This document shows positions 1 to 64,000 of a stretch of 64,000 nucleotides of DNA, piece by piece. The position numbers were made by a program, and so were the translations under genes. Origin of the DNA: an uncultured Clostridium sp. (lineage in GTDB: Bacteria; Bacillota; Clostridia; TANB77; CAG-508); contig CAYWAH010000001.1 of NCBI GenBank assembly GCA_964456505.1, positions 37,464 through 101,463 of the forward strand, in the 5' to 3' direction. The notes under the pieces are model-generated. The model was not told the DNA's origin, did no database searches, and worked only from the letters and a program-made list of their open reading frames with translations. Positions within the stretch are counted from its first letter, which is position 1; every line of letters begins with the position of its first letter.

Positions 1-7857: not shown

Positions 7858-7886
7858 TTGACATAATTATTAAAAAGTTGCATAAT
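7858..7886 (+). promoter_or_regulatory. Strong sigma-A promoter: -35 TTGACA (7858-7863), 17 nt, -10 CATAAT (7881-7886)
   Basis: The -35 hexamer is consensus and the spacing is optimal. The promoter lies about 70 nt upstream of the 7959 ORF. Confidence 0.55.
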
Positions 7887-7958
7887 AAAAGTGTAACTTA
7901 TTAATTTATATTATGATTATTCTTTATATTTATTTAAGTTAGAAAGGAAAAAGAACAT

Positions 7959-8414
7959 ATGAAAAAACGGAACATTATTTTTAGGCTACTTATTTACTTG
8001 ATTTTAGTTTTATCAACATTTTATAATCTTTATGGAATCAAAAAAACATATGATTCTTCAAATAGTTTTATGCAACAGAATGCATATAATATTAAGGACA
8101 CTGACCCTATCACAGGAAATTTTAAAGACCTTGATAACATATCATCAATCCAAGTCTTAATGGATCACTACAGACTATATATTAAAAATATACAATTCCG
8201 TAAAGATTATTATGGACATTATATGGATGTATATATGGTTGATAAAAAGAAAAACATTAATATAATAATAACTTATGATTATTATTCAGGAGTTGCAACT
8301 TATAAAAATTATGAAGTTAATTGTAACTACTGGTTAAGAATCACTATTAATTTTGTTATTATATTGGTAGGATTAATTGTTGCAAGAAAGCTAGAGAGGA
8401 AAAAGAAAATATGA
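7959..8414 (+). CDS. Hypothetical bitopic membrane protein (N-terminal and C-terminal TM helices), paralog 1
   Basis: A GAAAGGAAAAAG RBS precedes the start. The N-terminal hydrophobic helix is LLIYLILVLSTF and the C-terminal helix is ITINFVIILVGLIVA. There is no recognisable family. Confidence 0.5.
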   Translation: MKKRNIIFRLLIYLILVLSTFYNLYGIKKTYDSSNSFMQQNAYNIKDTDPITGNFKDLDNISSIQVLMDHYRLYIKNIQFRKDYYGHYMDVYMVDKKKNINIIITYDYYSGVATYKNYEVNCNYWLRITINFVIILVGLIVARKLERKKKI

Positions 8415-8860
8415 GAAAGCGGAATATTATTAGGGCACTTATTTATATTGCCTTGGCGTTAGGGACCTTCACAAATTTGTATTTTCTTAAGAGGGATTAT
8501 GACTCTTCGGTAATTTACATTCAAACAAACTATGACACGCTAAACAGTTGCACAACTCCAGATGAACTTGTCGAGAAATATGGTGATCATATTAAAAAAA
8601 TGAAATTTCCAAATAAATATAAACACCATGAATATTTGAACGTATATATCACTGATAATATTATGAATAAGCATATAAGTATTATTGCTCGTTATTATCT
8701 CGATAATTTTGTTGGAGGAGAAACAACTCTTTTAGATTGCTGTTGTTCTGCAAATATCAATTACTGGCCGAGGATAATAATTAATTTTATTATTATATTG
8801 ATAAGCCTAGCCGGTTTATACTTTTGGCAAAAAAGAGATGAAATTAAATTAAAAGAATAA
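8411..8860 (+). CDS. Hypothetical bitopic membrane protein, paralog 2 (tandem duplicate of 7959-8414)
   Basis: The start overlaps the upstream stop (ATGA). It shares with the upstream ORF the motifs MxKRNII..LIY..L.L.TF.NLY, DYDSS, NYW.RI.INF and the same two-helix topology. Confidence 0.5.
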   Translation: MRKRNIIRALIYIALALGTFTNLYFLKRDYDSSVIYIQTNYDTLNSCTTPDELVEKYGDHIKKMKFPNKYKHHEYLNVYITDNIMNKHISIIARYYLDNFVGGETTLLDCCCSANINYWPRIIINFIIILISLAGLYFWQKRDEIKLKE

Positions 8861-8867
8861 TCATTTT

Positions 8868-8900
8868 AAAGCAACTAGTTAATCCTAGTTGCTTTTTATT
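8868..8900 (+). terminator. Rho-independent terminator
   Basis: The stem AAAGCAACTAG / CTAGTTGCTTT is followed by TTATT. Confidence 0.6.
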
Positions 8901-9095
8901 ATGCATATAAAGTTCTAAAAATATAAAAAAAACAATATAAAAAATATACATTATTTGAAATAAAATTGAAAATTTGCTTGTAATTTTATATAACTAAATA
9001 TATAATATACTTGAAATTTACTAAGATAAATGATATTAAAAATATTGATATACTTAAGATAAACAAGCAAAGATATAAAAATAGAAATGCAGAAA

Positions 9096-10214
9096 ATGAA
9101 AGATTTAAGAATTGAAAAATTAGCTAGTAATTTAATTAATCATTCTATTAAATTAAAAAAAGATGATAATATTTTGATTGAAATGTTAGGAGAAGATGCA
9201 CTAGTATTAGGAAAAGAATTAATAAAGCAGGCAGAAGAAATTGGCGCTAGACCATATTTTAATATTATTGATTATGATATATTAAGAGAAATGTTAATGA
9301 ATTCAACAGAAGAACAAATTAAGATTTATACGCAAATGGATTTGGATAGAATGAAAAAAATGGATGCATATATTGGAATTAGAGCAACAACAAATTCATC
9401 TGCTTTAAATGGCATTCCACAAGAAAAAATGAATTTCTATAACAATTATTATATGAAAAATGTTCATATAGAACAAAGAGTAAATCATACAAAATGGTGT
9501 ATATTGAGATATCCTAATAATTCAATGGCTCAACAAAATAATATGAACCTTGAACAAAGGGAAGACTTTTATTTTAATGTATGCAATCTTGATTATGATA
9601 AAATGGAAAGAGCAATGGAACCTTTAAAACAACTTATGAGTAATACGGATAAAGTTCATATTGTTGGAAAAGGTACAGACTTAACATTTAGTTTGAAAGG
9701 AATACCTGCAGAAAAATATTATGGAACATTCAATATTCCTGATGGTGAAGTAGCATCATGCCCAGTAAAAAACAGTGTCAATGGTTATATTACTTATAAT
9801 ACAGAAACTGTTTACAATGGTATTGTATTTAACAATATTAGATTTGAATTTAAAGATGGCAAAATAATAAATGCAACATCAAATAGAACTAAGGAGTTAA
9901 ACGAAATACTTGATACAGATGAGGGGGCAAGATACATTGGCGAATTTGCATTTGGACTAAATCCTTATGTTGAAAGAACAATGAATGATACTTTATTTGA
10001 TGAAAAAATTAGAGGAAGTTTCCATCTTACACCTGGACAAAGCTTACAAGAAAGTGATAATGGAAATAGATCAAGCATACATTGGGATATTGTAAACATT
10101 CAAACGCCTGAATATGGTGGTGGAGAAATTTATTTTGATGATGTACTAATCAGAAAAGATGGAAGATTTGTACCAGCTGAATTACAAGGACTAAACCCAG
10201 AAAATTTAATGTAA
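9096..10214 (+). CDS. Aminopeptidase, M29 family (AmpS/PepS/aminopeptidase T-like)
   Basis: At about 370 aa the protein is collinear with M29 thermophilic-type aminopeptidases: an N-terminal MKDL...KLA helix, then ...GARPYF... and ...GEFAFGLNP...SFHLTPGQS... Of the two possible starts (9087 and 9096), homology favours 9096. Confidence 0.65.
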   Translation: MKDLRIEKLASNLINHSIKLKKDDNILIEMLGEDALVLGKELIKQAEEIGARPYFNIIDYDILREMLMNSTEEQIKIYTQMDLDRMKKMDAYIGIRATTNSSALNGIPQEKMNFYNNYYMKNVHIEQRVNHTKWCILRYPNNSMAQQNNMNLEQREDFYFNVCNLDYDKMERAMEPLKQLMSNTDKVHIVGKGTDLTFSLKGIPAEKYYGTFNIPDGEVASCPVKNSVNGYITYNTETVYNGIVFNNIRFEFKDGKIINATSNRTKELNEILDTDEGARYIGEFAFGLNPYVERTMNDTLFDEKIRGSFHLTPGQSLQESDNGNRSSIHWDIVNIQTPEYGGGEIYFDDVLIRKDGRFVPAELQGLNPENLM

Positions 10215-10220
10215 TAAAAA

Positions 10221-10265
10221 GATAAAAAGGTATTTCAAAGTTGAAATATCCTTTTATCTTTATTA
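10221..10265 (+). terminator. Rho-independent terminator after the aminopeptidase
   Basis: GATAAAAAGGTATTTCAA pairs with TTGAAATATCCTTTTATC and is followed by TTTATT. Confidence 0.55.
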
Positions 10266-10346
10266 ATAGCAATAAGTGTTAAAACATTTTTTATAAAAAA
10301 GTCTAAAGAAAAAATTAAATTTATAATATTAAAACGAGGAATAAGA

Positions 10347-11315
10347 TTGAAAGATAAATCAAGGAAAATAAATAAAAGAACAAAGGCTAGTTACTATTCG
10401 ATATTAATTGCTATTTTATTTGCATTAGTTGTATTAGCTTATAATGGCGAAATTAATAATGGAAACACCGATGACTTAAATATTGCAAGTGCAGATGATA
10501 TTGAGCAGGTACAAAATTCATTAGATATAGAAGATAAAGAACTAGACCAAAATGCAAATAATGAAATTAATGGAGCCAATGGAAATAACGCAAATAATAA
10601 AAATGACTCAAACAAAGAAAATGGTTCAAGCAATGGAAATAATGAAGGCAATGCTAATTCAAGGAATGTAGAAAATAATAATTTAAATAAATCTACAATA
10701 GCATATGGAATAAATGAAAAGCCTAATATAGATGTTTCTAGCATTCCAGAATATTCATCAAGCCCATATGTTACAATAAATAATGGAAATCCATTTTTTG
10801 ATGAAAATGACTTTACAACAGAATCTTTTGAAAATTATAGTGATTTAGATAGTTTAGGAAGATGTCAATTTGCAATTGCAAATATTGGAAAAGATTTAAT
10901 GCCAACAGAACCAAGAGGAGAGATTGGTTCAGTTAAGCCAACTGGTTGGCATCTAGTTAAATATGATGGAATTGATGGAAAATATTTATATAATAGATGT
11001 CATTTAATCGGATACCAGTTAACAGGAGAGAATGCTAATCCAAAAAATTTAATTACAGGCACAAGATATTTAAATACTAAAGGAATGTTGCCTTTTGAAA
11101 ATATGGTGGCTGAGTACATAAGGAAAACTTCAAATCATGTAATGTATAGAGTTACACCAATTTTTCAAGGAAACAATTTGCTTGCTTCTGGAGTAATAAT
11201 GGAAGCAGAGTCTGTTGAAGATAATGGCGCCGGAATAAAATTTAATGTATATTGCTATAATGTTCAACCAGGCATATCAATTAATTATGCAAATGGAGAT
11301 AGCTCAAAGAACTAA
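10347..11315 (+). CDS. Membrane-anchored secreted DNA/RNA non-specific endonuclease (EndA/NucA DNA-entry nuclease-like, Endonuclease_NS_2)
   Basis: An N-terminal signal-anchor is followed by an Asn/Gly-rich low-complexity linker. The C-terminal domain carries the catalytic NRCHLIGYQL motif plus GTRYLN and YRVTPIF, as in competence nucleases. Confidence 0.65.
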   Translation: MKDKSRKINKRTKASYYSILIAILFALVVLAYNGEINNGNTDDLNIASADDIEQVQNSLDIEDKELDQNANNEINGANGNNANNKNDSNKENGSSNGNNEGNANSRNVENNNLNKSTIAYGINEKPNIDVSSIPEYSSSPYVTINNGNPFFDENDFTTESFENYSDLDSLGRCQFAIANIGKDLMPTEPRGEIGSVKPTGWHLVKYDGIDGKYLYNRCHLIGYQLTGENANPKNLITGTRYLNTKGMLPFENMVAEYIRKTSNHVMYRVTPIFQGNNLLASGVIMEAESVEDNGAGIKFNVYCYNVQPGISINYANGDSSKN

Positions 11316-11345
11316 TGCGTTTACAAAATGTTCATAAAATTTTCA

Positions 11346-11374
11346 TTGACTAAATGACTAAAATATAGTAAAAT
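11346..11374 (+). promoter_or_regulatory. Promoter of clpE: -35 TTGACT (11346-11351), 17 nt, -10 TAAAAT (11369-11374); overlapped by the direct repeat TTGACTAAA-TGACTAAA
   Basis: Both hexamers match sigma-A consensus. The direct repeat resembles CtsR heptads but with non-canonical spacing. Confidence 0.45.
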
Positions 11375-11396
11375 ACGTGTGAATGGAGAAGATAAT

Positions 11397-13733
11397 ATGA
11401 TATGTTCAGATTGTAAAAAAAATACGGCAGTTTTTTTCGTTGATGAAAAAGACGAAAAAACTGGAAAAATAGAGAAAAAAGGATATTGTTATACTTGTGC
11501 TAAAAAGCATGGATATGATCCAATAAAAAACGGAAGCGGAATGTTCCATATTGATGGCGTCACAGATGAGCAAATTCAAAATATGACATCACAATTAAAT
11601 GCTATGTTAAAGGATTTAACAGAGTCTATGACATTAGGCGAAAATGACGCAAATGAAATGGGCGAAATGGGTGACGTTGATGGCAACAATGAAAATGGAT
11701 TTTCTACACCTATGGGCTTTGCTATTCCAATTGGCTCAATTTTTGGAAACAATGGCGAAAATAACAATAACGATTCTACACAAAAAACAAAAACTAAAGT
11801 AGAAAAAAAGGCTAATAAAAAGAGAAAGTTTCTTAATTCATTTGGAACAAACCTAACTGAAAAAGCAAGAAACGGAAAAATTGATAAAGTCATTGGTAGA
11901 GAAAAAGAAATAACAAGAATTGTTCAAATACTTAATAGACGTACAAAAAACAATCCATGTTTAATTGGAGAGCCTGGTGTTGGAAAAACTGCAATAGCAC
12001 AAGGTCTTGCTTTGAAAATCGTTGAAGGTAATGTTCCTGCCAAATTATTAAACAAGGAAATTTATTTACTTGATATGACAGCAGTTGTAGCAGGCACACA
12101 ATTTAGAGGTCAATTTGAAGCTAGAATGAAAGCAATAATTGATGAGTGCAAACAAGATGGAAATGTTATTCTAGTTATTGATGAAATTCATAACATAATC
12201 GGTGCCGGCGATGCAGAGCATACAATGAATGCTGCAAATATTTTAAAACCTTCATTAGCAGACGGTTCAATTCAAATAATTGGAACAACTACATTGAATG
12301 AATATAGAAAATATATTGAAAAAGATTCAGCGCTAGAAAGAAGATTTCAACCTGTAATGGTTGAAGAACCAACTGTTTCAGACACTATAGACATAATAAA
12401 AGGAATTAAACAATACTATGAAAATTATCATAAAGTAACAATTCCTGATGATGTAATTGTACGACTTGTACAAATGTCTGAAAAATACATTCATGATAGA
12501 TTTTTACCTGATAAGGCAATAGATGTATTGGATGAGGCTTGCTCTAGAATAAACTTGGACAACAAGGATCTATACAAATTAGAGGTGTTAAAAAATAAAT
12601 TGCAAGAAGTTCAAGCAAATAAAGAAGAGGCTGCAAATGCTGATTCAACAGATGATTACAAAAAGGCTGCTGAACTTAAAATGCAAGAATGTTCTTTAAC
12701 AGATGAAATAAACGCTATAGAATCTAAAATGAAACCTGTAACTCTTACTGTGGAAGATGTTGCAAAAGTAATTGAAAGTTGGACAAAAATTCCTGTTCAA
12801 AAAATAACTGAGGAAGAAACACAAAAATTATTGAATTTGGAAGACAATTTGCATAAGAGAATTGTTGGACAAAATGAGGCAGTTGAGGCTGTTTCACGTG
12901 CTATTAGAAGAAATAGAGCAGGATTGAAAAGCACTAAAAGACCACCATCATTTATATTTGTTGGACCAACAGGTGTAGGAAAAACAGAACTTGCAAAGGC
13001 ACTAGCTACTGAAATGTTTGGTAGTGAAGATTCAATTATTAGAATTGATATGAGCGAATACATGGAGAGCAATTCTACTGCAAAATTAATAGGTGCTCCT
13101 CCAGGATATGTAGGTTATGATGATGCAGGACAATTAACAGAAAAAGTAAAACGTCATCCTTATTCAATAGTATTGCTAGATGAAATTGAAAAAGCACACG
13201 CAGATGTATTCAATATTTTGCTACAAGTTTTAGATGATGGAAGACTAACAGATGCACAAGGAAATACAGTAAGTTTTGAAAACACAATAATTATCATGAC
13301 ATCAAATGCTGGTTCAAACCAAAATATGAATTCAATCGGCTTTGGAAATGCTTCTGAAATGAAGAAAGAGAAAGTAATTGAGAGCTTAAATCAAACATTC
13401 AGACCTGAATTCTTAAATAGAGTAGATGAAATTATTGTATTCGATCCATTGAATAAAGATCAATTAAATAAGATTGTAGATTTAATGTTAAAAGATACTC
13501 AAAACGTTTTGAATGATAGAAATATAAAAATGTTTGTATCAGATGAAGCAAAAGAGTTCATACTAGAAAAGGGCACCAATATTAAATTTGGTGCTAGACC
13601 TTTGAGAAGAACAATTGAAAGATATATTGAAGATGAATTATCTGACATGATTCTTAAAGAAGAATTGAAAAACGGACAGAGCGTTTATATAGATTGCAAA
13701 AAAGAGGGAAAACTTACATATAAAGTCAAATAA
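11397..13733 (+). CDS. clpE: ATP-dependent Clp protease ATP-binding subunit ClpE (Zn-ribbon N-domain, two AAA+ modules)
   Basis: A GGAG RBS lies 8 nt before the ATG at 11397. The N-terminal zinc ribbon is CSDCKK...CYTC. Walker A motifs are GEPGVGKT and GPTGVGKT, with a coiled-coil middle domain. The gene encodes about 778 aa. Confidence 0.75.
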
Positions 13734-13748
13734 TTTATAGAGGTGTAT

Positions 13749-14345
13749 ATGAGAAAAAAATCAAATGTTATCAAATATATTCCAAATATTTTAACGGTTA
13801 TTAGGTTTGTATTTATTCCTTTTATTGTGCTTGCAATTGCCTATAATCACTATATTGCTTCAATTGTGTTGTTTACATTGTCTTCAATAACAGATGTATG
13901 TGATGGCTTTATTGCTAGAAAATTTAATGCTATTTCTGATTTTGGAAAACTTATGGACCCATTGGCAGATAAATTAACACAATTGTCAATATTGCTAACA
14001 CTTACATTTAAAGAAATAGTTCCACCTTGGATTGTTATTGTATTGATTATTAAAGATGTATCAATGGTAGTAGGAGCATCATTCTTATATGGAAAACAAC
14101 TAGTAGTATCAAGTAGGTGGTATGGAAAATTAACAACTGTACTAATTTATAGTGCTGTTATTTCATCATTTTCAATTGAAATTTTTGATTGGCCTAAATT
14201 TGATATTTACTTGTACGATTTAGCAGTAATATTTGCAATATTCTCATTTTTTAGTTATATACACTATTTCTATGGAAAGGGCTATTTGCCTAATAAAGAA
14301 GAACTAAAAAAGACAACAGAAATTAAAAGTTATAAAGAAAAATAA
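13749..14345 (+). CDS. pgsA: CDP-diacylglycerol--glycerol-3-phosphate 3-phosphatidyltransferase
   Basis: It carries the CDP-alcohol phosphatidyltransferase motif DxxDGxxAR...G...DPLADK (DVCDGFIARKF...GKLMDPLADK) and multiple TM segments. A GAGG RBS lies 5 nt upstream of the start. Confidence 0.7.
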   Translation: MRKKSNVIKYIPNILTVIRFVFIPFIVLAIAYNHYIASIVLFTLSSITDVCDGFIARKFNAISDFGKLMDPLADKLTQLSILLTLTFKEIVPPWIVIVLIIKDVSMVVGASFLYGKQLVVSSRWYGKLTTVLIYSAVISSFSIEIFDWPKFDIYLYDLAVIFAIFSFFSYIHYFYGKGYLPNKEELKKTTEIKSYKEK

Positions 14346-14420
14346 TTTTTTCTAAAAATATTTACTTATAAAAATATTTAGTGATATAATAAACAAAAAA
14401 ATGGAGAAGGGGTTTCTAAA

Positions 14421-15401
14421 ATGAAAGAAGAAGCAAGAAAAGCGCTATACATAATTATAGCAATTATATGCGTAGTAGCAGTATTTGTTGGAGTTTTTGC
14501 TATGGTAATAAAAGCAAGACAACCTGAAAAGGTAACTACTACAGATGAAAATGGAGTAAAGCAAGAAAATGTTGTTGCGTCAAAAGAGGTTGTAAACAAT
14601 AATTTCAAAAGCTTATTTAAAAATACTTTTTCAGACTCTGGATATGATGTAAATAGCGTAGATAGAATAAATCCTAATTTACCAATTGTTTTTGAAGCAA
14701 TTACGTACAAACAAAGCGTAGATGGAAAATATGATATTGATATACATGTTCCAATGATAAATGTTAATAATGTGTTGGCACAAGGTTACAATGAAAATAC
14801 TCAAAGAATTTTTGTTAACAAAGCAAATCAAATTATTACAGCAAGCTCTAATCAAGAAACAACAGATGATACAGAACAAACTACTACAGAAAGTGAAGTA
14901 AACACAAATGATATTGCTACAATAAATGCAAATACAATTACAAATATAGATGTGACTGGAACAACCACAACTACAACAACACCTGTAGGAAAAACAACTT
15001 ATACAATTGACTATACTGGTTATATAAATAATGATGTGTTATCTTTAGTAATTATGGCTTCATTAAAAGAGGGAACAAATCCACAAAGAGTAATGATTCA
15101 AACATACAATTACAATTTAAAAACAAAGCAAAATGTTAATATAAAAAATGTAATTTCAAATAGAGGATTAGATAAATCTGCAGTAAATAGCAAAATTCAA
15201 AAATATGTTGCAAAGGCTGCAGAAGATGCAAGTGCTGCTTCAGCAATAGGGCAAGAAGTTTACCAAAGAGATTTAACTAGCGAAATTTACAATGTTGATA
15301 ATGTAAAGACATTCTTCCAAGGTCCTAATATGGAATTATACATTGTATATGCTTATGGAAATGTTGCAAACACATCAGAGATGGATATAATTGAAATATA
15401 A
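14421..15401 (+). CDS. Hypothetical membrane-anchored protein (N-terminal TM helix, Thr-rich linker)
   Basis: A GGAGAAGGGG RBS precedes the start. There is one N-terminal TM helix and no recognisable catalytic motifs. Confidence 0.45.
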   Translation: MKEEARKALYIIIAIICVVAVFVGVFAMVIKARQPEKVTTTDENGVKQENVVASKEVVNNNFKSLFKNTFSDSGYDVNSVDRINPNLPIVFEAITYKQSVDGKYDIDIHVPMINVNNVLAQGYNENTQRIFVNKANQIITASSNQETTDDTEQTTTESEVNTNDIATINANTITNIDVTGTTTTTTTPVGKTTYTIDYTGYINNDVLSLVIMASLKEGTNPQRVMIQTYNYNLKTKQNVNIKNVISNRGLDKSAVNSKIQKYVAKAAEDASAASAIGQEVYQRDLTSEIYNVDNVKTFFQGPNMELYIVYAYGNVANTSEMDIIEI

Positions 15402-15450
15402 AAAATAAATCGTTTGTCGAATTTTTGAAGAATTTGACGAACGATTTTTC

Positions 15451-15479
15451 TTGACATATAGGCCTTTAGCCATTATAAT
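15451..15479 (+). promoter_or_regulatory. Consensus sigma-A promoter of comM-dprA-yraN: -35 TTGACA (15451-15456), 17 nt, -10 TATAAT (15474-15479)
   Basis: Both hexamers are perfect and the spacing is 17 nt. The promoter is followed by a leader of about 170 nt. Confidence 0.6.
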
Positions 15480-15559
15480 AAATTTATAAATTCAAAAGGT
15501 TTTTAATTCAAAAATTTTTGAAATCATTTTAAATTAAAAAATTTTTAAAATCAAAACAA

Positions 15560-15640
15560 ATTAAAATCAGAATAAAAATCAGAATTAAAATTGAAATCAG
15601 AATTGAAATTAGAATCAAAATTAAATTCAAAAAGAAAAGA
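15560..15640 (+). repeat. Degenerate tandem repeats (AAAATCAGAAT-like, about 4 units) in the comM leader
   Basis: aaaatcagaata / aaaatcagaatt / aaattgaaatcagaatt / gaaattagaatc / aaaattaaattc lie immediately upstream of the comM RBS. Confidence 0.5.
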
Positions 15641-15651
15641 GAAAAGTAAAT

Positions 15652-17181
15652 ATGTTATCCATTGTAAAAAGTATTGCGCTCAATGGGCTTGATGGCTATG
15701 TGGTTAATGTGCAAGTTGATGTTTCTGCCGGAATTCCATCATGGGAAATTGTTGGCTTGCCTGATACGAGTATAAAGGAATCTAAAGAAAGAGTTAGAAC
15801 AGCAATTAAAAACGTTGTGAATGAAAGTCTGAGTAAGAAAATTGTTGTGAATTTAGCTCCTGCAGATATTAAAAAAGAGGGATCTTTTTTAGATTTGCCA
15901 ATTGCGATTGGAGTGCTTAAAAGTATTGGAAAAATAAATAATGATAATCTAGAAGATGTTGCTTTTGTAGGCGAACTGTCTTTAGATGGTGAGGTTAATG
16001 GCGTTTATGGAATTTTGCCTATTTGTATTGAGGCTAAAAAATTAGGAATTAAGAAATTAATCATTCCTAATAAAAATTTGAATGAGGCTTCTATTGTTGA
16101 TGAAATTCAAATTTATGGAGCGGATAATTTGTATGATGTTGTTGAATTTCTCAATGGTACGAAAGCGCTTAAACAAGAGAAAAGAGATTGGAAAAGTTTA
16201 CTCTATGATGAAGATAAATATGATATTGATTTTTCTGATGTTAAGGGACAAGAAAATGCTAAAAGAGGACTGGAGATTGCTGCTGCTGGAGGCCATAATT
16301 GTCTAATGATTGGCAGTCCTGGGAGTGGAAAGACAATGCTAGCAAATAGAATTCCAACAATATTGCCTGAATTAACTTTTGAGGAAGCTCTTGAGATTAC
16401 TAAAATTCATAGTATTGCAGGGGAACTTGATAGCCAAAATCCTATTATCACAAAAAGACCTTTTAGAAGCCCTCATCATACCATTTCTAGTTCTGCATTA
16501 ATTGGAGGTGGAAGAATACCAAACCCTGGGGAGATTAGTTTGTCACATTTTGGAGTGCTATTTTTAGATGAACTTCCAGAGTTTAATAAACATACTTTGG
16601 AGCAGTTGAGAGGTCCGTTAGAAGATAACAAAGTTACTATTAGTAGAGTTAATGCCAAAATTACATATCCTAGTAAATTTATGCTTATTGCTTCTATGAA
16701 CCCATGTCCATGTGGATATTATGGTTCTAATATTAAAGATTGTACTTGTTCAAGAGAGGCTATTACAAAGTATATGTCTCAAATAAGTGGACCATTGCTA
16801 GATAGAATTGATATTCAAATTGAGGTCCAAAATGTTGAATATAAAAAATTAGAAAGCAATGACAAAATTGAAACATCTAGTGAGATTAGAAAAAGAGTAA
16901 ATGAAGCAAGAAAAATTCAATTGGAAAGATATAAAGATGAAGGTATTTTTTCAAATTCAGAACTAACGCCAAAGATGATAAAAAAGTATTGTAAACTTGA
17001 TATAAATTCAAAAATGATTTTGGAAAAAGCGTTTAATAAATTGGGATTGAGTGCAAGAGCATATAATAGAATTTTAAAAGTTGCAAGGACAATTGCGGAT
17101 TTGGATAAGTCTAAAGACATACAAACTGGTCATATTGCAGAGGCTATACAATATAGAAGTTTAGATAAAAAATATTTCTAA
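15652..17181 (+). CDS. comM: Mg-chelatase-like AAA+ ATPase YifB/ComM (competence protein ComM)
   Basis: Its 509 aa span an N-terminal Lon-like ChlI domain, the Walker A motif GSPGSGKT, and the C-terminal ...ARAYNRILKVARTIADL... typical of the ComM/YifB family. Confidence 0.85.
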   Translation: MLSIVKSIALNGLDGYVVNVQVDVSAGIPSWEIVGLPDTSIKESKERVRTAIKNVVNESLSKKIVVNLAPADIKKEGSFLDLPIAIGVLKSIGKINNDNLEDVAFVGELSLDGEVNGVYGILPICIEAKKLGIKKLIIPNKNLNEASIVDEIQIYGADNLYDVVEFLNGTKALKQEKRDWKSLLYDEDKYDIDFSDVKGQENAKRGLEIAAAGGHNCLMIGSPGSGKTMLANRIPTILPELTFEEALEITKIHSIAGELDSQNPIITKRPFRSPHHTISSSALIGGGRIPNPGEISLSHFGVLFLDELPEFNKHTLEQLRGPLEDNKVTISRVNAKITYPSKFMLIASMNPCPCGYYGSNIKDCTCSREAITKYMSQISGPLLDRIDIQIEVQNVEYKKLESNDKIETSSEIRKRVNEARKIQLERYKDEGIFSNSELTPKMIKKYCKLDINSKMILEKAFNKLGLSARAYNRILKVARTIADLDKSKDIQTGHIAEAIQYRSLDKKYF

Positions 17182-17218
17182 ATTGATTTAAAATAAAAGA
17201 ATAATAAGGAGAAAAATA

Positions 17219-18091
17219 TTGGAGATAAAAGTATTAAATAAAAAGTGTAATGATTTTCCAACATTATTGAAAGAATTAAAAGATTGCCCTGAAGAATTGT
17301 ATTGTATGGGTAATATTGAGTTACTAAATAAACCATCGATAGCGATTGTTGGAACTCGTGATATAGATGAATACGGAATTAGTCAAACAAAAAGATTTTC
17401 AAGTATATTATCTCAAAAAGGATTAACTATTGTAAGTGGATTGGCTAGAGGAGTTGATTCTTATGCTCATTTTAGTTCAATGAAAAATGATGGGAAAACT
17501 ATTGCTGTAATTGCTTCAGGATTTAATCATATTTATCCTCCTGAAAACATCGGATTATTTAATGAAATTTTAGAAAATGATGGACTAATTATAAGCGAAT
17601 GGGAGCCTGATAAAGAAGTTGATATGAGAATGTTTCCAAGAAGAAATAGAATTATTAGCGGACTATCTGTTGGAACATTAGTTATTGAAGCAAAGTTTAG
17701 AAGTGGTAGTGGAATTACTGCAAGGCTTGCTAATGATCAAAATCGAGAAGTGTTTTGTATACCTGGAGACATTGATAATATTAGAAGTGTACGAACTAAT
17801 TTACTTATTATGAATGGAGCAAATTTAGTTACATCTCCTTATGACATTTTAGACACTTTAGAATATGATAATTTATTTGAAAAAAATAATAAAGAAATAA
17901 AATTGGATGAAGAATATAAAGAAATTATAGATAAAATAGGGGACACACCTATTAATGCTAATAGGATTGCAAGAATAATTGAAAAGCCTATAAGTTATGT
18001 TAATGAAAGACTTACAATACTTGAATTAGATGGATTTATAAAATCTGATAATAGAGGAAATTACAACAGAGTAAATGAAGGAAATTCTTAA
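17219..18091 (+). CDS. dprA: DNA processing protein A (DprA/Smf); TTG start
   Basis: An AAGGAG RBS precedes the start. The Rossmann-like DprA core carries the motifs IVGTRD, VSGLARGVD, AVIASG, RNRIISGLS and a C-terminal winged-helix extension. Confidence 0.85.
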   Translation: MEIKVLNKKCNDFPTLLKELKDCPEELYCMGNIELLNKPSIAIVGTRDIDEYGISQTKRFSSILSQKGLTIVSGLARGVDSYAHFSSMKNDGKTIAVIASGFNHIYPPENIGLFNEILENDGLIISEWEPDKEVDMRMFPRRNRIISGLSVGTLVIEAKFRSGSGITARLANDQNREVFCIPGDIDNIRSVRTNLLIMNGANLVTSPYDILDTLEYDNLFEKNNKEIKLDEEYKEIIDKIGDTPINANRIARIIEKPISYVNERLTILELDGFIKSDNRGNYNRVNEGNS

Positions 18092-18456
18092 TGAAAAATG
18101 AGAAGAAAAAACTTGGAAAAGTTGGAGAAGATATCGCATCAAAGTATTTAGAAAATAAAGGATACACAATAATAGAAAGAAATTTTTCGTGTAAAAATGG
18201 AGAAATAGATATTATTGCTTTTGACAATGATACAAATGAAATCGTCTTTATTGAAGTAAAAACAAGGTCAAATTCAAATTATGGTTATCCTATTGAAGCC
18301 GTTACAAAAATAAAGCAGAAACACATAGTTTCTGCTTCAAAGTTCTTTATTTATTCTAATAAACTCGAAAAATTTAATATAAGATTTGATGTAATTGAAA
18401 TATTGAAAAAAGATAAATTTTATATTAGGCAAACAAAGAATTGTCAATTTTTATAA
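18091..18456 (+). CDS. yraN: YraN-family (UPF0102) endonuclease
   Basis: The start overlaps the dprA stop (TAATG). The sequence GEDIASKYLENKGYTIIERNF...GEIDIIA...IVFIEVKTR is the diagnostic UPF0102 signature. Confidence 0.75.
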   Translation: MKNEKKKLGKVGEDIASKYLENKGYTIIERNFSCKNGEIDIIAFDNDTNEIVFIEVKTRSNSNYGYPIEAVTKIKQKHIVSASKFFIYSNKLEKFNIRFDVIEILKKDKFYIRQTKNCQFL

Positions 18457-18516
18457 TATTAGTAAAATCCTATTTAATAAATTTGCATTATAATATTTCT
18501 AAAACAAATTTTAATT

Positions 18517-19983
18517 TTATAAATTATACATATTATCTTTTTTAATCCATACTGAAACACTTCCACCATTGCAATAGAAAATTCCGTTTCCTTCGTTATC
18601 AACATAAACAGTTTCTTTAACATTTCCTGTACAATCATAAAGAATAGAGTTTGCTAAATTTTTTCCAACATTCATTTGCTTTCCACCACCAGGCCCATCG
18701 CTTAATATTACAGCCATTCCAGAATCTTGATGATAATAATCGCCTTCTCTAGTCCAACCGATTATATCATGATCATCAAAATAATCATGTTCTTCGCCAT
18801 AAGCAATATTTTTTCTCACTTGCAAAAATATATCTAAAAGTTCTTTCATAGGAGGAATATTTTTTGCAGGAATTCCATAATAGTCACCATAAAAAATGCA
18901 AGGAATTCCAACATTTCTAAACATTATCATTGCATAGGCAAGAGGCTTAAACCATTCTTGAACCCATGATTCCAATGATTGACCTGGCTCAGTATCATGA
19001 TTATCAACAAATGTTACTGCTTTTGATGGTCTTCTATCAACAAGGGTGTCTTCAAAAATTGAACCCATATCAAAATTGCCATTACTCTTTGAGGCAATTT
19101 GAAATCTATCATGTAGTGGAACATCAAATAAACTTGTAATATTGGGATTATAATCAAGGTAGTACAAAAGAGTATCAATGTTTACACTAAAATATTCACC
19201 AACTGTATAAAAAGTTTTATTAAAATATGAATTCATATCTTCTAGCCAACTCTTATAAAAAGAATATCTTATGTGCTTTATTGCATCAAGCCTGAAACCA
19301 TCAACATGAGTTTCATTTACAAACCATTTTCCCCAATTATGAAGATCTTCAACCATATCGTGATTGTTGAAGTCAACATCATCTCCCATTAAGTAATCAT
19401 AATTTCCACGTTCTTTATCAACATCTTCAGCAAATCTTTTACCATAAAATCTAAAAATTCCATTTTCTTTTTTTAAGTCATCATAATCAACTGAAGAAAA
19501 ATCTGTCCAATCTAATTTTAAAGATGAATATTTATTATTTCTACCTTCAAAATTAAACTTTGTCCATGTTTTTATTTTTCTGTAATCTTCTATAACTTTA
19601 TTTCTATCGTCATAATCTACTTTGCAAGCCAATACTTCTTCAGATTCATCAGCGCCCATTTTATGATTTAAAACTATATCTGCTAATACTTGTATTCCTT
19701 CAACTTGCAAAGAGTTGATTGCAGCAATATATTGATCTTTTGTACCATATTTTGTGCGAACAGTTCCTTTTTGATTAAATTCGCCTAAATCGTACAAATC
19801 ATATACGCCATAACCTGTATCATTTATTCCACTAGCAGCTTTAAAAGCAGGTGGAAGCCACACAGAGGTTATTCCATTTTTCTTTAATTCAGGAGCGGCA
19901 TTTATCAATTTTGTCCATAAGTTGCAATCATTTGGTAAATACCATTCAAAACATTGCATCATAGTTTTATTATTATTTTTCAT
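18517..19983 (-). CDS. Cytoplasmic alpha-amylase (GH13, AmyA-like)
   Basis: The N-terminus MMQCFEWYLP resembles E. coli AmyA LLQCFHWYYP. The GH13 motifs GFRLDAIKH, EYF and FVDNHD are present. A GAGGT RBS lies 6 nt before the first ATG on the - strand. Confidence 0.8.
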   Translation of the reverse strand: MKNNNKTMMQCFEWYLPNDCNLWTKLINAAPELKKNGITSVWLPPAFKAASGINDTGYGVYDLYDLGEFNQKGTVRTKYGTKDQYIAAINSLQVEGIQVLADIVLNHKMGADESEEVLACKVDYDDRNKVIEDYRKIKTWTKFNFEGRNNKYSSLKLDWTDFSSVDYDDLKKENGIFRFYGKRFAEDVDKERGNYDYLMGDDVDFNNHDMVEDLHNWGKWFVNETHVDGFRLDAIKHIRYSFYKSWLEDMNSYFNKTFYTVGEYFSVNIDTLLYYLDYNPNITSLFDVPLHDRFQIASKSNGNFDMGSIFEDTLVDRRPSKAVTFVDNHDTEPGQSLESWVQEWFKPLAYAMIMFRNVGIPCIFYGDYYGIPAKNIPPMKELLDIFLQVRKNIAYGEEHDYFDDHDIIGWTREGDYYHQDSGMAVILSDGPGGGKQMNVGKNLANSILYDCTGNVKETVYVDNEGNGIFYCNGGSVSVWIKKDNMYNL

Positions 19984-20119
19984 TTGTTTACCTCGTATAA
20001 TAAATTTATAGCTGAAGCTTTTATTATATAAGCATTTAGTTTATTACTAATTTGTCTTTTATAAAATTTGCAAATTTTTTACATATCAATTATAAAATAA
20101 AAAATTAAACAAAACAAGA

Positions 20120-20989
20120 CTAACGCTCAAAATTATCTAAACTTTCAAATTGATAATTTTGATTTTTGATTTCTTTTATAATATCGTCTAAAATATTAGC
20201 ATTATCTTTTGAAGTAGCATGTAATAACATAATTTCTCCATTATGCAAATTATCAAGAATTTTCTTTTTTGCATATTCTTCTTTTCCTTGTTTATTGTCA
20301 TCCCAATCATCATAGGCAAAAGACCAAAGCACAGGAGTAAAGCCAAGTTTTTTTACATACGCTAAATTGGCTTCACTAAATTCACCTTTGGGCGGTCTCA
20401 TATATTTCATTTCATAGTCAAAATTTTCATATACTTTTTTATTTAAATCAAGCAATTCTTTATTTATTACTTCCTCTGTACAATCAGGCATACTTTTGTG
20501 ATTAACAGTATGATTCCCTAAAATATGACCATCGTTAATTATTCTTTGAATTATATCTGGACTAGTTTTTACAAATTGACCTGTAATAAAAAATGTAGCA
20601 TTGACATTATTGTTTTTCAGTGTGTCCAAAATTTGATTCATATAACCTCCATCATAACCAACATCAAATGTTAAATAGATTTTGTTAGAATTTTTATTTC
20701 CAATTGAAAGCCCGTCAAATTCATCTAATATTTCTTTTGCGTTTTTATCCAGTTCAGGTTGCTCATGATTTTTACTTCTTTTCAATCCCCAGCATATTTT
20801 CTTTGTACTCAATGCTTTTGAACTTACCATAATGTAATTATTAACTTTTTTAGCAACGTTTAATCCTTTAAAATCAGAGCAAATACTTGCAGTAAATATA
20901 ATAAAAATAACAAACAGTAAAAATACAATAACAACAACAATGTTTATTGCTTTATTCATCAACCAGTTTTTAAAACAGAAAAAATTCAT
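20120..20989 (-). CDS. Polysaccharide deacetylase (CE4, NodB domain; PdaA/PdaB-like), membrane-anchored
   Basis: The NodB motifs are TFDVGYD (TFDDG-like) and HTVNHKSM (HxxxH). It has an N-terminal TM helix. An AGAGGA RBS lies 5 nt before the ATG (MNFFCF) at 20989. Confidence 0.7.
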   Translation of the reverse strand: MNFFCFKNWLMNKAINIVVVIVFLLFVIFIIFTASICSDFKGLNVAKKVNNYIMVSSKALSTKKICWGLKRSKNHEQPELDKNAKEILDEFDGLSIGNKNSNKIYLTFDVGYDGGYMNQILDTLKNNNVNATFFITGQFVKTSPDIIQRIINDGHILGNHTVNHKSMPDCTEEVINKELLDLNKKVYENFDYEMKYMRPPKGEFSEANLAYVKKLGFTPVLWSFAYDDWDDNKQGKEEYAKKKILDNLHNGEIMLLHATSKDNANILDDIIKEIKNQNYQFESLDNFER

Positions 20990-21178
20990 ACCAATCCTCT
21001 TCAAAAATATTTATTAAAATATATTCTATACTGATTAAAATATGAAAAAACTTAAATAAAAATAACATAATATTTAATAGTGTGATTTTGAATTTGTAAT
21101 TACTATATTTTTTGTAAATCCAATTTATAAATAAAAAATGAATGCTTAAAATGCAAAATTTAATTGAATTGTAACAAC

Positions 21179-21216
21179 TTTTTCACACTTCTTTCACATT
21201 TCTAGGTTATTATAAT
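21179..21216 (+). promoter_or_regulatory. htrA promoter: direct octamer repeats TTTTCACA / CTTTCACA (21179-21198) overlapping the -35 region, -10 TATAAT (21211-21216)
   Basis: The tandem repeat TTTCACA-N4-TTTCACA lies immediately upstream of a consensus -10. It resembles the CssR-type repeats of Bacillus htrA/htrB promoters. Confidence 0.4.
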
Positions 21217-21297
21217 GCTAGATGTTGAAAAATAATTTTCAATAGGCTATAGTATAGATATAAATTATTTATGTAATTTGAAAGGAAGTATTTTAAA

Positions 21298-22548
21298 ATG
21301 GATAATAATTATATTAATGCAAATGCTGCAGAAATGAAAAACAAAGTAAACAAGCAATCACAGAAAAAAGAAAAAGGAAATCATTCATTTGGAAAAACTG
21401 TAGTAATTCCTTTTGTAAGTGGTATACTTGGTGCTGCATTAGTTATGGGTACATGTTATAATATACCTGCAGTACATTCAGCATTAACGGAAAATAAAAA
21501 TACTACAACAGATAGTTCAGCAAATATTAATTATAATAACGTAAATACAAATTTGGTTTCACTATCTAATTTTTCTGATACAGGAGTTTATGTTGCACAA
21601 AAAGTTTTACCTTCAGTAGTTGGTATTAAAGTAACTTACTCTGTAAATAGTGTATTTTCTAGCAAATTATCAACAGCTTCTGCCGAAGGCTCAGGTGTAA
21701 TAATAAGTGATGATGGATATATTTTGACAAACAATCATGTTGTATCAAGCTCAACAACAAATAGTTCTTCAAACTTATTTTATGAAATTCAAGAAGCTAC
21801 AAAAATTACAGTTTCATTATATAATGATAAAACTGAATATGAAGCAAAGATTGTTGGAACAGATGCTCAAACAGATTTAGCTGTTATTAAAATTGATAAG
21901 ACTGGATTGACCGCTGCAACATTAGGAGATTCTGATGCTGTTCAAGTTGGTGAATGGTGCATGGCAATTGGAAATCCATTAGGAATGGAAAGCAGTGTTA
22001 CAACAGGTTCAATAAGTGCATTAAATAGAAGTGTAACAGATAGTGAAGGAAAAGAATATAATGTTATTCAAACAGATGCCGCTATAAATTCAGGAAATAG
22101 TGGTGGAGCTTTAGTTAATAGCAAAGGTGAAGTCATAGGAATTAATACAATCAAGGCATCAGGAACAGGTGTTGAAGGATTAGGATTTGCAATTCCAATC
22201 AATTCAACAAAGTCAATTTATAGTGATTTGATTCAATACAATAAAGTTAAGAGACCTTATATTGGAATATCAGGAAGCGACATAACTGATGAAGTTATAA
22301 AAGCAAATCCAACATATAATCTAGTAAAAGGTGCTTATGTAAGAAGTGTTGAAGATTATTCTCCAGCTCAAAGAGCAGGACTACAAGTAGGAGACATAAT
22401 TGTAAAAGCTGATGGTCAAACTGTTGAAACAATGGATCAATTAAATGAAATTAAGAATAAACATTCAATAGGAGACACGATAAAATTAACAATTAATAGA
22501 AATGAAAAAGAACAAGATATAGAAATAAAATTAGCAGAACAACCATAG
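21298..22548 (+). CDS. htrA: HtrA/DegP-family serine protease with C-terminal PDZ domain
   Basis: An N-terminal TM anchor is followed by the trypsin-like catalytic triad motifs TNNHVV, DLAVIKI and GNSGGAL, and then a PDZ domain. Confidence 0.8.
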   Translation: MDNNYINANAAEMKNKVNKQSQKKEKGNHSFGKTVVIPFVSGILGAALVMGTCYNIPAVHSALTENKNTTTDSSANINYNNVNTNLVSLSNFSDTGVYVAQKVLPSVVGIKVTYSVNSVFSSKLSTASAEGSGVIISDDGYILTNNHVVSSSTTNSSSNLFYEIQEATKITVSLYNDKTEYEAKIVGTDAQTDLAVIKIDKTGLTAATLGDSDAVQVGEWCMAIGNPLGMESSVTTGSISALNRSVTDSEGKEYNVIQTDAAINSGNSGGALVNSKGEVIGINTIKASGTGVEGLGFAIPINSTKSIYSDLIQYNKVKRPYIGISGSDITDEVIKANPTYNLVKGAYVRSVEDYSPAQRAGLQVGDIIVKADGQTVETMDQLNEIKNKHSIGDTIKLTINRNEKEQDIEIKLAEQP

Positions 22549-22645
22549 TTAGTTCACACAATGGACAAATTCTATTATTATAATATAAGCATAATCAGAT
22601 AGAGATACCTGGTTATAATATAGAAAACATCCCCTTTTATTTTCA

Positions 22646-22680
22646 AAAAAGCAATGGCATACGCCATTGCTTTTTTTATT
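22646..22680 (+). terminator. Rho-independent terminator after htrA
   Basis: The perfect stem AGCAATGGC / GCCATTGCT has loop ATAC and is followed by TTTTTTTATT. Confidence 0.7.
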
Positions 22681-22748
22681 ATTCAAATTAATAGGTAAAT
22701 ATTCTTGAAAAATTACAGTTGCAATTGTATAATTATTTTGGAGGAAAA

Positions 22749-23636
22749 ATGGATACATATAAATATAATAATATATTTTTAACTAATAATATTAATAAAG
22801 CAAATTGTATAACACATTCTGGAACATTTCATGTTGATGATGTTATGGCTACGGTTTTTCTTAGCAAAATATTAGATAGAGTTATATTGCTTAGAGTTCC
22901 AACAACTAATGAGTTGCAAACACAAAATAAAGTTATTTTTGACATTGACTATGGTGAATTTGATCATCATCAGAAGAATAGAAATGGAAAAAGAAAAAAT
23001 GGAATATACTATTCTTCTATTGGTTTGCTATGGAAAAAATACGGAATGGAATATTTGAGAGAACAGAATGTTAAATATTTAGAAAAAACTTTTGAATATA
23101 TGGATAGTGAGCTTATTCAATATATTGATGCTACCGATAATATGCAACAAGAATATTTAAAAAGTAAAATTTCTCCTGATTTTGTTAAACTTTGTAATCC
23201 TCAGTGGAATGAAGATATTCCTGAAGAAGAAGGATTTATTAATGCAGTAAAACTAGGCAATGAATTTTGGGACATATATATAAAACACGCAATTGCAGAA
23301 GTTGAAGCAATAGAAATTATTCTAGATAAAGTAAATAATTCAGATGATATTTATGTTGCGTTTGAAAAAGATTTACCATATAGAAAGGCAATTCCAAAAA
23401 TAGAAAATAAAAAAGTCAAGTATTTAATATTTAAATCAAGAAGACAAGGCTATGATATTAGAGCAATATATGATGCACATAAATTTAAAAGTCAAATTTC
23501 TAAAGCAAACGACTTGGATAAAATAAAAAAAGAAACAAATGTCAGTGATTTAATTTATACAGATACTAATGGAAAATTATGTTGTACTAACACATTGGAG
23601 AGTGCAATAAAAATAATAAAATTTAATGAAAGTTAG
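22749..23636 (+). CDS. MYG1/UPF0160-family metal-dependent hydrolase
   Basis: A GGAGG RBS lies 6 nt before the ATG at 22749. The N-terminal HSGTFHVDDVMA motif is the MYG1 metal-binding signature. Confidence 0.6.
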   Translation: MDTYKYNNIFLTNNINKANCITHSGTFHVDDVMATVFLSKILDRVILLRVPTTNELQTQNKVIFDIDYGEFDHHQKNRNGKRKNGIYYSSIGLLWKKYGMEYLREQNVKYLEKTFEYMDSELIQYIDATDNMQQEYLKSKISPDFVKLCNPQWNEDIPEEEGFINAVKLGNEFWDIYIKHAIAEVEAIEIILDKVNNSDDIYVAFEKDLPYRKAIPKIENKKVKYLIFKSRRQGYDIRAIYDAHKFKSQISKANDLDKIKKETNVSDLIYTDTNGKLCCTNTLESAIKIIKFNES

Positions 23637-23723
23637 TTTGAGATAATGATTTATGTTATTAAATACTGAAATAATTTTATAATACAATTGTTTTTAAAAA
23701 ATTATTATATCCTATTATTTGCA

Positions 23724-23752
23724 TTGAAAAAGCAAGCCACATGTGATAGAAT
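23724..23752 (+). promoter_or_regulatory. Promoter: -35 TTGAAA (23724-23729), 17 nt, -10 TAGAAT (23747-23752)
   Basis: The hexamers and spacing are good. The promoter lies about 40 nt upstream of the SPASM-protein ORF. Confidence 0.45.
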
Positions 23753-23793
23753 GTAAAGCGAAAATAATAGAAGATTGGGAAAAAATATGAGAA

Positions 23794-24978
23794 ATGATTG
23801 AAAATATAAAATACCTAGATCAAAATACATGCCTAGATATGAATGATTTCAATTTTATGATAGGTTTTGTAGATGATCCAGAACATGATATTTTACATGC
23901 AATGACAGAAGAAGAACAAGTTGATTTTTATAAAAGAATGAATCAAGAATTTAGAGGAACATCATTAGATTATGGAGTACGTAATACATGGTTTGCAGAA
24001 TTCAATCCAACTTATTGCTCAAATTGTGATAATTGTGGTGAAAAGTTCTTCTTATTAGAGCGTAACGGAGATATTTATTCTTGTGTTAGAGGACAAAAAC
24101 ATAATGAATTTTATTATGGAAATATTTATAAAGACGATGTCCAAACAATACTTCAAAATGCACAGAATAAAATATTTGAAATAGATAAAAAAATTGGCTT
24201 CAATGAAGAATGTGCAAATTGCAAGTACTTGTATTTGTGCAAAACAGGTTGTCCATTTGTAAGAAATAAATATAATTCAAATAAATCATATACTTGCAAA
24301 CTTCAACAAGAAATTTATAAAGACAATCCTGACTTATATCCAGAGGATATTCATAATGATGGAAGCGTTTATGTTTATATTAAAAAAGTACATCCTGAAC
24401 TTATGGAAAAATATTATCCAAAAGACAAAAAAATAGTATGGGATGATATTCCAAGTTTAACATCAATAATTGAGCAAGATCCGAAATTACAAAAAATATA
24501 TTCCAAAGAAGCATTCATTTTAAATGTTGATGGAACAGAATATAAATTGGAATCACAAATTTTAAGAAGTAAAAGAGAAATAATTTATTTGACTGATGAA
24601 AGCAAAGTTAAATTATATATAAAAAAAGGTGTATTGGAAGATAGCTTATATCCTGCTAGCAATTCTCTTTATATGATGTTATTAAGTGGAAATTTAACAC
24701 AATATGGAGATGAAAATAGAGTAAAGCAAGAGCACATTATGACACATCAAATCTTTACGAATACAATTCAAAAAAATCCATCTGACAAAGAAAATTATTA
24801 TTGTGTTGATATTTCTAAAATATTAGGATTATATTACAACAAACTTGCAAAAGATGTTCCAAATAATTTGTTTTTCACAACATCTGATTGGAGAGATTAT
24901 CATTATTTAAAGCATAAAAATAATGCATACTATCACATACAAGCAATAAACTTACCATTTCAAAATATAGAATTCTAG
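23794..24978 (+). CDS. SPASM-domain protein lacking a radical-SAM core, with a C-terminal domain of about 230 aa and unknown function
   Basis: The SPASM cysteine pattern is textbook: CSNCDNC...G-DIYS-C, then CANCKYLYLCKTGC (Cx2Cx5Cx3C), then a downstream YTC. No CxxxCxxC radical-SAM motif occurs in the 75 aa before it. A separate promoter lies upstream. Confidence 0.5.
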   Translation: MIENIKYLDQNTCLDMNDFNFMIGFVDDPEHDILHAMTEEEQVDFYKRMNQEFRGTSLDYGVRNTWFAEFNPTYCSNCDNCGEKFFLLERNGDIYSCVRGQKHNEFYYGNIYKDDVQTILQNAQNKIFEIDKKIGFNEECANCKYLYLCKTGCPFVRNKYNSNKSYTCKLQQEIYKDNPDLYPEDIHNDGSVYVYIKKVHPELMEKYYPKDKKIVWDDIPSLTSIIEQDPKLQKIYSKEAFILNVDGTEYKLESQILRSKREIIYLTDESKVKLYIKKGVLEDSLYPASNSLYMMLLSGNLTQYGDENRVKQEHIMTHQIFTNTIQKNPSDKENYYCVDISKILGLYYNKLAKDVPNNLFFTTSDWRDYHYLKHKNNAYYHIQAINLPFQNIEF

Positions 24979-24994
24979 TGGTGGTTCATCTGGA

Positions 24995-25030
24995 AATAAC
25001 AATAATAACAACAACAATAATAATAACAAT
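24995..25030 (+). repeat. Trinucleotide microsatellite (AAY)12, which would encode poly-Asn in the +1 frame relative to the upstream gene
   Basis: aataacaataataacaacaacaataataataacaat starts 17 nt after the TAG stop of the SPASM-protein gene. The open frame NSSGGSSGN12S has no start codon. Confidence 0.7.
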
Positions 25031-25058
25031 AGCTAAATGAATAAAATCTAATAAAATA

Positions 25059-25088
25059 TTTGTAAAAATAATATTTTTGTGATATTAT
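25059..25088 (+). promoter_or_regulatory. gatCAB promoter: -35 TTGTAA, TG-extended -10 TGaTATTAT; shares the 13-mer TTGTGATATTATT with the glmM promoter
   Basis: ttgtaa (25059-25064) is followed about 18 nt later by tgtgatattat (25078-25088). Confidence 0.45.
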
Positions 25089-25111
25089 TAAATGAATTTT
25101 AGGAGGGTAAT

Positions 25112-25405
25112 ATGAACGTTAGCAAAGAAGAATTACTACATATAGCTAAATTAGCGGATTTAGAGATAAAAGAGAATGAAGTTCCTGAATATCTAAAAAA
25201 TCTTGAAGAGATTTTAAATTATACTAATGTTATCGATGAAGTAAATGTTGACAATTGTGAAGAAACAATTGGAGCAAATGATAATTACAATGTTTTCAGA
25301 AAAGATGAAGTAAAGAAATTCGATAATGTAAAAGGCATAATGGATAATGCTCAAGATATTGAAAATCATATGTTTAAAATACCAAAAGTTATTAATGAAG
25401 AATAG
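25112..25405 (+). CDS. gatC: Asp-tRNA(Asn)/Glu-tRNA(Gln) amidotransferase subunit C
   Basis: A GGAGGG RBS precedes the start. The protein is 97 aa and carries the GatC motif LAKL..L...E.........I..Y. It lies immediately upstream of gatA-gatB. Confidence 0.8.
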   Translation: MNVSKEELLHIAKLADLEIKENEVPEYLKNLEEILNYTNVIDEVNVDNCEETIGANDNYNVFRKDEVKKFDNVKGIMDNAQDIENHMFKIPKVINEE

Positions 25406-25414
25406 GAGAATGGA

Positions 25415-26881
25415 ATGTCTGATATTACAGAATTAACAGTACATGAATTAGTTGAAAAATTAAATAATAAGGAACTAACTTCGAGTGAGATTGTTGAAGC
25501 GTATTCAAAAAAAATAAAGGAAAATGATCAAAAAGTCGATGCTTTTATTTCTACATATTTAGATGAAGCAGGGAAAAAGGCAGAAGAAGTTGATAAAGAA
25601 AACATAGATAGAAGCAAATATGAATTTGCAGGAATTCCTATTGGAATAAAAGATAATATTTGTGTAAATGGCACAAAAACTACTTGCGCTTCAAAAATGC
25701 TTGAGAATTTTGTTGCACCATATGATGCTACAGTAATTGAAAAATTGAATGATGAAAAAATAATCAGCCTTGGAAAATTAAATTTGGATGAATTTGCAAT
25801 GGGGAGTTCTACAGAAAACTCTGCATTTAAAGTTACTCATAACCCATGGGATTTGAACAAAGTTCCAGGAGGCTCATCAGGCGGATGCGCTGCAGCTGTT
25901 GCAGCAAATGAGGTACCTTGGGCATTAGGCTCAGATACAGGAGGATCAATTAGAGAGCCAGCATCTTTTTGTGGAGTAGTTGGATTGAAACCTACTTATG
26001 GACTAGTTTCAAGATATGGATTGGTTGCGTTTGCGTCATCACTTGATCAAATTGGACCAATTACAAAAGATGTAAAAGATTCTGCAATGCTAATGAATTT
26101 GATTACAGGACATGATGAAAAAGATTCTACTTCTTATGATAGACCAAAAGTTGACTATACAAAATGCTTGAAAAATGATGTAAAAGGATTGAAAATCGGT
26201 GTTCCAAAAGAGTTCTTTGGAGAAGGTATTAATGAAGAAGTAAAGAACAAATTGAATGAGGCAATTGAAACATACAAATCTTTAGGAGCAGAAGTCGAAG
26301 AATGCTCATTAGATGTTGCAAAATATGCACTTGCCGCTTACTATATAATCGCATGTGCTGAAGCCAGTTCAAACCTTGGAAGATTTGATGGAATTAGATA
26401 TGGCTATAGAGCAAAAGATTATAAAGATTTGAATGATTTATTTGTTAAATCAAGAAGTGAAGCATTTGGACCAGAAGTTAAAAGAAGAATAATTTTAGGA
26501 ACGTATGTATTGTCATCAGGATATTATGATGCTTATTACAAAAAGGCACAGAAAGTTAGAACTGTAATAAAAAATAGATTTGATGAATGCTTCAAAAAAT
26601 ATGATGTTTTGTTAACACCAGTTTGCCCAACAACAGCATTTGAAATAGGCTCAAAAACACAAGATCCTATGTCAATGTATTTGGCAGATATTTGCACAGT
26701 ATCAATAAATATAGCATCTGTTCCAGCAATATCAATTCCGGCAGGCGTAGATAAAAACAATATGCCAATTGGAATGCAATTGATAGGAAATAGATTCCAA
26801 GAAGAAACAATACTTAATGCTGCATATACATTTGAACAAAAAATCAAATTTAGAGAAAATCATAAACCAATAGTAAAATAG
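25415..26881 (+). CDS. gatA: Glutamyl-tRNA(Gln) amidotransferase subunit A
   Basis: It carries the amidase signature [13 protein letters not shown], the catalytic Ser in GSDTGGSIR and the Lys in IGIKDN. The protein is 488 aa. Confidence 0.9.
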
Positions 26882-26893
26882 AAAGGTAAATAA

Positions 26894-28330
26894 ATGTCAG
26901 GAGATTATGAAACAATAATTGGACTTGAGGTCCATGCAGAATTAAAAACAAAAACAAAAGTATTCTGTTCTTGCAAAAATAGTTTCGGCGATGAGCCAAA
27001 CACAAATGTATGCCCAATATGTATGGCATTGCCTGGAGCACTTCCAACATTAAACGAAAGTGTTGTTGAATATGCCGTAAAAGCAGGACTTGCAACAAAT
27101 TGCTCTATTTCGCAAGATAGTAAAAACGATAGAAAAAATTATTTCTATCCAGATTTACCAAAATCATATCAGATTTCTCAATATGATAAGCCATTATGCA
27201 ATCATGGCTATATTGAAATTGAAGGCGATGATGGTAACACAAAAAAGATTAGAATTTTAAGAATACATATTGAGGAAGATGCAGGAAAATTAAACCATAA
27301 TGAATTTTCTGGTGGAAGCTTAGTTGACTTAAATAGATCAGGAGTTCCATTAATTGAAATTGTATCAGAACCAGATATACGTTCAAGTACTGAAGCAGAT
27401 AGATATTTAAGAAAACTAAAATCAATTTTGCAATACATTGAAGTATCTGATTGTAAGATGGAAGAAGGTTCTTTAAGAGCAGATGTAAACGTTTCTGTAC
27501 ATAAAATTGGAGAACCATTTGGCACACGTCATGAAATGAAAAACATGAGCTCATTTAAATCAATTCAAAGAGCAATTGATTATGAAAGCATGGCTCAACA
27601 GCAAGAACTTGAAAAAGGAAATACCATTGAACAGGACACAATGAGATGGGATGATGTTCAAGGAAGAACATATATAATGAGATCTAAAGAGGATGCTCAA
27701 GATTACAGATATTTCCCAGAACCAGATCTAGTTGCAATAAAACTTTCAGATGAATACATAGAAAACGTTAGAAAGAATTTGCCAGAATTACCTGAAAGTA
27801 GAAAAGCAAGATATATGAAGGAAATAGGACTTTCAGAGAAAGATGCAAAAGCATTAACTTCATCAAAAGCATATTCTGACATATTTGAAAAAGCAGGAAG
27901 CATTTGCAAAAATTACAAGGGAGTATGCAATTGGTTAACATCTGATATTGCTAGAATTTTAAATGAGAATGAAATGGAACCAGATGATATTCCATTTACA
28001 GCAGAGCAATTGGCAGAACTTGTTGAATTAATTGACAATGGAACTATTAGCTCAAAAATTGGAAAAGACGTAATAGAGGAAATGTTTAAAAATCCACGTT
28101 CTCCAAAGGACATAGTAAAGGAAAATGGTTGGATACAAATTTCAGATGAATCTGAAATTCAAGAATTAGTTGATAGAATACTAGAGGCAAATCCTCAATC
28201 TATTATTGATTTTAAAACAGGAAAAGATAGAGCTTTAGGATTTTTAGTTGGTCAAGCCATGAAGGAAACCAAGGGCAAAGCCAATCCTAAAATGCTAAAC
28301 GAGATGTTCTTAAAAGGACTAAACAAGTAA
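26894..28330 (+). CDS. gatB: Aspartyl/glutamyl-tRNA amidotransferase subunit B
   Basis: The N-terminus is YETIIGLEVHAEL. The protein is 478 aa and has a C-terminal GatB/YqeY domain. Confidence 0.9.
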   Translation: MSGDYETIIGLEVHAELKTKTKVFCSCKNSFGDEPNTNVCPICMALPGALPTLNESVVEYAVKAGLATNCSISQDSKNDRKNYFYPDLPKSYQISQYDKPLCNHGYIEIEGDDGNTKKIRILRIHIEEDAGKLNHNEFSGGSLVDLNRSGVPLIEIVSEPDIRSSTEADRYLRKLKSILQYIEVSDCKMEEGSLRADVNVSVHKIGEPFGTRHEMKNMSSFKSIQRAIDYESMAQQQELEKGNTIEQDTMRWDDVQGRTYIMRSKEDAQDYRYFPEPDLVAIKLSDEYIENVRKNLPELPESRKARYMKEIGLSEKDAKALTSSKAYSDIFEKAGSICKNYKGVCNWLTSDIARILNENEMEPDDIPFTAEQLAELVELIDNGTISSKIGKDVIEEMFKNPRSPKDIVKENGWIQISDESEIQELVDRILEANPQSIIDFKTGKDRALGFLVGQAMKETKGKANPKMLNEMFLKGLNK

Positions 28331-28331
28331 T

Positions 28332-28370
28332 AAAAAGTGAACTAGCATAAATGCTAGTTCACTTTTTAAT
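28332..28370. terminator. Bidirectional rho-independent terminator between gatB (+) and the SASP gene (-)
   Basis: The perfect 17-bp stem AAAAAGTGAACTAGCAT / ATGCTAGTTCACTTTTT is flanked by A/T runs on both sides. Confidence 0.75.
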
Positions 28371-28379
28371 TTAAAGAGG

Positions 28380-28565
28380 TTATTTGTTAAGTTGAGATTC
28401 AGCTTGTTGAATCATTTTCTTAACCATATTTCCACCAACTTTACCTGCATCTTTAGATGTAACATTATCTTTATCTAATGAAACACCTAATTCGTTAGCA
28501 ACTTCATACTTAAACTTGTCTAAAGCTTCAGGCTTTTTTGCACTTTTTCTTGGTCTTCCAGCCAT
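28380..28565 (-). CDS. ssp: Small acid-soluble spore protein, alpha/beta type
   Basis: The 61 aa protein carries the conserved KFKYEVANELGV...GKVGGNMVKKMI alpha/beta-SASP core. A GGAGGTG RBS lies 7 nt before the ATG (MAGRPRK). Confidence 0.7.
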   Translation of the reverse strand: MAGRPRKSAKKPEALDKFKYEVANELGVSLDKDNVTSKDAGKVGGNMVKKMIQQAESQLNK

Positions 28566-28663
28566 GATTTTCACCTCCATAGATTATTGAAAAGAATTTG
28601 CTCTTTTCGTTATATATGATGCTCAATTTTTTTAAAATTATTATAGTAAAATGAAAAAAATTG

Positions 28664-28692
28664 TTGTTAAATAAAATTAGTTGTGATATTAT
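28664..28692 (+). promoter_or_regulatory. glmM promoter: -35 TTGTTA (28664-28669), 17 nt, TG-extended -10 TGaTATTAT (28684-28692)
   Basis: The hexamers and spacing fit. The 13-mer TTGTGATATTATT is identical to the gatC promoter. Confidence 0.45.
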
Positions 28693-28767
28693 TTAGCCGT
28701 AGAGTGATTTTACGAAAGCAAATAAATTGGGGATTAAATAAATAATAATACATAAAGAGGTTTGACT

Positions 28768-30129
28768 ATGAAATATTTTGGAACTGATGGTATTAGAAGA
28801 ATTGCAAATAGTGAATTAACACCAGAACTCGTTTACAGAGTTGCTAAAGCAGGTGCTTATGTACTTGCAAAACATTCAAACAAAAGACCTACAATTTTAA
28901 TTGGAAGAGACACACGTATTTCAGGTACTTTAATTGAAAGCGCTATGACAGCAGGATTTTTAAGTTATGGCGCAAATGTTAAATTGATCGGAGTTATTCC
29001 AACACCTGGTGTTGCATATTTAACAAAAAAATTAAAAGCAGATGCAAGTGTTGTTATTTCTGCATCACATAATAAATATGATTTTAATGGCGTAAAATAC
29101 TTTAGCAATAAGGGTATGAAAATTTCAGATTCTTTGGAAGAAGAAATTGAAGATGTTCTTGAATCTGGAAAAGTAGATGAACTTAGAGCTGAAAGCAACA
29201 AAATTGGTGTTTCAGAAAATGCAGAGTATTTGCTAGATGAATATTTATATTTCTTTAGAAAGAATTTTGAAGATGATTTTGAAAAATTGCATTCTGAAGA
29301 TTTCACTGTTGCAATTGACACTGCAAATGGTGCTACATCAGTAATTGCGGACAAAGTATACACTGCACTTGGAATTAATCATTACATTATAAACAATACA
29401 CCAAATGGAATAAATATAAATGACAATTGTGGTTCAACACATATTGATGGACTTAAGAAATTTGTTGTTCAAAATAAATGTGATTTAGGCATTGCATATG
29501 ATGGCGATGGAGATAGATGCTTAGCTGTTGATGAAAATGGAAATGAAATTGATGGTGATGTTATTATGGCTATAGTTTCAAATTACTTAAAGAAAAATGG
29601 CAAATTAAAAAATAACACTTTAGTTGCGACAGTTATGAGCAATTTAGGATTAAGAAAATATTGCGAAAAGAATGGAATTACCTTTAAACAAACAACAGTT
29701 GGAGATAGATATGTACTTGAAGAAATGTTAAAAAGTGAAGATAATATGGGTGGAGAACAATCTGGACATATTATTTTCTTGGATTACAATCCAACAGGAG
29801 ATGGAATTCTAACATCATTAATGTTAATAAAGGTTATTCTTGAAAGCAAAGAAAAAGTTTCAGAGTTAGAAAAAATAATAGACATTTATCCACAAGTTTT
29901 GATAAATGCAAAAGTAAATTCAGACAAAAAATATGATTTTGATAAAGATGAAGAAATAAATAAAGAAATAGAAAAATTAAATAATGAGTTTGCTGGAAAT
30001 GGACGTGTACTTATCAGAGCATCAGGCACTGAACCATTAGTTCGTGTAATGATAGAAGGTCAAGATAAAGAATACATAACTGAAAAAGCAAATGCAATAG
30101 CAAAACTTATCGAAGAGAAATTAAAATAA
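28768..30129 (+). CDS. glmM: Phosphoglucosamine mutase
   Basis: It has the N-terminus KYFGTDGIRR, the active-site Ser in SASHNKYDFNGVKYF, and the Mg-binding motif DGDGDRC. A GAGG RBS lies 9 nt upstream of the ATG at 28768. Confidence 0.85.
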   Translation: MKYFGTDGIRRIANSELTPELVYRVAKAGAYVLAKHSNKRPTILIGRDTRISGTLIESAMTAGFLSYGANVKLIGVIPTPGVAYLTKKLKADASVVISASHNKYDFNGVKYFSNKGMKISDSLEEEIEDVLESGKVDELRAESNKIGVSENAEYLLDEYLYFFRKNFEDDFEKLHSEDFTVAIDTANGATSVIADKVYTALGINHYIINNTPNGININDNCGSTHIDGLKKFVVQNKCDLGIAYDGDGDRCLAVDENGNEIDGDVIMAIVSNYLKKNGKLKNNTLVATVMSNLGLRKYCEKNGITFKQTTVGDRYVLEEMLKSEDNMGGEQSGHIIFLDYNPTGDGILTSLMLIKVILESKEKVSELEKIIDIYPQVLINAKVNSDKKYDFDKDEEINKEIEKLNNEFAGNGRVLIRASGTEPLVRVMIEGQDKEYITEKANAIAKLIEEKLK

Positions 30130-30151
30130 TTATAAGAAAGAGGTATAAAAA

Positions 30152-31081
30152 ATGGGATTAGTTAGTTCAAAAGAAATGTTTGAAAAATCAATGAAAGAGC
30201 ATTTTGCAATAGGCGCTTTCAATATCAATAATATGGAATTTGTACAAGCAATATTAGATGCTGCTGCAGAAGAAAATTCTCCAGTAATTTTACAAACATC
30301 ATCAAGTGCAATCAAATATGCAAGAATTCCATATTTGAAAAAAATGGTTGAGGCAGGATTAGAGGAACATGATGTTCCTGTGGTATTGCATTTGGACCAT
30401 GGTCCAGACTTCGAAACATGCAAACTTTGTGTTGATAATGGATACACATCAGTTATGTTTGATGGATCAAAATATGATTATGAGCAAAATGTAGAATTAA
30501 CAAAACAAGTAGTTGACTATGCACACGCACATGGAGTTGTTGTAGAAGCCGAACTTGGAAAATTAGCAGGAATCGAAGATGAAGTAAATGTTGCAGACAG
30601 TGATGCAATGTTTACAAATCCAGAACAAGCAAAAGACTTTGTAGAAAGAACAGGCTGTGATTCTTTAGCAATTGCAATAGGTACAAGCCATGGCGCATAT
30701 AAATTTAAAGGAGAGCCACATTTACGTTTTGATATTCTTGAAAAGGTAAAAGAATTATTACCAAACGAACCAATCGTTTTGCATGGTGCATCTACTGTTA
30801 TTCAAGAATATGTTCAAGAATGCAACAAATATGGAGCAAATTTACCAGGAGCACAAGGTTGCCCAGATGAGATGTTACATGAAGCAGCATTAAGAGGCGT
30901 TTCAAAAATCAATGTTGATACAGATTTGAGATTAGCTATGACTGCTGGAATTAGAAAAACATTTGTTGAAAGTCCAGAAATATTTGACCCAAGAAAATAT
31001 ATGGGACTTGGAAGAGACTACATCAAAGAGACAGTAAAACACAAGATGAGAGATGTATTTGGCTGCAGCCAAAAGGCATAG
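30152..31081 (+). CDS. fba: Fructose-bisphosphate aldolase, class II
   Basis: The protein is collinear with Bacillus FbaA, with AIGAFNINNMEF, LHLDHG (Zn ligands), GTSHGAYK and VLHGAS. Confidence 0.85.
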   Translation: MGLVSSKEMFEKSMKEHFAIGAFNINNMEFVQAILDAAAEENSPVILQTSSSAIKYARIPYLKKMVEAGLEEHDVPVVLHLDHGPDFETCKLCVDNGYTSVMFDGSKYDYEQNVELTKQVVDYAHAHGVVVEAELGKLAGIEDEVNVADSDAMFTNPEQAKDFVERTGCDSLAIAIGTSHGAYKFKGEPHLRFDILEKVKELLPNEPIVLHGASTVIQEYVQECNKYGANLPGAQGCPDEMLHEAALRGVSKINVDTDLRLAMTAGIRKTFVESPEIFDPRKYMGLGRDYIKETVKHKMRDVFGCSQKA

Positions 31082-31119
31082 ATTTTAATATGTAAAAATA
31101 ATAAATGTTAAATATATTA

Positions 31120-31260
31120 ATTTTGCATGCCCGCGCAGCGAGCAACCGGAGCGCAAGCGAAGGGCGAATGATTATACTTTCAGATCAGTAGTCCGAAATT
31201 CACTTTTTTAAAAGTGAATTGAGTGACATTATAAAAGCATAATCCGGTAAGGGCAAAAAA
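31120..31260 (+). ncRNA. GC-rich structured intergenic element (candidate cis-regulatory or small RNA) between fba and smpB
   Basis: The tract gcatgcccgcgcagcgagcaaccggagcgcaagcgaagggcg is about 70% GC in a genome below 30% GC. It is followed by a perfect 11-bp hairpin AATTCACTTTT-TT-AAAAGTGAATT (31197-31220). The 5' GCCC can pair with the 3' GGGC (ccggtaagggc). Confidence 0.3.
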
Positions 31261-31326
31261 ATTAATATATTTAACTTTAATAAAATTTAATTATAATTTA
31301 GTTAAATTTATTTAAGGAAAAATTTT

Positions 31327-31773
31327 ATGATAAAAACAATTGCGAAGAACCCAACTGCATATCACAATTACGAAATACTCGATTCAATCGAAGCGGGCAT
31401 TGTTCTTTATGGCACAGAAATAAAATCAATAAGAGCAGGAAAAGTAAACTTAAAAGATAGCTATGCAATCATTGAAAAAAATAGAGAAGTATTTGTATAT
31501 TCAATGAATATAAGCAAATATGAACAAGGAAATATCTTTAATCAAGATCCATTGAGACCTAAAAAGTTACTTTTAAATAAAAGAGAAATAAATAAGCTAA
31601 TAGGCTTAACATCACAAAAAGGTTATTCTTTAATTCCAATTGAGTTATATTTTAAGGATAATTTGGTTAAAATGAAGTTAGGCATCGGCAGAGGTAAGAA
31701 ATTATATGATAAAAGAGAAGACATTAAAAAGAGAGAAGCCGATAGAAAAATAGAAAGATATGTAAATAGGTAA
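31327..31773 (+). CDS. smpB: SsrA-binding protein SmpB
   Basis: It carries the motifs [23 protein letters not shown] and LLLNKREI. The protein is 148 aa. Confidence 0.85.
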
Positions 31774-31777
31774 GGTT

Positions 31778-32299
31778 ATGTTTTGGCTTGGACAATTATT
31801 TGGATTGATTGCAATTATTTTTATTGTAATTTCAATACAGCAAAATAATAAAAAGAAGATTTTAATTCTTCAAATTTTAAGCAATTGCTGTTATGCTTTG
31901 CAATATGTGTTTCTTGGAGCATATACAGCAACTATTTCTTGCTTGATTGGAATTTGTAGAGGAATTCTTTTTGAAAAGTTTTGCACAAACAATAAAAAGA
32001 AGAATCCAATATGGGTACTATTATTGGTAATTGCAATGTCATTAGTTAACGGAATTGCAACATATAAGGATCCATATAGTATTTTAGCAATTATTTCTCC
32101 AATTATTTATGGATATGGATTATGGCAAAATAATTTGAAATTGTTTAGAATAATTGCTTTGCTAAACCCAATTTTGTGGATTTTTTATAATATACATGTA
32201 CAAGCATATACTGGAATTATCTCATCAGTATTTGAAATTACTTCCGCTGTTATTGCAATTTATAGATATGATATAAAAAAGCAGAATCCAAGCAAGTAA
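31778..32299 (+). CDS. Small polytopic inner-membrane protein (YgjV-like)
   Basis: The 173 aa protein has 5-6 predicted TM helices. Its N-terminus LGQLFGLIAIIF...S is reminiscent of the Imp-YgjV family. Confidence 0.4.
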   Translation: MFWLGQLFGLIAIIFIVISIQQNNKKKILILQILSNCCYALQYVFLGAYTATISCLIGICRGILFEKFCTNNKKKNPIWVLLLVIAMSLVNGIATYKDPYSILAIISPIIYGYGLWQNNLKLFRIIALLNPILWIFYNIHVQAYTGIISSVFEITSAVIAIYRYDIKKQNPSK

Positions 32300-32467
32300 A
32301 AAATCATAAAATCTTTTATAAGATATTGTATTTTCTGGTTAAATAATGTAGAATAATACACAAGTTAAAGGCAAAAAGTAGAAAACTTTTTTGAACCTCT
32401 CGACAGAATATTACACAAAATACTAAAGATAAGTTGTACAATTAACGAAAAAGGTTAGAGGTGAAAA

Positions 32468-34946
32468 ATGATACAGAATATTCCGAATTATAATAATGAT
32501 AAAGTTAATAGCACAAGTGAAAGTAATACTACTTTTGATAATATAAATTTTCGTGAAACATTTTCAAAATTATTTACGATTCCAAATATTATTATTTACA
32601 TTCTTACACTAATGATTTCCATGGTTAGTTTAGGACCAAATAGTACAATGGTAATTGCACCATTTGGATTGGCTTTGGTATTTGCTCTTTCAAGTAATGG
32701 CATGCCAATTCTTATGGTTTATTTGTCATCTTTAATAGGTACGGCAATAAAGTTTCGGATTTAAAACTACTTTGATGTATGTTTTTACAAGTGCAGTAAT
32801 GTTTGCGATGATACTTACTAGAAAGCCAAAGCAAAATTATGAAGAACAAGAGCAAATGAAACTCGGAGGATATCTTGCATTATCAACATTGATTGTATCT
32901 CTTATTAAAATGATATTCACATCGTTTTACATATATGATTTAATTGTTGCATTAACTTTGAGCATAACAACATATATCTTTTATAAAATATTTGTAAATT
33001 CTACTTCTGTAATTAGAGAATATGAAGTTAAAAAAGTTTTCTCTATAGAGGAGGTTGTGGGTGCAAGCCTACTTGTTACAATTGCAGTTTCTGCTTTAGG
33101 AAATCTTTCTATATTTTCATTTTCAATAAGAAACATTATTTGCATTTTCATTGTGTTGATGCTAGGTTACAGAAATGGAATTTTATTAGGTGGTATTTCT
33201 GGTATAACTGTTGGAATTGTGCTTGGAATAATAGGTAATGCTGATCCAATTATCATTGGCACTTATGCAATTTCTGGAATGATTGCAGGTTTATTAAATA
33301 GATTTGGAAAAATTGGAGTTATTGTTGGTTTCTTTTTAGGAAACATCATTATTACTTATGCTCAAAATGGTGGTACAAATAATATCATAAAATATCAAGA
33401 AATTTTGATTGCTGCAATTGGATTATTAGCACTTCCTAAAAATGTAAAACTTGATATTGATGAAATTTTACCAAAAACAAAATTGTTGCCAGAGGCTTCA
33501 AAAGAACTTGAAGAGGGTACTGAAACAATTTTAAAATTAAATACAATTACAAAAACACTAGACAACATTTCAAAAAACACAGAAACAAAACAGGACTTTG
33601 ATAAAAACGAAGAGCTATTTGAAGATGAAGTTTCTAAACAAATTGAAGGAATGGAAAATAATATTTTATATGACTATTTTGCAGAAAATGAAAATAATTT
33701 GTTAAATGACACTTTTGAAAACATTATTGACAATGGCATTCTTACAGAGAATGGAATGATCTCAATTTTAGCTAAACACAATATCTATGTTATGAATTCA
33801 AAAAATAGTGAAGTTAATGAAAAAGAAAAACAAGAAATTCGTGATATGATAAAAGCATTAAATTCAGCTTTCAGAATTTGCAAAAATAGTGCAGTTTGGC
33901 AAAAGAAAATAATCGAAAATAACAATCATATCAATAGTGAAATCAACAATGTTAAGCAAGCAATAAATGATATTAAGGACGAAATCTCAACAACAATTAC
34001 TGAAGATGATAAGTTTAAAGAATATAAAACAAAAATAATAAATGTGCTTAAAGACAATCATATTGAATTAAAAGATTTACATATAAAGCAAGAAAAATCA
34101 GGAAAATATATTGTAAATGCTACAGCAAATGTATGTGATAGTTTCGATGGCAAGAATTGCCCAATGAAAAAAATTCAAAGAGAAATATCAAGAGCATTGG
34201 ATGAAAAAGTTGAATTACAAAATCAGGTATGTGGATTAAGAGAAGGAAAAAGCAATTGTGAATTTACATTTACATCTTGTGACAAATATGTATTGCAAAT
34301 TGGAATGGCAAAAGCTAAAAAAGACGATAGCATTATTTCAGGAGATATGACTTCTTCTGTTAGATTAAATGACGGAAAGTATATGCTTGCTATAAGCGAT
34401 GGAATGGGGACAGGCCCTGATGCTAAAAGAAATAGTAATATTGCAATAAGCATGCTTGAAAGATTATTAACATCAGGATTTAATAAGGAAACATCTATCA
34501 ACTTAATTAATTCAGCAATACTTTCTGCCAATAAGGAAGAAATGTATGCAACACTTGATGTTGAAATACTTGATTTGTTTGCTGGTAAGATTGAGATACT
34601 TAAAAATGGAGCGTGCCCAACTTACATAAAAAGAAATAAAAATGTTATCATGGTAAAATCAAATTCACTCCCAACTGGAATTGTAGATAATGTGAAAATT
34701 GATACATATGATAAGGATTTGGAAGATGGAGATATTATTGTAATTTGCTCTGATGGTATTTTAGAGTCAAATAAAGAATATCAAAATCCAGAACAATGGC
34801 TTAAATATTTGCTAGAAGATATTAACACAGATAGCCCAGAAAGAATAGCAGACATTATTTTAAAAGAATCAGTAGATAATGATTTTGGTAAGCCAAAAGA
34901 TGACATGAGTGTAATAACAATAAAAGTAAGTAGTATAAATAAATAA
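32468..34946 (+). pseudogene. spoIIE: Stage II sporulation protein E (PP2C phosphatase SpoIIE), interrupted by a +1 frameshift near 32750-32775 (N-terminal ORF 32468-32764 and main ORF 32772-34946)
   Basis: The 98-aa N-terminal polytopic fragment (GAGGTG RBS) ends at TAA 32762-32764. The remainder continues in another frame, with more TM helices, a regulatory region and the C-terminal PP2C domain (ISDGMGTG, ICSDGI). The combined length of 822 aa is close to the 827 aa of Bacillus SpoIIE. Confidence 0.7.
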
Positions 34947-34974
34947 GCAATTCTATTGAATTTCATTTTATATA

Positions 34975-35979
34975 ATGCTAAAATACATATATAAAATTAT
35001 TGAAATGGAGTTTGCTTTGAAAAAGAAAAATACAGTTATTTTTAATAGTAATGATGAATATAGAGCAAGTAGGAAACTAATTGCTCTTATTGTTATGGTC
35101 ATTTTTTTAACAATTTCACTAGTTAGAATATTTTCAATAAAACATGTAAATGATGAATTTGCAAAACAAGCAGACAATTTCTTTAAGTTAAACGAAAAAA
35201 CTGTTTATAGTATTGATAAAATTTATATGTATAGCAGTGCTGATGCAATAAAAAATAAAGTAACAAGACCTTTATGGAATTTAGATATTTACCAGTACAC
35301 AGATATTGCTTTATATATTAATAATAGAGATGACAATAAATTGGATTATGAAAACTCAATAAAAGAGATGTACATTGAAAATGTAAAGTTTAGCAATTTT
35401 AACAAAGGAGAACAAAAACTATACTATAAAAATCCAAATTATTTTGGAAGAGGAATATTTAACTATTATTCTGCAAGCACAGATGAAAATCAAGAAAACT
35501 CAAATACAACAAATGAAAATATTTCAAATGCAGATGATACAAATTCTAATTCCGATGAAACAAGCGAAAATAATCAAGACATAAAAAATATTGAAGTAAA
35601 CCCAAAGCTTGCATATCAAGTATTAAATAATGGAGATTTAGACTATTCTAAACCTGAAATATATTGTGATGCTACAAATCCAATTACATTGGAATTTGTA
35701 AATCAAAATGTAAAGAAAAATCAAATTTTATCTGATGTTACAACAGATGTAACTTATAATGGAAGTTTGTTAAAGAGAGCAGGAGTTGTTCTTTCAGATA
35801 TTTCAGGTAGTGTGTCTTTTGAAATTGTAATAATCAACAATTACGACCAAAAATATATATGTAATGTATATTTAGAAATACCATTGAATGACACTGTCAC
35901 AGGAAAAAATATTTATGATGGTAAATTTGAAAAAACTCAAGATCAAGAAAATATTTTCAAATTTTATAGAACAAAATAG
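34975..35979 (+). CDS. Hypothetical membrane-anchored protein
   Basis: It has one N-terminal TM helix (LIALIVMVIFLTISLV). No family was recognised and the start is uncertain. Confidence 0.4.
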   Translation: MLKYIYKIIEMEFALKKKNTVIFNSNDEYRASRKLIALIVMVIFLTISLVRIFSIKHVNDEFAKQADNFFKLNEKTVYSIDKIYMYSSADAIKNKVTRPLWNLDIYQYTDIALYINNRDDNKLDYENSIKEMYIENVKFSNFNKGEQKLYYKNPNYFGRGIFNYYSASTDENQENSNTTNENISNADDTNSNSDETSENNQDIKNIEVNPKLAYQVLNNGDLDYSKPEIYCDATNPITLEFVNQNVKKNQILSDVTTDVTYNGSLLKRAGVVLSDISGSVSFEIVIINNYDQKYICNVYLEIPLNDTVTGKNIYDGKFEKTQDQENIFKFYRTK

Positions 35980-35988
35980 GAAGTGAAA

Positions 35989-36816
35989 ATGACAATAAAT
36001 GAACTAACAAAATATGCTACAAATAATGGAATTGATATATTAGATGCAAAAGAATTATTAAAATATGAGTTAAACGTTGATTCAAATTATTTAGTAGTAA
36101 ATTTTAAAAATGAAATAGAGAATGGCAAAGAAAAAGAGATATTGAATGCAATTGAACAAATAAAAAACGGAAAGCCATTGCAATATGTTACTCATAGGCA
36201 ACAATTTATGGGATTGAATTTTTTCGTAAATGAGAGTGTACTAATACCACAGCCTGATACTGAAGTAATTGTACAAGATGCTATAGATACAATTAAAGAC
36301 ATGAATACAAATTGTAATAGAAAAATTGAAGTTCTAGATTTATGCACTGGAAGCGGAGCAATTGCAATTTCTATTGAAAAATATATTGGAGAAAAAGCAA
36401 ATATTTTTGCTTCAGATATAAGTGAAAAAGCACTTGATGTTGCAAGAAAAAATGAAAAAACAATTTTAAACAAAGAATGCATCAAATTTATAAAATCTAA
36501 TATGTTCGAAAATATTGAAGAAAAATTTGATTTGATTGTTACAAATCCACCATACATAAAAAGTGATGAAATAAATAATCTTGCTAAAGACGTACAAAAT
36601 GAACCAAGAATCGCACTTGATGGAGGAAAAGATGGACTAAATTTTTATAGATATTTACGAAAAAATATTCAAAATCATTTAAATAAAAATGGTACCTTAA
36701 TTATGGAAATTGGATTTGATCAAAAAGATGATGTGTTAAACTTATTTGAGAATGCAATTTGCAAAAAAGATTTTGCAGGAAATGATAGAGAAATAAAATG
36801 GAATAGAGGAGAGTAA
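35989..36816 (+). CDS. prmC: Release factor glutamine N5-methyltransferase (PrmC/HemK)
   Basis: An AGGAAG RBS lies 5 nt before the start. It carries the SAM-binding motif LDLCTGSGAI and the catalytic motif VTNPPY. Confidence 0.8.
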   Translation: MTINELTKYATNNGIDILDAKELLKYELNVDSNYLVVNFKNEIENGKEKEILNAIEQIKNGKPLQYVTHRQQFMGLNFFVNESVLIPQPDTEVIVQDAIDTIKDMNTNCNRKIEVLDLCTGSGAIAISIEKYIGEKANIFASDISEKALDVARKNEKTILNKECIKFIKSNMFENIEEKFDLIVTNPPYIKSDEINNLAKDVQNEPRIALDGGKDGLNFYRYLRKNIQNHLNKNGTLIMEIGFDQKDDVLNLFENAICKKDFAGNDREIKWNRGE

Positions 36817-36820
36817 TTTT

Positions 36821-37642
36821 ATGAATAGTTTTTCAATGCAAATAAAAGAGGAACTAGGTCAAATAAATAATCTTTCGAAAAAAGAATTTGTTAAGCAAGA
36901 ACTTGCTGGATATTTTTCAACTTTTGATAGTACAACTTTTTCAACAGAGAGTGAATACAATATAAATCGCTTTGCAAAACTTTTAGAAAATGCTGGAGAG
37001 AAAAATTATTCTATAGGAATTAAAGGAAAAGTATATACAATTAAATTAAAGAAAAGAATTGATATAGAAGTTGACTTGACAGATGAAAATTGTGCAAAGA
37101 ATTATGCAAGAGGTGCATTTATGGCAACAGGCACAATAAATAATCCTCAAAATATTTATCATATAGAAATTACTTTTGATGAAAAAGAAAATGCTGAAAC
37201 GTTTGAAAATCTTTTAATAGATAGAGAACTAAAATTTAAAATTCATAATAGAAAAGAAAAATACATTGTATATAGTGAAGATGGAGATAGCATATCAAGT
37301 TTTCTAGCATTTATTGGAGCAAATAAAAGTGTACTCAAATTTGAAGAAACTAGAGTTTTAAAAAATGTACGTAATAGGGTTAACAGAATGGTTAATTATG
37401 AAACTGCAAATATGGGAAAAACAATTAAATCATCAGTAGTTCAAATAAACTATATCAACAAATTAAAAGACAGCAAAAAATTTGATATTCTTACAGATAA
37501 AGAAAAAGAGTTAGCAAATTTAAGACTCAAAAATCCAGAAGCAAGTTTAATTGATTTAGGAAATATGCTTGAACCTAAAATTGGAAAATCTGGAGTATAT
37601 CACAGAATGGAAAGCATTATTAATAAAGCAAAAAGCATTTAG
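36821..37642 (+). CDS. whiA: DNA-binding protein WhiA
   Basis: The N-terminus SFSMQIKEELGQI resembles the WhiA SFSSEVKEEL. A LAGLIDADG-like core and a C-terminal HTH are present. Confidence 0.6.
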   Translation: MNSFSMQIKEELGQINNLSKKEFVKQELAGYFSTFDSTTFSTESEYNINRFAKLLENAGEKNYSIGIKGKVYTIKLKKRIDIEVDLTDENCAKNYARGAFMATGTINNPQNIYHIEITFDEKENAETFENLLIDRELKFKIHNRKEKYIVYSEDGDSISSFLAFIGANKSVLKFEETRVLKNVRNRVNRMVNYETANMGKTIKSSVVQINYINKLKDSKKFDILTDKEKELANLRLKNPEASLIDLGNMLEPKIGKSGVYHRMESIINKAKSI

Positions 37643-37763
37643 CTAATTAAAGTAGATTCAAGAACACATAAAACTGAAGCAAAAAAATGTTAGACTATAA
37701 AGAATACATAAGAATATGTGAAATAAAAAAATTAAACAATGCAAAATAAATGAAGGAATAAAT

Positions 37764-38897
37764 ATGAAAGAAATTGGAGCATATATTCATATTCCATTTT
37801 GTAAACATAAATGTAGCTATTGTGATTTTGTATCATTTGCAGGTAAAGATGATTTGATACAACAATATATTAAATGTTTGAAAGATGAAATAAGAATAAA
37901 GAAAAATAATGATTATTTAGTCAAAACAATTTATATAGGTGGTGGAACGCCATCATATATAAGCGCGAAAAGTATAAAAGACATATTAAATGTAATAAGA
38001 GAAAAATTCAAAATTGATGATAATGCAGAAATTACAATAGAAATTAATCCTGGAACTGTTGATGAAGAAAAAATGCAAACATATATTGAAGCAGGAATTA
38101 ACAGAATTAGTGTGGGATTACAATCAGCCAATGATGTACTCTTAAAGGAAATTGATAGAATTCATAATTTTGAGCAATTTTTGGAAACAATTAGAATAGC
38201 AAAAAGTGTTGGATTTTCAAACATAAATGCAGATGTTATGATTGGTCTTCCAAACCAAACAATTTATGATGTAGAAGATACAATCAATTTATTACTAAAG
38301 GAAAATTTACAACATATATCTGTATATTCTTTGATTGTTGAAGATGGTACAAAAATAAAAAAGCAAATTGAGAATAAAAAATTATCTTTGCCAGATGATG
38401 AGATTGAAAGATATATGTATTGGTTTACTAAAAGAAAACTTGAAAAGAATGGATTTATACACTATGAAATTTCAAATTTTGCAAAACCAGGATATGCTTC
38501 AAAACACAATATGGACTGCTGGAATCAAAAAGAATATATTGGATTTGGACTAAATGCCTCGTCATATGAAGATGATGTAAGATATAAAAATACAAGTGAT
38601 TTGAGGGCATATATTAATAACCTTGAAAAAGGGGAACAATTTAAAAATATTCAAATAGAAGAAAGACAAGATAAAAAAGCAAAAATGGATGAATTCTTTT
38701 TGCTTGGATTGAGAAAAATAAATGGGGTTAACTTAAATGAGTTTGAACATAAATTTAATGAAAATCCTATTTTTATCTATAAAGATACTTTTGAAAAATT
38801 ACTTGATGAAGATTTAATTGTTTTTGATATAAACTATGTTAAATTAAGCAAAAAAGGCTTAGATTTAGCAAATCAGGTATGGGAAGAATTTGCTTAA
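37764..38897 (+). CDS. hemW: Radical SAM heme chaperone HemW (HemN-like, oxygen-independent coproporphyrinogen III oxidase family)
   Basis: It carries the radical-SAM cluster motif CKHKCSYCDF and the motifs GGGTPS and a HemN C-terminal domain. Confidence 0.8.
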   Translation: MKEIGAYIHIPFCKHKCSYCDFVSFAGKDDLIQQYIKCLKDEIRIKKNNDYLVKTIYIGGGTPSYISAKSIKDILNVIREKFKIDDNAEITIEINPGTVDEEKMQTYIEAGINRISVGLQSANDVLLKEIDRIHNFEQFLETIRIAKSVGFSNINADVMIGLPNQTIYDVEDTINLLLKENLQHISVYSLIVEDGTKIKKQIENKKLSLPDDEIERYMYWFTKRKLEKNGFIHYEISNFAKPGYASKHNMDCWNQKEYIGFGLNASSYEDDVRYKNTSDLRAYINNLEKGEQFKNIQIEERQDKKAKMDEFFLLGLRKINGVNLNEFEHKFNENPIFIYKDTFEKLLDEDLIVFDINYVKLSKKGLDLANQVWEEFA

Positions 38898-38976
38898 AAA
38901 TGTTAGCTAAGTAATTGACTTTACAATATTGCAATGCTAAAATATTATGTAGAAAAACAAAGGAGTTAATACAAAA

Positions 38977-39246
38977 ATGGCAGAACTAAGCAAGAAAAAT
39001 AAAAAGACAGAAAAAGAAGTAAAAAAAGAAGATATTAAAAATAAAGAAAATAAAATAGAAATTGAAAATGATTCTGAAGAAGATAAAAAAACCAAAAAAC
39101 TAGCAAAGAAAAAAGAAAAGAAAGAAAAAACAAAGCATCACTTTAGAGATGGTGCAATTAGAATTACTGCTCTAATTATTGCGTTATTAATGATATTTGC
39201 AGTATGCGCTTCTCTAGTATTTTACTTAGTATATGCAAATAAATAA
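38977..39246 (+). CDS. Small Lys/Glu-rich protein with C-terminal TM helix
   Basis: The 89 aa protein has a highly charged N-terminus and a C-terminal TM helix (ITALIIALLMIFAVCASLVFYLVY). It is preceded by a GGAG RBS. Confidence 0.35.
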   Translation: MAELSKKNKKTEKEVKKEDIKNKENKIEIENDSEEDKKTKKLAKKKEKKEKTKHHFRDGAIRITALIIALLMIFAVCASLVFYLVYANK

Positions 39247-39271
39247 AATGATGAAATAGAAAGGAAAAGAG

Positions 39272-40216
39272 ATGAATAGTTTGAATAAACAATTCACATT
39301 TGATATTTCACAATATACACAAGAAATAACACAAAATCCTTGGGAGATTGTTACATTAATTTTAGATATATTAATTGTTGCTTTTTTGATTTATGAGTTT
39401 ATAAAACTTGCAAAAAAATCAAAAGTATGGCAATTAATAAAAGGAATATTCTTTTTAATTATCATAACAATTTTAAGTGGATTATTAAAGATGCATATAC
39501 TTAATTTTATATTGTCATCTATTATGACATATGGTGTAATTGCACTTTTAATAATATTCCAACCAGAGTTAAGAAGAGGACTTGAAAGATTAGGATCAAA
39601 TACAATTCTTACAAAATTCTTTGGAATTGATGAAAGCATTAGAGATAAAACAAGAGAAACAATTTACAAAGTTGCAATTGCAACAGAAGAACTTGCTAAA
39701 ACAAAAACAGGTGCTTTGATAATATTTGAAAGAGAAGTAAAACTTCAAGATATTATTGATACAGGAATTCAAATTGATGCAGAAGTTTCTCCACAATTAC
39801 TAGTAAATACATTCGTACCAAACACACCATTACATGATGGAGCAGTTATTATAAGCAATAACAAAGTAGCATGTGCTGCAGCAATCTTACCACTTGCAGA
39901 TGATAAAGATATTTCAAAAAAATTAGGGACAAGACATAGAGCAGCAATTGGTATTTCAAAAGAAACTGATGCTATTTCAGTTGTCGTTTCTGAAGAAACT
40001 GGAAAGATTTCAATTGCAAGAGATGGCACACTTATTGCAGATGTAACAATTGATTCATTAAAGAGAATATTGTTCAAGCAATTAGTTACTTCAAGATTTG
40101 GCACAGATGAAAGAGCAAAGAAGATAACAGATTTTAAGAATAAAATCAACAATAAAAAAGAAACAAAAAAGGATTCTATGACAAAGGAAAAAATAGATAC
40201 AAAAGAAACAAAATAG
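39272..40216 (+). CDS. cdaA: Diadenylate cyclase CdaA (DacA), membrane-anchored
   Basis: Three N-terminal TM helices precede a DAC domain with the motifs DGAVII and GTRHRAA. Confidence 0.8.
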   Translation: MNSLNKQFTFDISQYTQEITQNPWEIVTLILDILIVAFLIYEFIKLAKKSKVWQLIKGIFFLIIITILSGLLKMHILNFILSSIMTYGVIALLIIFQPELRRGLERLGSNTILTKFFGIDESIRDKTRETIYKVAIATEELAKTKTGALIIFEREVKLQDIIDTGIQIDAEVSPQLLVNTFVPNTPLHDGAVIISNNKVACAAAILPLADDKDISKKLGTRHRAAIGISKETDAISVVVSEETGKISIARDGTLIADVTIDSLKRILFKQLVTSRFGTDERAKKITDFKNKINNKKETKKDSMTKEKIDTKETK

Positions 40217-40245
40217 GGCTCATAATAAGAGCCCTATTATTATTA
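40213..40245 (+). terminator. Rho-independent terminator after cdaA
   Basis: The stem ATAGGGCTC / GAGCCCTAT is followed by TATTATT. Confidence 0.6.
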
Positions 40246-40373
40246 AAAAATAATAATAAAAAAATATTATTTATTTTGTTATTAATTAAAAACATATAAT
40301 TTAAAAAATGCAAAATTTAGCAATTATTTATATGCAATTAAAAATAAAAAATAAAAAGTAAATGGAGAGATAA

Positions 40374-41111
40374 ATGCGTAATATTAAAATAACAATAGAA
40401 TATGATGGAAAAGATTTTAATGGCTGGCAAAAACAACCTAATAAATTGAATATTCAAGGAGAAATAGAAAGAGCAATTGAAATTGTAACAGGAGAAAAAG
40501 TTGATTTAATTGGTTCTGGAAGAACCGATGCAGGTGTAAATGCATTAAATCAGGTTGCAAATTTTAAAATTGAAAATAATATTCCAATTGAAAAAATTCC
40601 TTATGCGCTAAATTCACAACTAAAAAAATCTATTAGAATAAAAAAGGCAGAAGAAGTTGATGAAAGATTTCACAGTAGATATCATTGCAAGAAAAAAACA
40701 TACCAATATACAATAAATAATTCAGAACAAGGGACTGCAATTTATAGATATATGCAATATCATTATCAATATAAACTTGATGAAAATAAAATGAATGAGG
40801 CTGTAAAATATTTGATTGGAGAGCACGATTTCAAATCTTTTAAAGCAAGTGGCGGAAGCGGAAAAACAACTGTTAGAGTTATTTATGATGCAAGTGTAAA
40901 AAGAGATGGAGATTTAATTTATATTACACTAACAGGAAATGGTTTTTTATATAATATGATTAGAATTATAGCAGGTACATTGATTGAAATTGGAGAAGAA
41001 AAATATGAACCTTCAAAAATGAAAGAAATTCTTGATGCAAAAGATAGAAGTTTGGCTGGAAAAACTTTGCCAGCCAATGGACTATGTTTGATGAATGTAA
41101 TTTATGATTAA
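40374..41111 (+). CDS. truA: tRNA pseudouridine(38-40) synthase TruA
   Basis: The N-terminus IEYDGKDFNGWQKQPN matches, and the catalytic Asp lies in GSGRTDAGVNA. Confidence 0.85.
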   Translation: MRNIKITIEYDGKDFNGWQKQPNKLNIQGEIERAIEIVTGEKVDLIGSGRTDAGVNALNQVANFKIENNIPIEKIPYALNSQLKKSIRIKKAEEVDERFHSRYHCKKKTYQYTINNSEQGTAIYRYMQYHYQYKLDENKMNEAVKYLIGEHDFKSFKASGGSGKTTVRVIYDASVKRDGDLIYITLTGNGFLYNMIRIIAGTLIEIGEEKYEPSKMKEILDAKDRSLAGKTLPANGLCLMNVIYD

Positions 41112-41160
41112 AATAGATTGCTAAAATTTTTATAAAATAAGATAAGAAAAAATATTGAAA

Positions 41161-41189
41161 GTTTATAGGAAACTTTTTAAAACCTAAAT
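41161..41189 (+). promoter_or_regulatory. Conserved 30-nt motif, copy A (GTTTATAGGAAAC-TTTTTAAAACCTAAAT), upstream of mutS2
   Basis: It is about 85% identical to 48032-48061. A 5-bp hairpin AGTTT-ATAGG-AAACT is followed by AAAACCTAAAT. Confidence 0.4.
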
Positions 41190-41210
41190 TGATTTATGAG
41201 GGAAAATAAA

Positions 41211-43415
41211 ATGCTTGAAAAATATTTAGACAAACTAGAATATAATGTAATTAGAGATTCATTGGAAAACGAGTGTGAAACATTTGAAGGAAAAAAGATT
41301 GCTTCAAAGTTAACACCATCATCTGATGAAGAAACAGTAAAAAAATTACTTGAAGAAACAACCTCTGGTTGCAATTTATATCATTTAAGAGGAAGCGCAC
41401 CAATTTCACAAATTGATGATATGAGTTTAATATTAAAAAGAATACAAAGTAACATTTTACTTAATGCAAAATCTCTTTTGGATATTGCAGAAATTTTAAA
41501 TACAGCAAAAGAATTAAAAAAATATGTTGCAAATATTGATGAAACAGAGTATTCTTTAATTTCAAATTTGTTTAATGACTTATATGTAAATGATAATATT
41601 TACGAAAAAATATGCTTTTCAATTATTTCAGAGGATGAAATTTCTGATAATGCTTCAAAAAAGTTAGCATCAATCAGAAGAAATAAAAAGAATTTGGAAT
41701 TGCAAATAAAGTCACAATTAAACAAAATAATTCATTCAACAACATATTCAAAATATATTATGGATCCTGTAATTACAGTAAGAAATGACAGATATGTTGT
41801 TCCTGTAAAAGAAGAATATAGAAATCAAGTTAAAGGATTTGTACACGATATATCACAAAGCAAATCCACTGTATACATTGAGCCAATGGCTGTTTTTGAG
41901 ATAAATAATAGTATAAATAATTTAACAATTGAGGAGCAAAATGAAATAGCAAGAATACTTGAAAATTTATCAGAGATGGTGTATCCAATTTCAAATTTGA
42001 TAAAGCAAGATGTTGAAATAATTGGAAAGTTAGATTTCATTTTTTCAAAAGTAAAGTATGCTGTAAATAACGATTGCACTTGCCCTAACATTACGAATTA
42101 TATTGAATTTAAAAATGCTAGACATCCACTTATTGATAAAGAAAAAGTTGTACCAATAACTATAGAAGTAGGAAAGAAAGATTTTACTACGTTAGTTATT
42201 ACAGGACCTAACACAGGAGGAAAAACTGTTACATTAAAAACGGTAGGACTATTGTCTGCGATGGCACAATCAGGAATGCATATTCCAGTACAAGAGGGGA
42301 GCTCAATAAAAGTATTTGACAATATTTTTGCAGACATAGGAGATGAACAAAGTATTGAAGAATCATTAAGTACTTTTTCATCACATATAAAAAATATTGT
42401 ACAAATATTATCAATGTTTACAGAAAAAAGTTTGATTTTAGTTGATGAGCTAGGCTCTGGAACAGACCCAATTGAAGGTGCAAATTTAGCAATTAGTTTA
42501 CTAGAAACGTTTAACAAAAAAGGTGCTTTTACAATTGCTACAACACACTATCATGAAATAAAAACCTATTGTTTATCACACGAAGGATTTGAAAATGCTA
42601 GTTGTGAATTTGATATTAAGAAAATGCAACCAACATATCATTTATTACTTGGAATTCCTGGAAAGAGTAATGCATTTGCAATTTGTAAAGAACTTGGAAT
42701 ATCTTATGAAATAATTGATAGAGCATCAAGTTTGATAAGCAAGCCGGATACAGATATTGAAACAATAATGAAGCAAATGCATGATGACAAAGTTGAAGTT
42801 GAAAAAATAAAAATAGAAGAGCAAAAGAACTTAAATCAAATAGAATTGTTGAGAAAAGATTTGCAGAAAGAATATTCTGATAAACTTCAAAAAGAAGAAG
42901 AAAAGATAGAAGAATCTAAAAAGAAAGCCAAAGAAATTTTAGTTGATGCAAAGGAAGAAGCAAATAGAATAATAAACAATTTATCAAAGCTTGATTCTAA
43001 AGATGCTAAAAAAGCAAATCAATTACGTAGTGAACTTGATAATGATCTAAACAAATTTGGTGGAGATAATTTGGATTTTTCAAACTTGTTGAAATTAAAT
43101 AACAAGGAAACAAAATCTTTAGATAAAAATAATAATAGCAGTGTCCATATACATAATAACAAAGCATCAACAGTTTCATCTGAAATAAATTTAATAGGCG
43201 AGACAGTACAAGATGGCTGTGAAATCCTTGATAAATATTTAGACAATGCAAAAATGGCAAATCTAAAAACAGTAAGAGTAATTCATGGAAAAGGCTCTGG
43301 AAAATTACGTGAGGGAATTCATAAATATTTAAAGAATTCAAAATATGTAAAGGACTTTCATATTGCTTCTTATGGAGAAGGAGATTATGGAGTAACGATA
43401 GTTGAATTAAAATAG
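41211..43415 (+). CDS. mutS2: Endonuclease MutS2 (MutS domain + C-terminal Smr)
   Basis: A GAGGGA RBS lies 8 nt upstream. It carries the Walker A motif GPNTGGKT and a C-terminal Smr domain (VIHGKGSGKLR). Confidence 0.85.
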   Translation: MLEKYLDKLEYNVIRDSLENECETFEGKKIASKLTPSSDEETVKKLLEETTSGCNLYHLRGSAPISQIDDMSLILKRIQSNILLNAKSLLDIAEILNTAKELKKYVANIDETEYSLISNLFNDLYVNDNIYEKICFSIISEDEISDNASKKLASIRRNKKNLELQIKSQLNKIIHSTTYSKYIMDPVITVRNDRYVVPVKEEYRNQVKGFVHDISQSKSTVYIEPMAVFEINNSINNLTIEEQNEIARILENLSEMVYPISNLIKQDVEIIGKLDFIFSKVKYAVNNDCTCPNITNYIEFKNARHPLIDKEKVVPITIEVGKKDFTTLVITGPNTGGKTVTLKTVGLLSAMAQSGMHIPVQEGSSIKVFDNIFADIGDEQSIEESLSTFSSHIKNIVQILSMFTEKSLILVDELGSGTDPIEGANLAISLLETFNKKGAFTIATTHYHEIKTYCLSHEGFENASCEFDIKKMQPTYHLLLGIPGKSNAFAICKELGISYEIIDRASSLISKPDTDIETIMKQMHDDKVEVEKIKIEEQKNLNQIELLRKDLQKEYSDKLQKEEEKIEESKKKAKEILVDAKEEANRIINNLSKLDSKDAKKANQLRSELDNDLNKFGGDNLDFSNLLKLNNKETKSLDKNNNSSVHIHNNKASTVSSEINLIGETVQDGCEILDKYLDNAKMANLKTVRVIHGKGSGKLREGIHKYLKNSKYVKDFHIASYGEGDYGVTIVELK

Positions 43416-43577
43416 TTAAATTTATTTTATTGTAATATTTTATCGTAATTTTTTTATTATTAAAATGTATAAATTTTATAAAATTATTTAAAATATTTTG
43501 TAGATTTCTGTTGTATTTTATTTTTCTTGGTGTTATAATTTTAGTATAATTTGAAGAAAAAAGGAAAGGATAGTAAT

Positions 43578-45128
43578 ATGAAAAAGTTAACAAAATTAGT
43601 TGCTATTTTAATGGCATTTATGTTAGTTATGTTACCTACTTTTGCCTTAGCAGATACACAAGTTGCAAAAGAACAAGCTACTATGACATTAGTAAAAGAT
43701 GACAAGGCAGACGTAAAATTTGGAAAATATGGAGAATTTACAAAATCAAAGAGTGATTTCAATGCAACAAACAAAACAATTGATATTACTCTAACTGTAA
43801 AAAATAATGCTGAAAAGGCTAAACAATTACCAGGAGAAGTTGTTCTTTTAATTGATTCATCAGGAAGTATGGACAAAAATAAAGTAACAATAGATGGAAC
43901 TGAAATGACAAGAAAACAAGCAGTTCTATCTGCAGCAAATACATTAATTAATAAATTATATGAAATAAAACCAGACATTAAGATTGGTATTGCAGAATAT
44001 GCAACAGCAAAAGATGCTGCAAAAAGAGGAACAATGGATGATGCATTTGTAAATACTGCATTAACATCAAACAAAGATACTGTTACATCAGGTTTATCAA
44101 ATGTAGGAAAACATGATTTCTTTACCCAAACAGATATTGAGGCTGGAATCGACACAGCAAAGTCAATGTTTTCAAAAGATACAACATCAAAAAAATATAT
44201 TATATTATTAACAGATGGTATTCCAAATGTTTCACTAGGTAAATATGCAAGTGAGGATAAACATTTATACTATTATGAAAGAGATCAATTTGATGCTACA
44301 AAGAAAGCATTAACAGATGCGACTTCAAAAGGATATAATATTATTTCTGGATTAATTGATATGTTAACAGATACAGTTGAGAATTCTGTTACACTAAAAG
44401 AATCAAATTCAACATCTACTGATGAAGAAATTCAAAACATGACAAAGAAAGAAGCTGTAGAATATATTTTTGGAACACAAGATGCTCCTACAACAGGAAT
44501 GGTATTTAATGTAGCAGACAAAAATATTATTACTGTTATTTCAGAAAATATATTTGATGCATTAGTTGGAGAAGTTTATTCACTAACAGACATTAATATT
44601 GATGATGTAATACCAGATAATATTTACAATAACTTTAATGTTTCATTCATTTCATTTGAAAGTAGTGTTAAAGGAAAAGGTAATAAAATAGACACAACAG
44701 CACCTGACATTGAATATAATTTAGTTCATGACAAAGCAGCAGGCTCTGACACTGCAAAAATGTGGGATGCTAAATATACTGCTAAAAATAAAACGATTAA
44801 TTTGAAACTTGATGTGCTAGATCCTCAAGAAACATGTACATTAGTTTATAGATTAACGTTGAAAGACAAATTTAGTAGTGATATATTGGACAAAGATTTA
44901 CCAACAAATAAAAATGTAACGATTAACTATTCTGAAAATGGTAAAGCTGGTACACCTGTTACTACACCAAAATGTCCAGCAGTTAAATTAACAATTCCAA
45001 AAGTTGCAAAACCAATTCCACAAACAGGAACAAAAGCAAATACAATTATTTTATCTGTAGTTGTTTTAGGAACAGTATTAGCAATTGCTATTGTAAGTAT
45101 TGTTAATTACAAAAAAAATAGTTTATAA
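43578..45128 (+). CDS. Sortase-anchored surface protein with von Willebrand factor A (VWA) domain
   Basis: An AAAGGAAAGGA RBS precedes the start. The signal peptide is cleaved near ALA-DT. The MIDAS motif is DSSGSM. The C-terminal cell-wall sorting signal is IPQTG, followed by a hydrophobic stretch and KKNSL. Confidence 0.65.
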   Translation: MKKLTKLVAILMAFMLVMLPTFALADTQVAKEQATMTLVKDDKADVKFGKYGEFTKSKSDFNATNKTIDITLTVKNNAEKAKQLPGEVVLLIDSSGSMDKNKVTIDGTEMTRKQAVLSAANTLINKLYEIKPDIKIGIAEYATAKDAAKRGTMDDAFVNTALTSNKDTVTSGLSNVGKHDFFTQTDIEAGIDTAKSMFSKDTTSKKYIILLTDGIPNVSLGKYASEDKHLYYYERDQFDATKKALTDATSKGYNIISGLIDMLTDTVENSVTLKESNSTSTDEEIQNMTKKEAVEYIFGTQDAPTTGMVFNVADKNIITVISENIFDALVGEVYSLTDINIDDVIPDNIYNNFNVSFISFESSVKGKGNKIDTTAPDIEYNLVHDKAAGSDTAKMWDAKYTAKNKTINLKLDVLDPQETCTLVYRLTLKDKFSSDILDKDLPTNKNVTINYSENGKAGTPVTTPKCPAVKLTIPKVAKPIPQTGTKANTIILSVVVLGTVLAIAIVSIVNYKKNSL

Positions 45129-45150
45129 TATAAAATTATAAAGTAAAATA

Positions 45151-45195
45151 AAATCCAATTGTTTAATGAAAGTTAGCAATTGGATTTATTTTTAT
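45151..45195 (+). terminator. Rho-independent terminator after the VWA protein
   Basis: The stem AAATCCAATTG / CAATTGGATTT has a 16-nt loop and is followed by ATTTTTAT. Confidence 0.55.
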
Positions 45196-45260
45196 ATGAA
45201 AAAATTTGTTGATAAGTTTCATTTTGTGTGTTAAAATATGTAAAAATAGAAAGGCAAAAA

Positions 45261-47480
45261 ATGATAGCAGAAGTAATAATTGAAAGTAGTGTAAACAATT
45301 TAAATCATACATTTGATTATGAAATTCCAAGCGACATTGATGTTCATATTGGAAGCAGAGTTTTTGTGCCTTTCGGAAATAAGAAAAGTTTAGAGCAGGG
45401 GATTGTTATCAACATTAAAGAAAACACAAATTATAAAGTGAAACCAATAAGCGCTTTACAAAAAGAACAAATAAATGATGAATATATAGAGCTTGCAAAA
45501 TGGATGTCAAAAAGATACTTCTGTAATCTTGCAGATTGCTTAAGGCTAATGCTCCCACCTGGTAGAACCTCTAAAAACATAGAAAACAGAATTGATGATA
45601 AAAAAATATATTGCATTAGTTTAGCTAATCCAAAAGAAGAAACTGAAAGAATTTTAAGTGAAGAAAAATTTAGATCTGATAAGCAAAAAAGAGTTCTTGA
45701 ATTTTTAATTAATAATAATAATTCAAGCATTCAAGATATTGAAATGTTTACAGGAGAAGACCTTGCAGTAGTAAACGCATTAGTAAAAAAAGGATATGTA
45801 AAAAAAGAACTTGCTAAAGTTGAAAGAAATCCGCTTATCAACAGAGATGTTGTGAGAACTGTGGATTTAAAATTAAATGATGAACAGCAAAATGCTTTCA
45901 ATTCAATTAAAGATAATGGGGAATATTTGATTTATGGAATTACTGGTTCTGGAAAAACAGAAATTTATTTGCAGTTAATTGAAAGAATGCTTAAGCAAAA
46001 TAAATCAAGTATTATGTTAGTACCGGAAATTTCTTTAACACCACAAACGATTGAAAGGTTTGTAGCAAGATTTGGAAGTGAACAAATTGCTGTATTGCAT
46101 AGCAAACTTTCTGTTGGAGAAAGATTTGACGAATGGAATAAAATAAAGGAAGGTAGAGCAAAGATTATTATTGGGGCAAGATCTGCAATTTTTGCTCCTT
46201 GTGTTAATCTTGGTTTAATTGTTATTGATGAAGAGCATGATGAGTCATATCAATCTGAAAAAAAGCCTGAATATTCTGCTATTGAAGTTAGTGAATTTTT
46301 AGCTGATAGATTAAATATTCCACTTGTTCTTGGAAGCGCAACACCTGATATGAAAACATTTAATAGAGCCAAGAACAATGAAATAAAATTGCTAACTATA
46401 AAAAATAGGGCAAATTCAAGCACATTACCAGATGTAGAAATTGTTGACTTAAGAGATGAACTTGCTAAAGGCAATAAAAGTATGATTAGTAGAAAGTTGA
46501 GAGAAGAAATCAACAAAAATATTGAAAACAAAAAACAGACAATTCTTTTCCTAAATAGAAGAGGATTCTCAACTTTTGTAATGTGTAGAGATTGCGGAGA
46601 AACTATTAAATGCAAGAGATGTAACATCACACTTACATATCATAAAAGAGAAAACAAATTGAAATGTCATTATTGTGGCTATGAACAAAACATAGTAACA
46701 GAATGCCCAAATTGCCATAGCAAAAATATTAGATATTTTGGTGGTGGAACACAAAAACTTGAAGATGAGGTTAAATTGATGTTTCCACAGGCAAGTACAA
46801 TTAGGATGGATATTGATACTGTTACAAAAAAGAATTCTCATGAAATGATTTTGTCAAAATTCAAAAATGAAAATATTGATATTTTAATAGGAACTCAAAT
46901 GGTTGTAAAAGGTCACGATTTTCCTAATGTAACTCTCGTTGGTGTAATTGCTGCAGACACTAATTTAAATATAGGAGATTATAGAGCAAGTGAAATTACA
47001 TTCCAAACTTTAACACAGGTTGCTGGAAGAGCGGGAAGAGGAAAAGATAAAGGAAAAGTTATTATTCAAACATACAATCCTGAACATTATGCAATTGAAT
47101 ATTCAAAAGCGCAAGATTATGATTCATTCTATGATACAGAAATTGGAATAAGAAAAGCATTGAAATATCCGCCATTTTGCGATATAATTGTTTTGAAGAT
47201 GACTTCCAAAAATCAAAATGAATTGAAAAATGTATCCAAAAAAATTCATACATATTTGAAAGATAGAGTAATTAATGAAAAATTTGGAGTTATTCTTTAT
47301 AGCCCAGTTCCATGTCCTATTGATAAAATAAAAGATAGATATAGAATGAGAATTTTAATAAAATGTTTATATGATGAAAAAGTAAATGATTTATTAAATG
47401 GCGCTATGAATGAATATTATAAATTGAAACTTGATACCACAAGATTAAATATTGAGGTAAATCCAAATAATATGTTATAA
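45261..47480 (+). CDS. priA: Primosomal protein N' (PriA helicase)
   Basis: An AAAGG RBS precedes the start. It carries the N-terminal 3'BD (FDYEIP...G.RV.VPFG), the Walker A motif GITGSGKT, the DEEH box, and a Cys-rich Zn-binding insertion (CxxC x4). Confidence 0.85.
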   Translation: MIAEVIIESSVNNLNHTFDYEIPSDIDVHIGSRVFVPFGNKKSLEQGIVINIKENTNYKVKPISALQKEQINDEYIELAKWMSKRYFCNLADCLRLMLPPGRTSKNIENRIDDKKIYCISLANPKEETERILSEEKFRSDKQKRVLEFLINNNNSSIQDIEMFTGEDLAVVNALVKKGYVKKELAKVERNPLINRDVVRTVDLKLNDEQQNAFNSIKDNGEYLIYGITGSGKTEIYLQLIERMLKQNKSSIMLVPEISLTPQTIERFVARFGSEQIAVLHSKLSVGERFDEWNKIKEGRAKIIIGARSAIFAPCVNLGLIVIDEEHDESYQSEKKPEYSAIEVSEFLADRLNIPLVLGSATPDMKTFNRAKNNEIKLLTIKNRANSSTLPDVEIVDLRDELAKGNKSMISRKLREEINKNIENKKQTILFLNRRGFSTFVMCRDCGETIKCKRCNITLTYHKRENKLKCHYCGYEQNIVTECPNCHSKNIRYFGGGTQKLEDEVKLMFPQASTIRMDIDTVTKKNSHEMILSKFKNENIDILIGTQMVVKGHDFPNVTLVGVIAADTNLNIGDYRASEITFQTLTQVAGRAGRGKDKGKVIIQTYNPEHYAIEYSKAQDYDSFYDTEIGIRKALKYPPFCDIIVLKMTSKNQNELKNVSKKIHTYLKDRVINEKFGVILYSPVPCPIDKIKDRYRMRILIKCLYDEKVNDLLNGAMNEYYKLKLDTTRLNIEVNPNNML

Positions 47481-47492
47481 AAGGAGTAATAA

Positions 47493-47984
47493 ATGGCAAT
47501 TAGAAATTTACGTTATCAAAATGATGAAATACTTAGAAAAAAATCAAGAGAGGTTGAAGTAGTTGATGACAAAATAAGAGAACTATTAAATGATATGGAT
47601 GAAACTATGCATGAAGACAATGGCGTAGGACTTTCTGCTGTACAAGTCGGTGTTCTTAAAAGAGTAATTGTTATCGATGTTAAATATGATGGATCTCCAT
47701 CATTGAAATTGGTTAACCCTGTAATCGTCAAAGAAAAGGGAAAACAAGAAGTTGATGAAGGTTGCTTAAGCTTTCCAAATGAATATGCAAAAGTAATTAG
47801 ACCAAAAGAAGTTGTCGTTGAGGCTCTTGATGAAAATGGAAAAAAGGTAAAAATCAAAGCAGATAATTTATTGGCACAAGCACTTTGCCATGAAATAGAT
47901 CATTTAGATGGAATACTTTTTGTTGACAGAATGGAACCTGGCACACTTGAATACATTGACCCTTCAGAAGAAGACAAAGAGTAA
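47493..47984 (+). CDS. def: Peptide deformylase
   Basis: All three conserved motifs are present: GVGLSAVQVG, EGCLSFP and HEIDHLDG. Confidence 0.9.
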   Translation: MAIRNLRYQNDEILRKKSREVEVVDDKIRELLNDMDETMHEDNGVGLSAVQVGVLKRVIVIDVKYDGSPSLKLVNPVIVKEKGKQEVDEGCLSFPNEYAKVIRPKEVVVEALDENGKKVKIKADNLLAQALCHEIDHLDGILFVDRMEPGTLEYIDPSEEDKE

Positions 47985-48031
47985 TTGATTAAAAAAATAA
48001 ATAAAAATGAAAAGAAAAATAAAATCAATCA

Positions 48032-48061
48032 GGTTTATAGGTAACCTTTAAAAACCTAAAT
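48032..48061 (+). promoter_or_regulatory. Conserved 30-nt motif, copy B (GGTTTATAGGTAACCTTTAAAAACCTAAAT), upstream of fmt
   Basis: A 5-bp hairpin AGGTT-TATAGGT-AACCT carries a compensatory G-C versus T-A change relative to copy A at 41161. The 3' half AAAACCTAAAT is identical. Confidence 0.4.
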
Positions 48062-48087
48062 ATTATTTTAGAATGGATATAATTTCT

Positions 48088-49101
48088 ATGAAAATTGTTT
48101 TTATGGGAACACCTGATTTTGCATTAGAATCTTTAAAAGCATTATATGAAACAGATAATGAAATAGCATTGGTTGTAACAAATCCTGACAGAAAAAAAGG
48201 AAGAGGAATGAAAATGTCTTTTTCTCCTGTAAAAGAATTTGCAGTTGAAAAAAATTTGAATATTTCACAACCAATCAAAATTAGAGATAATGAAGAGTTT
48301 GCAGAAGAACTTAGAAAAATAGAACCAGACCTATTCTGTGTAGTTGCCTATGGAAAAATTTTACCAAAAGAAATTTTAGAGATTCCTAAATATGGCTCAA
48401 TAAATGTACATGGTTCACTACTTCCAGAATATAGGGGAGCATGCCCAATTCAATGGTCTGTAATCAATGGAGATAAAGAAACAGGAATTACTACAATGTT
48501 TATGGATGAGGGAATGGACACAGGAGACATTATTTTACAAGAAAAAGTTTCAATAGGAGATGATGAAACACTAGGAGAATTGTGGAATAGACTTGCTATT
48601 TTAGGTGGAAAGAAATTAGTAGAAACAGTTTCAAAAATAGAGCAAGAATCTAGCAAAATATCAAATGTAAATGATATAAAAAGCGAGATAAAAAAATTAG
48701 TTAATGCTAAAAAACAAGGAGAAAAATTTACTATTGCTCCAATGCTTACAAAAGAAATTGCAAAAATAAATTGGAATGAAAGTTCATTAAAAATTAAAAA
48801 TCTAATAAGAGGGCTTAACCCTGAAATGGGAGCATATGCTATATACAATGGAAAAAAAATAAAAGTTTGGATAGCACAAATTGTTAATGAAAATGCTTTG
48901 AATGAACTAATACAAGATAACATTGAAATTAACAAATTTAAACCAGGAGAAATTATTCTAGCTGATAGAAGAAAAGGATTACTTGTAAAAACAGGAGATG
49001 GAGTAATTAGCTTACTTGAACTTCAACCAGAGAATTCAAAAAGAATGGACTACACAAATTTTCTAAATGGATATAAAGTTGAGGGTAAATTCGAAAACTA
49101 A
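48088..49101 (+). CDS. fmt: Methionyl-tRNA formyltransferase
   Basis: It has the N-terminus MKIVFMGTPDFA and the motifs NVHGSLLP and HxxD. An alternative upstream ATG lies at 48073. Confidence 0.85.
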   Translation: MKIVFMGTPDFALESLKALYETDNEIALVVTNPDRKKGRGMKMSFSPVKEFAVEKNLNISQPIKIRDNEEFAEELRKIEPDLFCVVAYGKILPKEILEIPKYGSINVHGSLLPEYRGACPIQWSVINGDKETGITTMFMDEGMDTGDIILQEKVSIGDDETLGELWNRLAILGGKKLVETVSKIEQESSKISNVNDIKSEIKKLVNAKKQGEKFTIAPMLTKEIAKINWNESSLKIKNLIRGLNPEMGAYAIYNGKKIKVWIAQIVNENALNELIQDNIEINKFKPGEIILADRRKGLLVKTGDGVISLLELQPENSKRMDYTNFLNGYKVEGKFEN

Positions 49102-49174
49102 AAAACATTATTATCTACATTAAAAAAATAATTTGTATCATAAAAATGCAAAAAATATATTGAAAAATGTTTAG

Positions 49175-49259
49175 AAAACTGATATATTATAATCGTAGTA
49201 AATAGCAATTAAAAGTGTGCTTTAAATTGCTAGAAAGGAGATTATAGTATATCAGTTTT
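49175..49259 (+). repeat. 85-bp element bounded by a perfect 17-bp inverted repeat (one G.U pair as RNA), with an inner 7-bp hairpin and an embedded AAAGGAG
   Basis: AAAACTGATATATTATA (49175-49191) is complementary to TATAGTATATCAGTTTT (49243-49259). The inner hairpin is AGCAATT...AATTGCT (49204-49231). The SD-like AAAGGAG lies at 49234-49240 inside the loop. Confidence 0.55.
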
Positions 49260-49277
49260 ATACTATAAAGAAATTGT

Positions 49278-50807
49278 ATGAGTAGAGGAAGAAGATTTGA
49301 TGGAGAACCAAAATTAAATGTAAAAAAGGTAGTAGTTGTTCTTCTTAGCCTAATTCTTATTATTTTAATGGTTGCACTTATGATAAACTTTCTAAAGAAA
49401 GATAAAAAAACCTCAAAAACTAAAAATATAACTAATTCATATCAACTAGTTTTTACTAATAATAAATGGGGAATAATTAATTCAAAGGGAGAATTTGTAA
49501 TTAACCCTACTTATAATGAAATGCTTACTATTCCTGATTCAACAAAGGCAATATTTATTTATCAAACAAATGTTGATTATACAAATGGAACATATAAGTC
49601 TAAAGCGATAAATGATAAATCAGAAGTATTATTTTCAGGATATGATTCAGTAGAGGCAATACAAAATATTGATAGTACAGGATCAGTTTTTTATGATACA
49701 AATACCTTAAAAGTTTCAAAAGATGGAAAATATGGCTTGATAAATTTTGAAGGAAAAGAACTTTTAAAACCAGAGTATGATTCAATTGAAACTTTAAATA
49801 AAATAAAAAATTGCTATGTAACAACTAAAAATAATTTAAAAGGATTAGTTGATAATGCAGGAAATGTCATAATTGACAATACATATGCAGATATCAAACC
49901 ATTAACAGATAAATATGAAAATGGTTTTGTTGTAAAAAATAATAGTAGTCAATATGGCTTAGTAAACTACACAAAACAAACAGTACTTGAATGCAAATAT
50001 AATGAAATCTTACCTGTAACTGGAAGCGATATGTATGTAGTTAAAAATAATGATTCACTAGAATTAGTAAAAAAAGGTGATGAATCAGTATTGAAACTAA
50101 CAGGTTATGATGATGTAGTAAGCATTGATGGAGAAAATATTATAGTTAAAAAAGGTAATAATTACGGAGTGATTGATACAGAAGGAAATACTGTATTGAA
50201 TGCTGAATATCAGGATTTATCATATTTGTATAACGATAAATATATTGCTAAAAAGAATGACAAATATGGAATAATTGATATTACAGGAAGTGAAGTTATT
50301 CCATTTAAATATACTAAAATTACTTACATGAGTGAAGAAGGATTTATTGAAGCAGATAATGAAGATGGTACAACAGATTTACTTGATACAAATTTAACAG
50401 TAAAGTGTACAGGAATTGTTTCTGAAATAAATACAACATATAGCTTCGTTAAAGTTAGAGAAAATGGCGAATACAAATATTACAAATATACTTTAGAGGA
50501 AGAAGACCAAAAAGATGCATATCCATCAAATACTATTTTCCTATCAAAGAAAGATGGAAAATACGGATTTGTTGATAAAAACGGAATTGTAATTGTTGAC
50601 TATATTTATGATGATGCAACAGAAGAAAATAAATTTGGCTATGCTGCTGTTAAAAAAGATGGAAAGTGGGGAGCAATTGATGCACAAGGAAATATTGTAG
50701 TTGAACCATCACTTGATTTAACATACAACACGGTAATAAGTTTTATTGGAAAATATCATTTAGCACCTGACTTAAATGCAAACTATTATACAAATGTAAA
50801 CGAGTAA
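49278..50807 (+). CDS. Membrane-anchored WG-repeat (KWG) protein
   Basis: An N-terminal TM helix is followed by about 9 repeats of the form KYG(L/I)I(D/N)..G..V(I/L)...Y. No canonical RBS lies before the first ATG. Confidence 0.5.
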   Translation: MSRGRRFDGEPKLNVKKVVVVLLSLILIILMVALMINFLKKDKKTSKTKNITNSYQLVFTNNKWGIINSKGEFVINPTYNEMLTIPDSTKAIFIYQTNVDYTNGTYKSKAINDKSEVLFSGYDSVEAIQNIDSTGSVFYDTNTLKVSKDGKYGLINFEGKELLKPEYDSIETLNKIKNCYVTTKNNLKGLVDNAGNVIIDNTYADIKPLTDKYENGFVVKNNSSQYGLVNYTKQTVLECKYNEILPVTGSDMYVVKNNDSLELVKKGDESVLKLTGYDDVVSIDGENIIVKKGNNYGVIDTEGNTVLNAEYQDLSYLYNDKYIAKKNDKYGIIDITGSEVIPFKYTKITYMSEEGFIEADNEDGTTDLLDTNLTVKCTGIVSEINTTYSFVKVRENGEYKYYKYTLEEEDQKDAYPSNTIFLSKKDGKYGFVDKNGIVIVDYIYDDATEENKFGYAAVKKDGKWGAIDAQGNIVVEPSLDLTYNTVISFIGKYHLAPDLNANYYTNVNE

Positions 50808-50841
50808 AAATATATTTTAAAAATACGAAAGAAGGAATTTT

Positions 50842-51615
50842 ATGAAAATATATCCATATATAATTGATTCAAAAAAAGTAACAGATTATTATAAGAATTT
50901 GTTAGATGAAAAATACAAGGTTGTTGTTTTTAACAAGAAAGATAATGCTGATATTTATAATTATTTTTTACCAACAACTAGAGATTACATTTTTTGGACA
51001 TTTAATTTAACTAACAAAACAGAATTCAATAAAATTGAAAATGATGTTAAATCAATAATTTGCGCTAAATATCAAACAAATATATTTGAAAAGAATGATA
51101 CAAAAATAATTTGCTTCAAAGAAGGAATCTGCTTTGTTGTTACAGATGATGAAAAAGAAAAAGAAACAATTGTTAAAAATAAATTTGCAGAAAAAATTGA
51201 AAAAATAAACTTGAGAAGTGAAAAAAGCTATGACTTGCCAAGTAAAAAAGAAAATTTAACTGCTGAAGATTATGCATATATTTTTGAATTGTATAAAATG
51301 ATTTATATTGAAAAGATACATCAAGAATTACAAAAGCCAGAAAAATTTGATGCGATTAGAAAAAAATTTATGGGGTTTACTCAAGATGTATTTAATTCAA
51401 GAATAACTGATGATGAAAGTGAAGCAATGAAAATTACCAAATGGGAAGATGATTTACAACTTGATGACAGATATGTTAAGTTGGAAAACCAATTTGATTT
51501 GCTTTATAAAAATAGTAAATTGGACGAAAGCAAAAATTTATTAAATTTTGCTATTATGTTATCAGTAGTTGTAGTAATAATAGAAATAATAAATTTAATA
51601 ATTACCACAATGTAA
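50842..51615 (+). CDS. Hypothetical tail-anchored protein (C-terminal TM helix)
   Basis: An AAGGAA RBS precedes the start. It has a single C-terminal hydrophobic helix (AIMLSVVVVIIEIINLII) and no recognisable family. Confidence 0.4.
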   Translation: MKIYPYIIDSKKVTDYYKNLLDEKYKVVVFNKKDNADIYNYFLPTTRDYIFWTFNLTNKTEFNKIENDVKSIICAKYQTNIFEKNDTKIICFKEGICFVVTDDEKEKETIVKNKFAEKIEKINLRSEKSYDLPSKKENLTAEDYAYIFELYKMIYIEKIHQELQKPEKFDAIRKKFMGFTQDVFNSRITDDESEAMKITKWEDDLQLDDRYVKLENQFDLLYKNSKLDESKNLLNFAIMLSVVVVIIEIINLIITTM

Positions 51616-51628
51616 ATAAGGATTAATT

Positions 51629-51997
51629 ATGGTTGGAACAGATATAATTGAAGTTAATAGAATAGAAAATGCAATGCAAGATGAAAATTTTGCATTGCGT
51701 GTTTTTACTCAAAACGAAATTGCTTATTGTGAAAAATTTAAGGGTAAAACAAAATATCAACATTATGCTGCTAGATTTGCTGCAAAGGAAGCGGTATTTA
51801 AAGCAATATCTTTTACACTAAATAGTAAATATGATATTGATTTTAAAGACATTGAAGTATTAAATGATAAAGATGGTAGACCTTACATAAGAATTTTAAA
51901 TGCCGATAAATTGCCTGATGAAGTAAAAAAATTAAAAATAAATGTGAGCTTGTCACATATTGAAGATTATGCAATTGCAGTAGTAGAAACTAAATAG
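51629..51997 (+). CDS. acpS: Holo-[acyl-carrier-protein] synthase
   Basis: The AcpS signature is GTDIIEVNRI..........FT..E. The protein is 122 aa. Confidence 0.8.
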   Translation: MVGTDIIEVNRIENAMQDENFALRVFTQNEIAYCEKFKGKTKYQHYAARFAAKEAVFKAISFTLNSKYDIDFKDIEVLNDKDGRPYIRILNADKLPDEVKKLKINVSLSHIEDYAIAVVETK

Positions 51998-52048
51998 TTT
52001 AAACCCAATATGTTAGCTTACTAAAGTACATTTTAATACAAATTATAA

Positions 52049-52078
52049 TTCACATGAGATATTCATGTGAACTTTTTA
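52049..52078 (+). terminator. Rho-independent terminator after acpS
   Basis: The stem TTCACATGA / TCATGTGAA has loop GATAT and is followed by CTTTTTAAAT. Confidence 0.55.
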
Positions 52079-52100
52079 AATAGAGGTATGAGGTATAGAT

Positions 52101-52874
52101 ATGGAATACTTTGATAATCATTGTCATTATGATGATGAAAAATTTGATGGCGACAGAGAACAATTGATAGAAGATGTATTTAATTCAGGAGTAACAAGAA
52201 TGATTTCAGCAGGATATAGTTTGCAAGGCTCAAAGAATTCAATTGCTCTTGCAAGGAAATATCCTTATATATATTCAACTGTAGGAATATCTCCAAATGA
52301 TATAAATGAAAATTATAAAAATGAATTAATCGAAATTGAAGAGTTGTTAAAGAATAGAACACAAGAAGATAAAATTGTTGCAATTGGAGAAATAGGTCTT
52401 GATTATCATTATGATACTCCAATTGAAATTCAAAAAGAAGTTTTTATCAAGCAAATAGAATATGCGAACAAGTATGATTTTCCAATAGTAATACATACTA
52501 GAGATGCTGTAATGGACACGTTATCAATTTTAAAAGAACACTCAGTAAATAAGAAAGGAATTTTTCACTGTTGTCCATTAAATAGAGAACTAGTAAAAGA
52601 AGGTTTGAAACTTGGATTTTATATTTCTTTCTCTGGAATTGTTACTTTTAAAAATTCACATGGAGAGGAAATTGCCAAGCAAGTTCCTGACGACAGATTT
52701 TTAATTGAAACAGATGCACCTTATCTTTCTCCAGAGCCTGTAAGAGGAACGAGAAATGACTCAAGAAACTTAAAGTATATTGTTAAAAAAATCGCGGAGT
52801 TTAAAGAAATTTCAGAAGAAAAAGTTGCTAAAATGTCTTATGAAAATGCAAACAAAATTTATAATATAAAATAA
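52101..52874 (+). CDS. tatD: TatD-family metal-dependent DNase
   Basis: It carries DNHCHYD (HxH), GEIGLDYH and IETDAPYL. The protein is 257 aa. Confidence 0.85.
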   Translation: MEYFDNHCHYDDEKFDGDREQLIEDVFNSGVTRMISAGYSLQGSKNSIALARKYPYIYSTVGISPNDINENYKNELIEIEELLKNRTQEDKIVAIGEIGLDYHYDTPIEIQKEVFIKQIEYANKYDFPIVIHTRDAVMDTLSILKEHSVNKKGIFHCCPLNRELVKEGLKLGFYISFSGIVTFKNSHGEEIAKQVPDDRFLIETDAPYLSPEPVRGTRNDSRNLKYIVKKIAEFKEISEEKVAKMSYENANKIYNIK

Positions 52875-52945
52875 CATGTAAATTATTGATTTTTTATTAT
52901 GATTTTGTTATAATAAATTTATCAAAAATGAGGGGAGATTTGAAA

Positions 52946-53500
52946 ATGAAATTATGGGTAATCATATTAATTATTATTGCTGTTTTAATAGTTCTTTGGA
53001 TTATTAATACATATAATAGTTTAATACGCTTAAAAAACAAAGTTCAAGAAGCATTTGCAACAATGGATGTTTATTTAAAGAAAAGATGGGACTTAGTTCC
53101 AAACCTTGTTGAAGTTGTAAAAGGCTATGCAAAGCACGAAGAATCTACATTTAAAGAAATAGCAGAATTAAGATCAGGCTCATATGGAGATATGTCTAAT
53201 GCTGATAAAATTGATGCTAACAATAAATTAAGCGCACAACTTTCAAAAATAGTTGCAGTTGCTGAAAACTATCCTGAATTAAAAGCAAATGAAAACTTTG
53301 TAAAATTACAAGGACAATTAGAAGACTTTGAAAAAGACATAGCAGAATCTAGAAAATACTACAATGCTGTTGTATTAAAATACAATAATGCTGTTATGTT
53401 ATTCCCACAAAACATAGTTGCTTCAATGTTCCATTTCACAACAGAAAAAATGTTTGAAGCTGCTGAAAATGAACGTGAGAATGTAAAAGTTCAATTCTAA
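52946..53500 (+). CDS. lemA: LemA-family membrane protein
   Basis: A GAGGGGAG RBS lies 8 nt upstream. An N-terminal TM helix is followed by the conserved LemA core YNSLIRLKN...A.....L.KR.DL.PNLVE.VK.Y..HE. Confidence 0.75.
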   Translation: MKLWVIILIIIAVLIVLWIINTYNSLIRLKNKVQEAFATMDVYLKKRWDLVPNLVEVVKGYAKHEESTFKEIAELRSGSYGDMSNADKIDANNKLSAQLSKIVAVAENYPELKANENFVKLQGQLEDFEKDIAESRKYYNAVVLKYNNAVMLFPQNIVASMFHFTTEKMFEAAENERENVKVQF

Positions 53501-53575
53501 TTGAAAAGATTATCAATAAATAATTAGTAATAAAATAATAAACTCTTGCATATAATATATGTGGGAGTTTTTTTT

Positions 53576-54379
53576 ATGAATATTGGATATGTAAATATAA
53601 AAAAAGTGAATAAAAACAAAAACTTTATACATATTTTTATTGACTATATGGCAATTATATTTCATTCTATATTCCAACCGGTTTGGAACTTGAAATATAG
53701 AAAAAGTGAATATTTTATAGTTAATACAAAAAAGAAAACTTTAAGAATTTTAAAAGAAAAGTTAACAAAGGATAAGATTGATTTTATAGTAACAGAAGGA
53801 AATTTAAAAATAGATTACAGAACAATTAACGAAAGAAACGTTGCAAAATATTTTATAAAAGATATTATAGATTCTATAAGAACAAAATATAAAATTTATG
53901 ATACGAATGTATACATTTGTACAAATGAATATACAGATGAAAATGTTTACATAATAAGAGAATTAGTTAACAAGTTTAATTTAGTAAATATTATTACTGA
54001 AAATACGAAATTTAAGAATCTAGAAAAATCACTGGAAAGAGAAAATAAATACATAGTTGTTTCTTTTAATAAGAGATTGGCTTTAAAAAAGGCCAGATTT
54101 GCAATAAATTTTGACATTAAAAATTTGAAAAAATTTAATATGAATTCAAATATTGTAATGATAAATTTTATAGATGGAGTTGAACTTCCAGAAAATGTTT
54201 ACGAAAAAATACAACCTTCAATCATATTGAATTCTAAAAAGATTATGAGAACGTTTTGCGAACACAAAAATTTTGAAAAATCAAAACTTATAACGTGTGA
54301 GATGTTAAAAGCCGGAAACTATAATAATATAAGGAATAAAATAAATTCAGACAAAATTTTTGTAGAATCTTGTCAATGA
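53576..54379 (+). CDS. Hypothetical Lys/Asn-rich protein
   Basis: A GGGAG RBS lies 8 nt upstream of the ATG. There is no recognisable family. Confidence 0.4.
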   Translation: MNIGYVNIKKVNKNKNFIHIFIDYMAIIFHSIFQPVWNLKYRKSEYFIVNTKKKTLRILKEKLTKDKIDFIVTEGNLKIDYRTINERNVAKYFIKDIIDSIRTKYKIYDTNVYICTNEYTDENVYIIRELVNKFNLVNIITENTKFKNLEKSLERENKYIVVSFNKRLALKKARFAINFDIKNLKKFNMNSNIVMINFIDGVELPENVYEKIQPSIILNSKKIMRTFCEHKNFEKSKLITCEMLKAGNYNNIRNKINSDKIFVESCQ

Positions 54380-54407
54380 AAAATTTGTGAAAAATATATG
54401 AAATATA

Positions 54408-54436
54408 TTGACAAAATTTTAAAAAAAGAGTACTAT
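54408..54436 (+). promoter_or_regulatory. greA promoter: -35 TTGACA (54408-54413), 17 nt, -10 TACTAT (54431-54436)
   Basis: The -35 hexamer is consensus and the spacing is 17 nt. Confidence 0.45.
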
Positions 54437-54508
54437 AAAACACGTAATTTAAGAATAAGTAGCATTGGCGTGCTACTTATTATATTATTTTATAGGAGAT
54501 GACTGATT

Positions 54509-54988
54509 ATGGAAGATGAAGAAGTTATTTTGACACAAGAAGGATATGATAAAATGGAAGCTGAGCTTGAAAATTTGAAAACCAACGAGAGAACAGCGAT
54601 ATCAGATAGAATTAGAGTTGCTTTAGGATATGGTGATTTGTCAGAAAATTCAGAGTATGATGAAGCCAAATCTGCACAAGAAGCAAATGAAAATAAAATA
54701 ATTGAACTAGAAAACAAACTAAGACATGCAAAAATAATAGATGAATCTGAAATAGATACAAAAACAGTTCAAGTAGGTAATACTGTAAAAGTACATGATT
54801 TAGATTTTGATGAAGATGTAAAATATACTATAGTAGGTTCAACAGAAGTTGATTTAGCAACAAATAAGATTTCAAATGAATCACCAATCGGTGCAGCTTT
54901 ATTAGGAGCTAAAAAAGGTAATACAGTTGAAGCTCATTTACCAAATGGTAATGTTTCCAAATTTAAAATCCTATCTATAACAAAATAA
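54509..54988 (+). CDS. greA: Transcription elongation factor GreA
   Basis: It has an N-terminal coiled coil with the acidic tip LSENSEYDEAK and a C-terminal FKBP-like domain. Confidence 0.85.
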   Translation: MEDEEVILTQEGYDKMEAELENLKTNERTAISDRIRVALGYGDLSENSEYDEAKSAQEANENKIIELENKLRHAKIIDESEIDTKTVQVGNTVKVHDLDFDEDVKYTIVGSTEVDLATNKISNESPIGAALLGAKKGNTVEAHLPNGNVSKFKILSITK

Positions 54989-55161
54989 GTAAATTAAAAT
55001 GGCGCAAGATTAAGGCAAAAACATAAATAAATTGCTTTATCATTGCGCTATTTTTTTATTTATTTTTATTCGAGATAATGTTGTATTATTATTTTTTTTG
55101 TAATATAATAGTAACAAGTTTGAAATACAAATGTTAAATGAAAAGAGAAAGGTATTATCTT

Positions 55162-58100
55162 ATGGATGATAAAAATAATAAAAATAAAAAGGATTTTGGC
55201 TTAGATGAAACACATATTATGAAAACAGAAAATGATGATTCTAATTATGAAGATTTAGATGAAACTAAAATCATGAAAATTGATGAAGATGAGAAAAACG
55301 AAGATATTGATGAAACAAAGTTAGTTGACAATATTGAACTTAAAAATGAAGATGCTTCTGATAATGATGAAACTAGAATTTTAAATCCAATTGATAAGGA
55401 TGATTTAGGTGAGGATGTAATTATGTCTAAAACAAAAAAAGAAACCAATAAAGAAAACAAGAAAGACGATAAGAAAAAATATAAAAAAACAAAAACAAAG
55501 AAGAACCACAAAAAACTTAAGATATTTTTTAAAACTTTATTGATAATTCTTCTTATTCTTATTGTGGCTGCAATTGCTGGTTTTTTTGCAATACTAAAAA
55601 CTGATAAATGGACTATTTCAAAAGATGAATTTTTAAGTGATGGTGGAGCAAAAATTTACAATAAAGATGGAGAAATAATTACTACACTTACAGGTGACGA
55701 AATTAACAAAAAGGTTGAATTATCTGAAATGGGTAGAATACCAGAAGCCTTTGTTTCTATTGAAGATGAAAGATTCTATGAACACAAGGGAGTTGATGTT
55801 AAAAGAACTACTCATGCTATATTAAGTTACATATTTACGGGTGGAAAGTCTAATTTTGGTGGAAGTACAATTACACAACAATTAGTAAAAATCACAATGA
55901 AAGATGACCAAAGATCAGGCGCAGCAGGTGTTCAAAGAAAAATTAGAGAGTGGTCTAGAGCAAATCAAGTTGAAGAGATGTTAACAAAAGACCAAATTCT
56001 ACAAAGATATTTGAATAGAATTTATCTAGGTTCTTCAAATGGCTTGGAAATTAGAGGTGTTGAATCAGCTTCACTTTATTATTTCAGTAAATCTGCTAAA
56101 GATTTGAGCATTGCTCAATCATGCTTTATCGCCGGAATAAACCATTCACCAGCATATTATAATCCATTTACTTCAACAGATGATGAAACAATGGAAAGAA
56201 TAAAAAGCAGAACTAAAACAGTTATCAACAAAATGGCTGAATTAGGAAAAATCTCTGATGAAGAAAAACAACAAGCATTAGATGAAGTCAATAATGGACT
56301 AGAATTTAAACAAGGCTCATTATCAAATGGAAAATCTGATGTTTCATATTTAGCAGCTGCAGCAATCAACCAAATAGCACAAGAATTATCAGATAAAAAT
56401 GATATAGAGTATAGTGAAGCTAGAGATGTATTAATAAGCAGTGGATATTCAATATACACAACAGAAGATACAGACATTCAAAATAAAATGAAAACAATAT
56501 TTGAAGACCCTAAATATCAAGTAAAAGGAACGAATCCAAAAGATCGTAATGCAGATAGAACAGGTCAATCTGCAATGGTAATTATCGAGCCATCAACAGG
56601 ATATGTTGTTGGAGAGATGGGTGGATTAGGTGCAGATGCTGATACATTAGGATTAAACAGAGGTACATCAAAGAGACAAGGTGGATCTTCATTTAAACCA
56701 TTAGTTACAATAGCACCTGGACTTGAAAATAATGTAATTACTGCCGCTACACTATTCTATGATGCTAAAACAACATTTGCAGGAAACTATACTGTCAGAA
56801 ACGATAGTGATAGATACTATGGTGTAACTGATATGAGAACAATTCTTACACACTCATTAAATGTTCCAGAAATAAAATTACTTTCAATTATGGGAGTACA
56901 AAAATCAATTGATTTCTTATCACAATTAAATATTCAAGCGGACGCAAGTGCCGGATTAAGTATGGCTTTGGGAACAATTGATGTCTCTCCATTACAAATG
57001 GCTGCAGGATATGCAATGATTGCAAATGGTGGAAAATATATTACACCTACATTCTATACAAAAGTATTAGATAGAAGCGGAAACACTGTAATTGAAGCAA
57101 AGCAAGAAACAAAACAAGTAATGTCAGCAGAAAATGCATATATAGAAGAATCATTACTAACAGGACCAGTAAAATCAGGAACAGCAAGTAGATTTGCCTC
57201 ATATTTAGGTAAAATGGATGTTGGAGCAAAGACTGGTACAACACAAACAGCAGGTGATAGATGGTTATGTGGATTTACTCCATATTATGCAGCTGCTTGT
57301 TGGTATGGAAACGATAACAACAATGGTGAATTTAGAGGAACAAACCCAGCAGCAACAGTATGGTTTAATGTAATGAAACTTGTTCATCAAGACTTAGCTA
57401 CAAAATCTTTTGAAAAGCCTGATGGAATTGTTACTGTAAAAGTATGTAAAGATACAGGTAGAAAAGCAGGGGACAAATGTACAAATACTTATTCTGAAAT
57501 ATTTGCAAAATCAAATGTTCCTGATGTTTGCACAGGACATACAACAATTAAAGTTTGTAAGCAAACCGGAAAATTAGCAACTGAATTTTGTCCAGATGTT
57601 GAGGAAAGAACAAACCCTGGCGTAATTGACACAGAAAAGAATGCAACTTGGTCACCAAAAATTTCAGAGTCTAAAGATTTTCCAACAGAAACATGTGATG
57701 TTCATACAAAAGCACCAGATGTTGAGGTACCTGATGTTGTTGGAAAAACTCAAACAGAAGCTAAGAAAATTTTAGAGGCTGCAGGATTTGTTGCTGATCC
57801 AAAACTAGATAATATTAATGGATATAATAAAGATCAGGTTTCTTCACAAATCCCAAAAGCAAAAGAAAAAGCAGCAAAGGGAAGCAAAGTAACCATTACA
57901 GTAAATCAATCTGATAATAGAAAAACAGTTCCAAATGTTGAAAAGAAAACTTTATCAGAAGCTAAAACTGCTATAGAATCTGCAGGATTTGCTGTTGATA
58001 TACAATATAAAGAAGATGTTGCCGGATATGCTAATGCTCAAGTTGTATCACAAAGTCCAAAGGCGAATGAAAAAGCAGCTAAAGGAACTAAAGTTACAAT

Positions 58101-58188
58101 TATAGTAAATAAAACAACAAACAACACAAATAAAACAAATACAGAAACAGCAACAGATACCACAAAAAAAATAATGGAAAGGGATTAG
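55162..58188 (+). CDS. Class A penicillin-binding protein (bifunctional GT51 transglycosylase/transpeptidase) with two C-terminal PASTA domains and a repeat-containing cytoplasmic N-terminal extension
   Basis: It carries the GT51 motifs EDERFYEHKGVD and RIYLG, the transpeptidase motifs SSFK (SxxK), SLN and KTGT, and two PASTA domains. A cytoplasmic extension of about 125 aa carries 4x DETxI(M/L)(K/N) repeats. Confidence 0.8.
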   Translation: MDDKNNKNKKDFGLDETHIMKTENDDSNYEDLDETKIMKIDEDEKNEDIDETKLVDNIELKNEDASDNDETRILNPIDKDDLGEDVIMSKTKKETNKENKKDDKKKYKKTKTKKNHKKLKIFFKTLLIILLILIVAAIAGFFAILKTDKWTISKDEFLSDGGAKIYNKDGEIITTLTGDEINKKVELSEMGRIPEAFVSIEDERFYEHKGVDVKRTTHAILSYIFTGGKSNFGGSTITQQLVKITMKDDQRSGAAGVQRKIREWSRANQVEEMLTKDQILQRYLNRIYLGSSNGLEIRGVESASLYYFSKSAKDLSIAQSCFIAGINHSPAYYNPFTSTDDETMERIKSRTKTVINKMAELGKISDEEKQQALDEVNNGLEFKQGSLSNGKSDVSYLAAAAINQIAQELSDKNDIEYSEARDVLISSGYSIYTTEDTDIQNKMKTIFEDPKYQVKGTNPKDRNADRTGQSAMVIIEPSTGYVVGEMGGLGADADTLGLNRGTSKRQGGSSFKPLVTIAPGLENNVITAATLFYDAKTTFAGNYTVRNDSDRYYGVTDMRTILTHSLNVPEIKLLSIMGVQKSIDFLSQLNIQADASAGLSMALGTIDVSPLQMAAGYAMIANGGKYITPTFYTKVLDRSGNTVIEAKQETKQVMSAENAYIEESLLTGPVKSGTASRFASYLGKMDVGAKTGTTQTAGDRWLCGFTPYYAAACWYGNDNNNGEFRGTNPAATVWFNVMKLVHQDLATKSFEKPDGIVTVKVCKDTGRKAGDKCTNTYSEIFAKSNVPDVCTGHTTIKVCKQTGKLATEFCPDVEERTNPGVIDTEKNATWSPKISESKDFPTETCDVHTKAPDVEVPDVVGKTQTEAKKILEAAGFVADPKLDNINGYNKDQVSSQIPKAKEKAAKGSKVTITVNQSDNRKTVPNVEKKTLSEAKTAIESAGFAVDIQYKEDVAGYANAQVVSQSPKANEKAAKGTKVTIIVNKTTNNTNKTNTETATDTTKKIMERD

Positions 58189-58226
58189 GAATTATTTATT
58201 AAATAATAATTACCTATACAAGAAAT

Positions 58227-59627
58227 ATGGATATATTTTTATATAACACATTAACACATGACAAAGAGAAATTTATTCCAGTTGAAAAAGGAAAAGTCAA
58301 TATGTATAGCTGTGGACCAACTGTCTACAGCTACGCTCATATTGGCAACTTCAGAACATATTTATTTATAGATTCTTTAAAGAGAATGTTCGAGTATAAT
58401 GGATACAAAATAAAAAGTGTTATGAACATAACAGATGTTGGACATTTAACATCTGATGCAGACACAGGTGAAGATAAGATGGAAAAGGCTGCAAAAAAGG
58501 AAGGAAAAGATCCTTATGAAATTGCAGACTTTTATACAAAAGCATTCTTAGAAGATTACGATTCTTTAAACATTGAAAGACCAACAATCTTAACAAAAGC
58601 AACAGAGAATATTGACCAAATGATGGAGATGGTTAAAGAAATAATAAAGAATGGCTATGGCTATGAAACAAGCAAGGGTATTTATTTTGATGTATCAAAA
58701 TTGGATAAATATCCTGTATTGTCAAATAATAAAGTAGATGATCAAGAAGCTGGTGCGAGAGTAGATGTTGATCCTGAAAAGAGAAATCCTTATGATTTTG
58801 CTTTATGGATTAAAGCGCCTGAAAACCATATTATGAAATGGGATAGCCCTTGGGGAAAATCTTACCCTGGCTGGCACCTTGAATGTTCTACAATGTCTAG
58901 AAGATTTCTAGGAGAGCACTTTGATATTCACACAGGTGGAGTTGACCATATTTCCATCCATCATGAAAACGAAATAGCACAATGCAAAGGTGCTTTTGGA
59001 CACAACCCTGCAAACTTTTGGATGCATTGCGAGTTCTTATTAGTTGATGGTGGAAAGATGTCTAAATCATTAGGAAATATTTACACTTTGAGTGATTTGA
59101 AAGAACAAGGAATTGAACCATTAGCATATAAACTATTTTGCTTTAGTTCACATTATAGAAACAAATTGAACTTTACTTTTGAAGGAATAAAATCTAGCCA
59201 AGTTGCTTTAAATAGACTAAGAAATAGTTATTTTTCACATGTGGGTGGAAAAGCAAAAATAGATGAAGCAAAAATAAAAGATTATGAAAATAAATTCTTA
59301 TTAGCAATAAATGATGACTTGAATATGCCATTAGCATTAGGAATTGTATGGGATGCTTTGAAAAATAACGAGAAATCTCAAGATATTGCAGACCTAATAC
59401 TTAAATTTGATAGAGTATTAGGATTAGATTTGGCAAATTCAGAAAAATATTTAGACAGCGAAGAAAGCGAAATTCCTGAAGAAATAATGGAATTAGCAGA
59501 AAAAAGAAAACAATATAAACAGGAAAAAAATTGGGCAGAAGCAGATAAAATAAGAGATGAAATACAAAGCAAAGGATATAAGATTGTTGATTTGCAAAAT
59601 GGAGAAATATCTGTAGTAAAATTATAA
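58227..59627 (+). CDS. cysS: Cysteine--tRNA ligase
   Basis: It carries the HIGH motif (AHIGNFRTY), the KMSKS motif and Zn-binding cysteines. The protein is 466 aa. Confidence 0.9.
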   Translation: MDIFLYNTLTHDKEKFIPVEKGKVNMYSCGPTVYSYAHIGNFRTYLFIDSLKRMFEYNGYKIKSVMNITDVGHLTSDADTGEDKMEKAAKKEGKDPYEIADFYTKAFLEDYDSLNIERPTILTKATENIDQMMEMVKEIIKNGYGYETSKGIYFDVSKLDKYPVLSNNKVDDQEAGARVDVDPEKRNPYDFALWIKAPENHIMKWDSPWGKSYPGWHLECSTMSRRFLGEHFDIHTGGVDHISIHHENEIAQCKGAFGHNPANFWMHCEFLLVDGGKMSKSLGNIYTLSDLKEQGIEPLAYKLFCFSSHYRNKLNFTFEGIKSSQVALNRLRNSYFSHVGGKAKIDEAKIKDYENKFLLAINDDLNMPLALGIVWDALKNNEKSQDIADLILKFDRVLGLDLANSEKYLDSEESEIPEEIMELAEKRKQYKQEKNWAEADKIRDEIQSKGYKIVDLQNGEISVVKL

Positions 59628-59645
59628 AATATTAAGAGGTTTTTA

Positions 59646-60755
59646 ATGGAAAAAAAAGATTTGAAAAAAGAAAATGAAAATTCAAATGCAGAATCAAACG
59701 AAAAAAAAATTAAAAATACAAACATAGAATCAAATAAAGAGAATACAGCCAAGACAGATTCTAGTGGAAAAAATTCTGAAAACAAAAATAATAAAGATGA
59801 TAACAAACCTAAAGAATTGAAACTATCTTTTTGGAAAAGAGTAAAAACAAGTATTTTTGATTTTGACAAATATTATATTGTTGCAGGGGAAAGCGCATCA
59901 AAATCTGTAGGATATTTATTTAAACTATTAGCAATTTTTGCTTTAGTTTTTGCAATTGTGTTTACTTATAAAATGTCAACAATTATTGTGGATTGTTGCA
60001 ACTATTTATACAATGATTTACCAGACTTTAAAGTTGAGAACAATGAATTTTCAATTGACTCCGCTGATCCAATAACTATTAAAAATAATACTTATGTTCC
60101 TTTAAAAATTGTTTTGGATAATACTGAAGACTATGAAAAATACAATAATTTAGACTCAGTCTTAAAAGATGGTTACACTATAATATTTACAAAAAACAAG
60201 ATTATAACTAAAAGTCCTGATAGTAACTTAATAACAGGAGATTATCAGAATGTATTAAGCCAAATTGGGAAAGATTCAATAAATAAAGAAGAAATAATAA
60301 GCATGTTTAAAGACAATTCAAATATTTATTCTAGCATGTTTATTTGTGTATTTATATTAATGTTTATAATTTACGGAATAGTATTGTTCTTTAATGCATT
60401 GGCTTTATCGTTATTGGCATGGGTTCTCATAGGTATTATGAAATTGCCACTAAAATATTATTCTGCATTCAGTATTTCTGCTTCGGCAATTACATTACCT
60501 GTGATTCTAAATATAGTTTATATTGTATTTAATATTTTAACTGGATTTAAAATGGAATACTTTAATGTAATGTACACAATAATTTCATTTATTTATATTT
60601 TTGCAGCAATCATAATGCTTCGCTCAACATTGATTAAAAACAACGATAAAATAAATGAAGAAATAAAAAAGAGAATTAAAGAATCAAAGAACAAAAATGA
60701 TAATGATGAATCTACTGCTGAAATCAAAGAAAATGAAAGCAACGATAATGACTAA
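59646..60755 (+). CDS. Hypothetical polytopic membrane protein with charged N- and C-terminal tails
   Basis: It has a K/E/N-rich N-terminus, several TM helices and no recognised catalytic motif. Confidence 0.45.
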   Translation: MEKKDLKKENENSNAESNEKKIKNTNIESNKENTAKTDSSGKNSENKNNKDDNKPKELKLSFWKRVKTSIFDFDKYYIVAGESASKSVGYLFKLLAIFALVFAIVFTYKMSTIIVDCCNYLYNDLPDFKVENNEFSIDSADPITIKNNTYVPLKIVLDNTEDYEKYNNLDSVLKDGYTIIFTKNKIITKSPDSNLITGDYQNVLSQIGKDSINKEEIISMFKDNSNIYSSMFICVFILMFIIYGIVLFFNALALSLLAWVLIGIMKLPLKYYSAFSISASAITLPVILNIVYIVFNILTGFKMEYFNVMYTIISFIYIFAAIIMLRSTLIKNNDKINEEIKKRIKESKNKNDNDESTAEIKENESNDND

Positions 60756-60772
60756 AAGAAAGGATACTTAAA

Positions 60773-62626
60773 ATGTCAGAAGAGAAAAAAGATAACAACA
60801 ATAATAAGCCTGAAAAAGACAAAAATTCTAACAAAGATAATAAATTAAAATTGAAAATTCTATATATTTTATTAACAATTGTATGTGTTGCTTTGGCTTT
60901 ACTATGCACATATTTTGCAACAAAAAACATAAAGAAAGAAGATGACAACAAAGTTGATTATACACAATTGATTAAAGATATTGATGAAAACAAAATTGAA
61001 AAAATTGAGATGACAGTTGGAAGCAAGTCAATAAAAATAAAATATAAAGGACAATCAGATGATGACGAAAAGAAAACTAGTATAGTACCTGATACGCAAG
61101 CATTTGTTGAATTAGTTCAAAACAAAACACTAGAAGGAAAAGACGTTGTACTAGAGCAAAAAAATAAGAATCCTCTTTTTGTAATGTCTGAAGGCTTAAT
61201 TTCTTTAATTCCTACAATAATTATTGCAGCAATGTTTTTGATGATTTTAAAAATGCAAGGAATGGGAGAAAAGGGAAAGGTATATGATGCAGATGTATCA
61301 GATACTAAAGTAACTTTCAAAGATGTAGCAGGACTTAAAGAAGAAAAAGCAGAAGTAATGGAAATTGTAGAATTCCTTAAGAACCCTGAAAAATACAAGA
61401 AAATGGGAGCAAGAGTTCCAAAGGGAGTACTTTTAACAGGAAAGCCTGGAACTGGAAAAACATTGATAGCAAAGGCAATTGCAGGCGAAGCAAACGTTCC
61501 TTTTATTTCGATGAGTGGATCAGAATTTATTGAGATGTTTGCAGGACTTGGTGCTTCAAGAGTTAGAAAATTATTTGAAAAAGCAGAAAAATTGTCGCCA
61601 TGTATTATTTTTATTGATGAAATTGATGCAATAGGTGCAAGAAGATCAAGCTCAAATAGTGCAGATACTGAAAACAACCAAACATTAAATCAATTATTGG
61701 TTAAAATGGATGGATTTGATACAGATTCATCAGTAATAGTAATAGGTGCAACAAATAGACCTGAAATGCTTGATGATGCTTTATTAAGACCAGGTAGATT
61801 TGATAGAACTATAGTAATTGGTTTACCAGATATTAAAGATAGAGAAGAAATATTAAAAATTCATTCAAAAAATAAAAAGCTTGATGAAAATGTTAACTTA
61901 AAATCTATTGCAGAAGATACCGCTGGATTTTCAGGCGCAGAGATTGCAAATATTTTAAATGAGGCAGCAATTTATGCAGCAAATAGAAATCATGAAGCAA
62001 TCAGCACAGATGATATTGAAGATGCTTTAAAGAAGGTAACTGTTGGACTTGAAAAGAAAGATAGAGTTGTTTCTGATAAAGATAAAAAATTAACAGCATA
62101 CCACGAAGCAGGACATGCTGTTGTAAGCAGATATTTACCAACTCAAAATGTGGTAAAAGAAATATCAATTATTCCAAGAGGTGTTGCTGGTGGCTATACA
62201 ATGTATAAAACTAATGAAGATAAATTCTACATTTCAAAAACTGAAATGGAAGAAAAACTTGTATCTTTGTTAGGAGGTAGAGCAGCAGAAAAAGTCGCTT
62301 TAAATGAAATTTCTACAGGCGCTAGTAACGACTTAGAAGTTGCTTTAAAAATTGCACGTGATATGGTTACAGTATATGGTATGGATGATAAAATTGGCCC
62401 AATTTCAATGAATTTAGAAAAAGATCCTTATCAATTACAACTTTTGGGCGACAATATGGAAAATGAAATTGGCAAAGAAGTTAGAATTATTCTTGATAAT
62501 GCTTATGAAAAGGCTAAAAATATTTTAGTGCTTCATAGAGATAAGCTTGATCAAGTTGCAAGTGTTCTTCTAGAAAATGAAAAAATCAATGAAGAGCAAT
62601 TCAACGAAATTTTCAAAGAGAATTAG
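60773..62626 (+). CDS. ftsH: ATP-dependent zinc metalloprotease FtsH
   Basis: It has two TM helices, the Walker A motif GKPGTGKT, an SRH region and the Zn motif HEAGHAV. Confidence 0.9.
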   Translation: MSEEKKDNNNNKPEKDKNSNKDNKLKLKILYILLTIVCVALALLCTYFATKNIKKEDDNKVDYTQLIKDIDENKIEKIEMTVGSKSIKIKYKGQSDDDEKKTSIVPDTQAFVELVQNKTLEGKDVVLEQKNKNPLFVMSEGLISLIPTIIIAAMFLMILKMQGMGEKGKVYDADVSDTKVTFKDVAGLKEEKAEVMEIVEFLKNPEKYKKMGARVPKGVLLTGKPGTGKTLIAKAIAGEANVPFISMSGSEFIEMFAGLGASRVRKLFEKAEKLSPCIIFIDEIDAIGARRSSSNSADTENNQTLNQLLVKMDGFDTDSSVIVIGATNRPEMLDDALLRPGRFDRTIVIGLPDIKDREEILKIHSKNKKLDENVNLKSIAEDTAGFSGAEIANILNEAAIYAANRNHEAISTDDIEDALKKVTVGLEKKDRVVSDKDKKLTAYHEAGHAVVSRYLPTQNVVKEISIIPRGVAGGYTMYKTNEDKFYISKTEMEEKLVSLLGGRAAEKVALNEISTGASNDLEVALKIARDMVTVYGMDDKIGPISMNLEKDPYQLQLLGDNMENEIGKEVRIILDNAYEKAKNILVLHRDKLDQVASVLLENEKINEEQFNEIFKEN

Positions 62627-62685
62627 CTACGCGTGCCTGCAAAATAACATATTTGTATTTTTTATTATTACGATTACTATAATAA

Positions 62686-62720
62686 AAAAATCTAATTGCA
62701 ATTTGCAATTAGATTTTTTA
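62686..62720. terminator. Bidirectional terminator between ftsH (+) and rpsU (-)
   Basis: The perfect stem AATCTAATTGCAA / TTGCAATTAGATT is flanked by an A-run and a T-run. Confidence 0.7.
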
Positions 62721-62734
62721 AATTTTCTATAAAA

Positions 62735-62914
62735 TTAGAACTTTCTCTTTCTAGCAGCTTCAGACTTCTTCTTTCTTTTTACGCTAGGTTTTTCATAACA
62801 TTCTCTTTTTCTAACTTCTTGAAGAATTCCATTTCTAGCACATTGTCTTTTAAATCTTTTGATGGCATCTTCAACATTTCCATTATTAACTTTTATCTCT
62901 GGCACTTTTATCAT
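62735..62914 (-). CDS. rpsU: 30S ribosomal protein S21
   Basis: The C-terminus [20 protein letters not shown] is identical to Bacillus S21. The core DAIKRFKR is conserved. An AAGGAG RBS is present, with an alternative GTG start 9 nt further on. Confidence 0.75.
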
Positions 62915-63118
62915 CTCCTTCCAATGTATATCTGGGATGATTGAGTAATTCAATCTTTCTTCGTACTTTGCAATTATACATTATAATAGCACCAAAAGTC
63001 AATAGATTTGAATCAAAAATTAAAGTTCACTATTAATTAGAACTCATAATGTTATATTTATTAAAATAAAAAATTGATATTATAAAAAATAAAATATTTT
63101 AAAAATACCCCCAAGAGA

Positions 63119-63147
63119 TTGCATTTTAGTATACTTAATTATATAAT
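63119..63147 (+). promoter_or_regulatory. Promoter of the VanZ-family gene: -35 TTGCAT (63119-63124), 17 nt, -10 TATAAT (63142-63147)
   Basis: The hexamers and spacing fit. An AAGGAGAA RBS lies downstream. Confidence 0.45.
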
Positions 63148-63173
63148 AAGAATAAAAAAGGAGAATTTATAAA

Positions 63174-63734
63174 ATGAAATATTCTTATAAAATAATAATT
63201 TGCATTTTATTAACTATTCTGATGGTTACATGGTGCGTATGCATTTATAAACTATCTGACATGAATACTCAAAAGTCGAATGGAAAAAGCACAGATATTT
63301 TAGCAATATTTATTGAAGATACACTAAGTGTAACTAATGATTATGGAATAACAAATTCACACCCTACAGATAATAAATTGGCAAGGGCTTCACAATTAAT
63401 TAACCCTGTTATGAGAAAGGTAGCACATGCCTTTGTCTATTTTGTATTAGCATTTATTCTAAGCCTTTTATTAAACCTTTTAACAAACAATAAACATTTT
63501 TGGATATCATTTTTTATTGCATTTATTTTATGTTTCTTGTATGCAATGTCTGATGAATACCATCAAATGTTTGTACCAGGTAGAACATCAAGGTTTACTG
63601 ATGTAATTATTGATAGTACTGGGGCATTAGTTGGATTATTATTCTTTGGTACATATCATTTAGTATATTTATTTGGCAAGAGAGACAAAAAAATAGAAAT
63701 AGAAGAATCAAAGAAAATTGAAGATTTAGATTAA
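63174..63734 (+). CDS. VanZ-family membrane protein
   Basis: The VanZ signature is RKVAHAFVYFVL...SDEYHQMFVPGRT..F.DVIIDSTG. Confidence 0.7.
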   Translation: MKYSYKIIICILLTILMVTWCVCIYKLSDMNTQKSNGKSTDILAIFIEDTLSVTNDYGITNSHPTDNKLARASQLINPVMRKVAHAFVYFVLAFILSLLLNLLTNNKHFWISFFIAFILCFLYAMSDEYHQMFVPGRTSRFTDVIIDSTGALVGLLFFGTYHLVYLFGKRDKKIEIEESKKIEDLD

Positions 63735-63829
63735 TTTTAATTTATTCAAAAGAGAAAATAGAGATTATTTATGTTACATTTGTCCATAAAATAAAAGGAA
63801 AAAATGGCTTGGAAAAAATATTATATATG

Positions 63830-63870
63830 AAAAGTTTTTACATTTTTGTGTAAAAACTTTTTTATTTTGA
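63830..63870 (+). terminator. Rho-independent terminator
   Basis: The stem AAAAGTTTTTACA / TGTAAAAACTTTT is followed by TTATTTT. Confidence 0.55.
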
Positions 63871-64000
63871 AAATCTTTATAAAAAAATTTTTATCTATAA
63901 TACTAAAATTATGAGGCACAAAACTGCAAAAGAATATTTTGTGTGAATGGTTCAAATTAAAAAAATAAATAAAAAATGATGTGACCCCAAATTAGGAGAC

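Follow-up and report, generated by a model that had tools for sequence, protein, structure and literature searches.

A truncated SPASM-domain gene and the orphan end of its poly-asparagine partner as a probable remnant of a radical-SAM gene cassette

Positions 23770-25036 of the window, by which we mean the whole 64-kb stretch of DNA analysed here, probably represent the decayed remainder of a mobile radical-SAM (rSAM) gene cassette that was left behind by two deletions. The open reading frame at its centre, whose product is identical to the NCBI protein P0260, is a 5'-truncated copy of a gene for a 588-aa rSAM/SPASM enzyme, which fits the proposal of an earlier note on this DNA that it is the relic of a peptide-modifying radical-SAM locus. 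A first deletion, common to every sampled member of the species, removed the leucine-rich-repeat (LRR) gene of the cassette together with the first ~176 enzyme codons, including those of the CxxxCxxC motif, and left a 406-codon ORF whose start ATG may have arisen by mutation from an Ile position. A second deletion, confined to the window strain, took 328 bp across the overlap of the enzyme and partner genes, leaving 20 orphan codons of the partner. The features of the locus are collected in Table 1.

Table 1. Features of the remnant locus in window coordinates
Feature	Position	Strand	Description
Promoter-like site	23724-23752	+	TTGAAA, 17 nt, TG-n-TAGAAT; 10/12 matches in a consensus scan
Residual homology to codons 177-184 of the full-length gene	23770-23793	+	tblastn with P0002; DNA alignment with full-length genes
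Remnant ORF	23794-24978	+	394 aa; corresponds to about residues 186-578 of the 588-aa rSAM/SPASM/C-terminal-domain enzyme
SPASM auxiliary Fe-S domain	24016-24297	+	residues 75-168; PF13186 and TIGR04085 matches, invariant Cys columns in the family alignment
Family-specific C-terminal domain	24328-24975	+	residues 179-394, mostly beta-sheet
Junction of the 328-bp deletion	24973-24974	.	2-nt 'TT' microhomology; blastn with L001, same with L095
Last 20 partner codons and stop	24974-25036	+	SSGGSSG-N12-S-TAA; same sequence as the 119-aa gene has at its 3' end in L001 and nine further loci
(AAY)12 tract	24995-25030	+	36 nt; TRF; inside the partner remnant
Promoter-like site of the gatCAB operon	25060-25088	+	TTGTAA, 17 nt, TG-TATTAT; marks the end of the remnant locus

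The SPASM domain that the earlier note had placed at residues 75-160 is real. Membership was judged by the motif C-x9-15-G-x4-C ... C-x2-C-x5-C-x3-C ... C together with a score above a curated cut-off, and the ORF shows the motif and exceeds the cut-offs of two profiles, PF13186 in Pfam (23.2 bits against 21.5, E 8e-5, residues 80-144) and TIGR04085 in NCBIfam (49.5 bits against 27, E 4e-13, residues 81-168). Its cysteines are found at the positions given in that note (C75-x2-C78-x2-C81, G92-x4-C97, C140-x2-C143-x5-C149-x3-C153 and C168), and the family alignment confirms that all nine SPASM cysteines are kept. Members of the Radical SAM superfamily bind the SAM-cleaving [4Fe-4S] cluster through a CxxxCxxC motif in a partial TIM barrel; the ORF contains no such motif and has no PF04055 match in Pfam. 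Re-inspection upheld the claim that the motif is missing ahead of the SPASM domain, where the first 75 residues hold C13 and C75 as their only cysteines. Without a radical-SAM cluster the product cannot generate the 5'-deoxyadenosyl radical. Sequence searches of the PDB with the ORF and with a family profile returned no matches, nor did an Rfam scan of 23400-25300.

The homologues of the ORF reveal what has been lost. BLASTP returned 2121 of them, and the best 120 are nearly all proteins of 585-590 aa with PF04055 and PF13353 in their N-terminal part. CNMQCKYC is nearly invariant in the family alignment A2; in the full-length protein P0002 the motif cysteines are C18, C22 and C25, and the Pfam Radical_SAM match extends over residues 12-188 of the full-length protein. 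Over 96-100% of its length, the ORF is 66-77% identical to the full-length homologues listed. Residues 177-578 of P0002 align to 23770-24975 at ~76% identity in a tblastn search of the window (77% to the 394-aa ORF by BLASTP), and the homology to the P0002-like family runs collinearly through the SPASM and C-terminal domains with the invariant columns retained. Residues 1-176 of P0002, which would complete the gene with an N-terminal radical-SAM core, have no tblastn counterpart in the 64-kb window. The alternative raised in the note, a genuinely new SPASM-only architecture, is therefore not supported, as the family consists of full-length rSAM proteins with the window copy as a deletion derivative. 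Clustering at 90% identity groups the window form with the 406-aa forms only, the nearest full-length protein being 77% identical.

The C-terminal region, described in the note as unlike anything recognised, indeed matched no known family or solved fold. A phmmer search of 1.84 billion representative sequences gave 93 matches, and all of those of ~590-616 aa bear the domain at their C-terminus; the shorter matches were assumed to be fragments. An AF2 model was obtained with a pLDDT of 80 and a pTM of 0.75, and its best Foldseek hit in the PDB had an E of 0.05 with TM < 0.26. Neither the rSAM enzyme nor its poly-Asn partner has a curated family, and Pfam, NCBIfam and PADLOC searches with the partner, LRR and C-terminal-domain proteins yielded no informative family. 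Nothing relevant was found in the literature linking poly-Asn, asparagine-rich or pseudo-rSAM proteins with radical SAM, and no publication describing the cassette came to light.

In its intact form, the enzyme gene is part of a cassette that gut Firmicutes and relatives carry in at least 246 species-representative genomes. The order is a membrane/LRR_5 protein with BspA-type leucine-rich repeats, the rSAM-SPASM enzyme with its novel C-terminal domain, the poly-Asn partner and often a Zn-ribbon membrane protein. Among about 81 loci, a partner ending in a run of N6-N19 follows the enzyme gene in 77-79 and LRR_5 precedes it in 77; in a clustering of the neighbours, nothing recurs except LRR_5, the partner, the Zn-ribbon protein and LemA/DUF2207. 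Just 9 of these loci have ABC transporters nearby, and neither a leader protease nor a dedicated exporter is conserved in their neighbourhoods. The conserved partner of ~119 aa (117 aa next to P0002), encoded beside the enzyme, has a PHY motif and a Ser/Gly-rich stretch as well as its poly-Asn tail. It is a candidate substrate of the enzyme, with a length above that of typical precursors. The window copy has lost this context: no LRR_5 or Zn-ribbon homologue is encoded in the 64 kb, and of the partner just the last 20 codons remain downstream.

The 5' end of the ORF carries the marks of the first deletion, whose junction we place at ~23757-23770. The 24-nt stretch of residual homology directly 5' of the present ATG is interrupted by an in-frame TGA (23788-23790). 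Read through, this region gives EDWEKI*EMIENIKYL where the full-length protein has EHYDKTDEIIKDIKYL, and the present ATG sits where full-length proteins have Ile. The same truncation is common to 10 other metagenome loci of the species, all of which share 23667-23793 and carry the 406-aa ORF. A split enzyme, with its radical-SAM half encoded at another place in the genome and joining the SPASM/C-terminal-domain half, would agree with a break near the boundary of the Pfam Radical_SAM match. We nonetheless consider it highly improbable: the window holds no homologue of the missing half, the in-frame stop and the residual homology ahead of the ATG indicate a deletion junction and not a designed gene start, and no member consisting of the N-terminal half alone was seen at a conserved locus. 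A 191-aa ORF immediately 5' of the remnant in one of the loci, L086, was also considered as the missing N-terminal half and proved unrelated; there an HD-domain gene and another ORF are inserted at 23666/23667.

The earlier note held that the gene has its own promoter. A promoter-like site does precede the ORF, though sites of this kind are frequent in the AT-rich region (23 counted, 15 expected). It is a consensus match only, and it belongs to intergenic DNA that the 5' deletion brought up to the gene.

A second lineage (L096, protein P0058) has an N-terminally truncated copy as well, here with an intact partner. A breakpoint identical to that of the window would have suggested a site-specific process. 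This was rejected: homology in L096 reaches ~15 codons further upstream and the DNA beyond is unrelated, from which it follows that the two truncations are independent events. The L096 copy has a full-length relative, P0262, at ≥ 90% identity and thus represents recent decay and not a stable form.

The second deletion can be read directly from comparison with the other strains. By blastn, positions 1-6042 of locus L001 correspond to 18933-24974 of the window and positions 6371-7940 to 24973-26542; L001 and L095 (99.6% identity) contain the 406-aa ORF and the 119-aa partner, and exactly 328 bp of this are absent from the window. The loss comprises the last 12 enzyme codons (10-12 residues) and partner codons 1-99. 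As a result, codon 394 runs out of frame into the last 20 partner codons, and the frame shift leads to the TAG at 24976-24978. The partner remnant has no start codon. At all 10 other loci of the species, the 406-aa ORF is followed by an overlapping, intact 119-aa partner gene ending in ...PHYDPSSSSSSGGSSG-N12-S. With high probability, the precursor that the note had expected and not seen is the very partner gene that was deleted. Likewise, the suggestion that the repeat is the scar of a lost downstream domain was close, as the tract is the 3' end of lost downstream sequence, although what was lost is a gene and not a domain.

The evidence for this 328-bp deletion comes from one assembly, that of the window, and assembly or binning artefacts concealing a full-length gene in the real genome have to be weighed. 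Many of the related contigs are metagenomic, and one of them (L097) is a low-coverage contig with frameshifts. Against this, the 5' junction recurs, with up to 239 kb of flanking DNA, in 10 assemblies that are independent and stem from different samples, and the 328-bp deletion is flanked by its 2-nt microhomology only and by no repeat able to collapse an assembly. Artefacts are therefore a very unlikely source of the truncations.

With the partner gene recognised, the (AAY)12 tract finds a simple explanation: from its sequence, it is coding sequence for the conserved poly-Asn tail of the partner. The +1-frame reading NSSGGSSG-N12-S-stop reported in the note was correct and corresponds to the true frame of the deleted neighbouring gene. 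No other run of at least seven Asn codons occurs in the 64-kb window, whichever frame is read, and the tail is conserved at the protein level in 77 related loci (N6-N19), among them one on a contig that is, by eye, visibly less AT-rich than the window.

The note had also offered the tract as a contingency-type microsatellite through which slipped-strand mispairing could turn a C-terminal extension on and off. Shifted by +1 close to its stop codon, the ORF would indeed gain SSGGSSG-N12-S, and near-identical loci of another lineage differ by one Asn (N11 in L002, N12 in L003). However, the search for repeat-length polymorphism that had been suggested revealed none in this species, the codon string being identical in all 11 copies from the species (the window and the 10 other loci). 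The repeat is also imperfect, AAT and AAC being mixed so that no codon is repeated more than three times running, here as in 52 of the 77 loci. In addition, the tract lies 3' of the stop codon, and slippage of a 3-nt unit preserves the reading frame and cannot change it. Neither length polymorphism nor a frame-shifting perfect repeat, the hallmarks of a phase-variable locus, is thus present, and with the tract accounted for as the conserved end of the partner gene we give the contingency reading practically no credence. For the window, the outcome is that a gene that might be annotated as 'SPASM domain protein' is a truncated relic, and that the repeat is neither a switch nor intergenic DNA.

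Whether the truncated protein still serves a purpose was approached through its variation within the species. The ORF is open in all 11 samples with every SPASM cysteine kept, and its five private changes at family-invariant columns lie within the range of full-length members (0-6). Its variable codons are synonymous in 27 cases and non-synonymous in 6 (piN/piS 0.06). A low piN/piS normally indicates purifying selection. We do not take this value as a proof of function because the variation falls into blocks and is missing near the junction: all of it is confined to two recombining haplotype blocks 3' of 24103, and ~440 bp around the truncation junction are nearly invariant. With variation confined in this way, the selection signal may predate the truncation. 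Rare variants occur at a ratio of ~4 synonymous to 3 non-synonymous, and the downstream gatA has about the same diversity (piS 0.081). The selection signal is ambiguous, and the pattern fits a young truncation allele that was spread by recombination over older diversity.

These data bear on the possibility that the 406-aa protein is a maintained stand-alone Fe-S protein belonging to a system that the window strain alone has recently lost; it could, for example, bind or chaperone the poly-Asn partner or carry out redox chemistry on it in the absence of radical chemistry. The lack of stops and frameshifts in 11 of 11 samples despite an AT-rich genome, the preponderance of synonymous changes, and the retention of the SPASM cysteines and C-terminal-domain motifs with no excess of private changes all speak for it, as do the intact partner gene overlapping the truncated ORF in 10 of 10 other strains and the independent truncation in L096, again with an intact partner. 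Moreover, no close full-length relative is known. Were the truncated protein maintained by selection, its parent cassette would constitute a new kind of radical-SAM system modifying a poly-Asn-tailed protein. We regard such maintenance as rather unlikely, given that the polymorphism is restricted to the 3' two-thirds of the ORF and that the synonymous excess nearly vanishes among rare variants. Furthermore, the ribosome-binding site of the truncated ORF is weak (GGGA, 13 nt 5' of the ATG), the case of L096 is one of recent decay, and the window strain has deleted the partner along with the enzyme C-terminus, which shows that the pair is dispensable. With the radical-SAM cluster missing and the presumed substrate or partner gone, the ORF is most likely a non-functional relic in the window strain, in line with the decay of the cassette by two deletions.

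Among known systems, the best match for the rSAM and SPASM parts of the full-length family, both by sequence profile and by structure, is the anaerobic sulfatase-maturating enzyme anSMEcpe (PDB 4K36-4K39; TIGR03942). The TIGR03942 profile aligns to P0002 with an E of 3e-27 over residues 15-362, the full-length model superposes on anSMEcpe (Foldseek E 7e-7, target-normalised TM 0.60-0.64), and the remnant ORF still has the 7-Cys SPASM motif for two auxiliary clusters. Nevertheless, P0002 reaches 95.5 bits and the ORF 55.5, against an equivalog cut-off of 349. The identity to the full-length family is only 16-18%, and the family differs in its additional C-terminal domain of ~225 aa and in the absence of a sulfatase neighbour; the window copy further lacks the radical-SAM core.

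Weak profile similarity (E 1e-14 to 1e-27) exists to the rSAM/SPASM RiPP maturases DynA, DarE/DarW, PapB and HxsB and to the cyclophane-forming AmcB/YhhB/GrrM. The arrangement of an enzyme followed by an immediately overlapping small ORF with a low-complexity C-terminus, which could be the substrate, is reminiscent of these systems. In contrast, no score comes anywhere near the family cut-offs, the ~119-aa partner has a conserved N-terminal region and is not a short leader/core peptide, and in place of a conserved protease or exporter the cassette contains LRR_5 and Zn-ribbon membrane proteins. SPASM domains that naturally lack the radical-SAM site are represented in NCBIfam by the 'pseudo-rSAM protein, GG-Bacteroidales system' and the 'grasp-with-spasm' SPASM maturase. 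The remnant ORF resembles these in having a SPASM domain without CxxxCxxC; however, neither family is among its NCBIfam matches with E up to 10, and the site was lost here by deletion from a full-length ancestor and is not a family trait.

A full-length homologue is encoded in Campylobacter phage CAM-P21 (WKW83149.1, 33.5% identity over 97% of P0002). It shares the C-terminal-domain motifs FFTT..R.YHY and NAFYH.Q.INLPF. Its setting is a different one, a phage tail module in which it lies between tail-fibre and sheath genes and is followed by a protein that reads as DUF1353-like and not by a poly-Asn partner. PADLOC gave no indication of a defence system, as the partner and the LRR protein had no match and a weak pVip match to P0002 (E 1e-7, residues 15-120) covers the generic rSAM core only. 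A sub-threshold match of a partner homologue to an archaeal virus capsid family was taken as chance.

The interest of the relic lies in the compact and highly conserved cassette to which it leads, with an enzyme C-terminal domain that matches no known fold and an invariable poly-Asn neighbour. The chemistry would be a new radical-SAM post-translational modification if the enzyme acts on the poly-Asn tail or on the PHY/Ser-rich segment beside it.

Its gene content, with a SASP gene and 27.8% GC, and its nearest relatives, which are uncultured gut Clostridia, mark the source of the window as a low-GC spore-forming Firmicute. Downstream of the remnant, gatC starts at 25112, and GatC, Amidase and GatB were called by Pfam.

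The SPASM domain that the earlier note recognised in the window ORF is genuine (residues ~75-168, NCBIfam and Pfam), where TIGR04085 gives 49.5 bits (cut-off 27) and PF13186 23.2 bits (cut-off 21.5). The claim that it lacks a CxxxCxxC motif also holds: in residues 1-75 the only cysteines are C13 and C75. Among full families, the best likeness is to anaerobic sulfatase maturase and DynA/DarE-type maturases, in each case to their C-terminal third, and the C-terminal ~216 residues of the enzyme are all kept. A search of 5.8 billion proteins returned 2121 homologues, the best 120 of which are nearly all 585-590 aa long and carry Radical_SAM (PF04055) and Fer4_12 (PF13353) N-terminal to the part that matches the window. 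When 22 of these were aligned, CNMQCKYC at residues 18-25 proved near-invariant, with the start of the window ORF facing residue ~186. Compared by tblastn with the whole window, the full-length 588-aa homologue P0002 gave one match only, its residues 177-578 aligning to 23770-24975. Because this alignment begins at 23770, homology continues for 24 nt 5' of the ATG and spans a TGA in the same frame (23788-23790); today's ATG takes an Ile position of the full-length protein (EDWEKI*EMIENIKYL versus EHYDKTDEIIKDIKYL). The upstream MYG1-family gene ends at 23636, leaving neither a trace of the missing 176 codons nor space for them. The window ORF is a copy of a longer radical-SAM gene with its 5' part missing. 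The idea of a radical-SAM relic was right in spirit; a new SPASM-only architecture is unsupported, the homologues being full length with a radical-SAM core. As for the promoter ascribed to the ORF, a consensus site does precede it, but such matches abound in the region.

A second loss becomes apparent from L001, a Logan contig with 99.6% identity to window 18933-24974 and 98.2% to 24973-26542, which has 328 additional bases between the two matching segments. Here the truncated enzyme ORF comprises 406 aa and overlaps by 8 nt the gene of a 119-aa partner, whose product ends ...IIPHYDPSSSSSSGGSSG-N12-S. The window deletion cost the enzyme ORF its last 12 codons and the partner its codons 1-99, and because 328 is not divisible by three the enzyme frame meets TAG immediately. 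The +1-frame peptide previously described after the stop codon is exactly the surviving 3' end of the partner gene, of which 20 codons remain; the suspected scar of a lost downstream domain was not far off. The (AAY)12 tract, the sole run of at least seven Asn codons in the 64-kb window whichever frame is read, is the end of this deleted gene. The finding is real and largely ordinary: a gene pair in two steps of deletional decay, in which the supposed microsatellite is a fragment of coding sequence.

Features of the remnant locus (window coordinates) and of intact cassettes in related loci
Feature	Position	Strand	Details
Promoter-like site TTGAAA-17-TG-TAGAAT	23724-23752		consensus match only; such matches are frequent in the region
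Remnant ORF	23794-24978	+	394 aa
Deletion junction	24973-24974		2-nt TT microhomology
Last 20 codons + stop of partner	24974-25036		no start codon left
(AAY)12 tract	24995-25030
LemA + DUF2207 pair	further upstream of enzyme gene		about 20 loci
Membrane protein with BspA-type LRR_5 repeats	immediately upstream of enzyme gene	same as enzyme gene	77 loci
~119-aa poly-Asn partner	downstream, overlapping enzyme gene		79 loci
~339-aa Zn-ribbon protein with membrane segments	after partner		38 loci
Example cassettes	L002:4378-8117; L101:4845-9130

Ten same-species loci were found via the neighbouring GatC protein in independent metagenome assemblies (98-99.9% identity). The 5' junction, the 406-aa ORF and an intact 119-aa partner occur in all ten, and the 328-bp deletion in none, being confined to the window. 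The full-length homologue sought at this locus in close relatives did not appear, all ten loci being truncated. Similarly, the 90%-identity protein cluster of the window ORF holds six 406-aa sequences, one 394-aa NCBI sequence identical to the window ORF and no full-length form; the nearest protein outside it shows 77% identity. The MYG1-gatC interval (window 23637-25111 against L086-L095) is an indel hotspot in the species: L086 has an HD-domain gene and a 191-aa ORF inserted at 23666/23667, and in L087-L090, L092 and L093 the partner gene is separated from gatC by a 286-aa PHP-domain gene. Further along, 36 bases of the SASP-glmM intergenic region (28704-28739) are missing in L086, L090 and L094, which are otherwise ~99% identical, and in L087 and L089 an 888-910-aa gene replaces the SASP gene region after gatB.

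The Asn string (AAT AAC AAT AAT AAC AAC AAC AAT AAT AAT AAC AAT) is the same in the window and the ten other species loci, with no length polymorphism. It is imperfect, no codon occurring more than three times in succession, and slippage of its three-nucleotide unit cannot move the reading frame, which leaves the contingency switch suggested in the earlier note unsupported. In 77 loci of other species the partner tail measures N6-N19 (median 13), with at most one further residue before the stop. The related loci generally mix their Asn codons, and small in-frame length differences separate near-identical ones (e.g. N11 in L002, N12 in L003). The tail is also kept in L101, an IMG/VR contig visibly less AT-rich than the window by eye. 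The poly-Asn tail is a conserved protein feature.

It is established for the radical-SAM superfamily that SAM cleavage requires the CxxxCxxC cluster; the window product lacks it and cannot cleave SAM. A maintained radical-SAM-less protein would agree with an ORF open in 11 of 11 samples, with the retention of all nine family cysteines, with only five private substitutions at otherwise invariant columns (0-6 in full-length members), and with 27 synonymous versus 6 non-synonymous variable codons within the species (piN/piS 0.06). However, all variable sites lie 3' of 24103 in two recombining haplotype blocks, there is almost no variation in the MYG1 gene or in the ~440 bp round the truncation junction, and downstream gatA is about as diverse as the ORF (piS 0.081), as would be expected had recombination carried a young deletion allele across diversity that arose when the gene was still whole. 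Rare variants (about 4 synonymous, 3 non-synonymous) are too few to decide. Moreover, the ribosome-binding site is weak, and the window strain went on to delete the partner, so the pair is dispensable. We therefore regard maintenance as improbable and a non-functional relic in the window strain as likely. Along 21516-26881, compared with L086-L095, piS changes sharply: the MYG1 gene has about 0.008, the remnant's first 100 codons zero, and the remnant's 3' part and gatA 0.07-0.08, values suggesting that a recent recombination or sweep has its boundary within the remnant ORF.

A further argument against maintenance comes from L096/P0058 (L096:440-2070, ENA ERZ28614917), where the enzyme is N-terminally truncated to 423 aa near residue 160 beside an intact 120-aa partner. 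The breakpoint lies ~15 codons further upstream than the window's and the 5' DNA is unrelated; the truncation is a second, independent event, and a recent decay because a full-length relative at ≥90% identity exists. Over its first ~55 residues the protein departs from the otherwise near-identical full-length P0262, suggesting that the 5' end is mosaic or recombinant.

The by-product of interest is the parent cassette rather than the window copy; no working form is present in the window. Scanning one genome per GTDB species located the enzyme gene in 246 stretches, 80 of which were fetched and their neighbouring ORFs clustered. These come from uncultured gut Clostridia, Bacilli/'Tenericutes'-type lineages, Lachnospiraceae, Oscillospiraceae and others, and the clustered neighbours include no recurrent protease or dedicated exporter. 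The partner's N-terminal segment is conserved (P.TY.E...K.C..L..Y), and 70 of 80 sequences share a PHY motif; its other conserved features are a stretch of 50% Ser and 19% Gly and the poly-Asn tail. The N-terminal two-thirds of the enzyme model onto anSMEcpe (4K36-4K39; E 7e-7, target-normalised TM 0.60-0.64) despite only 16-18% identity. The C-terminal ~216 residues are predicted to fold mainly into beta structure (pLDDT 80), a domain for which Foldseek found no PDB match and exhaustive phmmer against 1.84 billion representatives only 93 matches; in those of about 590-616 aa it is always C-terminal, and shorter ones are assumed to be fragments. No cassette protein reaches a curated family in NCBIfam or PADLOC, and our literature search found no paper describing the cassette. 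This uncharacterised, widespread radical-SAM system with its poly-Asn-tailed partner merits experiments. Elsewhere in the window, 28 kb away from the remnant and with no sign of a link to it, a LemA-family gene (52997-53497, +) shares 57% identity with the LemA that precedes the cassette in certain other genomes.

Campylobacter phage CAM-P21 (MW462221.2: 28053-29810) encodes a full-length homologue with 33.5% identity, C-terminal domain included. In contrast to the cassettes it has no poly-Asn partner; it sits in the tail module between tail-fibre and tail-sheath genes, and is followed by a 128-aa protein that reads as DUF1353-like.

Follow-up and report, generated by a model that had tools for sequence, protein, structure and literature searches.

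With about even confidence, we read positions 31107-31275 of the window (the whole 64-kb stretch of DNA analyzed here) as a copy of an undescribed family of non-autonomous, MITE-like palindromic elements carried by uncultured, low-GC, spore-forming gut Clostridia. As in MITEs, the unit has terminal inverted repeats and homologues at unrelated loci with presence or absence between close relatives. The family was found in the fba-smpB spacer, between glmS and bofA, in the spacer between a gene for a 167-aa protein and smpB, and at a site adjoining a DUF951 gene, that is, at unrelated intergenic sites and in either orientation. The combination of unrelated sites, either orientation, presence/absence and use as a breakpoint is the behavior of a mobile insertion and not of a regulator tied to smpB. 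Among the possibilities raised in an earlier note on this DNA, the fossil of a mobile or structured-RNA element comes closest to the evidence, which consists of a dispersed inverted-repeat family, presence/absence and a common predicted fold. Small palindromic intergenic repeats are well known as a kind; this family and its host clade are new, and the GC-rich multi-helix core, the very low copy number and the two balanced orientation haplotypes are unusual. The host clade consists of uncultured human and animal gut Clostridia that are known only from metagenome-assembled genomes (MAGs), and its mobile and non-coding repertoire is uncharted.

The genes fba (30152-31081) and smpB (31327-31773), both on the + strand, are separated by a spacer of 245 nt, in which a 42-nt tract (31127-31168) reaches 69% GC compared to 27.8% for the whole window. 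The best 40-nt stretch within this tract (72.5% GC) is the highest in the 64 kb, about 5.8 SD above the mean, and exceeds the window's sole tRNA gene. The tract includes the direct repeat units GCGCAGCGA (31133-31141) and GCGCAAGCGA (31151-31160), a perfect 11-bp hairpin is present at 31197-31207/31210-31220, and the distal GGGC(A) at 31251-31255 pairs with the 5' (T)GCCC at 31128-31132 in the minimum-energy fold. The earlier note had reported the GC-rich tract, the direct repeats, the hairpin and this pairing from the sequence, and all four hold up, as does its statement that the element has no coding potential: the sole open reading frame over the tract (31127-31171) comprises 14 GC-rich codons, MPAQRATGAQAKGE, with no Shine-Dalgarno sequence, and is not conserved in relatives. 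The extent that it proposed, 31100-31270, does contain the tract and the hairpin but overlooked a perfect 18-bp inverted repeat, GTTAAATATATTAATTTT (31107-31124/31258-31275). Since this repeat encloses all of the features described, the true unit is 31107-31275, an element of 169 bp made up of AT-rich arms and a 133-bp core. When the spacer was shuffled 300 times with dinucleotide content preserved, the longest perfect arm of an inverted repeat had a mean length of 9 nt and a maximum of 14 nt, compared to the 18 nt observed. The repeat search widened the inverted repeat to 37 nt at 81% complementarity (31088-31124/31258-31294, giving unstranded outer limits of 31088-31294), and this weaker outer complementarity may represent a decayed or host-derived hairpin. 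The 18-bp arms occur only at these two places in the 64 kb, the element is present once in the window, and no ends matching its arms were detected elsewhere in the window or in phage and plasmid collections, which likewise yielded no transposase or recombinase bearing such ends.

The segment 31105-31277 has a predicted folding energy of -53.8 kcal/mol (z = -6.5 relative to shuffles), and the fold z-scores of family members range from -6.5 to -8. The predicted single-strand fold is a long closing stem around a four-way junction, with all parts given here on the + strand. The closing stem, P1, is formed by the two terminal inverted-repeat arms, with the left arm as its 5' strand (GTTAAATATATTAATTTT, 31107-31124, from the repeat search, shuffles and family comparison) and the right arm as its 3' strand (AAAATTAATATATTTAAC, 31258-31275, from the repeat search and shuffles); the inner part of the arm, AATATATTAATTTT, is common to other members in the family comparison. 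P1b follows, in which TGCCC (31128-31132) pairs with GGGCA (31251-31255) in the minimum-energy fold, both strands being supported by the family comparison as well, with a 3-nt internal loop, GCA, placed 5' of P1b by the same fold. P2 (GCGCAGCGAGCAACCGGAGCGC, 31133-31154), identified from the fold and the family alignment, is a conserved GC hairpin of 22 nt that contains an A.A mismatch and a bulged A and whose tip is CAA; together with two preceding C residues it constitutes a 23-nt block that is identical in the glmS-bofA copies. Folds and alignment also define P2b (31157-31165), a small hairpin of the form GC-GAAGG-GC here and GC-GGAGG-GC in other copies. The family alignment reveals two junction segments, GAATGA at 31166-31171 (family consensus GAATGR) and CGGTAA at 31245-31250 (family consensus C-R-R-Y-A-A, then GG). 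P3 (31170-31244), recognized by the repeat search and folds, is a long hairpin capped by the perfect 11-bp hairpin. P3 varies in sequence across the family, and the corresponding hairpin of other members is shorter.

When folded independently for minimum energy, the window copy and a glmS-bofA copy (L098) are predicted to adopt the same P1/P1b/P2/P2b/P3 plan, which RNAalifold also recovers from the alignment. AT-rich arms, a 5-bp helix, the conserved 22-nt GC hairpin, the GAATGR junction and a variable hairpin are common to all members, although P1b is degenerate and P2b absent or merged in the copy of contig L012. Across the family, the arms are AT-rich terminal inverted repeats of 18-25 bp with an inner part AATATATT-R-W-TTTT, and the unit measures about 115-170 bp.

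The element is present in 11 of 11 contigs of the window species, always in one orientation. Ten further metagenome contigs with an identical SmpB have a spacer almost identical to that of the window; the window has T at 31230, where the ten others all have C, and a 19-nt deletion (31210-31228) in the L004 strain removes the 3' arm of the 11-bp hairpin. Among relatives with SmpB 62-85% identical, fba stays near smpB and the spacers are AT-rich without a GC island apart from tRNA genes; none but tRNA genes were seen as GC islands upstream of smpB in 80 metagenomic relatives and in L011, L014 and L016. The element is therefore not a conserved smpB leader. An exact 22-mer from the window is absent from fba-smpB loci in 185,579 representative genomes, which indicates that the window species is unrepresented or that its representative either lacks the element or has diverged. 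As observations on the locus itself, a tRNA gene lies directly or closely upstream of smpB in L024/L025 (1410-1490) and L031 (159-240), and a gene for a product of about 165 aa, which the window does not have, lies between fba and smpB in L012 (1222-1725), L014 (1331-1840) and L016 (1321-1830). The product of this extra gene is Gly/Asn-rich and carries a signal-like segment at its N terminus and a membrane segment at its C terminus.

That the element is a cis-acting leader of smpB, whether riboswitch or protein-binding site, or a relic related to tmRNA, is suggested by its location immediately 5' of smpB, in the same orientation and without a predicted terminator following fba, and by the second family member upstream of smpB in L012. 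We consider this barely credible. About 90 related smpB loci have no element, the L012 copy lies on the opposite strand upstream of the smpB promoter, the closest sequence relatives are located between glmS and bofA, and neither Rfam nor ARAGORN produced a match; the earlier proposal of a cis-regulatory leader for smpB is thus contradicted. In contrast, its view that the element is neither a tmRNA nor a known riboswitch agrees with our scans. ARAGORN identified only a tRNA-Leu gene (3167-3252) and no tmRNA in the 64 kb, so ssrA must lie elsewhere in the genome; in the window, smpB is followed (31773-34946) by a gene for a ygjV-like membrane protein and spoIIE, not by ssrA. The Rfam 15 scan of the whole window returned only a tRNA at gathering thresholds, and permissive scans of three family members gave a best E value of 0.27, all far below threshold. 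In annotation, this GC island should accordingly not be labelled an smpB riboswitch, a tmRNA relic or a known sRNA.

Other known categories were considered and set aside. The top Rfam match on the element itself was SscA (19.5 bits, relative to a threshold of 60), and the kink-turn that this match brought to mind was rejected as the window copy does not keep its tandem G.A arrangement. The motifs AGCGCAAGCGAAG, GGGCGAATGA and CCGAAA, which we take to be reminiscent of 23S rRNA, do not denote an rRNA-derived fragment, with local alignments to the E. coli, C. difficile and B. subtilis rRNA loci reaching z ≤ 2.9 relative to shuffles. By eye, the core motifs of hammerhead, attC and 6S elements, or their order, do not fit. 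Two small open reading frames, MPAQRATGAQAKGE and a GAATGA-ATG frame with GGAGG on its 5' side in some copies, are conserved in neither length nor sequence, and we regard the element as non-coding. BLAST against phages and plasmids (word size 11) yielded only chance matches of 22-37 nt, and three of four patterns scanned against viral contigs had no match; the one 20-mer that did, in 11 contigs of a single phage of 53% GC, falls inside coding sequence and was dismissed as chance. A literature search for the core strings and for Clostridia MITEs returned nothing relevant and no description of the family.

To survey the distribution of the element, a 22-mer from the GC tract was scanned against 185,579 species genomes (one genome per species), with two matches, both in MAGs labelled "uncultured Clostridia bacterium" that originate from Hadza and Nepali gut samples. 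In both MAGs the copy sits between the converging 3' ends of glmS and bofA and not at smpB, and the local alignment of the window copy with the glmS-bofA copy has z = 17.2 relative to shuffles. Homologues thus exist outside the strain and at other loci, contrary to the lack of conservation that the earlier note had named as refuting its view. The flanks of the two MAG loci are about 97% identical, yet the element points in opposite directions in them; its terminal inverted repeats measure 20-25 bp (L098/L099). Together with 39 additional contigs, which encode one of four near-identical BofA variants, the glmS-bofA set comprises 41 contigs from two uncultured Clostridia species (L098-L138), all of which carry the element, and no empty allele was present among them. 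No copy was seen at the glmS-bofA site of species with BofA 81%, 78% and 71% identical, the sister species included. Copy number is low, with one copy per 64 kb in the window and one exact match per representative genome, and no further family members were detected in 621 kb of sequence examined.

The glmS-bofA copies fall into two haplotypes of opposite orientation, 20 A and 19 B (about 50:50), both of which are found with identical BofA proteins. Haplotypes A and B differ by a 33-nt indel and at three positions in each arm, where the two arms have changed in concert, whereas their 95-nt cores have an identical consensus with no fixed difference even though arms and flanks differ. Orientation is fully linked to arm type and to the 33-nt indel in all 39 contigs, and the same arms were never found reversed. 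This complete linkage indicates two alleles reshuffled from strain to strain rather than ongoing inversion of the segment, and the occurrence of both haplotypes with identical BofA indicates an old polymorphism reshuffled by recombination. Given the fixed orientation haplotypes and the lack of an empty allele, movement at glmS-bofA would be old, or would not have happened twice. Being small and simple to recognize, the family would be useful as a marker of strain-level variation, with two roughly equally frequent orientation haplotypes shuffled over identical backgrounds.

These data also bear on whether the element is an invertible DNA switch (inverton), in which a recombinase would flip the segment between its inverted repeats and so alter expression of the downstream smpB. 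Inverted repeats of 18-25 bp around a 95-133 bp segment would suit such a switch, both orientations occur at glmS-bofA and, across lineages, at the position upstream of smpB, and the arm palindrome AATATATT could bind a dimer. Moreover, the window element contains a promoter-like site on the minus strand (31256->31228, 10/12 match) that would face smpB after a flip. However, this site is not conserved in other members, orientation is tied to arm type and the indel in the 39 contigs, all 11 window-species contigs have a single orientation, and glmS and bofA are convergent, leaving nothing for a promoter switch to drive. We consider an inverton very unlikely.

The bofA/glmS region of a more distant species offers a separate observation. 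There, a bidirectional terminator (L160-L163, about 1550-1595) has the stem TTAACTATA...TATAGTTAA, and the outer arms of haplotype B, CTAACTATA...TATAGTTAG, resemble this stem; the haplotype B arm contains TAACTATA...TATAGTTA, which is the stem of the glmS-bofA terminator in a more distant species. The likeness between arm and terminator hints that the element was inserted into an existing host hairpin, or it is a coincidence.

A further family member was identified in L012/L013, whose SmpB is 82% identical to that of the window, as a 106-nt GC-rich block upstream of smpB that is cleanly missing from the near-identical spacer of L016/L017. BLAST of the window core against this insert was negative; gapped local alignment with shuffles demonstrated clear homology, mainly to the glmS-bofA copy, to which the reverse strand of the insert aligns end to end with z = 15.6. 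This copy occupies the spacer between the 167-aa gene and smpB, antisense to both neighbors, with the upstream gene's terminator on one side and a near-consensus smpB promoter on the other. AATT flanks the insert, and the pair of filled and empty sites fits insertion with AATT duplication or deletion between AATT repeats with a 10-nt arm scar equally well. No clear target-site duplication was apparent in the window or L098/L099 copies.

Copies with a breakpoint inside the element point to recombination. In three independent contigs, L113 (1456-1700), L115 and L119, the left arm and core come from haplotype B and continue into a different right end that is also of the family's type, GCGACAACAAGACATAAAAAACATATATATAAATTGTTGC, and the sequence runs into a DUF951 gene instead of glmS. 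These chimeras are rearrangements with a breakpoint inside the element, produced by recombination with another copy, and they imply that a further copy exists in that lineage; in the search for this second genomic copy, the exact DUF951 protein of the chimeric contigs was not among the homologues listed. The chimeric copies mark the element as a recombination site or hotspot.

The strongest competing explanation holds that the element is a gene for a stable structured small RNA, with a long stem joining its 5' and 3' ends around a conserved four-way junction, that has been relocated or horizontally transferred among lineages, the stem possibly serving as an RNase III processing stalk. An unannotated small RNA was among the earlier suggestions, and the conserved core with covarying arms, the one-sided wobble pairs and the low diversity keep it alive as the main rival. 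The element is the strongest GC island in an AT-rich genome, and beyond its pronounced fold z-scores, diverged members have the same predicted architecture with covarying stems. In P1, 7 of 18 positions covary across three arm types, with no mismatches and one G.U pair; in P1b, UGCCC/GGGCA in the window corresponds to AUACC/GGUAU in the glmS-bofA copies, with 3 of the 5 pairs changed on both sides. For the outermost pair of P2, the window has G-C, most glmS-bofA copies have G.U and four contigs have A-U. All four wobble pairs lie on the strand shown here, and on its complement they would be A.C mismatches; with four events, this one-sided bias weakly suggests selection on the single-stranded fold and not on duplex DNA. 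A change from G-C to C-G in the P2 tip of L012 was not counted as covariation because it is alignment-dependent; MAFFT places the segment opposite P2b instead, implying that one direct-repeat unit was lost.

Nucleotide diversity within each glmS-bofA haplotype is 0.009-0.023 for the core and 0-0.02 for the arms, whereas third codon positions in the three genes that flank it show 0.04-0.09. Judged from these comparisons, the core changes more slowly than synonymous sites and is probably needed for the element's own propagation or for an RNA-level function. The element is not evolving as free junk, although history could also explain the low diversity. The slow core and the lack of fixed differences between A and B cores speak for a small RNA gene. 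On the other side, no conserved promoter or terminator occurs at a fixed position relative to the element, its orientation with respect to neighboring transcription units differs at each locus, and its absence from close relatives makes it dispensable. Additionally, some strains carry changes that break P2 or delete parts of P3, covariation of terminal repeats is equally expected of transposon ends, and the statistics are weak, with only four or five independent sequence types. We therefore regard a small RNA gene as possible but rather unlikely.

A further and distinctly less likely explanation, which we hold as doubtful, sees the conserved GC-rich four-way junction as the functional center of a mobile, structured nucleic acid of a new class, or as a new self-processing RNA. 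Here, the small RNA or single-stranded DNA would guide, or be recognized by, a recombinase acting in trans, following a logic like that of bridge and omega RNAs, and the AT-rich arms would be only a closing or processing stem. Such an arrangement would explain the conserved core, arms that merely covary, new sites and both orientations. The 22-nt hairpin and the four-way junction, conserved and under constraint, matched no described family and are a candidate for new RNA or DNA-hairpin biology.

Against the MITE-like reading stand the low copy number, the lack of a clear target-site duplication, the fixed orientation haplotypes at glmS-bofA and the variable outer arms around a conserved core, since ends bound by a transposase usually show the opposite pattern. 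An enzyme provided in trans may recognize the terminal repeats and/or the conserved 22-nt GC hairpin and insert the unit into AT-rich spacers close to gene ends, perhaps where a hairpin already exists. With no predicted terminator separating it from fba, the element would be included in read-through transcripts from fba, and its fold would then be carried in an fba-smpB transcript. As in Correia and ERIC elements, the 23-bp stem could then be a target of a double-strand-specific RNase. The element's final six bases would also sit at the expected -35 position of a TATAAT box (31292-31297) upstream of smpB; read directly from the sequence on the + strand, this possible hybrid promoter (31270-31297) joins the -10 in the flank to a weak -35, TTTAAC (31270-31275), at the element end, and falls below the scanning threshold.

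Several known systems share features with the family. Co-transcribed copies of the Correia elements form a long hairpin that is cut by RNase III, and these elements can supply promoter parts. The Correia elements (CREE/NEMIS) of Neisseria are non-coding, 100-160 bp long, bounded by terminal inverted repeats of about 20-26 bp, and lie in intergenic regions near gene ends in either orientation, so that the window element is comparable in size, repeat length and possible -35 contribution to smpB. They differ in occurring in hundreds of copies, in duplicating a TA target and in possessing an IHF site and conserved termini, whereas the element described here has one to few copies, no evident duplication, variable outer arms, a GC-rich multi-helix core and no sequence similarity to them. 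ERIC/IRU, RUP, BOX, SPRITE and the Rickettsia palindromic elements are likewise small, imperfect, non-coding palindromes in transcribed intergenic regions, foldable as RNA and variable in presence among strains, but they occur in other phyla, are far more abundant, have no strong GC contrast and show no homology in Rfam.

The C. difficile switches (flgB, cwpV, cmr) and gut invertons also have inverted repeats of about 20 bp around a non-coding segment of 150-200 bp, with both orientations at one locus. However, the switches flip within a strain on the same repeats and lie in 5' leaders, while orientation of the present element is fixed per haplotype and one of its loci lies between convergent genes. 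Integron attC sites resemble it as imperfect palindromes with structure conserved more than sequence and a variable terminal structure, and the window arm ends GTTAAAT...ATTTAAC recall the attC R'/R'' boxes. An attC identity was rejected: the order of the boxes is reversed (attC RYYYAAC...GTTRRRY), other members have no boxes, and the surroundings include neither a cassette array nor an integrase. The GC clusters of yeast mitochondria are short GC-rich palindromic insertions that are strain-polymorphic and recombination hotspots (compare PMC4478555). They share with the family the compositional contrast to an extremely AT-rich genome as well as this behavior, and differ in belonging to a eukaryotic organelle, in measuring 30-60 bp without long AT-rich terminal repeats, and in their unrelated sequence and host.

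The second-highest GC island of the window (25854-25923, 65% GC) appears to lie inside coding sequence and is unrelated to the element; by eye, it corresponds to a glycine/serine/alanine-rich motif typical of an amidase-type enzyme.

Follow-up and report, generated by a model that had tools for sequence, protein, structure and literature searches.

In a 64-kb window of an uncultured Clostridium genome (the window being the whole stretch of DNA that was analysed), two stretches of about 30 nt, one upstream of mutS2 and the other upstream of fmt, resemble each other closely. A first-pass annotation had described each as a hairpin followed by a tail, had argued from a compensatory change that selection acts on RNA structure, and had offered as further readings a weak internal promoter with a shared operator or a site for recognition or processing of polycistronic mRNA. 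The locus therefore raises the question of what this element is, how far it extends beyond these two genes and what it might do for the genes that follow it. Here we compare the two copies with their relatives in other genomes, use covariation to identify the fold, and weigh five explanations of its role.

Results

Two copies upstream of mutS2 and fmt

Both sequences lie exactly where the first-pass annotation had placed them. Copy 1 (GTTTATAGGAAACTTTTTAAAACCTAAAT, 41161–41189) is upstream of mutS2 and copy 2 ((G)GTTTATAGGTAACCTTTAAAAACCTAAAT, 48032/48033–48061) is upstream of fmt; 26 of 29 positions are identical in an ungapped alignment, and the motif ends 21 nt before the start codon of mutS2 and 26 nt before that of fmt. 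Within the 64-kb window, the 13-nt 5' half without mismatch and the 14-nt 3' half at 0 or 1 mismatch occur solely at these two sites. The pair was also recovered as repeat D18 in a repeat search of the window, and neither nhmmer nor a covariance model found a third copy there.

Gene identities were assigned with Pfam: truA (40374–41111) is followed by mutS2, whose product carries MutS_V and Smr domains, and def (47493–47984) is followed by fmt. A scan of the window found no terminator-like site in the truA-mutS2 or def-fmt spacer, bearing out the gene orders proposed earlier, in which each downstream gene follows its neighbour without a terminator. Start codons supported by a Shine-Dalgarno sequence (SD) are at 41211 for mutS2 and 48088 for fmt; an in-frame ATG at 48073 is the mechanical open reading frame start of fmt, and the gene call on a sister contig begins at the equivalent of 48088. 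On sister contig L001 the 3' part of copy 2 (48054–48061) is unchanged, while the variable middle part differs. Relatives with 64–66% Fmt identity have def-fmt spacers of 29–49 nt from which the motif is absent. No mutS2 orthologue with the motif was found, and a variant resembling copy 1 (L107) precedes metG. There is no exact match on record to the Def protein of the window.

A family in low-GC Clostridia

The window itself has just two copies, and over 100 genomes besides this one carry the motif; the first-pass annotation's own condition for refutation, that no copies exist beyond these two, therefore fails. When species-representative genomes were scanned for the exact pattern, at least 120 stretches were recovered, almost all in metagenome-assembled genomes (MAGs) of low-GC Clostridia, from which L012, L073 and L080 were set aside as chance matches among the matches listed; since at least 120 exact-pattern stretches exist in other genomes, a chance origin of the likeness between copies 1 and 2 is excluded. 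The carriers are gut Clostridia of low GC content, for the most part uncultured; locus L081 belongs to Peptostreptococcaceae bacterium oral taxon 113 str. W5053, a candidate for a cultivable carrier. The motif is 28 to at least 33 nt long, with 29, 30, 31 and 32 nt in 37, 43, 20 and 21 copies respectively (among the matches listed), and the gap between the two motif halves varies over at least 9–14 nt. For gene-start annotation in these MAGs, the family signature is GUUUAUAGG, then N9-15, then AAACCUAAAU.

Downstream genes are very diverse, with 188 Pfam families across 115 proteins and at most three members in each (among the matches listed). A coherent regulon is absent, the downstream genes being unrelated and of housekeeping type. 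One tgt-like protein is found, by our own reading, among the downstream products. Orthologous copies are preserved across species, variable part included, upstream of ptsI (L057, L071, L090) and pheT (L016, L038, L053), and presence varies at the gatA-gatB junction, which measures 12 nt in the window versus approximately 130 nt, with the motif, in L021. The flanks of motif copies show no conservation. A phage origin was rejected, because only about five family-like matches occurred among 2.9 million viral contigs.

Scans at the Rfam gathering score, covering the window and 18 loci, gave no family overlapping the motif, and nor did E-value scans of two copies (E up to 10) and of eight loci (E up to 1). 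Elsewhere in the scanned DNA, Rfam recognised tRNAs, 6S, SRP RNA and one T-box, and two further matches fell below threshold. Searches of the literature, using keywords or sequence strings of the motif, returned nothing relevant. The RNA family has apparently not been described previously and is absent from Rfam 15.

Covariation supports an H-type pseudoknot

The pattern of covariation argues that the element is an H-type pseudoknot in mRNA, approximately 35 nt long, with two covarying helices. In the first (P1), (A)GGUU(U) would pair with an internal (A)AACC(U); in the second (S2), UAGG(U) in the loop of this hairpin would pair with (A)CCUA in the 3' part; and the two helices would be joined by a loop of 1–2 nt and an A-rich loop of about 5–9 nt. 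From these loop lengths we infer that P1 and S2 form simultaneously. The corresponding features of the window are as follows, with the basis of each in brackets.

41158–41164, forward strand: copy 1, 5' strand of P1, AAAGUUU, with core G41161 and base −1 A41160 (sequence, RNAfold, covariation of the −1 pair in the family)
41166–41169, forward strand: copy 1, 5' strand of S2, UAGG in the hairpin loop (complementary to 41183–41186; G9:C49 covaries in the family)
41170–41176, forward strand: copy 1, 3' strand of P1, AAACUUU, with C41173-G41161 and U41174-A41160 (sequence, RNAfold, covariation)
41177–41182, forward strand: copy 1, A-rich loop L3, UUAAAA (family alignment: variable-length A-rich stretch between P1 and S2)
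41183–41189, forward strand: copy 1, 3' strand of S2, CCUA (41183–41186), plus conserved AAU (sequence, G9:C49 covariation)
41190–41213, forward strand: copy 1, AU-rich linker, SD GAGGGA (41198–41203) and mutS2 ATG (41211–41213) (sequence)
48031–48035, forward strand: copy 2, 5' strand of P1, AGGUU, with base −1 G48032, and G48033 (sequence, RNAfold, covariation)
48038–48042, forward strand: copy 2, 5' strand of S2, UAGGU (complementary to 48054–48058; covariation)
48043–48047, forward strand: copy 2, 3' strand of P1, AACCU (sequence, covariation)
48048–48053, forward strand: copy 2, A-rich loop L3, UUAAAA (sequence, family alignment)
48054–48061, forward strand: copy 2, 3' strand of S2, ACCUA (48054–48058), plus conserved AAU (sequence, covariation)
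48062–48090, forward strand: copy 2, AU-rich linker, weak SD GGA (48075–48077) and fmt ATG (48088–48090) (sequence, Pfam)

The hairpin seen at first pass is real in both copies, AAAGUUU facing AAACUUU in copy 1, where RNAfold gives an 8-bp stem including an extra G41157.U41177 wobble, and AGGUU facing AACCU in copy 2. The compensatory difference between them (A41160-U41174 in copy 1, G48032-C48046 in copy 2) is likewise confirmed. Two sequences alone are weak evidence for such a change, and it is the family alignment that supplies the support, the same pair covarying in more than 100 members. This alignment was built with a covariance model, as copies of the AAAUCC type permit two registers under simple anchoring. 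Among the copies aligned from the matches listed, the P1 pair between base −1 and the second C of the internal CC is GC in 96, AU in 12 and something else in 2; its covariation score was reached by none of 500 shuffles, and slid controls were near zero. A hand count in the 28-sequence seed gave GC in 23, AU in 4 and UA in 1. The claim of selection on RNA base-pairing thus holds across the family. Elsewhere in P1, the pair of U2 is a U.G wobble in 15 cases, and U2 faces U in 46 of 113 copies (among the matches listed).

Helix S2 was tested by a metagenome scan in which G9 was forced to A, C or U and its pairing partner was left unconstrained. Every family-like G9-to-A variant had U opposite and none retained C; on the joint alignment, G9:C49 is GC in 81 sequences, AU in 14 and otherwise in 1. 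While the hairpin of the earlier description stands, its 'tail' does not, because CCUA there pairs with UAGG in the loop. Copies with GG/CC and with GA/UC occur together in single loci (L050, L092 and L256), and therefore a lineage-wide change of recognition code was rejected as the cause of this covariation. A nested fold, with GGUUU pairing to AAACC of the tail and UAGG to an internal CCUA, was rejected as the conserved fold, since both covarying pairs fit the pseudoknot only: when base −1 is A, the matching U appears in the internal CC and not in the tail, and when G9 is replaced by A, the U is in the tail and not internal. In folding of copy 2, a nested fold competes.

Each helix shows covariation at a single pair. 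As the search patterns dictated the remaining positions, the conservation of those positions is partly ascertainment. Folding energy alone is uninformative. The minimum free energy of the hairpin by itself is marginal (mean −3.1 kcal/mol), and folding z-scores against shuffles are −0.8 and −1.1 for the two window copies; over four stretches, three fall between −0.3 and −1.1 and the fourth is +0.2. Swapping upstream flanks between copies moved the mean hairpin energy from −3.14 to −2.94 ± 0.10 kcal/mol.

A fixed position before the Shine-Dalgarno sequence

All family-like copies lie on the sense strand, with the tail approximately 10 nt upstream of an AAGGA-type SD; the distance from the tail to the GG of the SD has a median of 12 nt and is 9–13 nt in 93 of 116 copies (among the matches listed). 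Wherever the downstream sequence of a family-like copy is readable, a protein-coding start follows on the same strand. Copies in which a hairpin moves the AUG 38–62 nt away still keep their spacing to AAGGAGA, and in about 15 copies AAGGAGA is distant from the AUG. Of 114 upstream neighbours, 98 are co-directional and 16 divergent, and in about 37 cases no more than 13 nt separate the upstream stop codon from the motif (all among the matches listed). The motif occurs both between cistrons and in 5' untranslated regions; one copy is internal to a pheS-pheT operon headed by a T-box. The fold is preceded by single-stranded, A-rich sequence that ends in G, and the 35 nt before the motif are broadly enriched in −10-like hexamers. 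Taken from sequence, the pseudoknot is probably a cis-acting module of the mRNA and a general gene-expression signal.

Discussion

A possible 5' boundary of the translation-initiation region

On the reading we favour, with a probability of roughly 0.45, the pseudoknot marks off the 5' edge of the translation-initiation region, constitutively and through its own folding. Its two CCU tracts, which resemble anti-SD sequence, and its two AGG tracts, which resemble an SD, would be tied up within the fold; the AU-rich linker and the SD would thereby be kept from pairing with upstream coding RNA. The pseudoknot might also serve the 30S platform as a docking or standby structure. The downstream gene could then be translated efficiently whatever sequence lay upstream, and in compact operons such a pseudoknot-SD cassette would replace tight stop-start coupling.

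Near-invariant stems exceed the needs of a purely structural insulator, and this points to a trans-acting reader. Under that alternative the pseudoknot would be a regulated translational operator whose reader, perhaps a global RNA-binding protein, part of the ribosome or a small ligand, stabilises or occludes the fold 10 nt from the SD and so switches dozens of housekeeping genes together. Stem sequences hardly change between species or between paralogous copies, in contrast to the middle part, a pattern that typifies sequence-specific recognition. The SD lies at a fixed distance, some copies could adopt a nested alternative fold, and in size and topology the element resembles ligand-binding H-type pseudoknots such as preQ1-I, sharing an A-rich loop and, beside the SD, a second helix of the UAG/CUA type. 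Yet the gene set is incoherent, the loop between S2 and P1 runs from 0 to about 5 nt with variable sequence, so that no conserved pocket is visible, and the short loop L1 is altered in variants L022, L042 and L053. Relaxing E to 10 brought no match to any Rfam riboswitch model, and no candidate factor was found. We consider an operator of this kind somewhat improbable. A CsrA site was also considered, UACAAGGA resembling the SELEX consensus, and was dropped, since C is present at that position in only about 17% of copies.

Slightly less probable again is a determinant of processing or stability, in which the pseudoknot would guide an RNase Y-type cut just upstream, block RNase J-type 5'-to-3' decay, or both, giving the downstream cistron its own protected 5' end and half-life. 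The many copies within 13 nt of an upstream stop codon in co-directional gene pairs would suit such a role, as would the A-rich single-stranded stretch ending in G before the fold; Firmicutes mRNAs are known to be stabilised both by compact 5' structures and by SD-like sequences close by, for instance 5' stem-loops and the STAB-SD of cryIIIA, and the approximately 15 copies with AAGGAGA far from the AUG are as expected of a stabiliser SD. However, an element that only stabilised the mRNA or guided its cleavage would not require a fixed SD spacing and should sometimes precede RNA genes, which none of about 120 copies does (among the matches listed). For an exonuclease block the fold has little thermodynamic stability.

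The DNA-level internal promoter with a shared operator, taking TTTATA as −35 and TAAAT(A/T) as −10, is very unlikely. It could claim AT-rich hexamers spaced 17–18 bp in the commonest length classes, a position always upstream of a gene and the enrichment of −10-like hexamers in the preceding 35 nt. By hand count, though, TTTATA and TAAATA match the sigma-70 consensus (TTGACA, TATAAT) at only 7 of 12 positions; the separation of the halves is not constant but ranges over at least 9–14 nt; and among the promoter-like sites listed, 44 weaker ones lying outside that list, none is at 41162–41190 or 48034–48062. The invariant GG and CC covary as Watson-Crick base pairs, and the U.G wobbles are strand-specific and sensible only in sense-strand RNA, and a transcript initiated after TAAAT would lack the covarying helices. 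One copy, moreover, lies inside an operon that is controlled by a T-box. The promoter reading of the first-pass annotation is poorly supported.

Least probable of all is a dispersed repeat of MITE or REP type, whether selfish or neutral, without a role in expression, since, although the DNA is short, multi-copy and quasi-palindromic and its presence varies at an orthologous junction (gatA-gatB), family-like copies keep one orientation to the downstream gene and a fixed SD spacing, terminal inverted repeats and target duplications are not visible, orthologous copies at ptsI and pheT are conserved across species with their variable part, and compensatory changes maintain the pairing.

Comparison with known systems

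A close structural parallel is preQ1-I (RF00522), an H-type pseudoknot of approximately 34 nt with a 5-bp first helix, a short first loop, an A-rich third loop along helix 1, and a second helix in which a UAG-type loop pairs with a CUA-type 3' tail just before the SD. The element shares the very small H-type architecture, the A-rich 3' loop and the use of the 3' tail to form the second helix. It differs in having no covariance-model match to RF00522 at the gathering score or at E up to 10, no conserved ligand-contacting C, a middle loop variable in both length and sequence, an extra G-C pair of the second helix at the would-be preQ1 position, an SD about 10 nt downstream and outside the fold, and downstream genes unrelated to queuosine, none of them dominant. 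Where preQ1-I has one or few copies per genome, the element would have many, as roughly extrapolated from copy density.

Pseudoknot operators at or beside the ribosome-binding site, acting on 30S binding, are known from rpsO (S15), rpmI-rplT (L20) and T4 gene 32. The element likewise adjoins the ribosome-binding site; those operators are single-copy and read by the protein of their own operon, whereas the element precedes many unrelated genes and has no known cognate protein. With REP and BIME sequences, short multi-copy repeats that often lie between co-transcribed genes and can differentiate the stability of neighbouring cistrons, it shares its length, copy number and frequent intercistronic position. 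REPs, however, are simple GC-rich palindromes in either orientation, usually 3' of genes, that act as 3' stabilisers or protein-binding DNA, while the element is an AT-rich pseudoknot in a single orientation at a fixed distance from the next SD.

Firmicutes 5' stem-loops, the STAB-SD of cryIIIA and chloroplast sites of the PPR10 type block 5'-to-3' decay and keep the ribosome-binding site open, and depend on a bound ribosome, a PPR protein or a strong hairpin at the extreme 5' end. The element resembles them in lying just upstream of a cistron and in its intercistronic positions, and departs from them as a weak, sequence-invariant pseudoknot. In the Pistol ribozyme (env25), an A-rich linker separates a hairpin with a UUAGGG-like loop from the downstream CCCUAA-like segment with which that loop pairs, and the element's hairpin loop also pairs with a downstream segment past an A-rich linker; unlike Pistol, it has no Rfam match, P2/P3 helices or G-U cleavage site, and an AU-rich linker and SD follow it directly.

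Implications

If the interpretation presented here is correct, structured mRNA elements gain a new class, abundant in a large branch of gut Clostridia of which most are uncultured, whose H-type pseudoknot is physically coupled to the SD of many essential genes unrelated to one another. T-boxes and other multi-copy leaders each serve one functional class of genes, and we know of no generic pseudoknot-SD cassette in the literature. As a practical matter, the element would offer a compact, portable candidate expression module, and its sequence signature could assist the annotation of gene starts.

A bolder proposal, which we advance tentatively and hold less likely to be true than the boundary role itself, is that in a clade of low-GC Clostridia the pseudoknot, placed about 10 nt upstream of the SD, constitutes a third, sequence-invariant component of the ribosome-binding region. 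Read by the ribosome or by one global factor, it might place possibly dozens of housekeeping genes per genome under common post-transcriptional control and replace stop-start coupling in operons; the genes so governed would include those for replication, repair, aminoacyl-tRNA synthetases, the cell wall and central metabolism. If the main interpretation is correct, the pseudoknot-SD cassette would also bear on how AT-rich mRNAs with little structure initiate translation and maintain their stability, on how cistrons within operons are uncoupled or balanced, and on the existence of a global post-transcriptional regulator in these Clostridia.

Two copies of the motif in the window

Both sequences quoted in the first-pass annotation lie where it placed them, and they are identical at 26 of 29 positions without a gap:

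41161-41189: copy 1, before mutS2
48032/48033-48061: copy 2, before fmt

A repeat search of the window recovers the pair (listed as D18). Perfect matches to the 5' half, GTTTATAGGNAAC, lie at 41161 and 48033 only, matches to the 3' half with at most one mismatch at 41176 and 48048 only, and no third copy was found in these 64 kb of about 27% G+C. Pfam bears out the gene order cdaA, truA, mutS2 and priA, def, fmt, a scan found no terminator-like site in the truA-mutS2 and def-fmt spacers, and the motif precedes Shine-Dalgarno (SD)-supported start codons by 21 nt (mutS2, 41211) and 26 nt (fmt, 48088). An extra in-frame ATG lies 15 nt before the supported start in both ORFs (41196 and 48073), so mechanical ORF calls over-extend mutS2 and fmt by five codons.

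Other direct repeats in the window are as follows:

5022-5078 and 7785-7841: 78-86% identical
7936-7979 and 8388-8431: 78-86% identical
8325-8369 and 8759-8803: 78-86% identical
57727-57909 and 57928-58113: internal repeats of about 70-100 nt, spacing about 200 nt, 71-74% identical

Those near 5-9 kb suggest duplicated intergenic leaders together with tandem paralogous genes, and the last looks like a repeated protein domain within one gene.

Extent of the family

The earlier annotation had allowed that only these two copies might exist; a scan of GTDB representatives, one genome for each species, with GTTTATAGG-N10-13-AAACCTAAAT returned at least 120 matches in other genomes. Among the matches listed, all but about three come from low-GC MAGs labelled Clostridia or Clostridium sp. 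(including CAG:389, CAG:575, 26_21 and 27_14), with sources in the gut of human, rabbit, chicken and ruminant, and one is in a named strain, Peptostreptococcaceae bacterium oral taxon 113 str. W5053. About ten more copies or variants occur in 1 Mb of flanking sequence, and copy densities in the listed matches and flanks put the number per genome, very roughly, at some tens. The consensus is aaG-GTTTATAGG-(t)(a)aa.CC(t)t.-AAAAACCTAAAT-atat.a.a-AAGGA-...-ATG, its apparent invariance being inflated by the fixed search patterns.

The contig nearest to the window has 89% DNA identity. In a sister metagenome contig (L001; Fmt 92% identical) the motif is retained before fmt, with both halves unchanged and a different middle; in relatives at 64-66% Fmt identity the def-fmt spacers are just 29-49 nt long and lack it. 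No Rfam 15 family matches the motif, whether at the gathering score or under permissive E-values, and a full-text literature search that included sequence strings found nothing on it. The motif is rare in viral contigs.

Covariation and pseudoknot topology

The proposed hairpin stands as helix P1, in which (A)G(-1)G1U2U3(U4) pairs with (A)AACC(U) of the variable middle part. A covariance model built from 28 unambiguous copies was used to align 113 matches; in this alignment the pair between base -1, which precedes G1, and the second C is GC in 96, AU in 12 and other in 2. This is the very pair whose compensatory change had been seen between the window copies (A41160-U41174 vs G48032-C48046). 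Single loci carry the further P1 variants GUG/CAC (L108), AGUUG/CAACU (L053) and AGGG/CCCU (L081). At U2, 42 copies have a U-A pair, 15 have U.G and 46 are unpaired, mostly U.U; P1 is therefore short and imperfect.

The 3' part, previously described as a tail, is no plain tail: its (A)CCUA pairs with the loop bases U6A7G8G9(U10) as helix S2. Because the first search pattern had fixed S2 bases, metagenome contigs were scanned with any base but G required at position 9 and the proposed partner left as N. Among the matches listed, about 19 were family-like (they have G at -1, a CC in the middle and an SD at the typical spacing), representing about 14 non-orthologous loci, and every one of these carried A9 with U49 (GTTTATAGA...AAATCTAAAT). 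Listed matches with A9 opposite a retained C49 were coding or unrelated sequence, one (L211) being ambiguous. On the joint alignment G9:C49 is GC in 81, AU in 14 and other in 1, with zero single-sided changes. A GG/CC and a GA/UC copy occur together in each of three loci (L050, L092 and L256), so the change is compensatory within a genome; their coexistence also rules out a lineage-wide shift of a protein's recognition code. The L256 copies, one of each form, sit on opposite strands some 190 nt from each other, in front of divergent genes:

L256 2281-2318 (-): motif copy
L256 2473-2515 (+): motif copy

A sub-type in five metagenome contigs (L164, L189, L224, L254 and L218) has A at -1 and the sequence UGA-GUUUAUAGA-UAUCUC(C/U)UAACAA-AAAUCUAAAU. 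A UAGUUAA...UUAACUA hairpin follows it in place of an SD at the typical spacing, and the covariance model misses this sub-type at E up to 1.

The strand order P1 5', S2 5', P1 3', S2 3', a pseudoknot, fits both covarying pairs (one was tested per helix), which contradict the nested fold that RNAfold prefers for copy 2. The covariation score for the whole structure is 0.067, against 0.045 +/- 0.002 in shuffled alignments, of which 0 of 500 reach 0.067, and it falls to 0.022 or less once pairing partners are slid by 1-3 columns. Loop lengths of 1-2 nt, 0-5 nt and an A-rich 5-9 nt are compatible with a classical H-type fold; folding energies are marginal, and P1 and S2 probably form simultaneously. 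The preQ1-I aptamer is the closest known RNA in architecture, but the motif fails to match its covariance model and has neither its ligand-contacting nucleotides nor its gene association.

Position relative to the SD and to genes

Every family-like copy with downstream sequence has a protein-coding start on the same strand 3' of it. The median distance from the tail to the first G of the SD is 12 nt, and 93 of 116 copies among the matches listed fall at 9-13 nt. The motif is a sense-strand RNA pseudoknot family with a fixed position relative to the SD. About 15 copies have AAGGAGA at the usual spacing, then a 6-13 bp hairpin (-4 to -12 kcal/mol) and an A-rich stretch, with AUG 38-62 nt after the tail:

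Downstream of motif copies in L032, L043, L050, L045, L062, L091, L011, L020, L022, L038, L049, L069, L097, L115: hairpin after AAGGAGA

These could be split SD/hairpin/AUG sites or a stabiliser-type use of an SD-like sequence; since the spacing is kept even where the AUG is distant, the conserved unit is pseudoknot, linker and SD.

Some copies of the motif lie between cistrons, others in the 5' UTR of a first gene. Among the matches listed, 98 of 114 copies follow a co-directional gene and 16 a divergent one, and in about 37 the upstream stop codon is no more than 13 nt away. Six upstream ORFs among these end on a UAG within the motif itself (at -8 from its start); this UAG being part of S2, the terminating ribosome must unwind the pseudoknot. 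Upstream of the motif, -10-like hexamers show a broad enrichment only, at no fixed position. Four features bear on its genomic context:

L016 5237-5458: T-box leader (118 bits) heading an operon that includes a 111-aa ORF and pheT
L016 7285-7314: motif copy between the 111-aa small ORF and pheT
Window 26881-26894: gatA-gatB junction, 12 nt, without motif
L021 7460-7595 (- strand): gatA-gatB spacer of another species, about 130 nt, with motif

The motif can therefore occur within a riboswitch-controlled transcription unit, and the cassette has been gained or lost at orthologous junctions.

The downstream genes share no common function. Judged from their N-termini, the proteins include MetRS, PheRS-beta, LysRS, GatB, PolA, TopA, DnaB, RadA, RuvA, DisA, MurC/D, Ddl, FtsW, AckA, Pgm, PtsI, GroEL, Tgt, FolD and SpoIIAB, and Pfam assigns 188 families to 115 downstream proteins among the matches listed, each in at most three.

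Proposed role

The conserved unit takes in the SD spacing, and no listed copy stands before an RNA gene; translation initiation at the downstream cistron is therefore the motif's most likely target. In function it comes closest to pseudoknot translational operators, REP-type intercistronic repeats and Firmicute 5' stabilisers, though copy number, orientation or reliance on a cognate protein sets each of them apart. Our preferred reading, held tentatively at a probability of about 0.45, treats the motif as a constitutive boundary or insulator of the initiation region. Such a role would not need stem sequences as nearly invariant as these, which makes a trans-acting reader of the pseudoknot (protein, ligand or ribosome) a serious if somewhat unlikely rival. 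That the pseudoknot guides RNase Y-type cleavage or blocks RNase J-type decay is plausible at longer odds. A DNA promoter is a poor fit and very improbable. A selfish repeat fits poorly too and is scarcely credible. As a boundary or insulator, the pseudoknot would hold both of its CCU and both of its AGG tracts within the fold, would leave the AU-rich linker and SD single-stranded regardless of the upstream sequence, and may dock on the 30S platform.
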